Shown here: in pieces, positions 1-64,000 of the stretch
Position numbering within the stretch: position 1 is the first letter of the stretch
How the letters are laid out: every line of letters begins with the position of its first letter
Assembly (NCBI GenBank): GCA_013239625.1
Contig: MU053810.1
Span: 2,677,518 to 2,741,517 of the forward strand
Reading direction: 5' to 3'
DNA length: 64,000 nt
Origin: Lama guanicoe
Taxonomy: Eukaryota
Position numbers and translations under genes: made by a program
The notes under the pieces: generated by a model
Database searches by the model: none
Told to the model about the DNA's origin: nothing
What the model saw: the letters and a program-made list of their open reading frames with translations, nothing else

Positions 1-3000
1 ATACTTGTAATTATATAGTTATGTAGCCTTTACAGATTCACTTCTTTCACTTAGTAATACTCTTTTAATTTTCCTCCATGTCTTTTTATGTCTTGACAGC
101 TCATTTACTGTTAGTGCTGAATTGTTTGTCTGGAGGTACCACAGTTTATCTGTTCACCTGTGGGAGGAAATCTTAGTTGCTTTTAAGTTTTGGCAGTTAT
201 GAATAAAGCCTCTATAAATACCCATGTGCAGCTTTTTGTGTGGACATAAGTTTTCAGCTATTTTTGCTTAAATACTAAGGAGCATAAGCTAGGTTGTATG
301 GGTTGGGTATGTTTAGTTTTTGTAATAAGCAGGTGAAGTGTTTCCCAGAGTTCTGTACCATTTTGCATTCTTATCAGTAATGAATGAGAGTTTCTGTTAC
401 TCCTCACCCTTGCCAGTGTTTGGTGTTGTTGGTGTTCTGGATTTTGGCCATTTTAATAGGTGTGTAGAACTTTCTCTTGGATTACTTCTTATCATTCTGA
501 TCTACCCTCTCTATTAGCCTGATAAAATTTAGTATTTCCGTGTGCTTTTACCCTCTTTCTGAACCCTATGAAACTGTTAGTGAATGTGAAATTCATTTAC
601 TAAACTCCTGACATACATCTTATTGTTCTCATGTAATTCTCCATTTCTTAAAAAAATTATGTTTTTGTCACTTTTTTTATGGAAGGGCTGTGATAGTCAC
701 TGAAAATGGAAAAGTTTTTTTGTAAAAGGTATTACTTTCTACTTGAATGGTTTGACAGAATTTACCAGTGAAACTTTGTAGTGTTAGAATGAAACCTTCT
801 GGGAAGATTTTTGATAAAAAAATTTATTTCTGGAAAGTGAGTATATATAGTATTTTCTTATTAGCCTGTTGATGTTTTTTGGATCAGTAGTGTGTCATAG
901 TGATAACCCTGTTTTTATTCTTAACATTGGTGATTTGTGGTCTCTGCTCTTTGTTTTGTTTCTGTTTGGTTTTTTTTGACTGGCATACCTAGCATTTGTC
1001 AGTTTCATTTGCCTTTTTAAAGAAACAGCATTTGGCTTTGTTAATTTTTAAAGTCGTCTGCCTGTTTTCTGTTTTACTGATTCCTGCTTTAATCTTTTAT
1101 TATTTCCTTTCTAGCATTTACTTTGTGTATGTTTAGCTTTACCTTTTTAACTTCTCAGGGTGGCATCTTAGTTCTTTCATTTTAGATCTTTTTTTCTAGT
1201 ATAAGTATATAAAGCTGTAAGTCTTCCTCCTAGCACTGCTTTGGCTGCATTCCAGTTTGGTATGTTGTATATTTGTTACTACTCGGTTCAAAATGTTTTC
1301 CAAACTTCCCTTGTGATTTTCTCTTTGACCCATACATTATTTAGAAATATATTAAATATTTGCTATATGTTAGTGGTTTTGCTCGATACCTACTTGTTAC
1401 TGGTTGCTAATTTAATTTCATTGTGGTTATGATTATACTCCAGATGATTTTAGTCCTTTAAAATTCAATAAGACTTATTAGGGCACAGCATATGATCTGT
1501 GTTGGTGAGTGTACCATGTGTATTTGAAAGGAATGAGTACCCTGCTGTTGAATATAGTGTTCTAGTCAGTTAGATCAAGACAGTTGATACTGTAAAGCTC
1601 TTTTATGTCTTCACTGATTCTTTTTTGGTATAGTTCACCTATCAGTTGCTGAAAATGGTGTGTTAAAAATCTGTCATGATTGGAACGTTGTCTGTTTCTT
1701 CCTTTAATTCTGTTAAGTGTTACTTCATGTATTTTAAGGCTATATTATTAGGTGCACACACTTCTCATTGTTATGTCCTTCTATTAAATCATCCCCTTAT
1801 TATGATGAAATATCCCTTTCTATCTATGAAGTATTTGTCTTGTAGTTTATATCTAAAATCAAAATAGTCACTCTAGCTTTTATATTCTTACTGTTGGCAT
1901 GGTATATCATTTTCCATTCATTTGCTTTATTTTCTCTAATCTTATTAGAGTCTTTATGTTTATTAAAAGTGTCTTTTATAGGCAGCATGTAGCTTGGTCG
2001 TTTAAAAAAATCTACTTTGTCCCTCTCAGTCACTCTTTAATCTACTCTGTCCCATTAACTGTTGTGTATAAATGATTTAGTATTTAATATAAATTAAAAT
2101 TTAGATTGAGAACTTATTTTAAGATTTGTTTTTTTGAAAACAGCTTTATTCAGATATGATTGACTTTCACTATATGACATTTATTTAAAGTGAACTGTTT
2201 GAAAAGTTCTGACTAATGTTATGTACACATGAAACCATCCACACAATCAAGTCAGTGAACATGTCCATCATTCTTAGAACTTTTCTCATACTTTTTTGTA
2301 CTGTATTTGAACCACCCCTTCTTCTCCATAGCCTTGTCCCAGGTAACCAGTCGTCTGCTTTCTGTTACTATAATTTGCATCTTCTAGAGTTTTGTATAAA
2401 TAGAATCTGTATGTGTGTCTGTATATGTGTGTCTAAGCATACAAACATGTATATATAATATACACACTATTTTTGTTTGGTTCATTTCTATCAGTGTAAT
2501 TATTTTGAGATTTATTCTTGTTACATCTATCAATATTTCATTCCTTTTTGTTGTTCTCTGCTATTCCTTTGTATGCTTATAGCAGTTTATCCATTTACCT
2601 GTTGATGGTGATAGTTAGACTATTTCTAGTTTTCAGCTGTTACAAATGAAGCTATTGACATTTGAGTACATGTCTTTGTATGACTATAGGCTTTCATTTA
2701 TCTTGGGTAAACACTTAGAAATGAAATGGCTTGTTTATAAGTGCATGCTTAATTATTTAAGGAACTGACAAACTATTTTCTAAAGTGGTTGTAACATTTT
2801 ACATTCCCATCAGTAGCATGAGAATTCCGGTTGCTCTACATCCTCTTCAACAGTTGGTATTGTCAGTTAAAAAAATTTTTGCCGTTGAAGAGGTGTGTAG
2901 TGATATCCTTGTTTTCTTTCCCAGTTACATATAATATATACACACACATATATATTAAGATTATTTTCCATTATCGGTTATTACAAGATGTTGAATATAG

Positions 3001-4700
3001 TTCCCTGTGGTATACAGTAAATCCTTGTTGCTTATCTATTTTACCTGTTAATCCCATATTCCTAATTTATTCCTCCTCCACCTTTCTTCTTTGGTAACTG
3101 TAAGTTTGTTTTCTATATCTGTGGATCCTTGTGCTTTTAATTTGCACTTCCTTAATGAATAATAAAAATTTGAGCTCCTTTTCATGTGTTTATTTGCCAT
3201 TCTTACATCTTTTTTGGTGATGTGTGTGTTCAGTCTTTACCCTCATAAAAAGTTGAATTGTTTTCTGTTGTCTTCTTTTAAAATATGACAGCTTTTATTC
3301 ACATACCATACCATTAATTGAACCTTTTAAAGTGTACAATTCAATTGGTTTTTACAAAGACTTGTGCAACCATTATCAGAATCTATTTTAGAACATTTTC
3401 ATCCTGCCAAAAATAGACCATTAGTATTCACTTGTCATTTGCCCTCAACACCTCCACTGTAGATAACCATTAACCCAGTCTGTCCATATGCCTGTTCTGG
3501 ACATTTTGTATAAATGGAATCTACAGTATGTGGTCTTTTGTGACTGGCATCATTAGCATATTGTTTTCCAGTTTCGTCCACGTTGTAGCATGTATTACTA
3601 TTTCATTTAACTGCTAACTGATACTCCAGGGTATGGATATACTACATTTTGTTTATACATTCCACAGTTGAGGTATATTTGGATTGTTTCAACTTTTTGG
3701 TTATTTGAATAGTATTGCTGTGACCATTTGTTTACCAGTTTTTTTGTGTGTGTGTGTGGGGAAATACGTTTTAATTTCTCTTCGTATTATTCTTAGGAGT
3801 GGAATTCCAGGGTTATGTATTAAAATTCTTATCCTTTTGAGGAACTGCCAATCTATTTCCCAAAGTGTGTATGCCATTTTACATTCCTGCTAGTTGTACA
3901 GGAGCTGTCCTATTTCTCCACATCCTTGTCAGCACTTTTTTAATGTCTGTTTTATTTTAGCCACTTGTGGATGTGAAGTGGTGTTTCATTTTGTTTTTGA
4001 TTTGTATTTAACTGATGACTAATGATGTTGAGCATCTTTTCACTTATTTCTCTTCATTCTGACGGTTTGTGCCTTTTAACTGAGGTGTTTAGCTCATTTA
4101 CATTTAGTGTGATTAATGATACTGTTTGATTTACATCTAATATCTTGATACTTCTTTATCATTTACACTGTCTATTTTTTGTTCTCTTTTATTCTTTTTT
4201 TGGCTTTTGATTTTTTGATTTCATTTTATTCTTGCTATGTTATTAGCTATATATTTTGTTGTGTTGTGCTAGGCATTGTCTTTTGGTTTAAAGTATAAGT
4301 CTTTATCTCAGTGCTGTCTACCATCAAGTGATTCTATTATTCTACTTCACGTATAAGATTGTAAAAATAATACAGTTCCATTTTTCTTTTTCTTTGGCCT
4401 TTGTGCAGTTGTTGTTATGAACTACAATGAATTGTTATTTTTGTTTAAATAGTTGTTTATTGTTTAATGTGGTTTTTAAAAAATCTTCCATGTCTCCACT
4501 TAACTTCGTGAATATATAGAATGAAGTTATAATAACTGTTTTGTTGCTTTTTCTGTTTATTTTATCATTTATATCAGTTTTTGAATGCTTTTGATTCACT
4601 ATTGTCATTACAGATTGTGTTTTCCTGCTTCTTTGGATCCATGGTAATCTTTGATTGGATTCCAGACATTGTGAATTATACTATTTTGTGTGCTGGCTGG

Positions 4701-4702
4701 GT

Positions 4703-4742
<40 letters not shown>
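4701..4742. repeat. (TG)n microsatellite
   Basis: Seen directly. Confidence 0.95.
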
Positions 4743-4745
<3 letters not shown>

Positions 4746-5203
4746 ATTTAAAAAATTGAAATGACATTCACATAACAAAATTAATAATTTTAATGTGAAC
4801 AGTTAAGTGCTGCATTTAGAACATTCACAATGTTGTACAGCTACCACCTCTATGTAATGACATTTTCATCACCTCAAAAGGAAACCCTCTACCCTTTAAA
4901 CATTTGCTTCCTATACCCTCATTTCTTCCATGATAAGACTGTGTTGTTTAATTTCTAAGTGTTTGTAATTTTTCCATTTTCCTCCTCTTAATGGTTTCTA
5001 GCTTCATTCCACTGGATTTGGGGAAGACATGCTTTGTATGCTTTAATTCTTTTTAAATTTATTGAGATTTATGTCCTAACATAGAGTCTGTCTTGGCAAA
5101 TGTTCCATGTGCACTTGAGAATGTGTATTTATCTCTGTTTCTTTAGCTTCAGTTAGTGTTTGGACAAAGATTTGCTTGAATACCAGGTACCAAAATAGCA
5201 AGT

Positions 5204-5260
5204 GACAGAGAGACAGACAGACAGACAGACTGAGAGAGAGAGAGACAGACTGAGAGACTG
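5204..5260. repeat. (GACA)n/(GA)n compound microsatellite
   Basis: Seen directly. Confidence 0.9.
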
Positions 5261-6758
5261 ACTCTGCTGGGACCATTCCTTCAGTAGCTAACCAGTCTGT
5301 TTACAACTCTGCCTTACTTAGCCTTTACCCACTGTACTAGGAGATAACCAGAGATGAAAGTTTAGCATTTCATCAGGTCTTTTATGAAGATGTATCCTGC
5401 CGTGGGCATGTGTTGCTGTCTAAATTCCCTAGCATGCACAGACACTTTTGAGAACCCCAATTTCCCAGAGCCCATGTTTTCCTCTTAGGCTCTTAGCACT
5501 AGATTATATACTTGAACCATAATCTTTTGCCCCAGGCATGTGTGAGTTTTTTTGACTGCCTCATGATGATTTAAGGAATACCTACCATTTTTTTTTGCCT
5601 TGAGTGAGTTCTGAGCTTGTCAGAGTACAGGCATGTTGTGTCAGTTCTTCAGTAGCTCACAGACATTTTAGGATAGAGAAACACAATTCTTTGCAAATAA
5701 AATCTGCACTGCTCTTTCTGAAACCAGGAGCTGTGGTTCTTCACTAGAAACCCATGGTGCTGTCTTCAAGACCTCTGCTGAACCCTGGGTGGCGTGGGTC
5801 AAGGGAAAGTAAAAATTCCCAAAACTTTCCTGACATTTTTAAGTTGCCTTTTTCTGATTTAGCATTTTGACTGGTTGCTGCAGACTTTTCACTCTCTTTT
5901 TCAGACTCCTGACAAAATTGGTTCTGACAGTTCCTGCTTGACTTCTTGATGTTTTTGTGGTGGAATGTGCCCTTGGAGCTGCCTACTCTTCCATGTTTGC
6001 TGACACAGATCTGGATGTTTTTGCATCCCTATAAATCTCCTTGAGTTTTGTCCTAAAATACAATTAATGTTCTTCAGAAACAGTTTGATCCTTTCAAGTC
6101 CTGCTGTTATGATTTATTAGGTGGGTCCAGAGCAGTGCTTGGTCTGGGGGCATGTATTCCCCACACCGAGGGAAGACCTCTGTGAGTCTTCTACCCAGTG
6201 AATGCCCCATGAGTTATGAGTTTTTCCAGTCACATTTGGGGAACAGGTACTGTTCCTGGCCCTTTGTGCCAGCTGGATACTTCTCCCTCTAATCTTGGAT
6301 GGTTCTTTTTCCATCCTCAGGTAATTTCTCTACTCAAGTGTTCTCTGCGTAATACTCAGGTGGTGCTGTTTGCATCTCTCGCTCTCTCGCTCAGAGTGTT
6401 CTCTTTATGAAGAGCTTTCATTTCTGGTACTTTGTTTTGCCAGTTTTAGCTTTCTTGGTCTCATTGTGTGTCCTAAACTTTGAGAAGTCCTGGGCTTAGC
6501 CTCAGTTCCTCTCCCTGAGTCTTGGCCTAGAAGAACGCTGAAGACATTAAGCTAGGGCAAACCAAGGGCTCACCTCATTTGTTTCTTGTGTCTTTGGGAT
6601 TGTGCCCTTCTGTACCTGATATCCAGTGTCTTCAGAACCATTGTCTAAATTATTATAATTTTTTTTTTTTCAGTGTGTGATGGGGTATGCACTGTTTCAT
6701 TCAGGAGACTAAATTTGGTCCTTGTTAACTGCCTGTTGGCCAGTCTCCTACTACTCCT

Positions 6759-6911
6759 TTTTTAAAAAAATTTTCATTTTATTGTAGTTACATTTTTAGG
6801 GGTAGGTAATTAGGTTTACTTATTTATTTTTGGAGGAGGTACTAGGGATTGAACCCAGGACCTTGTGTATTCTAAGAATGTGCTTTACCACTTGAACTAT
6901 ACCCTCCCCCC
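6759..6911 (-). mobile_element. tRNA-derived camelid SINE (Vic-1-like)
   Basis: gggattgaacccagg...actataccctcccc; TSD ctact(a/g)ctcct. Confidence 0.85.
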
Positions 6912-6945
6912 TCTACTGCTCCTCCTCAACCTTCATTTCTCTCTC

Positions 6946-7089
6946 TTTTTTTTTTTTTTTTTTTGTGGGGATGCTGGTGGGAGGTAATTAGGTTTATTTA
7001 TTTATTTATTCTCAGAGGAGGTACCGCGATTGAACCCAGAACCTCATACAATGCTAAGCATGTGCTCTACCCCTGAGCTATACCCTCCC
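6946..7089 (-). mobile_element. tRNA-derived camelid SINE (Vic-1-like)
   Basis: Poly-T followed by gattgaacccagaacc...gagctataccctccc. Confidence 0.85.
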
Positions 7090-9536
7090 ACCTCTCTTTA
7101 TTTTTTATTCCTCTTTTCCTTCTTTTCTTCCTTATTTCTGATACGAATTTTTCAGCATTGCATTTTAATCAGTTTAATAATGCAGTTAATTAGTATTGCA
7201 TTTAAATTAATTACATTAAATTCCCTTTCGGGCCATAGCCCTTTCTATATTTACAAGTATTAATATTTATGTATATAGCAGTTGCTCCAGGGATTACAGT
7301 TTTCACACCAGTAAGTTCAGTCTGTCGTGTGTACCACTTGACGCAAAATGTAGGAACCTTGAAACCATATAGATCTCTTTTACCTGCTCCTTCCTCAGTC
7401 TTTGTTACAATTTTATATATGTTGAAAACTTTACAAGACAGTATTTTAGTTTCTGAGGTAAGCAGTTACATATTTTAAGTGAACGAAGGTATTAATGTTT
7501 CATCCAGCAAGAAACCCAAGAAGAGTACCTGCATGCTTCATTTTCCCTTCATCTTGGAGCTTCCCTTTTTGGTAATTTTTTCTGTCATCTGAGGAAAATT
7601 GTTTGGTGTTCCCTTTAATGGAAATTTGTTTAAAGATATTTTTTGGCTTTGTTGTTTATCCAGTTCTCTTGATGATAACTTAACTTTTGGTTGTTTTAAG
7701 ATTTTTCTTTTTTCGGTTTTATGTATTTTTATGATGTGTCTATGTGTGGATTTATATTTATTTACCCTGGGATTTAGTGTGGTTCTTCAGTCTATGACTT
7801 GCCATCTTCTCTTTTGGAAAGTTTTGGGATATTACTATTTCAGATAGTGCTTTTGTGCCATTTCTTCTCTCATATTTCTCTGTGACTATAGTTACATGTG
7901 TGTTAGACTTGCTTATATGTTGTTTATATTTCCCTTCCTCTTTTTGTATTTTTCATACATTTATGCAAATATTCTGAATGTTTTCTTATTTGCTTTGTTG
8001 CTCTACTTCTGTTTTTGTCTTATGTCTAAGCCATTCTTCTATCCATTGGGTTTTAAAAATTTTTGTTTTTACTTCTGTAATTTTTGATTTAGTATTGAGT
8101 TTCCAATTTTTTGAAGAAATTTTCAGTTTCGTGTTGTGTGTTTGAACATAATGAGCATACTTATTTTAACGTCTATTTCTGAAACTGCAAAATACAGATT
8201 GGCTTTGTTTTTCTTGTTTATACTGGTTTTCATTGATGTTATCTTGTCTCTCATGTGTTTGGTACTTTGTGTTGTGCTGAAAATGATAATGAACTAGTAG
8301 TAGAAATTATTTGTAGCCAAAATGACATTGTTTGCCTCTAGAGAGGATGTATATTAGTTTATGTCTGGTGTCTGGGGGCACTTGTAATTTAGGATTACAT
8401 GAGTCAAATTTCAGAGTGTGAGATGATGAAAGCCCAGCTGCAGTCTCTTGGTGGACCTATGTACTTTTAGTTTATTGTCACTTCTGGCTTGCAGCCCCTC
8501 AGTGTTGCAGCTAAAAGGAGGTTAGGGGTTTATTAGTGTTCCTTTTCTCCCTTGGTTGTCTGTGGACATACACCCCTGTACTTCCAGTCCTCTGAGTTTG
8601 CCAGAAACCCCCTCCACCCTCTTAGCTGCTTTCTGTGAAATAGGCAAATGACCCTTGGTTGGCACAGTGGCTAAAAATGGTACTTAACTCTCTGGACTTT
8701 CATCCTTTTCTAGTTTTAGCCCCAATAATTCCTTATGATCACGTGGCTCTTTGATACCTTTGGTCACATTTTGAAAATAAAAAGAAGTATTAACATTTAA
8801 CATCAATTGTTAATATATTGCAAGTGAAATATTAAAATAGTAAAATGACGTTAGCATTTAAAATGTCAACATTAATAGTTAAAAATTTAATATTAACATC
8901 AAAATTTATTGATATTTTCATATTGATTGATTGACATTTGTTAATATTGATATCAATACAATTGATATTAAAATTTAAGATTTAAAGTGTTACAGTTTTT
9001 AATTTTAGGCGCTCAACTATAAAACTTCATTTTTTAATAGTGCTTCTCAGAAGGAAGTGTTGATCTGCATTATTTAGTTTACTCTTATAAAAAGTTTCAT
9101 TGCTACCACCTGAATTTAAAAATGTTTCCTTTTATTTGTGTTAATGTGCATAATAACTGGAGAAGTGATTGAGTCCTTTTAAATATCTTTTAAAATGCTA
9201 CTTTCCATTTACAATTTTTATAAAATTACTGGCTGTATTCCCTGTGTTGTACAGTACATCCTGAGCCCATCTTATACCCAGTGGTTTGCACCTCCCGCTG
9301 TCCCCGCTGTAACCACTAGCTTGCTCTCTGTTATCTGGGAGTCTGCTTATTCAGAGTCTTTAATCAGTAGTGGTTTAACTGTTGGTCAGTAATGAGAATT
9401 TGTTAATATTTTTGTTGTACATTAGCTTAAATAGGCACTTACAGATTTCTTCAGAAAGTTAATGATCTAATTTTATCTTTGAAAAAGCTTTATTGAAAAC
9501 TGGAAAATGACATTATTTTTGTTTATTTATTTTTAG

Positions 9537-9646
9537 GTTGGGCTCATGTGGTTTGTGCCCTTTATATTCCAGAGGTACAGTTTGCCAATGTTTCTACCAT
9601 GGAGCCAATTGTTTTACAGTCTGTTCCACACGATCGTTATAATAAG
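9537..9646 (+). CDS. MLLT10: MLLT10/AF10 coding exon (110 nt), PZP domain: (G)WAHVVCALYIPEVQFANVSTMEPIVLQSVPHDRYNK
   Basis: Acceptor tttttag at 9535-9536 and donor AAG|gtacgg; the translation matches the AF10 zinc-knuckle/PHD2 sequence as recalled. Confidence 0.97.
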
Positions 9647-9967
9647 GTACGGTGAATATTATTTTATTGATGTGTGCATTTTTGTTTGTTTGTTTTAAAA
9701 TTGGGAAGTGTAAAAGAATTTTTTTGTTGTTTTATTATAGACCTTCAGTAAAACAATTTAAATTATAGGCCTCCATCAATTTGGAAAAAGTGTAATTAAC
9801 TGTGTTAAACTACCATTATTAATGTATTTTACTAAGATTACAGGAGTAAAAAACAAACACAAAGAAAACTATATTGCCTTTTACATGAACCTAGGTATTT
9901 AATATTCTGCCATTTACATGGCATTTTTATCCTTACTGATTTGTTCTTTAAGAATTTCTGACCTTTA

Positions 9968-10099
9968 AGGGGGGAGGGTATAGCTCTGTGGTAGAGTGCA
10001 TGCTTAGCATGCATGAGGTCCTGGGTTCAATCCCCAGTACCTCCATTTAAATAAAAACAAACAAACAAACAAACAAACAAACCTAATCCACCCCCCCAA
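9968..10099 (+). mobile_element. tRNA-derived camelid SINE (Vic-1-like)
   Basis: A box tagctctgtggtag, B box ggttcaatccc, (AAAC)n tail; 18-bp TSD at 9950-9967 and 10100-10117. Confidence 0.9.
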
Positions 10100-11469
10100 A
10101 AGAATTACTGACCTTTATGTTCTTTTAGACACTAAAGCACTATTGAAATTGAATGAATCATTATTTGGTATAACATTGATTATGCTGATACTCATCCTGT
10201 CTTAAAAAATAATCCTCTCATAGAATATTGTTTGCTCATCTCTCCTCTCCAAATTATTTTCTGTTCCCAAGAGAGGATTTTTGTTGTTAGTTCTAAAAAA
10301 AAAATCTTAATATTTGCTTTTTTTCCCTGTATCTTTTCCTTAATTTAGTACATATGTATTGTTTCATTCTCTTCTGCATATTGGATGATTTTTTTTTATT
10401 ACCCAATGTGCTTTTAAATACAGTGTTACCATTTAATTGAAAGTACTTGTTGATTTATTCCATCTTTGGAGAAAGTGTCACTGCAGCCCATTCTAAGATT
10501 TCAAAATACTAAACATTTTGGAATGTAGATTGTTAATACTTATTTTAAAAGTTGGAAAATACAGAAAATTAAATAGGAAAATGCATGACAAAAATCATCT
10601 AAAATCTTCCCATGGAGATCATTTGGTGTGCATTTTTATGTATACTGTATACTTGTTAAAAAATTTGAATCATGTTGCTTACACTATTCTGTTTTTGAAA
10701 CTTACTAGCCCTGAACATCTTTTTGTGTCAGTAAATTATATTTTGCTGTGATTTTTGTGGATACATAGCATGTAATACAAAGTATTAGGAACTCCCTATT
10801 GTTGAAAGTCCTCACTTAGTGTTTAGCAGGTACATATCCAGCAGAATTTCTGTTTAAAAAGGTATGAACATTTTGGAAGCTTCAGTAAATATATTGTGTG
10901 AAATTGTCCTAGAATGCAGTTTCTAACTTAACCACATTAGTGGTATGGGAGGTACTCATAATCTTATATTCTGTTAAGTACAGTGTGTATTACCATTTAA
11001 GTATGATCTTTTTTATTCTTTCTAGTGAAAAATATTACAGTGTTTGAATGGCTTACTTTGAATACTGATGAAGTTAAATATTTTAAAGATTTTTAGAAAG
11101 CTTATTCATGTCTGTTAATTGACCTTGAATAGCTATTTGTTCCTTTTAATATTGTAATGTTTTAATTTTTTAATGGAGTGTTGTTTTTTTTTTTGTATAT
11201 GGAAGATATTATTCTTTTGCTCTGTATACTTGCTGTGAATGCTTTTGTCCATAATTAAACATTTGGTTCTTAATTTTCATTATGTCTTCACGTTTTTTAT
11301 TGTTGTTGGTATTCTAGCAGGTTAATTTTTTCTAATTCAGAAGTTTAAAGTTTTTATATAATTTACACAACTACTCTTCATTATTTCTCCTTTTGTTGCC
11401 ATGTAAAGAAAATCTTTCTCTACACCAACGTATAAACATTTTTTGTACTTTCAAAATTAATTTTAAAAA

Positions 11470-13060
11470 ATACTTGTTTTTTCTTTCAATTTGAAATAAT
11501 TTCAAACTTACATAAAGGTTGCATTAATAGTACAAAGAGCTCTTCCTCTCCTAAACCATTTGAGAGTGATTTACCAGGATAACACTGAAACCCTGAATGA
11601 TTTAGTGTGTCTTTCCTATAAAGAAGAACATTCTTCTATGTGACCAGAATACAGCCATCAAAATCAGGAAGTTAACATTTATGCATATTACTGTCTAATC
11701 CAGAGACTTCATCATTATTTCCCTTATTTTCATTCATGCCTTTCAGTTTTCTCAGTAATGTCTTTCATAGCAGAAAGATCATTGATTGCTTTTTGTCTCT
11801 TAAATCGCCTGAAATCTCAAAATAGTAAATCTCAAATAGTAATTCATTCTTTCTCTGACTTTCATAACTTTGATACTTCTGAAGATAACAGGCCAGTTAT
11901 TTATAGAATGTCCTATTTGGATTTTTATGATGTTTCCTCATGATTAAATTCAGATTATGTGTTTTTGGCAGGAATATCACAGAAGTGATGCTGTGTTCTT
12001 CTCATTGCATCCTATCAGGTGGTACATGATTTCAGTTTTTCCCACTACTGGTGATGTTACCTTGATCACTTGGTTAAGGTGGTGTCTGCAAGATTTCTCC
12101 ACTGGGAGGTTAATTTTCTTTCCATCTATAATCAATAAGCATTTTGTGTGGAAGTACTTTGTATGTAAATATCTTGCTCCTTGTTCCTTTTACCCACTAA
12201 TTTTAGCATCCATTGTTGTTTCTTTGCTTAATTAATAATACTGATTGATGGCAAGTGGCGGTTTTCTAATTCCATCTTTTACATTCATCATTTGGCATTC
12301 CACTTAAGGAAGAGCTTTCTTCACTCCCCAGTGAAGTAATATAAATAGTAGTATGGACTAATACAGACTTGTGTGTTACTATTTTATTTTAATGGGTTGT
12401 TCCCTGTTACTGTCATTTATTGTGATGCTCAGTTGTCTCAGGTTTGGGCATTGGGACCCTTTCAAGTTGGTTTCTGTGTCTTTTTTGACATGTTTCTATC
12501 ATACTTTGAGCACTTCTCTGCTTCTGAGATGACAGTATGTTCCAGGCTCATCTTTTACCCTTCCTGTTTTAGCCCTGGAATAACCATTTCTCCATGGAGC
12601 CTTGATTCTTTTTAGGTGAGGATGGTAATTAGAAGCCAAAGTGGACACTACGTGTGCTCATTGTTACTGGGATGTTGCTACTTCCAGGCCCTCTCATTGT
12701 ACATGCAGAGATACACACACATTCACATCTGTATCTTCTCTATACTTGGAAGACAGTGAGATCACAAGGAGACTTCTGATTTAGTATAAGAATTGGATAT
12801 ATTTACATACATACATATCTATATATATTTCTGTATCTACTTATCTATCTGTATAGGGAAAACCGTAAACTCTTAGGAACTTCTTAGTAATTTCCCTAAG
12901 CCTAATCCAACAACACAGGGTTCATTCTAATTTGTTTTTCTTTTTGTATTTATGACTCTCATGCCAGATGGTGAGAAACCTGTCTCCCATTATCCTCAAT
13001 ATATTTATTTATTTACTCAATCTCTCTTGTATTAACCTACCTTCCATTGCTGCCGTCCGC
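11470..13060 (-). mobile_element. Old L1 (L1MC/L1ME-like) 3' region
   Basis: ttgaaataatttcaaacttaca...; ggcaggaatatcacagaagtgatg; ccttgatcacttggttaaggtggtgtctgc. Confidence 0.65.
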
Positions 13061-15269
13061 TAATACAGAGGCCATCCTAACCTCGTTAAGTTTCTACACC
13101 TCACTCTGAGTTGTTGCCGCTTCCCTGCATGGTTGCCCTTTTTGGGGAGAGGGGGGTTGACACCCAGCTTCAGTCCACCACTACCCCTTCTCCCCTCAAT
13201 AGCTGGTCTCCTCACCTTGCTCAGGTTCTGACACTTCACTCTGACACTACCTCCACCCTGACACTCTCATGGAAGCCAGCCCTCCTGGGAATCTGTCACT
13301 TGAATTTGACTGCCCACTCCTTCCCAATATGGATGCTACCATGATTCACCCAAGCTCATGAATTTAAGACTAAAGTATTCAAGAAGTAAGGGAGGGAGTA
13401 TAGAAGGAAGAATAAATTATTTAGGTATAAATCTTTTACACATTTAGAGTGAGTTTTAGAACATAGTGAGATATGTGTTTAACTTTTCTGCTCCCCCATG
13501 GTTTAGTCAACCTTTTCAACATTGTTACTGAATAATCTATATTTTGCACAGTGATTTGAAATACTATTTGAATCATTATTAAATTCTTGGGTATTAATGA
13601 CATCTTTTCTGTTCAGTTGATGGGTCTGTCTATTCTTATCCTGGTACCACACTGTTTTAAATTATTGTGGTTTTAAATACATCTTGGTAGATGGTAGAGC
13701 AAATATTGTCATGTATTTCTTTTTTCAGATGAACATTAGGACTAACAAAACACAAGTTTGATTTTACTGGTGCTATAGTAAAATATTATTTTGGGGAAGA
13801 ATTGATCTTTTTGCAATATTAAATCTCCTCTTCCAGAAACATGGTCTCTCTCCATCAAATTTGTTTTTTTGTTCCTTTTTATAGTTTTCCTTATATATGG
13901 TTGTTATATATGTTTCTAAGATTTTTATGGTTTTTGGCCTGTATAGTTAAGTTAACCGTAGAAACTCAATAGTATTCTGTTCATGAATATTCAGTGTGGT
14001 TAATAGGGGACATGTAATGCTGAAATGATAGGAGCAATTGGTAAGAGGATTGTTGAAATTTGGAAGGCATCAGTGCTTAATGGGTGGTAGTAAAGGATAA
14101 TTTAGAGATTATTTGTTAGTCTATTGGGAACTTACTATAGACCTTACCTGCCTTGTAGCAAGGATTGTGCTAGATGCTAGGAGTTCAAAGATGTGTAAAA
14201 TAATAGTTTTTCTCCATGTGACACTTTCAGTTAGACAGTCAAGTAAATAATAAAATTATAGTGTATTGAAAATAATACTAAGATGTATTATAAATTATAA
14301 TAAGCCTGAATGGATTATGATGGAACAAAATGAAAGAAGAGACTGTTTTTATCTGGAATTAAGTAGAGCACAGAAAGATATTATAAGATCTTTGCAGAAT
14401 AATAAGGAATTTGACCTGTGGAAAAAAGAATCAAGTAATTCTAGACAGAGAAAGTAACATAAACTAGGGTAATATGTGCAAAGGGGAGGTGGTAGGCAGT
14501 TCAGAGAATAAGTAATCCTGTGTGGCTTGAACATTGTGGGATTTAGGGGAAAAAAAGGAAAAATTTGTAGCATATTTGTATAGCGTATCCAGATTGCAGA
14601 GAATTCAGTGTTGACCTGTTGTTAAATTTTCCACGTCGTTAAATACATAGTGGCCAGTTTCTGTACCATTTGTGATAAGATTCTTGTTATCTCTTACATT
14701 TTCTTGTATCAGTTCCCCATTTCACTGACACACACATTTTGTTAATACACTTGAGCGGTATATGTTACCTTTAAGTTGTTACCGTTCAATAATTTTTAAG
14801 AAATTGGAAGACTGGGGCAACGTAAAGATTTTGGAACTTTTTTGGATGGGAGCTTGTGTTCGAGTCAAGGAAGCATTTAGTTTAAAAAGCTACAGTTTCC
14901 ACAGAGTGGTTGGCAGCTAATGTAGTTATCTTGGATTTATCCTTTGGAATAGTTTTTATTTATCGCGTGGCCATGAAGGAATGAGTGTTGGTGTAAGTAT
15001 AGGAAGGATCATAATAGACCAGCCAGACAAAACAAAAACAACATAAAACGTGATGTCATTGGATTTTAAAAGCTTAATGGTAGAGGAAAACTTAGAAATT
15101 GCTAGCCTAACTGCCCTTCTTTTTTTTTTTTCCTGAAGGAATTGTGGGGGATAGCTCTTAAGAAAAGTTTTAATTAATATATTTAGCACCTGGGTGAAAA
15201 TTTTTGAAAGTACTAAACATTATGATTTTTAGGATTCCTCTTAGTGCTATTTAAAAAGCCAGGTTTCAG

Positions 15270-15734
15270 TCTCCTCCCCAGACCCCACTGCCTGAGGGCG
15301 CTGGAGTCAGCAGCTGCAGCCAGGGCCCCTGAGCGCCCTGCGTGGTTCGTGGAGGGGGCCCCCTTTCTTGGAGGGGGCCGCTCCATTCCTCTCTCCTACA
15401 GACCCAGTACCCCTTCCTGGTAGTCAGTCCCGGCAGGGTGAGGTTCATGTGTTGGAATTTCCAGCGCCTGAGCACCGGCTGCACGGGGCACCAGGCAGGC
15501 TGGGGAGGTTTGAATCCAGACCTGCCGCCATGCGCTATGTGACCTTAGGTAAAATACTAACTCTCCCTCTCTGGACTTCCCACTGCCAGGCCTCAGAAAG
15601 AGAGCCTACTCCTTTCTCAAATTTAAGAATGTAGGCGAGTTGGGATAGCTGGCTTATGGTTTTCTTAAGAAGTTTATTAAATAAGGTTCATGTGAGCAAA
15701 AAAAAAAACCATAAAATAAAACAAGATAAAATTA
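15270..15734 (+). pseudogene. 5'-truncated retrocopy of a GC-rich transcript 3' end; parent not identified
   Basis: Abrupt GC-rich block; ATTAAA at 15676-15681; poly(A) from 15698; 15/17 TSD at 15253-15269 and 15735-15751; TT/AAAA site. Confidence 0.75.
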
Positions 15735-15750
15735 AAAAAACTAGGTTTCA

Positions 15751-15879
15751 GGGGAGTGTATAGCTTATTGGTGGAGCACGTGCCTAGCATGCACGAGGTC
15801 TTGGATTTAGTCCTCAGCACCTCAATATACGTACATACATAAAACCTACCCCCCCCCAATTAAAAAACAAAACAAAACC
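15751..15879 (+). mobile_element. tRNA-derived camelid SINE (Vic-1-like)
   Basis: ggggagtgtatagcttattggtggagcacgtgcctagcatgc; TSD AAAAACTAGGTTTCAG. Confidence 0.85.
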
Positions 15880-15919
15880 AAAAACTAGGTTTCAGACAGC
15901 AGAGCTAAACATTTCACAC

Positions 15920-16760
15920 GTCCATCCCTTCATCTAGCCATTATTTGTGGCATGTCCTAGTATATGTACCAGGCACTGTTGGAAGCATGAAGAAAAACAG
16001 AGCTCCTATATGGTAGGACAGACATACAAAATTCACGATTGTTGAAAAGGGTAGTATGTGCAGGGATTCCAGAATACAGAGAGCGTGAACCTAGTCTAAC
16101 AGGGCTGAAGAAAGAGAGGGAAGGTGTCTTAAAATAGGTTGCAGCTTCTCTGAATTTTAAAGAGTTAGGAAGGGAGGAGAAGAAGGGAGGACATGAGTGG
16201 GTATTCATTTTACAGACTGAAAGAGCAAAAGCTTTCAGGTGGGAAATAACAGGGAGGGTAAGCAGGGAGGGAAGCGGGGATGGCGGTGAGGGAGAAGGAC
16301 AGTATTGCTAGGACTTGGGGAGTGTGACGTGTGGAATGCTGAGAGAAGTTGTCAAGGACCAGATTTTCAGGGGCCTCACATAGCCTGTTAAGGAGCTTGC
16401 ACTTTATCACTATTGAGAGGTTTTTGTACTTGGTAGGGAGTTGCTCAGGTGTACCACTCTAGTGGATTGTGAAAGGAGGGTTGGGAGAGGGAGGAGAGAA
16501 GAGACTAGAGTAGTTGCATAGAAACCACTTAGGCTTTTGCAGTGTTCCAGGGAGGTAAAAGTGAGGGTCTGAAGTAGAAGAGTGCTAGGAATGAAGAAGG
16601 GACAGAGACATTTAGGTCACATGTAAGAGGTTCAGTTGACAGGGCTTGGTGACCAGTGAAGTGACCCAGAAGATGAGGGAGGAGGAAAAATCAGAATGGT
16701 TTTTCAGTTTCGAGAAGGTATGTTCTAGGCACATTATCTATCACCACCTGAGGTAGAGTA
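15920..16760 (-). mobile_element. LINE-2 fragment
   Basis: atgtaccaggcactgt start and a purine-rich body typical of antisense L2. Confidence 0.6.
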
Positions 16761-16991
16761 TATATAGAGGAATCAAGTTAATTGACACATTTCTTAGGAC
16801 AGTGACATTAACTTTTAAATTCTTGGTTTATGTTGGTGAGATTTACTTCCTTGTTTGTAAAACAAGTCTTTTGTCTACAAGTTGTTCACTAGCATATATT
16901 AACAATATGACAGTAGGCCCCAAGATACAATTCACATTTCTGCTAAAGCATTAAATGTTTGCTTTCATATTTATCTTAATACATGTTTTTT

Positions 16992-17158
16992 TATCTTTCA
17001 ATTTTATTAGGTAGAATTGTTACAATTTGACTGCACAAATATAGTATATTGCATGTAAATACATATATACAATATACTGCACATGTATTTTTTAGTTTAC
17101 ATATATGTACTGAGCATTGTTTCGAAGAACAGTTCAGATCTTTAGCTTTTAAAACTTA
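16992..17158 (-). mobile_element. Short 5'-truncated retroposon related to the 3' tail of the 35.7-kb element
   Basis: Perfect 17-bp TSD CTTAATACATGTTTTTT (16975-16991, 17159-17175); about 72/84 hand-aligned identity of 17076-17159 to 35740-35822. Confidence 0.8.
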
Positions 17159-20009
17159 CTTAATACATGTTTTTTGCTTGGCACTTTATCCTAATTACTC
17201 AAGTGAACACTTAAATTCGTATTTTCTTTTCTGGACAATTGAATCATTTGGAAAAGCAAAACAAACTTGCAAATGTATTTATAAAAAACCCCTTTTGCTC
17301 TTTTGGGGTACCTCAGCTGATTCTCTATTTAAAATTTCCCATTTGGCTTCTCTGTATTGTCTTTGCCTCCCTTCCCTCAATATATACATGCACACATTAT
17401 GTTGTATTTGGTATTCTTTTTTTCTCAGGGAATAGTAAATTATTTTTCATTGTATTCATTATGTGTGTTGTGCTTCTGTGTTCAGGTTCACTTCTGATTA
17501 CCTCCTTTCTCTCAACTCCAAGGCTCAGAGGCTGTTTATTAAATAGGGTTTACTAAGGACTATGGAAGAATGGCAGTGTAATTTCCTTCAGTGTTATTTC
17601 TTTGCTCTTCTTCCTTCAAAGGTGACGTTCCAAGCTAAACTTCTGGAAATGGCAGTACACAGTGGTTAACTTCAAACTGTTCATGGGATTAGACTCTAGT
17701 TTCACCAACATACAAATTGCCTGTATCAGTTTTTTTTATGTTCATTTGATGTCTTGGATACTCTAGATGATAGATATTTCTATTACCTTCTAAGTATAAT
17801 TGATTAAGAGATAAGATTTTATGAAAACCCACGCTTAAAGGGAGAGATCGCATTGCTAGGTAATACAGTATTAAGACAAAACAAGTCAGATTTGACAAAT
17901 TTAGTTTTTCCCTACAAGCAGTATTATAACAGGAGGATAGATTTGAGATCGGAGATTCATTCTAGACAGAAATTTTTATGAAGCTAGCCTAAGTACAAAT
18001 GGGGTTGGCTGAAGGCTAAAATATGCAGTTTATAGTATTTTAGTGTTTTATGATACTTTATTATGGTATTATAAAGGCATATAACATAAATGGGGAGTTG
18101 ACCTGGAACTAGAAAGTCAGAGACTGCATACTGTCCATTCCATCTTTGATGAGGGTCCTACAGCCTGTTTTATGTCTGTAGTCTCTTTCTGCTTCCATGT
18201 AATTTCTAATTCTGCTTCCCATTTTATCTGAGTTCCCCGTAGGTAACTGACTCAAGAGTCCCAGTTCTAAATTTCTAAAAGCAACTCTGGTCTAGGCACC
18301 TGGGCTTAGAAGCCATATTACCTAGAAAAACATGGATACTTGGATATAATTTCTTCATTAGAAATTAAGCTTAGAGGATACTTTCTACATAAGAGGTATG
18401 AGTTGTCTGGGTTCACTTCTTTACCTTCTTGTCCCATAAATGATCTATTTAAACAACTGTAAAAAAAAAAAGCTGATAAAGTGTTCTTGATGTACATATA
18501 GCAAATCAATTATATAAGCTTATTTTTTAATTTTCATGTTCTGTGCAAACTTGAGAATTTGTCCCTTTTTTGCAGTAAGTTAAAAGTGCATTTAGTAATT
18601 CACAAGGGAGTTTTGGGGCAACTTTTAAGAGGTGGCTTAAGGTCACTTGATGACTTCATGAGAAACAGATGCAGGGATGATTGTGTGCTGGGACTTCTTG
18701 TTTTCTCGTATAATACTAGCACATTGAATTATGGCATAAATTATTAGCTTACTCTATTTCAACTTGGAAACCATCTGAATAAAATTGAGAAAAGTGTGAG
18801 CTTTGTTATTTGATTTTAAAACAGTTAAGTCTTAGCAAAGTGCATCAGGTTGCCAGGGAGACGTACTTTAAAGGCACGTTAGATTTTTTTAAATCAGTGA
18901 AACCTTTTTTGGCTCATGAAGATTCTGAAAAAACCTGGGGAATCCTTCCCAGGATAATATACTCCCCTAGTAAGAGGTAACAAAATATTTTACATGTTCT
19001 CTCTGAAGAGTCCTGGGAATACCCCTTGATAGATCCTCAGGCCCTGTGCCTCCCAGTCATGATGAGGATTACCAAAATTTTATAGTACAGTAAATAATAG
19101 TTAAATAGTTTAATATTGTATGTGTTTAAATGTATAAATGTATTTTTAATATTTTGGCATATTTTTTAATCTGTGAGTAAGAAAAGAGTTATATTTATGC
19201 CAAATATACAGATTTTATTCCTGTCTCTTTACTTATTTTTGAGTGACTCTAACTGTAATGTTTCTACTGTAATTTGCTTGACCAGTCCCATATTAGTAAA
19301 CATTGAGGTTTATTCATATATTTTTGTTATGAATAAAAGGATGACAAGAATCTTGCTCCACTAAGCTTCCTGTGCACCCCTCCCCCCTGCTCCCATGTTT
19401 TGGACTTTTGCCTTTGGCTAGAAATCTAGAATTAGAATTACTGTGTCATAGATGATACCTTTATCTATAATTCTCTTAATATTGCCTCATGGTTTCCCAA
19501 ATTTATGTAGCTAATAATTTATGAAAAATGCCATTTTTACCACACCATTGCCTGTACTGAGTTTTTAATCATTTTTAATATTTATTAATTTGATAATTGA
19601 AAAATGATAGTAAATTTCTGTAATTTTCATTTGTTTGGTTAATTGTCAGGTAATCAGAGTGGTATTTCTTCATGTGAATTGTCTATAATTTTTGCCCGTT
19701 TATCTCAAACTACTAGGCTTTTTAGTTACAAGCTCATTCAATAATGATGCTAAATTTTTGCCTGTATATTCCACAGATATTTTTCCACTTTGCCTTTTAG
19801 TTTTGGCTGCTTAAAGAAAATACAGACACACAGTTACGCTTTATAAGAAAAGTTTTTTGGGGAGATGGCAGGAGGAGTTGTCAGCTATATAGGATGATTA
19901 AAAGGTTGAATCTTTCAAAAGCAATTAGGTTGTATAGTCATATACAGTGTTCCTTGGCTAGTAGATTTATCACCCTAAGATCTGCATCCATCCATGTGAT
20001 GTGTTCCCT

Positions 20010-20690
20010 TTGTCTCTGTGCTTTCCTGTAGCCATCTTATAAGAACAATGGTCATACTGAATTAGGGTCCCACCCCACCCCACTGTAACCTCATCTTAAC
20101 CGATCACCTCTGCAGTGGCTCCTTTTCCAAATAAGGCCACATTCTGAGCTACTAGGGGTTATTAGGATTTCACATACCTTTTTGATGGAGACACAGACTA
20201 ACACATAGTAGTCTGCCCTCTGCTCCTGTCCACTTCCAAATTCATATCTTAGCACATGCAAAATACTTTTATTCTGTCTCAGCATCCCTAAAGTCTTAAT
20301 CCATTCCAGCATCAACTCTTAAGTTCAAAATCTTATCTAACTATAATAATCTCAGAACTTCCAAATCCTGTCCTCTGAATCATGTAAATCAGGTATCGGT
20401 GAGGCTATGAGACTCTGGGTGTAGTCCATTCTGTGGCAAAATTTCTTTTCATCTGTGAATCTGTGCAATATAGAAAAGTAACTTGCTTCCTAGATACAAT
20501 GGTAGGACAGGTGTAGTATAGACTTCCTATTCCAAAAGGGAGAAATTGGAAGGAATAAAAGAGTAAGTGATATAAAGCAGGTTTGTAACTCAGCAGGAAA
20601 AATTCCATTAGGCTCTAAAGACCTGAGAATAATTCTCTGTGGCTTGATGATCTGCACCATGAACCCATTGGGGTAGCCCTGCCCCTTGGT
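20010..20690. mobile_element. MaLR (MLT1) LTR end plus internal sequence
   Basis: tcatactgaattagggtcccacc...ctcatcttaac...tttccaaataaggccacattctgag; ttccaaaagggagaaattggaagg. Confidence 0.65.
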
Positions 20691-22018
20691 CCTTCTCTAA
20701 TGATACTTTATATTTAGGTTGAAGGCTGGAGTTTTGAGTTTTTTGGTGCCACAGAGATTGATTTTTCTCTGCTCTTTCCTTTACCACGCTTTGGTCCGTC
20801 TGTTGTGCTTAATTGCTGTTGTTTGTTATTTGATGTTTTGGGCTTGGGATTTCTCTGTTGCATTGGTCCATCCTCAGTCCTTGGCAGGTGCTGTATATCT
20901 GGGCTTCAGGATTTCACCACTTCATTCCCTTGTCCCTTTGGCAGACTTTGCTTTTGCATCTGTGGAAGGAGTTGTGAGGGAGACAGCTTCCTGCCTCTCC
21001 CCAAGTGCTAAAAGACCTCTGATAGTATTGTTATCGGATCCTGGGGTTGGGAGTTTTTCCTGCCCCTCACTTAGGGGTGAAAGATTTTTTTCCCTTTGTC
21101 CTCCTCACCATCACGGGTCTTTACTCGTGCCTGGTGTGACAGGGTTTGCTGCTAATCTTCCAGATGCTCAAGGCTTTTGAAAGGAGTGTCTGGGCAAGAG
21201 GTAGGATTTCATATCTTTCCCTCAGTGATGTTTGGTTGTCTTCTTCATGCCTGCATCACAAGGGAGATTCTTTCTGGTTGTTTTATCTCCTTGCTTCCAA
21301 TCTTCCCCAAGAGCTCCTTGTAAGTAAGTGTTCACAGAGTGGAGCCTGTGAGTGGGTGTGACCTCTTATGTCTGTGGTTCTAGTGGCTCTGTACTATTGC
21401 AGTAGTCCACAGTCAGCCTTTAGCAGTGTGTTAACATTTTAGTCAATTTCTTACCTGCATGTCTTCCTCTGCATATTCTTCCCTTAACTCTTCTGTCATT
21501 AGTAGATAGTCTGAGTGTATTTTGCTTTTTAGGGGTCTGTGGGGGAGAGCATGTCTGCCCTTAGATTTCAGTTTATTTGGTTGCCTTTGCAAATGCAAGT
21601 CTTCCATAGTTTTAAGAAGAGTTGTGATTTTTATAGTTTAAATGACTTTCTGGTTAGGTTTGGAGTGATGTTCTTTTAGGTATGGTTGGAATTTGATCTC
21701 TAGATCCTCTTGATAGGAACACTGTTTCTTTTATTTAAAAAATTAGGTCAAACTATCACTTTTTTTCTCTTAAAGTGAAAACTTTCAGGCTATAAATTTG
21801 CTTCTGAGCATAGCTTTATTCACATACTTGGCATTTTAGTTTGATGTGGTTTTGTTTTTTTGGGGAGCATTTTCTCATCCTCAAGTTAATGAGATTTTTA
21901 AAATTATCCCTTTTTTTCCTACTTTGATTCACGTGTCTTGGGAGCTCTTTTTATGCTTATAATTGTTATATCTTCCTGATGGACTGGCCTTTTTATTATA
22001 AGATTCTGTCCCTCTTTT

Positions 22019-22089
22019 ACACACTGATCGCCGTGTCCCCCGAAGTGTTTCCTCAGGAGCATCCAATCCACAGCGGGCAATCAGCGTGT
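22019..22089. repeat. 71-bp CpG-containing element with terminal inverted repeats (MITE-like hairpin, family not recognised)
   Basis: ACACACTGATCGCC (22019-22032) vs the reverse complement of GGCAATCAGCGTGT (22076-22089): 12/14 match. Confidence 0.6.
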
Positions 22090-22103
22090 TAAAAATGTTT
22101 TTG

Positions 22104-22218
22104 CTGTGCTCTTTTCCTCGTAGGGTCCAGGGTGCATTGGCTGCAAACAGCATTCTCCTTGGTAGTGTATGCAGCCTGTTACCTGTATGGATTGCCCTAA
22201 GGGGCCTTGAAGACAGCC
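22104..22218 (+). ncRNA. SNORA70: SNORA70 (U70) H/ACA snoRNA retrocopy, 5'-truncated
   Basis: ttcctcgtagggtccagggtgcattggctgcaaacagcattctccttggtagtgtatgcagcctgtt...aaggggccttgaagacagcc resembles SNORA70 throughout; H box ACAGCA at 22147-22152; ACA at 22213-22215; lies directly upstream of an RPL10 acceptor, as in the native host gene. Confidence 0.88.
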
Positions 22219-22262
22219 CTTTCCAGTGGACATTCATGTCTGGCATACTGTCCCCAACCTAG

Positions 22263-22640
22263 GCTCTAGACAGGTGTGCGTGGTGCCTTAGGAAAACTCC
22301 AGGGCATGGCTAGGTCCACATTAGCCAGGTCATCATGTCCATCTGCACCAAGATGTAGAATAAGGAGCATGTGATTGAGGCCCTATGCAGGGCCAAATTC
22401 ATGTTCCCTGGCCACCAGAAGATCCACACCTTGAGGAAGTGGGGATTTACCAAGTTTAATGCAGATGAATTTGAAAACATGGTGGGAGAAAGGCGGCTCA
22501 TCTCTGATGGCTGTGGGGTCAAATATATCCATAATTGTGGCCCTCTGGACACATGGTGGGCCTGTGCGCAGGAGAGCCTTGGCTCTGTCCCCTCCTTACT
22601 CACGCCCACCAGCAAATCCTACTTTCCTGTCAGAAAAAAG
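22263..22640 (+). pseudogene. RPL10: RPL10 retro-pseudogene fragment (last two exons spliced, 3'UTR, poly(A))
   Basis: Translates RL*TGVRGALGK...[53 protein letters not shown], matching the RPL10 C-terminus; stops at 22267-22269 and 22356-22358; A-rich tail at 22632-22640. Confidence 0.95.
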
Positions 22641-25600
22641 AAAAGGTTTTTGTTTTAGAGTCTGTTTTTTGGTCTGATATAATGCTAAGCCATTCCAGCT
22701 GCCTTGTACTTGGCTTGTCTTTTGCATGATATTTCTTTTTTTATCCTTTTACTTTTAACTTATTTGTTCTTCATATCTAAAGTATGCATCCTCTAGACAG
22801 CATATGGAACTTGTTTTTTTTTAATCTAGTTTATCAACCTGTCTTTTGATTGGAGTATTTTCATATTCATTGCTGTTATTAATAACGCGTGGATTTACAT
22901 CTGCCATTTTACTGTCTGTTTTCCTTGTCTTGTGACTTTGTTCTTTCTTTTTTTATACTACCTTTTATCTTTTTGTAAGTGGATGTTTCCTGGTGTGCCA
23001 TTTTCATTCCTTTCATGATTTTTAAATTAATATTTTCTTGGTTTATTTTCTTAGTGGTTGCTCTCCAACTTACAGTATTCATCCTTATTTACCATAATCT
23101 ACTGAACGCCAGTAATATATAGAAAATTAATTTCATTTCTTCCCTCACCCCATGCTATTATTATTATAGATACTGTGTCTCTATATATACCACAAGCCCA
23201 ACAATACAGTGTTCAAATTACTGCTTTATATAATCTTATGTCTTTTAAAGAAGCTAAGAGAAGGACGCCACATACATGTTTAAAGAACGTGTGTGTGTCC
23301 ATGTACACACACGTGTATTCCTGTTTACGTTTTGTTTTTCTTCATTTCTTCCTATGGGTTCCAGTTACCATCTAGTGTTGTTTCCTTGCTCCAATAATAG
23401 CTTTATTCCCACCCTCTTTCATTGTGTTGTGACTATCAAATATATACATTTCTATGTGTTGTAGTCCCAACAGTACAATTTATGGACATTGTTCTGTGTG
23501 ATTGCTTTTTAAATTAAGAGAGCAATGAGGAAGAAATAGCTATCCATACTGTCTTATTATTTCCTACAAAATTACCTTTGTCAGAGCTCTTTGTATGTGT
23601 TTTTCAATTGGTCTATATTTATTTTTTAAATTTCAGCTTTATTGAGGTATAATTGATGGGAGCTCTTTGTTTTTTTGTGTGTGGATTGCAGTTACTGTCT
23701 AGTGTCACTTGATTGTAGCCTAAAGAATTTCCTTTAGTATTTCTTGTTAATCAGGTTTGGAGCAACAAGTGTCTCAGTTTTTGTTTGTTTGAAAATGTTG
23801 TTATTTTACTTTTATTTTTGCAGCATAGCTCTTCTGGATATAGGATGCTTGGCTGACAGTTTTGTTCTTTCAGCATTTTCAATATGTTACTCCACTGCCT
23901 TCTTACCTTCTGTCTCCCATTCTTTCTTTCTTTTTAATTGAAGTATAGTCAGTTTACAGCGTTGTGTCAATTTCTTATGTCCAGTGTAATATTTCAGTCA
24001 CACGTACACATACATGTTCCTTTTCATATTCTTTTTCAAATGCCACAGACTTTGACTGTTCTTACTGAGATTTAGTGGATTGTTTTTGGATAAAATTTTC
24101 TCTTTGCTGCATGTCTTTAGGACAATTTTCAGAGACTTCATTATTTTAAAAAATTTTAAATTGAATTATAATTGGTATACAATATCATATAAGTTACACG
24201 TATACAGCATAGTAAGTCACAGTTTTTAGATGTTACATTCTGTTTATCGTTACGAACTACCTACTCTGGTCCTTGTGCTGAACGATGTGTCCTGGTAGCT
24301 TGTTTCATACTGAGACTTTGGTCCTTTCTCACCTGTGAAGTGGTTAATTCACTGGGGAGAGGATCCATGAAGCTCTTCACCCTGCCATTGCAGAAGTCTG
24401 GAAGGCCTGTCTCCTTTTTTTTTTTTTTAAATATCCATCATAACTTTTTGTTTCATTTAATTCATCATTAAAGAAGAATAATGACGTCCTTTCACTGTCG
24501 GCATTTTGGAAGTTACTGAGATAATTCTTTGAGGCCTGTATTCATATTTTTCCTGAATTTTGCCTTATAAAATGTTACTGTTTTACTGTGCTCTGTCCTT
24601 TACTTTTGAAAGTCTTATTGATTATTTATAGGCTAAAAAAATGTACGTTAAATTCTTCCATTGTAAGCGTTTGATGCCGCCTTCTGGTAATTTGAAGTTA
24701 GAGATGCCCTTACTCAGTGTCTAGGTTAGTTGTCGTAAGTTGGGATCTTACTTTTTAGGGGTATAAAATAATTTCTGTAATTCAATTCAGTCTGAATCCT
24801 TGTCATTAAGTAAAGGAGTTGAAATTAATTCACCTGACTAGATGTTAGGCTTTTTTGGGAACTGTGTTCTTATAAATATTGTCGAGTGATGTTATTTGAC
24901 ACCACAGTGCATAGTGGAGGAAACGTCTCCAGATTTAAACGTACATGTGATCCTATTGAAGTTAGCTAGGTTATACTTTATTACTGTTCAGAAATTGGTT
25001 TCTTTTTAGAATTAGCTCATCTGATTTAGTTAGGCATGAGTTTTTGTGTACTCAACTTCTGGTCAGTTGATAATCTTATTCATTATACACAAATACTTGT
25101 AGTTTGCCGTTATATAATTTAGTCTTTCATGACAAGGTGGTACTGTCTATCAGCTGTTTTCCCCTGGGTGAAGGACCAAATAGATGTCAAAAGTTGCTGG
25201 AAGTGTTCATTGGCCAGTACCTTTGGGGGACATCTCTGATCTCCTAAAGTGTCTTCCTCCAAGGCCTGGTGTGTCAGGTTGGCAGGGCTGAATGATAGCT
25301 CATGTGGGATTCTTGTGGACAGTTGGAGTGGCCTAAAGCTTGTTCACTCATGTAGGACTGTCCCTCACCTCTTAAGTCCCAACTCCCTGTATGAGACTCC
25401 TTTACATATGCTTACTTCCAGCAGAAGAGAAAGGCAAACTTCTTTTTACACCCTTATGACAGGAATCAGTTAAATATTGGTGAGGAGGCTTTGAGACTGA
25501 GGTGGGGTAGGCAATGTCCTGCCCCTCTGGCCTTTGTGCCTGTGAAAATTCTTCCTATCTTGTGGTGTTTTTGAGTCTAAGGAAACAGTGCCTTGTGAAA

Positions 25601-25824
25601 TCCTACTAGGACTATTTATGTGTCTTTGTTGATGTTTTCATGTTTGTGTTGTTTGTTAAAATTAGATTACAGTCAGAAAAAATGAATTCATGTTTTGAAA
25701 TAGAGTAGGTTAGATTGTAAACCTGATCTTGACTTCTGAAGATAACTGTAAAATCCAGATTTGTATAAAGCATTTGTAAGATTTTAGTTTCATGTCATTT
25801 TTGTTTTTGTTCCTCTACCCTAAG

Positions 25825-25928
25825 ACTTGCTACATTTGTGATGAACAAGGCAGAGAAAGCAAGGCAGCCACTGGTGCTTGCATGACGTGTAATAAACACG
25901 GATGTCGACAGGCTTTCCATGTGACATG
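25825..25928 (+). CDS. MLLT10: MLLT10 coding exon (104 nt): TCYICDEQGRESKAATGACMTCNKHGCRQAFHVT(C)
   Basis: ccctaag acceptor and TG|gtaagt donor; frame continuous with the previous exon; PHD Cys/His pattern. Confidence 0.97.
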
Positions 25929-27319
25929 GTAAGTATATTTCCATCATTATACAGAACTGAAGTTGGGAATACCTTGTCAAGTTACAGGCTTAGGTACCAA
26001 AATATTTAAAGTATATTTTATTGGGATAGGTTCTATGTTTATATTTACTTATTTATAATAAGGATAATTACAATAATTGGAATATATTTACCAGAGTGAA
26101 TTTTTAGTAGGTGGACCCTAGTTCTAATGTTTTATTCAGTTTAATTTTGGTTAAATGGGATTTATTTGTGTTTGTTACCTGCCCTTTGATTTGGTATTAG
26201 GATTAAAAGAACTGATGTAGATGAACTTAGTGCAGTGCCTGCAATACTAGTAAGGATTTAATGAGTGATTTCCTCAATGTGTTTCCGGGAGGGAAAAAGC
26301 CATCACCATCATTCTCAGTATTATAGTCGCTATTCTTTAAAAGGTTACTTGGATATTTTTTGAGCATAAAATTTCAAGAGCAGAAATTACCCTTAAACAA
26401 AACATTCAACGTAATAGATAACAGTTAAAAATAAAAGATTGGGAATGATTCATGTACTTATTAATTTTAAGAGTCAGTCTATATTTAGCAGCCAGTATAG
26501 GTACAGGCCTTATTTCCTGAGCTTTTAGCATGTGGATTTGTGAAGTCCATTTTAGATTACTTTTGGAGAATGAAAAGGATTTTTGTTTTATATAAATTCT
26601 CTTAATATTGTATGTAATTTTCCAAAGTTCAATGACCTTTTTTGGGTTTGAGATATATACTACTACTGTAATTCTGGAATGTTAAAAGTGGAAGATCAAA
26701 TTGACAAAATGGTAATTATAAACTTAAGCATTTTGTGTATTTTAAAAATATGAATATCATAGCTTTAGTTTTCAGTTTCATTTCTTCCATTATTTTTGAT
26801 GGGAAAACATGGCTATGTATCTCTACCTGCTGTACTTTGCTATGACTTGAAGCATTTTCCTTCTAACAGTAGGTAATCTGCATCTATGGCAAATTCTTCA
26901 CAAGTCAAAGTCATTTCAGCCCTTTAGAGGTCTGGCTTTTCCAATGCACCTGTGACTCAGATTGAAAAAGTAAAATGAAGTTTTAAGGTTAGGGGTGTAT
27001 CTTAAGAAATTTAATGTCTATTTGGTGACATAAAACGTGTAAATCTTCATCCTTGTTAGAGATGGATGAAAAGTTAAATTATATATATATCTTTAAAAAT
27101 ATATCAGTCATGGGATGAAATGTTTTTGGTCTCAGCTACAAAGAGCCTTTTATCTTCCCTTTTCCTCTTAGGAGATGTAAGGGTTTTTTGTTTTGTTTTG
27201 TTTTTTGTTTTTGTTTTTTTAACAAAACTTACATGCTTGGAAGTGAATTTCAATTTATTTATGTATTACATACTACTGTGGTATGAAGTTTTATTGATAT
27301 GCTTGGCTTTTACTTTCAG

Positions 27320-27413
27320 TGCTCAGTTTGCTGGGCTACTTTGTGAAGAAGAGGGTAATGGCGCAGATAACGTCCAATACTGTGGCTACTGTAAATACCA
27401 TTTTAGTAAGCTG
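27320..27413 (+). CDS. MLLT10: MLLT10 coding exon (94 nt): AQFAGLLCEEEGNGADNVQYCGYCKYHFSKL
   Basis: tactttcag acceptor and CTG|gtaaga donor; the peptide is visible in ORF 27120..27494. Confidence 0.97.
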
Positions 27414-29331
27414 GTAAGAATTTGTTTTGAATTTAATTTTAGAATGATAATAATTAGTTTGACAACAGCTGATTCTTTTATAGAAAAATCGTAATAGCTA
27501 TTCCTTCTTTTGGTTGTTTTTTGCTTGAGATTTACTTAGTATGTTCTTTATTGGGAATTAAAAGCTGGTCATTTTAAAAGATTTTGCTTTGCTTGGGTTC
27601 ATTTATAAAGATGAATATTCTAAAATATTCTAATTTAGAATATATGTTCGTAGTGAATGTTGGTATACAATCAGTAGAAAAAACAAGTGTGTTAAGACCT
27701 CTTTATAATTTACCAGTTTCTAGTTAATTTGATTTTTGATGCTTGATTATATGTTTTGTGATTGTAACTTCTTTTGCATCTTTTTGCTTTATTACTATTA
27801 CCCATAATGTTATTATTTTTTTAACTTCTACATGGAGATAGTAAAACTGAAACAAGGCTCCTTTGTAACTTCTTATTAGTTAAAGATCTTGAGACAAATA
27901 TATTTAAATACAACTTTGGGAATATGTTGAATTTGATCAGTCTTTACTGTTACACAATCACATGGATGATTAAGTTAGTAATGTTTGATTAACTGTTACA
28001 TATGTTATGTCCATGCTCCTTTGAAGAAATCAGTATTTCTTTAATGCCCCAAGTGTCTTATTTCTCAGTCTTTAATGATAACAGTGAGATTTGTATACTG
28101 AAAGTTTAAGATTTCTTTGTTTTTCTTTAGTGTCTTATTGTTATTTTTTATTGTTACCTTTCCCTTGTGAATAGGGCTATTTCTTCTTTTTTAAAAGTAA
28201 GTAATATCCTTAGGGGACCTTTTCTCATGAAATAAGTAGCTCATGACTTTAGTATTCTGGTTCTTGCATGTAAAATACTTGATTGTGTTTATATATTGTT
28301 TGATACTGGGGACTCTGATTTATTTTAATGACTGACAAAAGAACATTGAAGTGTTCTAAGAGAAATTTTGAGATAGTAAAATTAAAAATTTGCTTCTGGA
28401 TGTTAAAATCATGTTGGAATCATTTTCTAAATGAGATGATATAGATAAAATATAGGAATAATGAAAATGGATTTTGAAGTTCATGTAAATAGAATTTTCT
28501 CATTGTTAGTTATTAATGTGCTGTTACCCTTTTTGCTGGTTGGAGAAAAAGTCTATTTAATAATTTAATGATTGTATAAGCCCTACATTTGCATAGAATG
28601 TGAACATCTTTTATAGTAATTTTTAATCTAGTTTACTTCATTACGGTATCACCAAGTTTTAACACCTCAAATAACTCTTACTGTCATACTTTACTATAAA
28701 ACTGTGTAAGTATTTTAAACAGAAGTGTATAATATGTAGTAATGCTTTGAAAAATTGCATGGGTCTAATACTGACATTTTCTTTCTTTTTTCCTGTATGA
28801 ACTTCAAAGACAAGTTTTTAGAAAACTGTATGCCTTAATACTGAAAGTATGAGATTAAAAGACTTCTTGCTTTTTCCTAGTGGCATAAAGTAACTCTTCA
28901 AATATTTTCTTTTCTTCTAGTCTTGGCATCCTTCTTCAGTATGGCATTCTCTATTTTTGGTTGAAACTTCTTTTATTTTCTAAAGCAGACATTGAAAATT
29001 ATAGTTGATCTCTTTAATGAGGTGATTTTCCAATAAAATGACAAATAAGCTACTGCTTATTTGAAAGTATAATCTATTTTCACACATTCAGTAAGTATAT
29101 GAAAATATGGCATTGGTGTTACATTTAGGGCTAGCTTTTCCTTTATAATGCAATAGCTAATATATGGATGATGTCTGAATTGGATTATGTAGTTTGAAAC
29201 AGACTTTTTTTTTTTACCTTCAGTAGACATTTTAAAATACTTCACACTTTAATTGGTTTAAACCTAACAAAAAGATTATTTAAAAAATTTTATATACATA
29301 TACCTATATGTATATATATTTTCTTTTTTAG

Positions 29332-29427
29332 AAAAAGAGCAAACGGGGATCTAATAGGTCATATGATCAAAGTTTAAGTGATTCTTCCTCTCACTCTCAG
29401 GATAAACATCATGAGAAAGAGAAAAAA
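29332..29427 (+). CDS. MLLT10: MLLT10 coding exon (96 nt): KKSKRGSNRSYDQSLSDSSSHSQDKHHEKEKK
   Basis: ttctttttag acceptor and AAA|gtaagt donor; phase 0-0. Confidence 0.96.
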
Positions 29428-31734
29428 GTAAGTGGATTTGTTGTTGCTAAATATGTAGCACATCTACTTAATAGAGTTTCCTTTTTCAGATAAAATTAAG
29501 TTCTTGATAGCTTAATGGAGATTTTGAAATACTGAAAATTTTTGACTAATACGGATTATTAAGTCAAAGAGTAGGTTTAAAATAATATGCCATATTTGTG
29601 AATATGGTTGTATCTGTTTCATCTGAATATTTGAAATATTAAAAAGTTGACTAAATCATGAAAGGGATTTCTTGCATGTGTTACTCTGGTCATCTTTTGA
29701 AATCTTCAGGTGACATTAGCAATAATGGTTTGTTGCTATATATTATTAGCTGATTATTTCACATGTAGGTAAAAATCTCATCAGCTTTTTTCCTTTATAA
29801 TATAGAACACTTGAAGTTCTATATATTCTTGACTGTTTTTTCCCCCTAGGGATGCTGATGGTTTATTATTTTTTAGTGACTAAATGTCATACCATTTGTT
29901 TGAGAGTATTTCATCTTTTAATTAAAACACTAAAAGCTTGCCTAATACTAATCTGTCTTCTTCTGATCTGTTTTCTGCTTACATTTTTACTTATTGTAAA
30001 GAATATGAGTAATGTTTAGTAAACTAATGATAAGTATTGGAGAATCAGTCATTCATAGGACATATTGCCCACATAGGAAAAGGATACCACTATGAATTGT
30101 TTTTAACGAAGTAAAGATACAAAGGACATCTTCAGTTAGTAAAGAATATTACTCTTAAACAGTTAGTGTAAACTAATTGGGAATATATTTCCACAGATTG
30201 TGTTAAAAACTAAATTGTGTAACATTTACATGTTTGTTAAATACTTAGGATTTGGGAGAGTGATTGAAATGCTAATGTTATTTAAAAACAAATTTGAATT
30301 TGGTTTGAATTTCTTTTTTCAAAGTAAACATTTAAAGAGGTTAAGTTTTTTATTTTGAGATTTATTTTCCAACTGTGAGTGAAATAATTATAACTTTATA
30401 TTCAGCTTTAGAACACTTAATAGATTTATATATATTTTTGGTGCATCTTGGGCAGCAAGTGCACATATTCATTTTGATTTCTTTAACGAAGTGGTTTCGT
30501 GATAGTGAAAATAAAACTGTTCTGTCTTGCTGTTTGTTGTTTGGATTGCTAGTGGAAAAATGGTAGATTTGGTTTAATAAGCAGTTTTTGTAACAACCAT
30601 TTTAGAATTTTATTTAAGCTCTTTTATCCATGAACAAGAAGTTCTTAGATAGGGCTTATTATAAATTATGAAGAGGGAAGTCATACCAGTGATGTTCTTA
30701 TGTTCTGCCATTTCATGAACATTATCTTGCTTAAAGAGTTACTCACTGTATGACCATATTTATCTTAATGTATGCCCTTTCGTGTTATTTTTAAAGGACA
30801 ATTATTAAATGTGATACATTGTTTTAATAAATACATCACTGATGACTATATTTAGTGGTTTTTTCCTCTGGGAATGAAGGTTTTCATTTTATGAGTTTTT
30901 GCAGTTGAATGCTGGATTAAAAAACGTTAGTCAAACTTGTTTAGCTTTAAATTCTAGCAGTTGGTATTTTTGTTAGCATGTAAATACTATTTGAATTTTA
31001 CTTTTAACACATGTAAGTTTAGTACAACTTGATTTTGTGCATTTTGTTTTTTAATAACCAAGATTTTTTGATAATCCGTAAAGGCTGTGAGATATACTAT
31101 AAATTTATTATTATTGCTAGACTGACTTGCTTGCCTTGGGAATATTTGGGAAGGTTTTTTTTTTTTTTAACTCTGGTATAATGTTAAGTGATAATACAGC
31201 TGTAAAGATTGGGTGTTACAGAGTGTCTTTCTCTTCATCCCTCTTTTAGAACTTTAACATCCAATACAGTTGTCTTGGGGGAAAAAAATGTATATCATGT
31301 TATAAAATGTATTCATGGGTAGTACATTTTAAAATACTATATATTATGAACTAAATTTTGGTGATACTGTTCATAAGATATTGTAGAATCACTCTCCCTC
31401 TGAATTCTTTTATTTGCATTCATTCTTGCAGATATTTTAAAATATCATTAAGTTAAAAGTAAGTGATGATACAGAATATTTAATATGAAATACTGTGTTT
31501 TCCAAATCACTTACTTAAAAAAGAAACCAACAGTTCATAAGTTAACTTTTTATATGATTATAAGACAGTTAAAAAGTACTTAGCCTTTGCTTTTCAGAGA
31601 ATTTCTGTGTGGCCCAAGATACATTACTACTTGTTGGATATTAACTGTGAAATGCCAGCAAGGAGAGGGGAAAAGTTAATGGTGAGATAAAACTTTGAAT
31701 AAAGGACAGTTTCTATAAAAACTTAGAAAATGGC

Positions 31735-31753
31735 GTGTGTGTGTGTGTGTGTA

Positions 31754-31823
<70 letters not shown>
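31735..31823. repeat. (TG)n(TA)n compound microsatellite
   Basis: Seen directly. Confidence 0.95.
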
Positions 31824-31828
<5 letters not shown>

Positions 31829-33469
31829 ATCCAAGTACGTGTTTGAAATGAGTGAAGGCTATCCATAGTATAGGAAGAGTTTAATTCAGTCACAAAACAG
31901 TTTGGATCGTAAAGTAGTGTTTAAGAATATCTTCTAAGACTGTTAATGTTAGTTAATGTTCATTGTGAAACAGAGGTTTTTTTTAAGCCCAGTGTTGTTA
32001 TGTTTACAGAAGCACTGCTATAGAGTGAGGGGTGGGCATGAGTCAGGTCAGGAGAGGCACGCTTGGAGGTGGCGTGGTTGTATAGTGAGGCTCCCAGCTG
32101 CAGAAAGGATATTTTTCTAAAGGCTAAGTTGGAGCTTATCATTTAGAAATCAGTGGTTATTTATTGCATTGAGATAATCTGTGCCAGTTCATTTGATCCT
32201 CACGTCATCCCCTTCCCACTCATGAATGCTAACTAACTTAGAATGTATCCATAGTATAATGCTAGACTTATAGTACTTTACATCAATATTGCTGTTAGTG
32301 ACATTGTGTTATATGGAAGTACATACACGCAGTTCCAAGTAGAAATGACAGAAGTCCATCTGTCCCCTACTACAGCTAGAGGGATTTATCTTCCACCCTA
32401 TCTTCCACCCCTGTACTTACCTTTGGTTGCGTTCTATTCTTAATAGCTGGCAGCAGATAAAGGAACTTATTGCCAGTATAAAGCACTGTTAGGGGTGCTG
32501 TGTGGGTTTGGGTGAGACAGGCTTTTTGACTAGTGTTTTGTGAACCTCAGGGATTAACTGGACTTCCTTTTTGTTTAGGACTACTCATTTGTTTGAAGAG
32601 AACTAAAGTAAAACTCTTAAATCACAGAGTTGTCATTATTTCTCTGCATTTTTTTTTTTTTTAAGTTTTCAGCATTGAGAATTAGGTGTCATCCCCTTCC
32701 CTTTTTTTGTGGACTTCCCTTTGGAGATCTTCCACTCAGGTTAAAGCTTTAAGCTTCTGCATGTGCAAAGAGTTAAGAGAGGGGAGGGCGTTCCAGGAAC
32801 AGTAATTTAGAATGTCTGGAGTATGTGTTTAGTGGCGCTGAAGAGTGACAGGAGATGAGAGTATTTAGTTACAAAGGGGCCAAGAGGACTTTGGTGAGTA
32901 ATGGTAGTTTCATCCTTCCTCTTGGGTTGTTGGGCAGCCTGCCAGAAGGATTAACATCTTTCCTTTCAACTTTTGATTTTGCAATAATTTAAGACTTTGA
33001 GAAAAGTTGCAGAAATACCACACATTATTTCTTTGCACCGTTCACCTAGACTCCCAAGTTGTTAGCATTTCATCACATTAGCTTTATCATTTCCTCCCTC
33101 CCTTGCCTTTGCTGTCTCTTCTCAGTTTCTGTGTAAAATCTTCTTTTCTGAATTTTAGATAGTTAATTACAACTGTAGTGCCCCCTTAGTCTGAGTACTT
33201 GAGTGTGTAGTTTTAATCCTACATGATTACAGTGTAGTTATAAAAATCAGTAAATTTGTGTTGTTGCAGAACTGTTAGCTAATCTACAGATCCTGTTCAG
33301 ATTTCGCCCACTTATGTCCTCCATCCTGAAGGAAGGAAACTTTTTCTGGTCCAGAATCCAATTCAGGATCACACACTGCATTCATTTGTCCTGTTGTTCA
33401 GTTTTTCCCAGTCTGTAATATTTTCTCATGTGTGTTTCTTGACCCTGATGTTTCTGAAGCCCTCACTGT

Positions 33470-34470
33470 TTCAGGTTCTCGGAGGCAGACTAGGTCTTAA
33501 CAATGGATTTTACAACCACACCCTGCTTTGCTCTCATACAGTGATTTTCTGACAGTGGCTTAAATATTTTGTTCATCTGGAAGCTGTTCCATACTTGAGC
33601 ATTGTTTCTGTCTGGAGAGACAGGCAGTGTTCAAAAAGCAGCAAGTCTTGGTTCCTTTTCATCAATGGTCTTCCTAATTTAGTTTATCTCTATACTGCTT
33701 TTTACTATAAATAGCAAAGTCAGACTGCACTTCAGACATATTATTTAGAAAGTCTCTATAGTTAAATCATACAATTCATTAAGTTGATTTTCTATTTTCT
33801 ATGTTACTATGGGCAACAATTTAGTTAAACTTTATTATTACATAACAAGAACCCTTGTTCTCTAATTTTCAGCCCCCCCCCCCTTAAGCCCTCCTTAGGA
33901 GCCTCCTGAAAGGCAGTAGGTTTTAGGAACAGCCTCTTCCGTGCTCTTTAGGTGTTCACTCATCATCTCCTGAAAGTCCTTTCAGCTTCTGCCCTCTGTC
34001 TAATTCCAAGCAACTCCCACACTTAGGTTTTTTTGTTATGGTAGCACCCCGTGCCTTGTAACAAAACTGAGTATCGGTTACCTATTGCAGCATAACACAT
34101 TACCCTAAAATTTAGTGACATAAAGCTGTAGTGAGTACTTATTGTCTCAGAGTTTCTGTGGGTCAGGAATTTAGACTTAACTGGCTATTTCTAGGTTAGG
34201 ATCTCGGGTCAGATTGCAGTCAAGATGATGTCAGGACTACAGTCATTTGAAGGCTTGACTAAGGCTGATAGATATGCTTCCAAGATGGCCTATTCACATG
34301 GCTGGCAAGTTGGTGCTGGCTGAGTAAGAACCTCATTTTCTTGCTGCATAGACCTTCCCGTAGAGACACTTGAGTGTCCTTATGACATGGCATCTAGAAT
34401 TTTTCAGAGTAAGAGAGCAAGGTGAAAATTACAGTATTTTTTGTGAACTAGCCTCAAATGTCACATGTTG
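33470..34470. mobile_element. MaLR (MLT1) internal sequence plus LTR
   Basis: ctattgcagcataacacattaccctaaaatttagtg...tctgtgggtcaggaattt; ttccaagatggcctattcacatggctggcaagttggtgctggc. Confidence 0.65.
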
Positions 34471-34749
34471 TCCCCGCCACCCTTCTCCATCCCCTCAGAC
34501 ATACAGTTGGGATGCCCTTTTTTCTAAATTATTTTTTAGTGCTTAAATATATATAAAATATCGTTTGCCATTTTAGCCACTTTTAAGGCACACCATCATT
34601 TTTGCATACCTGAAACTCTGTAGCCATTAAGCAGTAACTCTCCCCCCAGTCCCTTCTCCAAGCCCCTGGCAGTCTCTGTTCTGCCTTCTGTTTTTAGAAA
34701 TTTGACTACTCTACATTCCTCTACATTCCTTATATAAGTGGAATATTCT

Positions 34750-34752
<3 letters not shown>

Positions 34753-34780
<28 letters not shown>
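34753..34780. repeat. (GT)n microsatellite inside an L1 3' end
   Basis: Seen directly. Confidence 0.95.
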
Positions 34781-34784
<4 letters not shown>

Positions 34785-35715
34785 ATACACACATACCACA
34801 TTTGCTTATTCATTTATCTGTTGATGGACACTTGGGTTGCTTGTACGTTCTGGCTGTTGCAGATGAGTAATGCTGCTATGAACATGGGTTGGGTATACAA
34901 GTATCTCTTCAAAACCCTGTTTTCAGTTTTTGGGTATATACTCAGAAGTGGAATTGCTGGATCACATAGTGATTCTGTGTTTAATTTTTTGAGGAACTTC
35001 TATACTATTTTCTACAACAGCTGTACTATTTTACGTTTCCACAAACAAGGTTTCTGCTTTCTCCACATCCTTACAACGCTCATTTTTTTGTTTTTGCTTT
35101 TCTCGGCAGTAGTTTTGTTCCTCGATTATGATACGTCACTTGGTCTTTGATTCTTTTATCTTTTCTTTTTCTTTCGAGTCATATCTTTATTTTATGTATG
35201 TATGTATGTATTATTAATAGACTTTATTTTTCTAGAGCAGCTTCAGGTTCACAGCAGAATTGAGCAGAAAATGCAGAGTTTGCACACAGCCCTCCCCACC
35301 CACACATATATACTCCCTTACCCTCAACATCCCTCACACTGTGGCATATTTGGTACAGTCAGTGAACCAACATGGACACATTATTATCAACCAAAGTCCA
35401 TAGTTTACATTAGGGTTCACTCTTGATGTTGTACATTCTATGGGTTTTGACAAATGCATGTAGACACCACTAGAGTATCATACAGAATAATTTCATTGCC
35501 CTAAAAATCCCTTGTGCTCCATCTATTCACTCCTTTCTCCCCCTCTCCCTCTCCCCAAACCACGATTTTTTTTTATTGCTTCTGTAGCTGTGCCTTTTCC
35601 GGAATGTCATTTGGTTGGAATCATACAGTTTGTAGCCTTTTCAGACTGGCTTCTTTCATTTAGTAATATGTCTAAAGTTTTCTTCCATGTCTTTCATGGC
35701 TTGATAGCTCATTTC

Positions 35716-38360
35716 TTTTTTCTTTTTTCTTTTTTATTCACTGCACATACATTTTTAAATTTACATGTATGTACTGTTCATTGTTTCTAAGAACGTTTAG
35801 AGCTTTAGCTTTTTAAACTTACATAGTTATCAAAGGAATAAAGCCAACCACAAAATAAGAATTAATTCAAAAAGATACATACACCCTTCTTATTAACAGC
35901 AACATTACTTATAATTGCCAAGATATGGAAGCATCCTAAGTGCCCTTCAATAGTTGAATAGATAATGAAGGTGCAGCATATACATATGTAATGGAATACA
36001 ACTTACCATAAGAAAGAAGGGTATTTTGCCATTTGTGGCCCTTCATTCACCTTTTTTTTCCACTTAAAAAACCAGAATTTTATAACTGGCAGAGACATTT
36101 CCATTACATCAAAAAACCCCAAAATACCTAGAAATAAACTTAACCAAAGAGATTACCTATACTCCGAAAACTGAAATGACACAAAGAAATGGAAAGCTTT
36201 CTTGTGCTCTTGGACTGGAAGAATCAGCACTATCAAAACGGCCACACCGCCCAAAGCGATCCGCCGATCCAGTGCAGCCCCCGCCAAAATACTCAAGGTA
36301 CTCCTCAGAACTAGAACAGACAATTCCAGAATTTATAAGGAACCACAAACGACCCCAAACAGCCAAAGCAATCTTTTGTAGGTCTTTTTTTCCTCCTTTT
36401 TGTTTTCTTTTTCTTACGGTTTGATGACTAGAGAAAGTCGTCTAACATTTGTTGTAAAGTTGGTTTGGTGGTGCTGAAATCTGTTAGTTTTTGTTTATCT
36501 GTGAAGCTTTTGATTTCTCCATCAAGTCTGAACGAGAGCCTTGCTGATAAGAGTATTCTTGGTTGTAAGTTTTCCTCTTTCATCACTTTCAGTATATTAT
36601 GCCACTGCCTTCTGACTTGTAGAGTTTTGCTGAAAAATCAGCTAATAATCTTATGAGAGTTCCCTTCTGTGTTATTTGTTGTTTTTCTCTTGCTAATTTT
36701 AATATTTTCTCCTTATCCTTAATTTTTGTCAATTTGATGACTATTTGCCTTGGTGTGTACCTCTTTGGATTAATCCTGTGTGGTACTCTGTGCTTCCTGG
36801 ACTTGGGTGACTGTTTCCTTTCCCAAGTTGGGAAAGTTTTCAGTGATTATCACTCTAAAAATCTTCTCAGGTCCTTTCTCCCTCTCTTCTCTTTCTGGGA
36901 CCCCTATGATGTGAGTATTAGTATGCTTCATGGTGTCCCAGAGTTCTCTTACACTGTCCTCATTTCTTTATTATTGTATTATTTAATTATTTTATTTTGG
37001 CAGGGGGTGGAGGAGGTAATTAGGTTTATTTATTTTTGGAGGAAGTACTGGGGATTGAACCCAGAACCTCATGCATGCTAAGCATACACTCTACCACTGG
37101 AGCTATACCTTTCCCCCATCCTCATTTCTTTTCATTCTTTTTTTTTTTTTTCTGTTCTGTAGTGGTGATTTCCAGTGATCTGTCTTCTAGCTCACTGATC
37201 TGTTCTTCTGCCTCATTTAGTCTATTCTTGGTTCCTTCTAGTGTGTTACTCATTTCAGTGATTTTATTCTTCAACTCTGGGTATTATTTGTATTTTCCAG
37301 CTCTTTGCTAAAAACTTCACTCTGTGCATCTGTATGCCTCTTGAGTTCTCTGAACATCTTCACCATCATTACTTTAAACTCTTTCTCAGATAAATTGCCT
37401 ATCTCTTCATCACTTATTTCTTTTTCTGGGATTTTATCTTATGCCTTGGCCTGGGTAGTATTCCTTTGCCACTTCATATTGTCTATCTTTCTATGTGTTT
37501 GTGGATTCCTTCCATAGACTTTGAAATTGTTGTTTTCTTATTTCTGGTATCTGCCCCTGGTGGATGAGGCTGGACTAGAGGCTTATGCAGGTTTCCTGGC
37601 AGGTGGAGCTAATTCCTGCCCACTGCTGGGTGAAGCTTGGTTCTGGACCTCTGGTTGGTAGGACTGTGTCTAGAGGTCTTTGTGGCTTAGGAAGTCTGTG
37701 TTCCCACCCTTTATGTTTTTTGGCCTGAGGCTTCTCTACAGGCTGTTGGATGGGGCTAGGTCTTCATGCTAATGATCCAATAAAGGTGGCAGCCTCCAGG
37801 AAAGCTCATGTAGAGAATATTCCTAGAATATCCACCGCCAGCTTTTATGTCCTCTGGGTGAGCCGCAGCCGTTCCCCATGTCCCCAGGAGACCCTCCAAA
37901 TCCAGCAGGCAGGTCTGGTCCAGGTTTCTATGAAATCACTGCCTCTGCCCTTTGACCTGGCACACATGAGTTTCCATGTACAATTCCCAAGCAAATGGAG
38001 TCTCCGTTTACCCCAGTCCTGTGGGGCTCCCAGATCCAAGCCCTGCTGGCCTTCAGAACCAGATGTCCTGGGGCCTCGTTCTCTTCCTTAGGGCTCTCAC
38101 TCCTGTGGGAGGGCCTCTGGGACTTCACTCTTCTTCAGCGTGTGGGTCGCCCTCCCAGGGGTCTGGGGCTGAATTATATCGCGAGTATGCCCCTTCTACT
38201 GTTCTGCTGTGGTTCCCTCTTTATGTTCCCAGTTGCAGAAGGTCTTTTTTGCTAGGTTCCAGTCTTTCGATGGTTGTGTAGCATTCAGTTGTGGTTTTGT
38301 TGTAGTGGCGAGGAGAGGTGAGCTCATCGTCCTGCCAGTCTGCCATCTTGACTGGAAATC
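35716..38360 (-). mobile_element. Half-L1-like chimeric retroelement: L1 5'UTR + ORF1 (minus strand), inverted ORF2 fragments, non-L1 3' tail and poly(A)
   Basis: The minus strand gives ...NLQPRILLSARLSFRLDGEIKSFTDKQKLTDFSTTKPTLQQMLDDFL* (stop at 36428-36430); plus-strand ORF2 pieces at ~35870-36040 and ~36095-36376 (ELEQTIPEFIRNHKRPQTAKAI); T-rich tail at ~35713-35738. Confidence 0.75.
36970..37118 (-). mobile_element. Vic-1-like SINE nested in L1 ORF1
   Basis: TSD TCCTCATTTCTTT at 36957-36969 and 37119-37131. Confidence 0.88.
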
Positions 38361-39123
38361 CCAAGACTCATTTTCCATAGTGCAATGCAAAGAGGGCCAG
38401 ATGACGTTTGCTCATGCAGTCTGTTGCGTTGCAGTGGAGGGACCCTGAGTTTGGGGCACCTGAATTAGTAAGCAGGGCCACCTTTTGCTCCTAAAGTAGA
38501 CATTCTATCTTCTAAGTCTGATCTTTGTGCAAACAACCTTGAAAAGATAGTTTAGAACAATGGGCAAGTCATTGCCTCACTCACAAGACCCACAGAAATA
38601 GTACAGATACACGTAGAATTGTCTGTGACAATCCTCAAATTATGAGGATTAATACAGTGTTTATTTTTCATTCACAGCTAAGTCCAAAACAGATGTTCTT
38701 GATTGGCAGACAGCTTTCTTATAAGCCATCAGCCTTCTTTTCATTGCTGCTTCTGTGGCTCCCGTGTTCACTTGCATTATTCTCTGGAAGCGGAAGGAGC
38801 ATGGATGCTAAATACTTGGGGTTAAGGACCAGGACAAGAGGTGACACACATCATTTTTCATTCAGATTGCATATGACTTGAACCCAGTTAAATGCCACAT
38901 CTGACTGCAAAGGAAACTGGCAAATGGCTAGTTTTTGTTTTGTTTTGTTTTGTTTTTTGTTTGTTTTTTGAGTAAGAAAAAGAAATCGGTTTGGTGAATA
39001 GCTAGCTGACCATCTCTACCTCATTTTAGCCCATTGTTTTGGTTAAGCCATGTATCATTATAAAAAATTCAGAAGCAGCAGAGCATTTTAAAAAATTCAA
39101 GTTAGTTTTAAAATACCCACTCC

Positions 39124-39248
39124 GAGGGGGAGAGTATAGCTCAGTGGTAGAGTGCATACTTAGTATGCATGAGGTCCTGGATTCAATCCCCAGTACCTCC
39201 ATTAAATAAATAGACATAAATAAATAAATCTAATTACCGCCCCCGCTC
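39124..39248 (+). mobile_element. tRNA-derived camelid SINE (Vic-1-like)
   Basis: tatagctcagtggtagagtgcatacttagtatgcatgaggtcctggattcaatcccc. Confidence 0.88.
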
Positions 39249-40544
39249 AATACTCACTGCAGAATCCACCATCCAGAAATAGTCATCGTTACTACTAAGT
39301 ACACGTTTCCAGATTTAAAATATATGTGGAGAGAGACAAAAGGATGGTTAGATCAATAAAAATACTAAAATGATATAATACTGTTACTTTTTAAAAATAT
39401 TTAAGTTGGATTTACTTGGCTACATAGATGAAAAAGAAAGTGAAGTAAAATAGATGACATTGAACTTCAAATAAAATTTCCTTCTCACAAGAGATATTAT
39501 TTCCTTAAATTTATACCTTTAAGTTAATAATAGAGATTATAAAATTAAACAGGAAGCATTGACAGGTAAGATTGTCTTTTCAGTTCAAATTCTTTCAGCT
39601 AAAACAGAATACTGCTAAAGCATTAGGAAATTTATTGTTTTGCATAAGACTTTCAGAGACTTTTCTAAGATTGGTCAATTTAACAATAACCAGTTCAGTG
39701 GTGACAGGATATTTTGTGTGTGTGTGTGTGTGTCTCTTGGCTTTTCTAGTCATGGTTGCCAGGTCACTCCAGTTGTTCCAAGGGTCTTGGTCTAACACAT
39801 GAGTGTCTAAAGGCAGGAAGGGAGAATTTTTTAAGAGAGAACATTCCCAGCCATCTCATAGAAAATTTTCCCTTCTGTTTTATCCTGACCTAAATCTATC
39901 CCAGACCTAAAACAGTCAGTGGCTAGTGGAGGGTAGACTTACCTAAATTGACTTAGGTACACCATGTTCACCTCTGGGCTGGAGTATGAGGATGTGAGAG
40001 GGTGATTGGCCAACGGAAAAAAAAAAAAGTGTGAGCCAGTGATATTATATACAGCCAAGATACCATTCAAAAATTAGAACAAGACTTTCCATTATGAACA
40101 AACTCAGAGAATACAGGTCCTAAGAACTTACTCTTAAAAAAAGTCACTAGACAGTAAAGTTCTGCCAATTTAATGATATAAAGAACTCACTGGAGACGCT
40201 GTGGTGAAAGAACTGGTAGTGACCATCTAACAAATTTAAATTAAATACAGAACAAATACCTAAACAACTCTGAGAGCTGTGTTTACAGAAGAGAATGTCT
40301 TAGACCTGAAAAATAACGTAAAGGTCTTTAAAAAACAAACAAAGCAAATGGCAGGAAAGGAGAGGAGCATGGGGATACAATTGGCCTTCCCCAGCAAGGG
40401 ATCAGTACAGATTCTTCAGAACACGAAACAAAACATAACGGTTTCTACCAAACTGTAATCATGCATAAATCCCTTCCTTGTAGACAAAGTCTCTGGTTTT
40501 CTTTGGCCAGTCACCCTCCTTGTGTAGTTTTATTCATTTATTTA

Positions 40545-42060
40545 TTAAATTTATTTTTTATGGAAATAATATAGTTGACATACAATACTATATTAGTTTT
40601 AAATGTACTACATAGTGATTTGACAGTTACATACATTATGCAATGATCACCGTAAGTTTAGTAACCATCTGTCCCCATACAAAATTCTTAAGCATATTAT
40701 TAACCATATTCCTTATGTTGTATGTAACATCTCCCTTGCTTATTTATTTTATAACTGGAAGTCCTGTCCTCCCTGATCAGGCTCAGTTTGTTCTCTGCAT
40801 CTGAGTGTTTTCGTGTTGGTTTGTTTGTTTGGTTTTTAAAGTCCACATGTAAGTGAAGTCACACAGTAATTATCTATCTCTGTCTGACTATTTAACTTAG
40901 CATGATACCCTCTAGATCCATTCATGTCGTAAAATGGCAAGATTTCACCTTTTTTTAATGGCTGAGTAATATTTCAGTTTAATGCATGTAGCACATCTTT
41001 TTTATCCTTTCGTCTGTTGATGGCCACTTAGGTTGCTTCCGTATCTTGGCTACTGCAAATAATACTGCAGTGAACATTGTGCATTTATCTTTTCAAATTA
41101 GTGTTTCTGTTTTCTTTGGATAAATACTCAGAAGTGAAATTGCTGGATCATGTGGCAATTCTATTTTTAAGTTTTTGAGGATCCTCCATATTGTTTTCCA
41201 CTGTGGCTGCACCAGTTTGCAATCCCACTGATACAGGGGCTCTCTTTTCTTTGCATTCTCACCAACACTTGTTATTTGTTGTCTTTCTATGGCTATTTTA
41301 ACAGGTATGAGGTGGTATCTCATTGTGGTTTTGATATGCATTTCCCTGATTGTTAGCGATGTTGAGGATCTTTTCATGTGTCTTCTGGCTATTTGTATGT
41401 CTTCTTTGGAAAAATGTCTGTTCAAATCCTCTGCTCACTTTTTAGTTGGCTTGTTTGTTTCTTGGATATTGAATTGTATGATTTCTTTGTATATTTTGGA
41501 TATTAACCCTTTATCAGATACATTGTTTCCAAGTATCTTCTTCCATTCAGTAGGTGACCCTTTTCATTTCACTGATGATGTCCTTCACTATGCAAAAGCT
41601 TTGATGTAGTCCCATTTGTTTATTTTTGCTATTGCTTCTCTTGCCTGAGGAGACATCTGGAAAGATACTGCTAAAGTCAGTTTTCATGTTTTCTTGTAGT
41701 TTTATATTTTCAGGTCTTCTGTTTAAATCTTTAATCCATTTTGAGTTTGTTTTTGTTTTTAGTGTAAGAAAGTCCAGTTTGATTCTTTTGCATGTAGCTG
41801 TCAAGTTTTTATAACATCATTTATTGAAGAGGCTGTCTTCCCCATTGTGTATTCTTGCTGCCTTTGTTTCAGATTAATTAACCGTATAAGCATGGGTTTA
41901 TTTCTGGGCTCTCTACTTTGTTCCATTGATCTATGTTTCTTTCTGTTTTTGTCCTGGCACCACAGTTTTGATTACTATAGCTTTGTAGTATACGTTGAAA
42001 TCAGGTCCTATGACACCTCCAGGTTTGTTCTTCTTTCTCAGATTTCTTTGGTTCCTTGCA
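40545..42060 (-). mobile_element. L1 3'UTR plus ORF2 C-terminal fragment
   Basis: ORF 41093..41425 ([39 protein letters not shown]) is the L1 ORF2 C-terminus. Confidence 0.9.
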
Positions 42061-43567
42061 TAAATTTCAAAATTTATATCATGTTAACCATTTTTCTAAA
42101 TCTCTGAATGTTCTTTTAGAACATGCTTTTTTAGTGGCCATTCTGTATGGTTGGATAATAATTTTTTCAACCACGCCTGTGTTGTTTGATATTCAGATTG
42201 TTTTCAAGTTTTTTGTCATTGCAAATAGTAATATAATAAACTGTATTTAACCTCTGTTCACATCCTAGAGGTGAAATTACTAGGACAGGGAACTTTTTTT
42301 TATTGTTTCCGACTCTTTTAAAATGGTCCTTTGAATATTTACATTCTCTCTAGTAATGTATGCAATTGCTCATTTCACTGTAACTTGGACAACATTGGGT
42401 CTTATTATTAAAAAATACAACAATTTTGATCACTAGGTAAGTGAGGAATATTACCTTCAGTTCTTTAGTGGTTGAGTTGCACATTTTTTTGTTACTGTTT
42501 AGTTAGTGACTTGTTTCTTTTGTGAATTGCCCTTTACACATTGTTTTATGGCATATATATTTTTCTTATTGATTTACTAAACATTTTAAACCACTAAAAT
42601 ACAAAACATAATAACTTTCACTCATTTCTGTTTGTTTTTCACTTTTTAATGGTATTTAAATTGGTAAGTTTTGAATTTGAATAGCAAAAACTGCCTTTTC
42701 CCTTTCTGATTTTTTACTTTGTTTCTATTGCTTAGAAAAGTCTTTCCTTCCAGTTTTAAAAAATAGTTTCTACCAGCCTCTTAGATTATCTTAATCTTTT
42801 TTTTTTTAGCACTTTAAAATAATCCATCTGGATTTTGTTTTATTCTGCATGAGATACTTTCCCCTAAATTATTAACCAGTTTTTCTAGTACCATTATTAA
42901 GTAATTTCAGTCTTACCTTGCTGATTTTGGAATCCTGTCTGTCATATGCTAAATATTTATATGTAATTGAATCTTTTCCTAGAATTTCCTTTTGTTCCAT
43001 TGATCTATTAAAGTCAGCCTTTCTCTTTAGTGTGAAAGTCATTAAACTGCTTTGATTTGTATTTTACAGCCCATTAAATAGAAAATAATCTATTCACAGT
43101 CTCTGTCACTGAGCATTTGCTATCCTCATCTCAGGATACATTTCTTGATGCATCACATAGGACCAGAGCTCTGTATTATTCCATGATGACTTACATATAC
43201 TCAGTTTTCACACTTGTACACATGCGTACTTTACTTTTTACTCTCATGTGCTTTCCAAGTTTGTAGACTTTGTCTAGTGTCATTCAGGGTCATTCTCTAT
43301 GAAATTATCCCAGTTCTTGTACTCTTTGAAGAGTAAAGCCTAGTATGGGAAGCAGAACATGAAAGAGGAGAGAAAAGTTCCTTTACTTTTATGGGAGAAA
43401 ATTACTGATGGAGAGCTTACGGACAAGGATCATTTGAATTCAATATTTTATAAACTAGATTGTGTAACTATATTTGTTATTTGGGTGAATAAAAAAAGCT
43501 AATGTGTGCTACTTTTAATTTGTACTTTCTTAAATTCCCATGACCCAGTTGTGAATCCTAGTCTTGT

Positions 43568-44010
43568 TTTAGTTATCTACTGTTGCTTGATAAACCACCC
43601 CACAACTTTAACGGCTTATAGTAGGCATGGCTCAACACAAACAGTTCATCTTTCCTCCAAATGATATAACCTGAGGTCGCTAATGAGGCTAACCCTCAGC
43701 TGGTGGCTGGCTGGGTGATCGAGGACAGTCTTATTTACGTGTCCAGAGTGAGCTGGCTGTACGATGGGGTACCTAAGCCCTTCTGCGTTTAGCCTCTCAG
43801 GAGAGTGTGAACTGACTGTTTACATGACTGGGATCTAAGGGGACAAAAGTGAAAGCTACACAAGACTTCATAAAGCTCTAGGCTTCTGAAATTGTACATC
43901 ACTTCTGTCACATCTTCTTGGCCAAAGCACAAGGCTAACCCAGGCTTGTGGGGGTGGGGAAGTAGACATCTTAAAATGGGAGGGGCAGTAACATCCTGTT
44001 ACAAAGAATT
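43568..44010. mobile_element. MaLR (MLT1) LTR
   Basis: ttagttatctactgttgc...aaaccaccccacaac; catcacttctgtcacatcttcttggccaaagca. Confidence 0.6.
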
Positions 44011-45112
44011 GGAGGCTTGATTCTTTGGTGGTTTTTATTATGATATGTCACAGTTAAGATAAATTTATAGTGAAAAAGGTTTTTTTTAAGTCTGAACAAA
44101 AACTATTATTGTGTTATTTTACATTTTCCTTTGCTAAAGTATTAAGATTGCATTCAAGAAATGTCTGAAATACCTTATGTACTTAAATCAGGGATTAAAA
44201 ACAGAAAGTGGCAGTACTTGGGAAGTATAGTAAAACAGCTATCCTTAATATTTATGTTTTTTGTTTTGCTGGTGTGTAATCTCTTTTGGGGCAAGGCCAA
44301 TGATATTTTTTCATGCCTTGACTGGTGCTGTGAATGGTTACATTTAAGTACTGTGAGAAATAAGTTGAATTAACTCTTTAAATCCTAGTGAATTTCATAT
44401 CCAGTACTGACTAAAACAATTGAGAACAATTTGGTTAAAATTTTTTGACATTAAATAAAGTTGGGCTCCTAATATTTAATTAATTTCTTATTAACTGAAT
44501 TCCTTTTTATATTCAGTTCATCAGTTTTAGCAGAGATAACAATTCATCTGTTTTCTGGGTAAACCTAGGAAAAAATATCTTTCCTGAGTTTCTGTGCCCT
44601 GATTTGTAGTCTCTGGGCCACAGGCTTTCATGCATGTTGATGGAGAATCTGACACTATTCTGATGTGACAGTGCATGTCATAGTGCTGTATAAATTTTAA
44701 AGTACTGTTTATAAAATGTGCACAAAAGCATTTGGTGTTTTTAACAGAACAAAAATAAAGTTTGCTGGATATAAATGTAGCAAATAATTGTAGACTTCAG
44801 TTGTTTGTGTATTATTTTAGGTTGGTCAAGGATAAGGGAGCTGAAGTCACCTTAAAATAATTTATACTAACATTACTGTATTTTATCTGTTTATATATAT
44901 TTTTAATATATAGTAATACCATAAGTATATTGCTAGTATTGTCTATATATAAAATAACATGATTGTGATTTAGAAGTGGTTTAGTTATTTTTTGACAAGT
45001 ATTCATTAGCGTTTTAAATTACTTAAACACAATTACAGAGGAATCTCATCTTTATTATATACATGGGTTATGATTTAAATTTAAATTGGATTTTACTTCT
45101 CTTCATTTTTAG

Positions 45113-45208
45113 AAATATAAAGAAAAGGATAAACACAAACAAAAACACAAGAAGCAACCAGAACCATCACCTGCACTGGTTCCTTCCTTGACTGTTACTA
45201 CAGAAAAA
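45113..45208 (+). CDS. MLLT10: MLLT10 coding exon (96 nt): KYKEKDKHKQKHKKQPEPSPALVPSLTVTTEK
   Basis: catttttag acceptor and AAA|gtaagt donor; phase 0-0; lysine-rich segment. Confidence 0.96.
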
Positions 45209-45449
45209 GTAAGTTTTAAGTGCTGTATTTTGTTTTATATAATAACTAGTTATATACTGACTTTCTACCTTTAATCTGGTTATGTGCTGAATTTTGAAAA
45301 TACTTGAGGAAGTGTCCTGGTTCCTTCTAACCATTTCTACCTCTCTAAGCCTAGTCAGGCACTTAGGTTTCCCATTTTAGTCCTTTATTCTGCTGTTTAC
45401 TCTGTGCTCATTTCTGAAGAATGTTAAATGAGGATAACAAATGGGAGGC

Positions 45450-46150
45450 ATCACTTAGATTCTGGCTTCACCATTTACTGACTGATCTTTTAGGTTAATT
45501 TAACTTCTTTGTACCTCAATTTCATCATATATAAAATGGAGGAAATAATTGTTGGAACTGAATGAGATAATCCATATAAGGCAGAACAGTGTCTGATTCG
45601 TAGTAAATATTAATTGGTAAATGTTAAATATTATTAAGATTATTATCATGTGGTTAACATGAAAGCAAATGAGACAGAGGGAGGTGCAGGGCCATGCAGT
45701 AGGAGATGAGGCCAGGGCGAGAGGCCAGTCATGCAGGGCTGTGTAAGCTAGTGGAAGGACTTAGTTTTTAGTCTGAGTGAAAAGTGAGCCATTGGAGAGT
45801 TCTGAACTTAATATAACATGGTCTGACTTAGGTTTTGTAAAGACTTGTGGCTGCTTCATTGTAGATGGACTATAGAGTCAAGAATGAAAGAAGAGAGGCC
45901 ATGAGGTTATTGAAATAATCCAGAAAGAAATGGTGCTGATGCCGGAGGGTGGTGAGAGGTGATCAGATGCTGAATACATTTAAAAGAGGAACCCACAAAA
46001 CTTTCTTATAAGTAAGATGAGAGGTGTAAGAGAGGATTCTAAGATGATTGCAACAGTGTTAGCCTAGATCACTAGAAGGAATGGAACTGATATTAACAAA
46101 GATGTGAAAGCCTGTGGGTGTGGTAGGTTGAGGGTAAGATGAGTTTCGGG
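45450..46150. mobile_element. MIR followed by an L2 fragment
   Basis: tttaacttctttgtacctcaatttcatcatatataaaatgg (MIR core); ccattggagagttctgaac...acatggtctgactt (L2). Confidence 0.6.
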
Positions 46151-46165
46151 TATGGTATTTATGTT

Positions 46166-46324
46166 CTTTTTTTTTTATTTAATTAAAAATTTTTAATACT
46201 TATTTTTATTTATTTGTTTGGTGGGGGAGGTAATTAGGTTTATGTATTTATTTATTTTAATGGAGGTACTGGGGATTGAACCTAGGACCTCATGCATGCT
46301 AAGCTACTGAGCTACACCCTCCCC
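46166..46324 (-). mobile_element. tRNA-derived camelid SINE (Vic-1-like, internal deletion)
   Basis: ggggattgaacctaggacctcatgcatgctaagc...gagctacaccctcccc. Confidence 0.85.
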
Positions 46325-46329
46325 ACCTT

Positions 46330-49300
46330 GATTGTTTTTTTTATTACTGAGTTTTGTGAGACATTATACATTCTGGATACAAGTCCTGCATCATACACAT
46401 TATTTGCAGATATTTCTCGCACTCAGTGGCTTAAGCAGACATTCTTAATTATGTTCATTATATACATTTTTTATATGTTTTCTTTTTATAATTTTTGTAT
46501 TTTTATGTTTCTCATTTAGGTCTTTGGTCCATTTTAAGTTTTTTTTTGCGAAGATGTGAGTTATACATCATAGTTTACTATATATAGATACCCAGGTTGT
46601 CTAGAACCACTTTTGAACAGACTGCTTTGAATATAGATACCCAGGTTGAATATAGATACCCAGGTTGTCTAGAACCACTTGTTGAACAGACTGCTTTGTC
46701 CACTGAATTGCCTTTACCCCTGTTTGTTGACCATGTATGTATGGGTCTATTTCTGGACTCTGTTCATACCATAATATCTTGATTACTGTAGCTTGAAGTC
46801 AGGTAAGGCACACCTTCCAACTTTGTTCTTCTCCCTTAGAGTCGTTTGGGCTATTCTGCATCCTTTGCATTTTTATATGAATTTTAGAATCAGATTGTCA
46901 AGTTGTAGAAGTAAATCTGCTGGTACTTTGACTCAGACTGCATTGAATTCTACAGATCATTTTGGGGGAGAATTATATCTTAACAATATTGAGTCTTCTG
47001 ATCCATGAACACAGTATATCACCTCATTTACGTACGTTTTTAATTTATCTCAGCAGTGAGTGTTAAAGGTTTTGTACATCTTTTTCCAGCTCCATCTCTG
47101 AATATTTTTGTATTTTTTTATTCTGTTTTAGTCTTTTAAAATTTCAGTTTCTGATTATTCCTTGCTAGTGTATAGAAATAACATTTTTGTGTTTTTGTAT
47201 GTTGCTCAAGTATCCTGCAGTCTTGATGAAAATTTCTTATTATTTCTAGTAGCTTATTGATTCCATTGGATTTTCTTCTAGATGATCATGCCAACTATGA
47301 ATGAGACAGTTTTACTTCATCCTTTCTAATCTAGATGCCTTTTATTTCTTGTTATTCCTGTTAGAATCCCCAGTGCAATGTTGAATAGAAGTGGTGAGAG
47401 TGAGTATCTTTGCTTTTCTTGATCTTTAAAAGAAGCATTTAATCTTTTAACATTACATATGATGTTGAGGGAATTTCCTTCTGTTCCTGTTATGCTGAGT
47501 TTTTTTAATCAGCCGTGAATATTAGATTTTGTCAGTACCTTTTCCATATATTTTTAGTTTTTATTTTTTGATTGAAGCATAGTTGATTTACAATACTATG
47601 TTTCAGGTATACAGCAAAGTGATTCAGTTATTGTGCATACATTATTTTTTCAGATTATTTTCCATTATAGGTTATTACAAGATATTGAATATTGTTCCCT
47701 ATGTTATACAGTAAGTCTTCATTTCTTTTCGTTTTTTTCCCTAACATTTTATTTATTTTTTTGTGGGAGAGATAATTAGGTCTATTTACTTATTTTTAGA
47801 GAGGGTACTGGGGATGAACCCAGGACCTTGTGCATGCTAAGCAGGCGCTCTACCTCTTGACTATGCATACCCTCCCCCCAGATCCTCGTTTCTTATCAAT
47901 TTCATATATAATAGTGTGTATCTGTTAATCCTATATTCCTGATTTATCCCTCCCCTCTTTCCACTTTGGTAATCATAAGTTTATTTTCTATGTCTGTGAC
48001 TCTGGTTCTGTTTTGTAAGTAGATTCATTTGTATTATTTTTTAGATTTCACATATAAGTGATATCATTTATTTGTCTTTCTCCTTCTTCACTTCACTTAA
48101 TATATTCTCTAGGTCTATCCATGTTGCTGCAAATGGCAATATTTCATTCTTTTTTTCCATAACTGAGTGGTATTCAATTTTTATATACACACACACAACC
48201 ACCCCACATTGTCTTTATCCATTCATCTGCTAATGAATACTTTGGTGGCTTCCATGTCTTGGCTATTGTAAACAGTGCTGCTGTAAACATTGGGGTGCGT
48301 GTATCTTTTAAAATTAGAGTTTTCATCTTTTCTAGATATAAACTCAGGAGTGGGATTGCTGGATCATATGCTAGCTCTATTTTTAGTTTTTAAAGAAGTC
48401 TCCATACTATTTTCCATAGTGGTTGCACCAGTTTACATTCCCACCACCAGTGTTAAGAGGGTTTCCTATTCTCCATACTCTCTAGCGTTTATTATTTGTA
48501 GACTTTTTGATGATAGGTATTCTCACCAGTGTGCGGTTATACCTTGGGTGGTTTTGGTTTGCACTTCTCTAATAATTAGTGATGTTGAGCACCTTTTCGT
48601 GTGCCTGTTGGCCATCTGTATGTCTTCTTTGGAGAAATGTCTGTTTAGGTCTTCTACCCATTTTTTGATTGGGTTGTTTTTTTTTTTGATGTTGAGTTGT
48701 ATGAATTGTTTGTGTATTTTGAAAATTAACCCCTTGTCTGTTGCATCATTTGTAAATACTTTCTCCCGTTCTGTAGACTGTCTTTTTGTTTTATTGATGG
48801 TTTCCTTTGCTGTGCGAAAGCTTTTAAGTTTGATTGGTTCTCATATGTTTATTTTTGCTTTTATTTCTTTTGCTTTGGGAGACTGATCTAAGAAAATACT
48901 GCTATGATGTATGTCAGAGAATGTTTTGCCTATGTTCTCTTCTAGGAGTTTAATGGTGTCATGTCTTATTTTTATGTCTTTAAGCCATTTTGAGTTTATT
49001 TTTGTGTATGATGTGAGGGATTGTTCTAATTTCATCGATTTACATGAGTTATGGTTCAGCTTTCCCAACACCACTTGCTGAAGAGATTGTCTACGTATTT
49101 TTAATAGATATATTGATAGGATTTTCTTCTCTTCTGAATCTGTTAATATGATGAAGTACATTGCTTAATTTTCCAGTGTTAAGCCAAACTTGCATTCCTG
49201 GGATAAATCCCACTTGGTCTTGATGTATTACCATCTTTATTTACTGTTTAATTCAACTTTTAGAAATTGTAAAGGAATTTTTGTATATGTATTCATTAGG

Positions 49301-52300
49301 GATATTGGCCCATAGTTTTCTTTTCTTACGATGTCCTTGCATGGTTTTGGTGTCAAAGAATGCTGGCCTTGATAAGATGAGTTGCAGATATTCACTCTTA
49401 CTCACTTTTCACAAAGAGTTTATCTAAATTTGGTATCATTTTTCAGTGTTTGCTAGAAATCACTTTTAAAGTCATCTGGGCCTACAGTTGTCTTTAGGCA
49501 AAGGTTTTAAACTATAATTCCATTTAAAAAAATGATATATGGCTATTCAGTTATCTATTTCTTCTTGTGTGAGCTTTGGCCATTTATATCTTTTTTCTTC
49601 CTAACCAGGCTGACTAGCTGGTTATGAATTTTATTCATCTTAAATTATTACCTTTGGGTCCAGTGATTTTTCTCTATTTTTTTTTATGTTTTATATTTTA
49701 GTGATTTCTGTTCTGATTTTATTTTTTCCATTTTGCTGCTTACTTTGGGTTTCCTCTACTCTTTTCTAATTTCTTAAGGTGCAAGATCATGAAATTTCTT
49801 TGACAACTTTCTTTTTTCTAATATAGGCAGCTTAAAAAATACTTTTTCTTTTTTTAAAGCAGCTTCAGATTCACAGAAAAATTGAATGGAAAGTACTGAG
49901 ATTTCCCATATATCCCTTGTTCCCACATACACCTTCTCCCAGCATTAGCATCCCACACCAGACTGTACATTTGTTACAGCCTACGAACCTACATTGGCAC
50001 ATCGCTATTGCTTAAAGTCCGTAGTTGACATGAGGGTTCACTTTTGATTTTTTACAGTCTGTTCTGTGGGTTTTAACAAATGTATAATCACATGTATCTG
50101 CCATTATAGTATCCTACAGGCTAGTTTCACTACCATAAAAATCTACGTTCTACCTCCTCCTTCCTCCCAAGCCCTTAGAACCACCAATCTTTATGCTGTC
50201 TCCATAATTTTGCCTTTTCTAGAATGTCATATAGTTGGAGTATATATGTAACGTTTTCAGACTAGATTTTTTTAACTTAATGATATGCATTCAAGATTCA
50301 TCTGTGTTTTTTTAAGGCCTGATAGCTGATTTTGTTTTGTTTTCTGCGACTGAATAATATTCCATTGTCTGGATGCACCACGTTTATTTATCCATTCATC
50401 TACATACAGAAGGATATCGTGGTTGCTTTGAAGTTTGGCAATTATGAAAAAAGCTTCTGTAAACATCTGTGTGCCGATTTTTGTGTGAACATAATTTCTC
50501 AGTTTGTTTGGGTAAAGAACAAGGAGTGTAATTGCTGGATTATATATTTAGTTTTATAAGAAACTACCAAACTGTTTTCCAAAGTGGCTGAATTGTTTTG
50601 CATTTTGACCAGCAGTGAATGAGACTTCCTTTTTCTTTACACCCTCACCAGCCTTTGGTGTTATCAGTGTTGTTTAAATTTGCACTTATCTGTTGACAAG
50701 ATGCGGAGCACTTTTTCTTACGCTTATTTGTCATTTATATATCTTATTTGATGAGGTTTTTGGCCCTTTAAAAAATCAGGTTGATTGTTTTCTTATGGTT
50801 GACTTTCAAGAGTTCTTTATATATTTTGGATAACAGTTTTTTTTTTTAATCAGATATGTCTTTGTTATATATTTTCTACCAGTCTATGGCTTATCGTTTC
50901 ATTTTCTTTATGGTGTCTTTTGCATAGTTGAAGTTTTTAATTTTAATGAAATCCGGTTTACCGGTTCTTTCTTTTGTGGATTGTCCTTTGGTGTTATAGT
51001 TAAAAAGTTATCACCAACTGTTTTCTTCTGTGTTATTTTCTAGGAGTTTTATGGTTTTCTGTTTTACATTTAGGTTTGAGATCCAGCTTGAGTTAATTTT
51101 TGTGCAGGGTGTAAGTTCTGTGTCTAGATTCATTTTTGTTGCATGTGGGTATCTAGTTCTAATGCCATTTGTTGGTAAGCCTATCTTTGCTTTATTGTAT
51201 TGCTTTTGTACTTCTTTCACAGAGCAATTGACTTTTTTATTTTTTAGGGTTTTTTTTTTTTTTTAAACTGAAGTAAAGTTGATTTACAATGTTACATTAG
51301 TTTCTGGTCAGTTGACTATGTGGGTCTGTTTCTGGCCTCTCTATTTGTTCCTTTGATCTAGTTTTTTATTCTTTGCCAATACTATACTGCAGCTTTATAG
51401 TGAATCTGAAATTGAGTAATGTCAGTACTCCAACTTCATTCTTGTTCTTCAATATTTTGTTTGCTATTTTGCCTCTTTATGTATACTTTAAAATTAGTTT
51501 GTCAGTATCCACACACACACAAGATGTCAGAATTTTGAGTGAGATTGTATTGAATCTAGATCAGGTTGGGAGGAACTGACAAATTGATGACATTGGCTTC
51601 TTGTTTATGAAGTTGGAATATCTTTTCATTTAATTATTACTTAATTTGGTTTATCAAAGTTTTGGTTCATCATATACACCTTATACGTATTCTGTTTGGT
51701 TTTAACCTAAGTATTTAATTTTGGAGAGCTCTGTTGTAAATATGATTGTATTTTTAATTTCAAATTCCACTTGTTCCTTGCTGGTGTATAGGAAAGCAAT
51801 TTTCTTTTTTATAGTAATCTTATGTTCTGCAATCTTCCTATAATCACTTATTAGTTCCAGGAATTATTTTGGTCAGTAATTTTCTGCATAGACAATTATG
51901 CCATCTTTGAAAAAGGACAGTTTAATTTCATTCTTCCTAATCAATATATGGCTTACTTTCTTTTCTTGTCTTATTACATAAACTAGGACTTTCAGTGTGA
52001 TGTTGAAAAGGAGTGGTGAGAGGAAGAATTCTTGCCTTGTTCTTGATACTAGTGAGAAACCTAGTTTCTCACCATTAAGTATGATGTTAGCTCTAAGTTT
52101 TTTGTGCATATTCTTTATCAAGTTGAGGAAGTTCCCCTTCTTTTTCTAGTTTACTGAGTGTTTTACTGTAAAGGGGTGTTTGTCAAATGCTTTGTCTGCA
52201 TCTATTGATATGATGTGTGATCTTTCATCTTTACATCTTGATGTGATGGATTATATTAATTTTTGAATGTTCATTCAGTCTTGCATCCCTAGGATAAATC

Positions 52301-55300
52301 CCACTTGATTGTGGCATATAGTTCTTTTTATATATCTTTGGATTTGATTTGCTAATTTTTTGTATAGAATTTTTACATGTATGATATGAGAGATGTTGTT
52401 CTGTAGTTTTCTTTCTTGTAATGTCATTATCTGTTTTGATTTTATACTAAAGCTGGCCTCATAGAATGAGTTAGGAAGTATTCTGCTTCTGTTTTCTGGA
52501 CGAGGTGATAGAGAATTGATATAATTTCTTCCTTAAATACTTGGTAGAATTCACCAGTGAACCCTTGGTGCTTTCTGGTTTGTGGGGCAGGTTAAATTAT
52601 TGATTCAATTTCCTTAATAGATATAGGCCTGGTACAGATTGTCTGTTTCTTTTTGTGTGAATTTTAGCAGCTGTGTCTTTCAAGGAATTGATCCATTTCA
52701 TCTAGATTTTCAAATTTATGGGCGTGGAGTTGTTCATAATATTCCTTGATTATCCTTTAATGTCTGTGAGATCTGTAATTTTGTTCCCTCTTTCATTTCT
52801 TATGTTAGTACTTTGAGTCCTCTCATTTTTCTTAGTTGTCTTGACTAGAGGTTTATGAATTTTCTATGTATTTTTAAAGAGCCAGCTTTTGGTTCTGCTA
52901 ATTTTCCTCTATTGATTTTGTTTTCATTTCATTGATTTCTGCTTTAATTGTCATTTTATCTTTTCTTCTACTTGTTTTGATTTAATTTGCTGCTTGCTTT
53001 CAGTTTCCTGAAGAAGCTGAGATTACTGATTTAAGGTCTTTTCCAACATAGCATTCAATGCTATAAATTTTCCTTTAAGCACTGCTTTTGCTGCATTCCA
53101 CACATTTTGAAGTTGTGTTTTCATTGTTGTTTAATTAAAATTTTCTCTTGAGCTTTCTCTTTGACTCATTTGTTATGTAGAATTGTGCTGTTTTACCTCC
53201 AGGCATTCTGGGATTTTTAGCTATCTTTCTGTTAATTGATGTCTAGTTTAATTTTATTGTGATCTGAGAGCAGACATTATATGATTTCTATTCTTTAGAA
53301 TTTGTTGAGTTGTGTTTTATGGCTCAAGATGTGTTCTGTCTTGGTGAATATTCTACATGAGCCTGTAGTCTATAGATGTCGATTGTATCCACTTGATTAA
53401 TGGTGTGGTTCAGTTCAAGTATGTACTTACTGATTTTCTGCCTACCAGGTCTGTCCATTTCTGGTAGAGGGGTGTTAAATCTCCAACTATAGGAGTAGAT
53501 TAATGTATTTCTCCTTGCAGTTCTATCAATTTTTGCTTCATGTATTTTAATGTTATGTTGTTAGGCACAAACACATTAATAATTGTTGTGTCATCTTGTG
53601 TTGTGTCACCTTTCTTTTTATATAATGCCACTCTTTATCCCTGTTAATTTCCTGCTGTGAAAGCTGTGTCTGAAATACAGCTATTTTCACATTGTTTTGA
53701 TTAGTGCTTACATGGTATTTTTTTTTCCATCCTTTGATTTTTTTTTAAGTCACTATGTGTCTCTATATTTAAAGTGGATTTCTTGTAGACAGCCTGTACT
53801 TAAGTCTTAATTTTTGATCCCCTGTCAATTTCTGTCTTTTAACTGCTATATTTAGACCATTTATGTTTAGGGTGATGATACAATTAGGCTACTCTCTATC
53901 AAATTTGCTACAGTTTTTTATTTGTTGTCCTTGATCTTTGCTCCTGGTTTTGTCTTCCACATGTTTTCTACCTTTTGTGGTTTTAATTGAATGTTTTATA
54001 TGATTCTATTTTCTCTTGTTTCTTAATATACCAGTTATACTTTTTTCCCTTTATGGTTGCCTTTGTGTTTGCAGTGTATCTTTATGGCATATCTTAAGTC
54101 CACTTTCAACTAACATCTATGTTGTTTCATGTAGTTACAAGTAACTTATTACAAAATATTCCTAATTCCTCCCTCCCATCTTTTCTGTCAGTCCTGTCAG
54201 TCATTTCATTTATACATAAGCATATATATGCATTAGACTATATAATCAGACACATTGCTTCTATTACTCTTTTGAACAGACTGTTAGCTCAATTAAGAAT
54301 AAGAAAAATCATAATTTTTATTTTATCTTCATTGTCTCATTCTCTGATGCTCTTCTTTTCTTTATGTAAATCCATGTTTCTGACCTGTTTCATTTTCCTT
54401 CTCTCTGAGGAACATTTCATGTTTCTTACAAGGTAAGCCTACTAGCAACAAATTCCCTCGGTTTTTATTCTGAGAAAGTCTTTATTTTTACTTTTGAAGG
54501 ATAGTTTTGCAGGGTACAGAATTCTAGATTTTTTTTCCTCTCAACACTTTAAATATTTCGTATCACTTCCTTCTTGGTTGCATTGTTTTTGAAGAGAAGT
54601 CAAACTTAATTCTTTGTTCCTTTATAGGTAAGGCTTTTTCCCCTTCTGGCTTCTTTCAGGTTTTTTTTTTTTCTTTCTTTCTTTCTTTTTTCTTTTATCT
54701 TTGCCTTCCTGCAGTTTGAATATAATATGCCTAGGTTTCTTTTTGTTTGTTTAGTTGGTTTTTGGTGTTTATCTTCCTTGGTATTCTCAGAGCCTCCTGG
54801 ATCTGTCATTTAGTTTCTCACATTAATTCGGGGGAAATTCTTAGTCATTATTGCTTCAAATATTGCATCTGCTCCTTTCTTTTCCTTGTAGTATTCCTAT
54901 GTTACACCTTCTGTAGTTGTCCTGTGGTTCTTGGATATTGTTCTGTGTTACTTTTTTTTCTCTTTGCATATCATTTTTGGGAGTTTCTATTTTCATATCC
55001 TCAATATATGAATATATATATATATATTATTTAAGGCACGGGCTTTATTAAGAGCATAATAAATACCTTGGCATATTTCAGAATTGTTCATGTCTGTGTC
55101 CCCACCCCCTCCCCAGAAGCGTCAGTGTGTTTTTCTTCTGATACTCACTGTCAAGACTTGAGAGAACTCTTGGAGGTAAAACTCAAAGTCTGAGGGAACC
55201 CCTATGACTGGGTCCTCCTAGAGTTTTAATCTCTCAGGCTTGTCCACACTGAGCCTTCAGCAACTTGTGAATTACAGTTGAGGTTTTCCTACCCTGATGC

Positions 55301-57360
55301 TGGAGGTTTCTGCTTGGGTATGCTGTGATTCTCTGTCAGTCTAATTTTGGGGGCAGTGGTTTACCCTGTGACCACATTTCTCTGATGGATCTAAAAAGAG
55401 TTATTTATCTTTCAGTTCGTTAGGCCTTTTACTTGTCAGGATGGAATGAAGACTTCAAAGTACCTTACAAGCTGACCAGAATCTAGAATTGCATATAATA
55501 TGGACATTTAATGCTGCAGACTTTGTTCTAAGCACCACTTATGAATTATGATATGTTGTATGTTCATTTTTACTTACTTGAACTAAAACCTTAAGATTTC
55601 CTTTTGATTTCTTCTTTGACCATGGGTTACTTAGAAGTATTGTATTTACTTTTGAAATATTTGGAGGTTTTTCACATGTCTTCTTTATTATTGATTTCTC
55701 ATTTAGTATCTTTGTGTTATATAATTCCTTTAAAAGTTTTAAAGATATTTTTAATGATACAGAATGTGGATTATCTTGTTCAGTAGTCTGCGTTTTTCAG
55801 AAGAATGTGTATTTTGCTCTTAATAAATGTAGTTTTTCTATAAATGTCAATTATCAGTTAGGTCACATTGACTTATTTAAGTTCTTTATATCCTTAATTT
55901 TTTTGTCTACTTGTCAGTTATTGAGAAAAGAATATGACCCTCTCTTACTGTAACTATGGATTTTGCTATTCTTTTTATTTTGTCAGTTTTTGCTTCATTT
56001 ATTTTGTAGGTCTCTTATTAGTTGCAGACACATTTAGGATTTTTATATCATCTTGTTGAATAGACATCTTTATCCTGGTAATAGTCCTTGTTCTGAAAGG
56101 TACTTTGATATTAATATTGTGAATACAGCTTTCTTTGGATTAGTGTTAGATTGATATGTCTTCCTCATACTTTTAATATCTTTATGTATTTATATTTAAA
56201 ATGGGTTTTTTGTAGGCATAATATCTTCAGTTTTTTTCTGTTACAATCTCTGCCTTTCAATTGGCATTTAATATGTATATTTTACTTATTGATATGGTTG
56301 TATTTAAATGTCATTTGCTAATTTTTAAAAAATTGAAGTACAGTCAATTACAATGTGTCAGTTTCTAGTGTACAGCACAGTGTCCCAGTCATGCGCATAT
56401 ATTGCTAATCCTTTTTAATTTGCCCATTATTTCTCATCTTATTTTCTTTCTTTTTCTCATTGAATATTTTTTATGATTCTATTTTGGCTAATTAGTAATA
56501 GTTCTTTTATTATTTTATTAGCTGTTTTTAGGTTATAGGATATATCTTTAACTTATCAGAGTCCGCCTTCAAGTGATATTATGCCATTTTACATATTGTG
56601 TAAGAACCTCGCAGCACAACTTCCATTCCTACCCTTTTGGCTTTGGGCCTGTTTTTGTTATATTTTAAGTCTTACATATTTTATAAACTTCACAGTTAAG
56701 TATTATTTTTGCTCTAAATCAATTATTAGTTATCTGTTGTCTTTGAAAGAGAAATAATTTTAAAGTCTTTCATATTTATCCATGTAATTACTGTTTTTAG
56801 TGCTCTTAAAGACAACTTTTAGCCCTTACTATGTTGTTAACTGCTGGTGATTCTTTCATCTTTTTTATCTGAAAAGCAATTATCTTGCCTGTGTTTTTGA
56901 AAGGTATTTTAGCTCGCTATAGAATTCTAAGTTGTTAATAGTTCAATAATTTCAGTTTCTTTTAGTACATTGAAGATTTTACTCTTTTACTCTCTAGCTT
57001 GCATCTTTTTCTTGAGAAATCTGTTTTCATCCTTATCCTTGTTTCTTTAGCACATAAGGCACCGTTTTCAGGGACCCTCTGGGTGCTCTTATCATTTTCC
57101 CTTTATTGTTGGTTTTTAGTGATAAGCCATTTGATTATGGTATGCAATTCATGGAGTTTTCTTCATGTTTCTTGTACTTGGGGTTAGTACTGCAGGTTTA
57201 TAGTTTTAGTCGAATTTTGTAATTTTCCTGCTGTTATTTCTTTAAAGTATTTTTTCTCCTATTATTATTTTAAGTATTCCCTTTCTGCCTCCCCTCCTGC
57301 TCTTTTTTGGGTATTCTAATAACATGTAAATTAGACTGCTTAGTGTTGTTCCACAGCTCA
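46330..57360 (-). mobile_element. About 11 kb of nested antisense L1 elements
   Basis: L1 ORF2-like peptides in ORFs 48841..49161, 51011..51220 and 51873..52121; ORF1-like sequence near 54.4-54.9 kb; several embedded L1 3' ends. Confidence 0.85.
47725..47879 (-). mobile_element. Vic-1-like SINE nested in an L1 3' end
   Basis: ggggatgaacccaggaccttgtgcatgctaagc...accctccccc. Confidence 0.82.
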
Positions 57361-59189
57361 CCGACCACCCTCCCACCCCACCAAAAGTAATCATTCTTTC
57401 TGTGCTTCATGGTTGATAATTTGTGCTGTATTCTAAGAATTGGGCTAATGAAAAATGTGTGACTTTTATGAGAGATTTGAATAGTACATAATTAAAAAAA
57501 AATTTAACTGGCATCACTATATTTCATCATGTTTTTAGAAGAAACAGCTATCAGTTGTTTTCCTTCCTGCCTGCCTCTTTGTCTCCATCATGGATGACAG
57601 ATTTTTATAGAATAACCTAAGGCAACCATACTTTTAAAAAATAGTAACTGCCATTTCTTTGATTACCTATGATATAGTCATTGTTTAATTCTGAGTCTAA
57701 TTAAAATTTTTTGCTTGAAATTAGAAATATTTTTTGTTCCTAAATAATACTGCTTAGTAGGCATATGGATATTTTATCTTACCTGAGGATTAATAGTTGT
57801 AGTTAGCCACAAAATAAAAATCAAACATTTTCTGAATGTCTATTTTAGAACATTTATTAAGTTGCCTGTAAATCACAATATATAGACCAAAGTGTTCATG
57901 CACTTCTTTAGAGACTGTCAGTATAACCAGATATACAATTTTATTTCTGGTGGAAAAGGAAAAAGAAAAAAAAGCAAAGCTGTATTTTACTTAGTTGAGT
58001 ACCGGTTGAAGTAGTTAGTTTGCATTTTATGGTCAATTTATTTGAAAAATACGTATTTTTAAGCACTTACATTGCTCTTAGGGCAGTGTGATGCTTATAC
58101 TGTGACAGTTATTTAGATTGTGAACCTGAGGAAACAGGTTTGTGATGTTGGGGGCCTGCTCGCTGTGTCTTAGCTGCCCCTCATTTTACTTCCTCTGCTC
58201 TCTTGCTTTTGAGTTAATTGTGTGTTAGTAATAGAATTCTACCGTACCATATTATTTAGATAGCATATTAATGAGACAAATGTTTTTAAATTAATTTGCA
58301 AACATGGAGTTAGAAGTCTCTCTTTGAATAAAATCTATATAGCCTTTTATTCCTTTTCATTATGTATAATTTTTTTCTTAACTGTTAGAATCTTCAGATA
58401 CAGTTTTTTTTTCATTATTAAGAAACCTGTAGTATCTTTTGAAACTTAAAAGGTGTTGAGGTTTTTGAAAAATGAAATGTTACGGTTTTATTTAATATGA
58501 TTTTGTCACTGAAATTTGCTTACTTTTCTTTCATACTTTTTCTTCCAAATGTCCTATTTTCATTAGATTATGAGCATATTTATTCTTCAGGGGTAAGCAA
58601 GGATATTCTATTAAATGACTGGAAAGATTGATCAACCCTAATTTAGATTGATATGTGAAAGCAAATAGCATATTTCTGTTGTTGGTGTTCCATAAAATTT
58701 TCTCTCTTTTTCCTTAGACACATAGACAAAGTACTTGACTGAAGAACACCACAACACCACTGTATTTTCTTTAGGTGACTTTCAGACTCCACTAGGGTTA
58801 GATGAATGGGATGGAAAACCTCAGGAACAACTCGAGTCACTGGAAAAAAAAATATTTGAAAAGTGAGGTGTCAGGTGTTTTCCAAAGTGATCTGCCTAGC
58901 ACGGCAACGGTTCATGTTTCTAAACTAATCCATGAAGTTTAATCAGCTTAAATATGATTGGTTCATTAAATGGGAGTTAGTTTTCTCTGAAATTTACATT
59001 GAAACCTTTGTCCTTATTTGTGGATTATAGTTTTTTACAACAATGATTGGTTTTTTATGAGATAATAATATCTCTTGTATTTGATGATGAAAATTTGTTC
59101 TTGGCAGTGAGATGGGAGGCAAGTAGCAAAGTAGTAGTAAAGAATATGGTTGTTAAAACATGTAAAATTTTCTCTTATTCCTTTTTGAA

Positions 59190-59281
59190 AGGGGTTGACT
59201 GATTTATGGAGGTACCAGGGATTGAACCCAGGATCTCTTGCATGCTAAGCATGCATTCTACCACTTGAGCTATACCCTCCC
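59190..59281 (-). mobile_element. tRNA-derived camelid SINE (Vic-1-like)
   Basis: gggattgaacccagg...gagctataccctcc; TSD tctctta(t/c)tccttttt. Confidence 0.85.
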
Positions 59282-59708
59282 TCTCTTACTCCTTTTTTGA
59301 ACATTGATTTGCTAAAAATGATTTGCTAGAAATTCGCTAACACAGCTGATTTTTATCATCACTGTCTCATTTTTCAAGTTTTGTATTGAGTGGTGGTTAT
59401 TTGTGGGAAATCTCAGTTTTGCATGTTTTCAGATTTTTCATTTGTGTTACATCAGAGATTTCGAGTAGATGTATTAGAAAAATACTTATTCATATATTTA
59501 TTCAACAGAAATTTAGGGCTAGCTGTATTCCAGGCACTTGGTGAATTTAACAATGGCAACAAAAATCCCCAATCCTATGGACCATGCAAACCTTTCATTT
59601 CAAAGCATGTTGATTAGTTTACATCTGCTATCACACTTTTCATAGTCATTTAATTTAATTTGTCATTAGTTGCACATACCTTATATTAAAATGATTATTA
59701 AGAGTGGG

Positions 59709-59737
59709 TATTATTATTATTATTATTATTATTATTA
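59709..59737. repeat. (TAT)n microsatellite
   Basis: Seen directly. Confidence 0.95.
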
Positions 59738-60439
59738 CAGTTTTTACCTTGCTTTTTCCCCCTAACATAACTAAATATAGGGGTTGATTGATAATCACTT
59801 TTAGGGTATAAATTGTACTTTAAATTTTTAGGAATCCTACCTGCAAAATGTAACTGTTCCTGCAACTTAATACTTAGAAGAAATGGTTTCTGTTTCAAAG
59901 GTTCTAATTCCCTTTTGAAAAGCAGCCTTCACCTGAATTTAAAAAATTCTTGCTCTGACCTGTGCTAGAACCTTATAATCTGATGGATATGGTCCTCTAA
60001 TGAAATTGTAGTGCCTTACTTATCTCTGGTTGTTGCCTTACTATGCTAAACACTAAAGCTGATTTTAATTTCATGTATAGAAAGTAGTATATTCTTGTTG
60101 AAAATGATATTGCTTTAGAAACCAGTGTTTTCTTTATTGCTTACTGTGTCATGGAATAAATACAACTAATACGTACTTTTACTAATTGCTGCAGTTTGAT
60201 GCTCAGCCATACCATAAGTTATCTACATTTTAAAATATTTGAACTCAACCCTAAAATAAATTGTTTTTACATGATTTTCTTAGGCAGGCTGACTTATTTT
60301 TATAACTGAAACTATATGTTTACCTTACAAATCCAATAATTATTTATTATTAATATGCCATCTCTTTCTTTTTTTTTTCTGTAGCCAAAATGTAATCAGT
60401 TCTTTTCCCTTTTACTTCCTTTCTCAATTAAAATGTTAG

Positions 60440-60692
60440 ACTTACACAAGCACTAGCAGCAATTCTATATCTGGATCATTGAAGCGCTTGGAAGATACTG
60501 CAGCACGATTTACAAATGCAAATTTCCAGGAAGTCTCTGCGCACACAACTAGTGCAAAAGATGTTTCTGAGGCTAGAGGGTCAGAGGGCAAAGGGAAGAA
60601 ATCTTCAGCTCACAGCTCAGGTCAAAGGGGAAGAAAGCCTGGTGGAAGAAATCCAGGGACGACTGTGTCAGCAGCTAGTCCTTTCCAGCAAG
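60440..60692 (+). CDS. MLLT10: MLLT10 coding exon (253 nt): TYTSTSSNSISGSLKRLEDTAARF...GQRGRKPGGRNPGTTVSAASPFQQ(G), including the AT-hook-like motif
   Basis: atgttag acceptor and AAG|gtatta donor; the peptide is in ORF 60479..60784. Confidence 0.95.
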
Positions 60693-61223
60693 GTATTAAT
60701 TACGATGTTTTAGTTAAAATACTTGTTCTTATAGTAGTTAAGTTTTGTAAAATAATTTATTTTTTACCTGTAACTAACAGATAATTGGAGATTATTTTAT
60801 GATTAGTTGCTATAGTAAGACTAATTCAAAGTCTAGTATTCCTTCTTAAAATGTTTCTGGGACCTTTGCTTTCTTTTTGTGTTATGATATGGCTTCCAGA
60901 GTTGAACTGTAACTTTTTAAATGTTTAAATAGATGTGGAATAAAGTTTAAGTTTGGGGAGAAAAACAGTAAAAGCTGGAGGTTTTCTTTCTGTTCTGCTT
61001 AATAGAAAAGTCAGTCTTTTTTATAAGTTTTTATTTTATCTCTCATAGTTAAACACTAAAACTGTTCAAGTATTTATTTTTAGTACGGGGAGGAAGTACT
61101 CAGTAATTTTTAGGGGAGTTAAATAGTTTTCAGTAACTAATAGTTGTTGTTTATTAATGCATTTATTATAAAACTTGAAGTTTAAAGTAGAATTTTGCTC
61201 AGCCTATGTATCTTTTGGTTATT

Positions 61224-61400
61224 ATGGCTACTATATGTACAGGATGCCAAGTTGATTTTTGAATTTCAGTTAATAAACAAATAATTTTTTAAATATGTCC
61301 CATGCATTTATTTGGGATATACTTATACTGAAAAATATTTTGTTGTGTAACTGAAATTCAAAATTAACTAGGTGTGCTATCTTTTAAATATGGCAACTCT
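61224..61400. mobile_element. MER53-like palindromic hAT MITE
   Basis: tttgaatttcagtta...tgtcccatgc...ttgggatata...taactgaaattcaaa...ggcaactct, with self-complementary arms. Confidence 0.75.
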
Positions 61401-63794
61401 TCGTAGAGAACAAAATAACTCACCTAAACTTTGGAATATATTAGCCCCATGTTCAAGGTTTTTACTTTGTGTAATTTTTAATCTGAACATAAATATTTTG
61501 AGAAATGTTAAGTGTTGGAAACAAATATATTAGTGAAGTATATAATAAATGCCTCTCTTTCCATTCAGCTCTCCCTTTGTTCCCTAGGAGTAAATGAAGG
61601 GAAAAAAGTTGTTCTTTTCTTTACCTTTACCCTGTTCAAGCCCTTTGCTAATAATAAAAATTATATCCAAAATCTACCAGGATGTAATTTGAATATGTAT
61701 TGCTTAGTCTGCTGACCTCTTATTAAAAAGTATATGCATATATTTTAAACTAAGCTATTTTGGGCTTCAAGATTTTCAAGTCCCAGATTTTTTTTTTTCA
61801 ATCTTATATTACAAAAGATTAGACAAGTAGAAAATAAATAAAATGCCAAATCTGCTATTTTATTTTTAATAAATTTTTATTTGTATTTTTATGCTACTTT
61901 GGAAAATAAATGGTAAAACTAATTTTTAATGTAACTTCATTCACATTTTGACTGTGATTGGCAGAAACTCAGTTATCTCTTCTCTGTAATTAAGCTTATT
62001 TTGTACTGTTAAAATTGTATTTTTGAGTTTTTAATTTTATCTTTGAAGTACTAATCCATTTAGAAAACAAAGCTCTCATTTTCTTAAACTTCACAACACT
62101 GGAGAATCTTTCCCTGCCTCTGTTAAGATATAGCAGAGAATGTGTTATGTTTTCATATCTGAGGTAATAATCTATAAAAATTTTAAAAGTTGAAATTTAA
62201 AGATAGGGCCTTTAGGGTAATTAGGGTTTTTTTCATTGCAAGTAGTATGTGAATTGTATAAAATGTACCTTTAAAATATTGCATATACTGAATGTTTTAA
62301 AGTATTCGCCACATGATAGTTTTTAACACCAGCTGTAAAAACAAAAATGTGCAGAAAGAAGACAGATGGTGACAGATCAGAATGGATAATAAAGAACTTC
62401 TTTATAGTTGCTAATTAAGTGGCAAATTGCAGTTATCCTTAAATGATTGATGTAATGTAAATTGCTTCTTAATACGTGTTTTTTATATATAGGTCTGAAA
62501 ATGCTCACATAGGTACAAATAATTTTGTAAATAAGTAAGACTGATATTTTCTTGAAAGAGTTAAAATTTACAACTATTAATGTTTCTTTAATGAGCCATT
62601 TCAGAAGAGCTTAAAATTTAAAAATCAGAACCTCGAGCCTTTAGTTAAAAAGAAATCATTTCTTGCATGTGAGGAACATCTTTGTAAATGTTTAGGTGCA
62701 TTAATGTGTAATTACTTAATGAATATGCTCTGCAATAAAATTTAACAGTTAGCTTGAAATTTCCTTTCTACTGCAACAGAACACATTATTTTGAGCTTTT
62801 GTTTCTAAATGCATTAGTTAAAAATATGATAGTTTAGTTTTATGAAACACATTAGATGTGTGGTCAAAACTGTAAACACTTGTTACTTCATTTGGCAGGC
62901 ATGATGAGAGGGTTTGGTGAAGTGGGATGGTGGTCCGAACTGTTGTTTGATTACACCCATGTTATTTTTTACCAGGTATTAAGAGGTTCCTATATGGCAT
63001 AATGACACAGTGGGCTACTGGTAGTCTTTAACTGAAGAGTAGTGAGAGAATAAGCAGTTGTGAAAGATTCATGAACAGTGCCTCTCTTATGATTTTACTT
63101 TCATAAAGCAGTAGCAGAATGTTAGTGGCTGGACTCTTTATGCAGCTCCTTGGAAGTGTACTGTGAAAATATGAGGTGTATAGATTAGGTTCCGTGTGAT
63201 CATCATCATTCTGTCAAAACCCATGTTTTGCTGGAGTAGATATAGCTGAATGATAACATTCGCCAACATTATCTTGAAGTTAAAACTCAGAACTTATGAC
63301 TTAAGCAACATCATTTGGTTCTTACTGTATGTTAGGTGCATTTATAATGATCTTCAGTAATTGAAAAAGGAAATTCCCCAAGCCATTCAGAGTTTAGTCA
63401 TAGTTTTTTCAAAGTCTCCTTGAGACTTCAGTCCTTCCTCAAGCATTAACAGGGCATTGGGGGAGAACTGAGGAATGCTGCCATGGTAAAAGGTAGGTTA
63501 AACAAAGCATATCTTAATACATCTTGGTATCTGTGTAAGTAATAGCTTGTAAGTCAATTATTATTCAGTTTAATAACTATAAAATGACAGGCATTTTTAT
63601 AGATAAATTTATAGATAAATTTGATTTTAGTAGTAACCTTTTAAAAAATCTGGCTTTGTTACATACTGATGTCCTAAGTTTTACAGTTTTTTCATCCTTT
63701 CTTTTTGATGATTGTATCATTTTTACTGCTCATGGGAACTTTCGCATCCAATTTTTTCTTTTCCTACCCCATTTTTTTTTTTCCCCTACTACAG

Positions 63795-64000
63795 GCAGTT
63801 TTTCAGGAACTCCAGGCAGTGTAAAATCATCTTCGGGAAGTTCAGTACAGTCTCCCCAGGATTTCTTGAGCTTTACAGACTCAGATCTGCGTAATGACAG
63901 TTACACTCACTCCCAACAGTCATCATCAACCAAAGATGTACATAAAGGAGAGTCTGGAAGCCAGGAAGGGGGGGTAAATAGTTTTAGTTCCATAATTGGT
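63795..64000 (+). CDS. MLLT10: MLLT10 coding exon, running off the window end: (G)SFSGTPGSVKSSSGSSVQSPQDFLSFTDSDLRNDSY...
   Basis: Long pyrimidine tract plus ctacag acceptor; phase 1 matches the previous exon; open to the end of the window. Confidence 0.95.

Follow-up and report, generated by a model that had tools for sequence, protein, structure and literature searches.

Host intron and anatomy of the retrocopy

The stretch of DNA analyzed here, a window of 64 kb, carries exons of MLLT10 (AF-10), a gene of human chromosome 10. An exon near 27.3 kb of the window matches human AF-10 in PDB (E 2.9e-17), and further AF-10 motifs were found on the plus strand at positions 9554, 25840, and 25870; the contig of the window had no match to the AF-10 zinc finger in Pfam. 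The host intron spans 16 kb (9647-25824), with its donor at 9647 and its acceptor at 25823-25824. Because AF-10 exon motifs on the plus strand flank the element on both sides, the retrocopy lies in sense within this MLLT10 intron, as a preliminary description of the window had stated. The features are as follows.

9537..9646, + strand: MLLT10 (AF-10) exon 5′ of the host intron; AF-10 motif at 9554; splice sites read
22020..22088, no strand: short dispersed repeat with inverted ends and TTAA-like flanks; 24 other genome matches with 82-95% identity; not part of the retrocopy
22092..22103, + strand: 5′ TSD copy at a TT/AAAA site; RPL10 homology starts right after it
22104..22218, + strand: SNORA70 nt 20-135, with nt 1-19 absent; Rfam 96.1 bits; 104/115 identical to parent; H box, ACA box, and 3′-hairpin guide intact
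22219..22262, + strand: complete 44-nt RPL10 intron tail 3′ of the snoRNA, including the 3′ splice-site AG; 42/44 identical to parent
22263..22421, + strand: RPL10 penultimate exon, disabled by one stop and two deletions; 139/159 identical to parent
22422..22631, + strand: RPL10 last exon (coding end and 3′UTR), 80-nt intron gone, stop codon and poly(A) signal mutated; 182/210 identical to parent, gap 0
22632..22640, + strand: decayed A-rich tail, beginning at the end of the parent homology, 15 nt past the parent's poly(A) signal
22641..22652, + strand: 3′ TSD copy, 11/12 identical to the 5′ copy
25825..25928, + strand: MLLT10 (AF-10) exon 3′ of the host intron; AF-10 motifs at 25840 and 25870; splice sites read

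A search of the element's own genome with the element as query gave 42 matches at 30 loci. The parent is the RPL10 gene at locus L012 on contig C3191 (genome G000), an intact seven-block gene region with introns, in which a 135-nt snoRNA is followed by a 44-nt intron tail, an exon, the 80-nt last intron, and the last exon. The element aligns to it in two blocks (287/326 and 184/213 identical) that are split exactly at the last intron, and the junction 22421/22422 is an exact exon-exon join without a gap. All parts listed in the preliminary description were recovered by the parent alignment, Rfam, and the TSD comparison: the segment 22104-22262 aligns to the snoRNA intron of RPL10, the 44 nt read as the end of that intron correspond to the parent's tail, and the last intron, said to have been spliced already, is precisely missing at 22421/22422. 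The SNORA70-like sequence was confirmed by Rfam (RF00156; E 1.7e-17, cut-off 40), but it is not a complete snoRNA, as the absence of nt 1-19 had been missed. The Rfam match extends to 22086 solely because flank and TSD were aligned with positions 1-19 of the model, and the real homology starts at 22104.

The TSD is 12 nt long, one copy adjoining the start of the RPL10 homology and the other the end of its A-tail; allowing at most one mismatch, the 12-mer occurs at just two further sites on the plus strand of the 64-kb window. The reading frame of the retrocopy is broken by a stop at the exon's second codon, by 3-nt and 1-nt deletions, by a further 1-nt deletion, and by loss of the stop codon, and the poly(A) signal carries two changes relative to the parent. 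The copy thus starts within the snoRNA without upstream intron, keeps the entire downstream intron and processed 3′ exons, and ends in an A-rich tail at the host poly(A) site within a TSD, all of which are features of Type-3 snoRNA retroposons. We conclude that the segment 22104-22631 is very probably a Type-3 SNORA70 (U70) snoRNA retroposon composed of snoRNA nt 20-135, the intron tail, and two spliced RPL10 exons, inserted in sense, likely made by L1 and likely non-functional.

The dispersed repeat at 22020-22088 lies directly upstream of the retrocopy; it measures ~90 nt elsewhere and is 14 nt shorter here, and its right TTAA supplies the TT/AAAA site where the retrocopy inserted. By its ends and flanks it looks like a miniature DNA transposon, presumably of a piggyBac-like kind. 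The T-rich flanks at ~21700-22015 and 22653-23100 presumably resemble an old antisense L1 fragment. Elsewhere in the window, five tRNA-like matches (7016-7087, 9974-10045, 37040-37112, 39130-39201, and 59207-59279), 83-93% identical to one another, are probably the heads of a tRNA-derived SINE.

The SNORA70 family and the template of the copy

The Type-3 snoRNA retroposon ("snoRT") was defined by this layout, truncated versions included, in the study of Weber 2006 (PLoS Genet 2:e205, PMC1687206), whose text presents U70/RPL10 as the commonest Type-3 case and main example. Among 42 processed pseudogenes of RPL10 in human it classes 30 as Type-3, of which 12 have a partial snoRNA and 12 lie in sense within introns, and it reports further U70 copies in rat, mouse, elephant, and rabbit (PMC1687206). 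Retroposed U70 copies with host exons, which the preliminary description called known in mammals, are the prototype of this class (PMC1687206). The MLLT10-intron copy shares with the Type-3 U70 elements described there the whole or partial snoRNA, the entire downstream intron, the processed last two RPL10 exons, the A-tail, the TSD, and the often sense position in a new intron; it belongs to the partial-snoRNA kind and differs in locus and species only (PMC1687206). The insertion points of Weber 2006 were confirmed by interspecies alignment (PMC1687206); that of the MLLT10-intron copy was placed by sequence comparison within one genome.

According to a genome-wide survey of retrogenes of the H/ACA class (Nucleic Acids Res 35:559, PMC1802619), U70 has been copied more often than any other H/ACA snoRNA, with 21 human copies (U70b-U70v), six of them 5′-truncated. 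None of the 21 U70 rows of that survey is assigned to human chromosome 10, so the MLLT10 insertion is not among these human copies (PMC1802619). Our literature search found no report placing SNORA70 in MLLT10, co-mentions being unrelated table rows and Weber's full U70 list lying outside its reach, and no report on a snoRNA retroposon in camel. The MLLT10-intron copy adds a new locus to a class that was published in 2006 and is common in this genome; it is real, yet ordinary.

At least 26 SNORA70 matches in the genome exceeded the cut-off (42 candidates scored), and the MLLT10-intron copy ranked 20th of these 26 by Rfam score. The spliced junction of the last two RPL10 exons that marks Type-3 elements was present in 17 of the 25 non-parent matches. 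Likewise, 17 of the 25 non-parent copies align from position -4 to +2 relative to snoRNA nt 1, and the upstream intron was absent in all 24 non-parent copies in which it could be measured (at most 17/40 matching); the remaining copy, L057, was dropped because its count was a contig-edge artefact. As the census searched with the snoRNA model, copies with upstream intron would have been caught. The 26 matches do not represent 26 independent events, because some duplicate one insertion: L042, L048, and L052 have the same upstream flank, and L057 shares the downstream flank of L042, so that these four are, judged by their flanks, likely DNA duplicates of a single insertion.

The census indicates a template class of RNA whose 5′ end is that of the snoRNA itself. 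Most likely, the template of the MLLT10-intron copy, too, had the snoRNA 5′ end as its start instead of being a whole mRNA with a retained intron, since its sister copies mostly start near snoRNA nt 1 and none carries the upstream intron; the copy itself begins at nt 20, so its own template end is unreadable and the argument is carried by the sisters. The preliminary description had proposed a polyadenylated RPL10 RNA that retained the snoRNA intron while the last intron was already spliced. The kept intron tail and the spliced last intron agree with this proposal, but retention of the whole intron does not fit sister copies that lack its upstream part.

Combining established L1 biology with the family census, we propose the following route. 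An RPL10 transcript would have been trimmed from its 5′ side as far as the protein-bound snoRNA, the 3′ part of the trimmed RNA having its last intron spliced and being polyadenylated. The L1 endonuclease would then have nicked the TT/AAAA site, and target-primed reverse transcription, primed on the poly(A) tail, would have halted 19 nt before the RNA 5′ end, so that the copy would have been born without the 5′ strand of the first hairpin's basal stem. An origin by this route was proposed in Weber 2006 for elements of this class (PMC1687206), and an RPL10-SNORA70 transcript shortened at the snoRNA is reported from human cells (PMC12152556). That 3′-shortened, snoRNA-retaining RNA is the likely kind of template: like the MLLT10-intron copy it has been cut back to the snoRNA 5′ end or its vicinity and runs into the host exons, but it is a living RNA in human cells, whereas the copy is a genomic fossil (PMC12152556).

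Alternatively, the template could have been a full-length RPL10 mRNA with the whole snoRNA intron, on which reverse transcription chanced to stop within the snoRNA. The copy does start inside the snoRNA with its template end unseen, and intron-retaining full-length RPL10-SNORA70 isoforms are described from human cells (PMC12152556). Of the readings considered, this origin comes nearest to the wording of the preliminary description. We nevertheless regard it as improbable, as none of the 24 measurable sister copies reaches the upstream intron and the alignment of 17 of 25 starts a few bases at most from snoRNA nt 1. With the template headed by the snoRNA as the preferred reading, the MLLT10-intron copy is one more fossil of a snoRNA-headed, spliced, polyadenylated RPL10 RNA in the germ line, of little weight when taken alone.

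Several other loci differ in their make-up. L055/L030 (G000:C5471:47261-47868, minus strand) begins close to the snoRNA 5′ end, has lost neither the intron tail nor the last intron (gap 83 nt), and has a short terminal A run; it is likely the retrocopy of a snoRNA-headed RNA that was wholly unspliced. L037/L029 (G000:C55230:17770522-17770700, minus strand) and L050 are Type-2-like, with snoRNA and intron tail alone; L037 stops at the 3′ splice site, an A run comes next, and its identity to the parent snoRNA is 95%. Seven of the 30 loci (L010, L013, L015, L020, L023, L025, and L026) are RPL10 processed copies of the conventional type, which have upstream exons but lack a snoRNA; two of them (L013 and L015) additionally lack one internal exon.

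Structure and drift of the snoRNA part

The homology of the retrocopy starts at parent snoRNA nt 20, straight after the TSD, and the missing nt 1-19 are the 5′ strand of the first hairpin's basal stem. Whole-snoRNA minimum-energy folds gave an H/ACA shape for neither parent nor copy, and per-hairpin folds were used instead. The first hairpin folded with -24.0 kcal/mol in the parent and with -12.8 kcal/mol for the same genomic span of the copy. In the predicted pairing, the 3′ strand of the basal stem finds an upstream partner with a probability of 0.18-0.33 in the copy and of 0.98 in the parent. The pair of hairpins with basal stems that characterizes functional H/ACA snoRNA is therefore lacking, and with the basal-stem 5′ strand lost at birth the copy would not fold as a two-hairpin H/ACA RNA. 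The 3′ hairpin of the copy folds no worse than that of the parent (-21.6 vs -17.3 kcal/mol), in a different register. The H and ACA boxes are intact, the latter 3 nt from the 3′ end, and both guide strands for 18S U1692 are unchanged; against the genome's own 18S rRNA they form 5+5 bp, as in the parent, 14 nt from the ACA box. A blind guide-pairing scan was not specific and ranked other 18S sites over U1692, and the U1692 pairing was then tested directly.

A snoRNA in use should have changed less than the dead exons attached to it. Compared with the majority of the other copies, the snoRNA part differed at 13/115 positions and the exon part at 42/412 (P=0.70), and at non-CpG sites 101/111 positions of the snoRNA and 352/393 of the rest were identical to the parent (P=0.41). 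This equal drift gives no sign of purifying selection on the snoRNA part, with the reservation that 115 nt have limited power against weak constraint. The drift test flagged constraint strongly at one of 24 loci (L034, P=0.00026) and weakly at another (L035), and the detection at L034 indicates that it has some power. The retention of ~16 box and guide bases has a chance of ~0.24 at ~8.5% private change and is not telling either way.

It could be argued that the MLLT10-intron copy is a working relocated snoRNA, processed from the intron, whose 3′ hairpin, being intact, would direct pseudouridylation at 18S U1692 in spite of the damaged 5′ hairpin, as a one-and-a-half-hairpin H/ACA guide. The sense intronic position and the intactness of both boxes and both guide strands speak for this idea, and U1692 is listed as the target of human SNORA70 copies, among which expression is listed for the retro-copies SNORA70C, F, and G (PMC3766210). 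Moreover, AluACA RNAs and telomerase RNA are described to accumulate with an aberrant 5′ hairpin, aided by a special 3′-hairpin motif (PMC5207380). We consider this function very unlikely, as 19 nt are missing, the basal stem of the first hairpin is not formed, there is no excess conservation, and the Rfam score is low within the family. Both H/ACA hairpins are described as being loaded with proteins together (PMC5207380), and a eukaryotic H/ACA RNA cut to one hairpin is reported to have reduced activity (PMC12745780). Compared with the functional intronic H/ACA snoRNA SNORA70 (Rfam RF00156), the MLLT10-intron copy shares the sequence family, the H and ACA boxes, the 3′-hairpin guide for 18S U1692, and the sense intronic position, but it lacks nt 1-19 and the hairpin-1 basal stem and shows no constraint signal. 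The preliminary description proposed that the snoRNA had moved into a new host intron, oriented for expression; the missing 19 nt and a drift equal to that of the exons give no support to a usable snoRNA having been carried there, which is unlikely, and the retrocopy was likely dead from birth.

A role at the level of the host transcript is also very unlikely. The retained splice acceptor and exons might act as a cryptic exon altering MLLT10 transcripts, since the AG of the 3′ splice site has been preserved in sense orientation, and Weber 2006 raises this possibility for Type-3 elements in a discussion that records no case (PMC1687206). It is opposed by the lack of a donor at the spliced junction, the two changes in the poly(A) signal, and the early stop and frameshifts. 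A DNA-level duplication of the RPL10 3′ part followed by intron loss or deletion, with which the presence of an intron piece would agree, has a negligible probability and was rejected in view of the precise exon junction left by removal of exactly 80 nt, the end of homology at the poly(A) site, the A-tail, the TSD, and the lack of parent flanks.

Age, distribution, and an apparently constrained copy in HEXA

Sites differing from both the parent and the majority of copies numbered 45/527 (8.5%), nine of them in the snoRNA (hand count). The neutral rate is near 2 per billion sites per year, and with this rate 8.5% private change gives a loose estimate of roughly 40 million years for the insertion. 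The retrocopy, as a likely non-functional element, would thus have been decaying neutrally for roughly tens of millions of years.

A search of sequencing runs returned 24 rows, of which 14 DNA rows contain 0.87-0.99 of the sampled words, the insert making up 40% of the query. After subtraction of five possible source rows, nine DNA rows from five studies with five coded organism labels remained, containing 0.87-0.97 of the words. Because of the insert's 40% share of the query, these rows must contain most of it, which speaks for presence and not for fixation and suggests that close relatives have the insertion in common. Phylogenetic work could use it as a presence/absence marker. Of the rows from RNA or guessed RNA, six contain 0.42-0.51 of the words; they may represent pre-mRNA or DNA and give no evidence of snoRNA expression.

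A better lead than the MLLT10-intron copy lies outside the window. L034 (G000:C5737:19701584-19701718, plus strand) is a full-length Type-3 SNORA70 copy with intact boxes, located in sense between exons of the beta-hexosaminidase alpha gene HEXA (60 of 424 frames scanned). COBLL1 and a Ras-family gene had been guessed as its host and failed (among 150 of 151 matches listed). Its snoRNA differs at 7/134 positions, compared with 68/403 in the intron and exon part (P=0.00026, ~0.006 after 24 tests; P=0.017 when tested against the parent), and its Rfam score of 153.6 bits exceeds the 145.5 bits of the parent. From this sequence comparison, L034 is a candidate for a living retro-snoRNA whose snoRNA looks selected. 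The census shows retro-copies of one snoRNA spanning the range from dead on arrival in the MLLT10 intron to apparently selected in HEXA. In a small way, this span directly tests the proposal of Weber that working backup snoRNAs arise by retroposition. A second full-length copy, L035 (G000:C4963:3203747-3203881, minus strand; Rfam 150.2 bits), shows a weaker excess conservation, with 9/134 differences in the snoRNA compared with 51/397 (P=0.033 uncorrected; P=0.15 against the parent).
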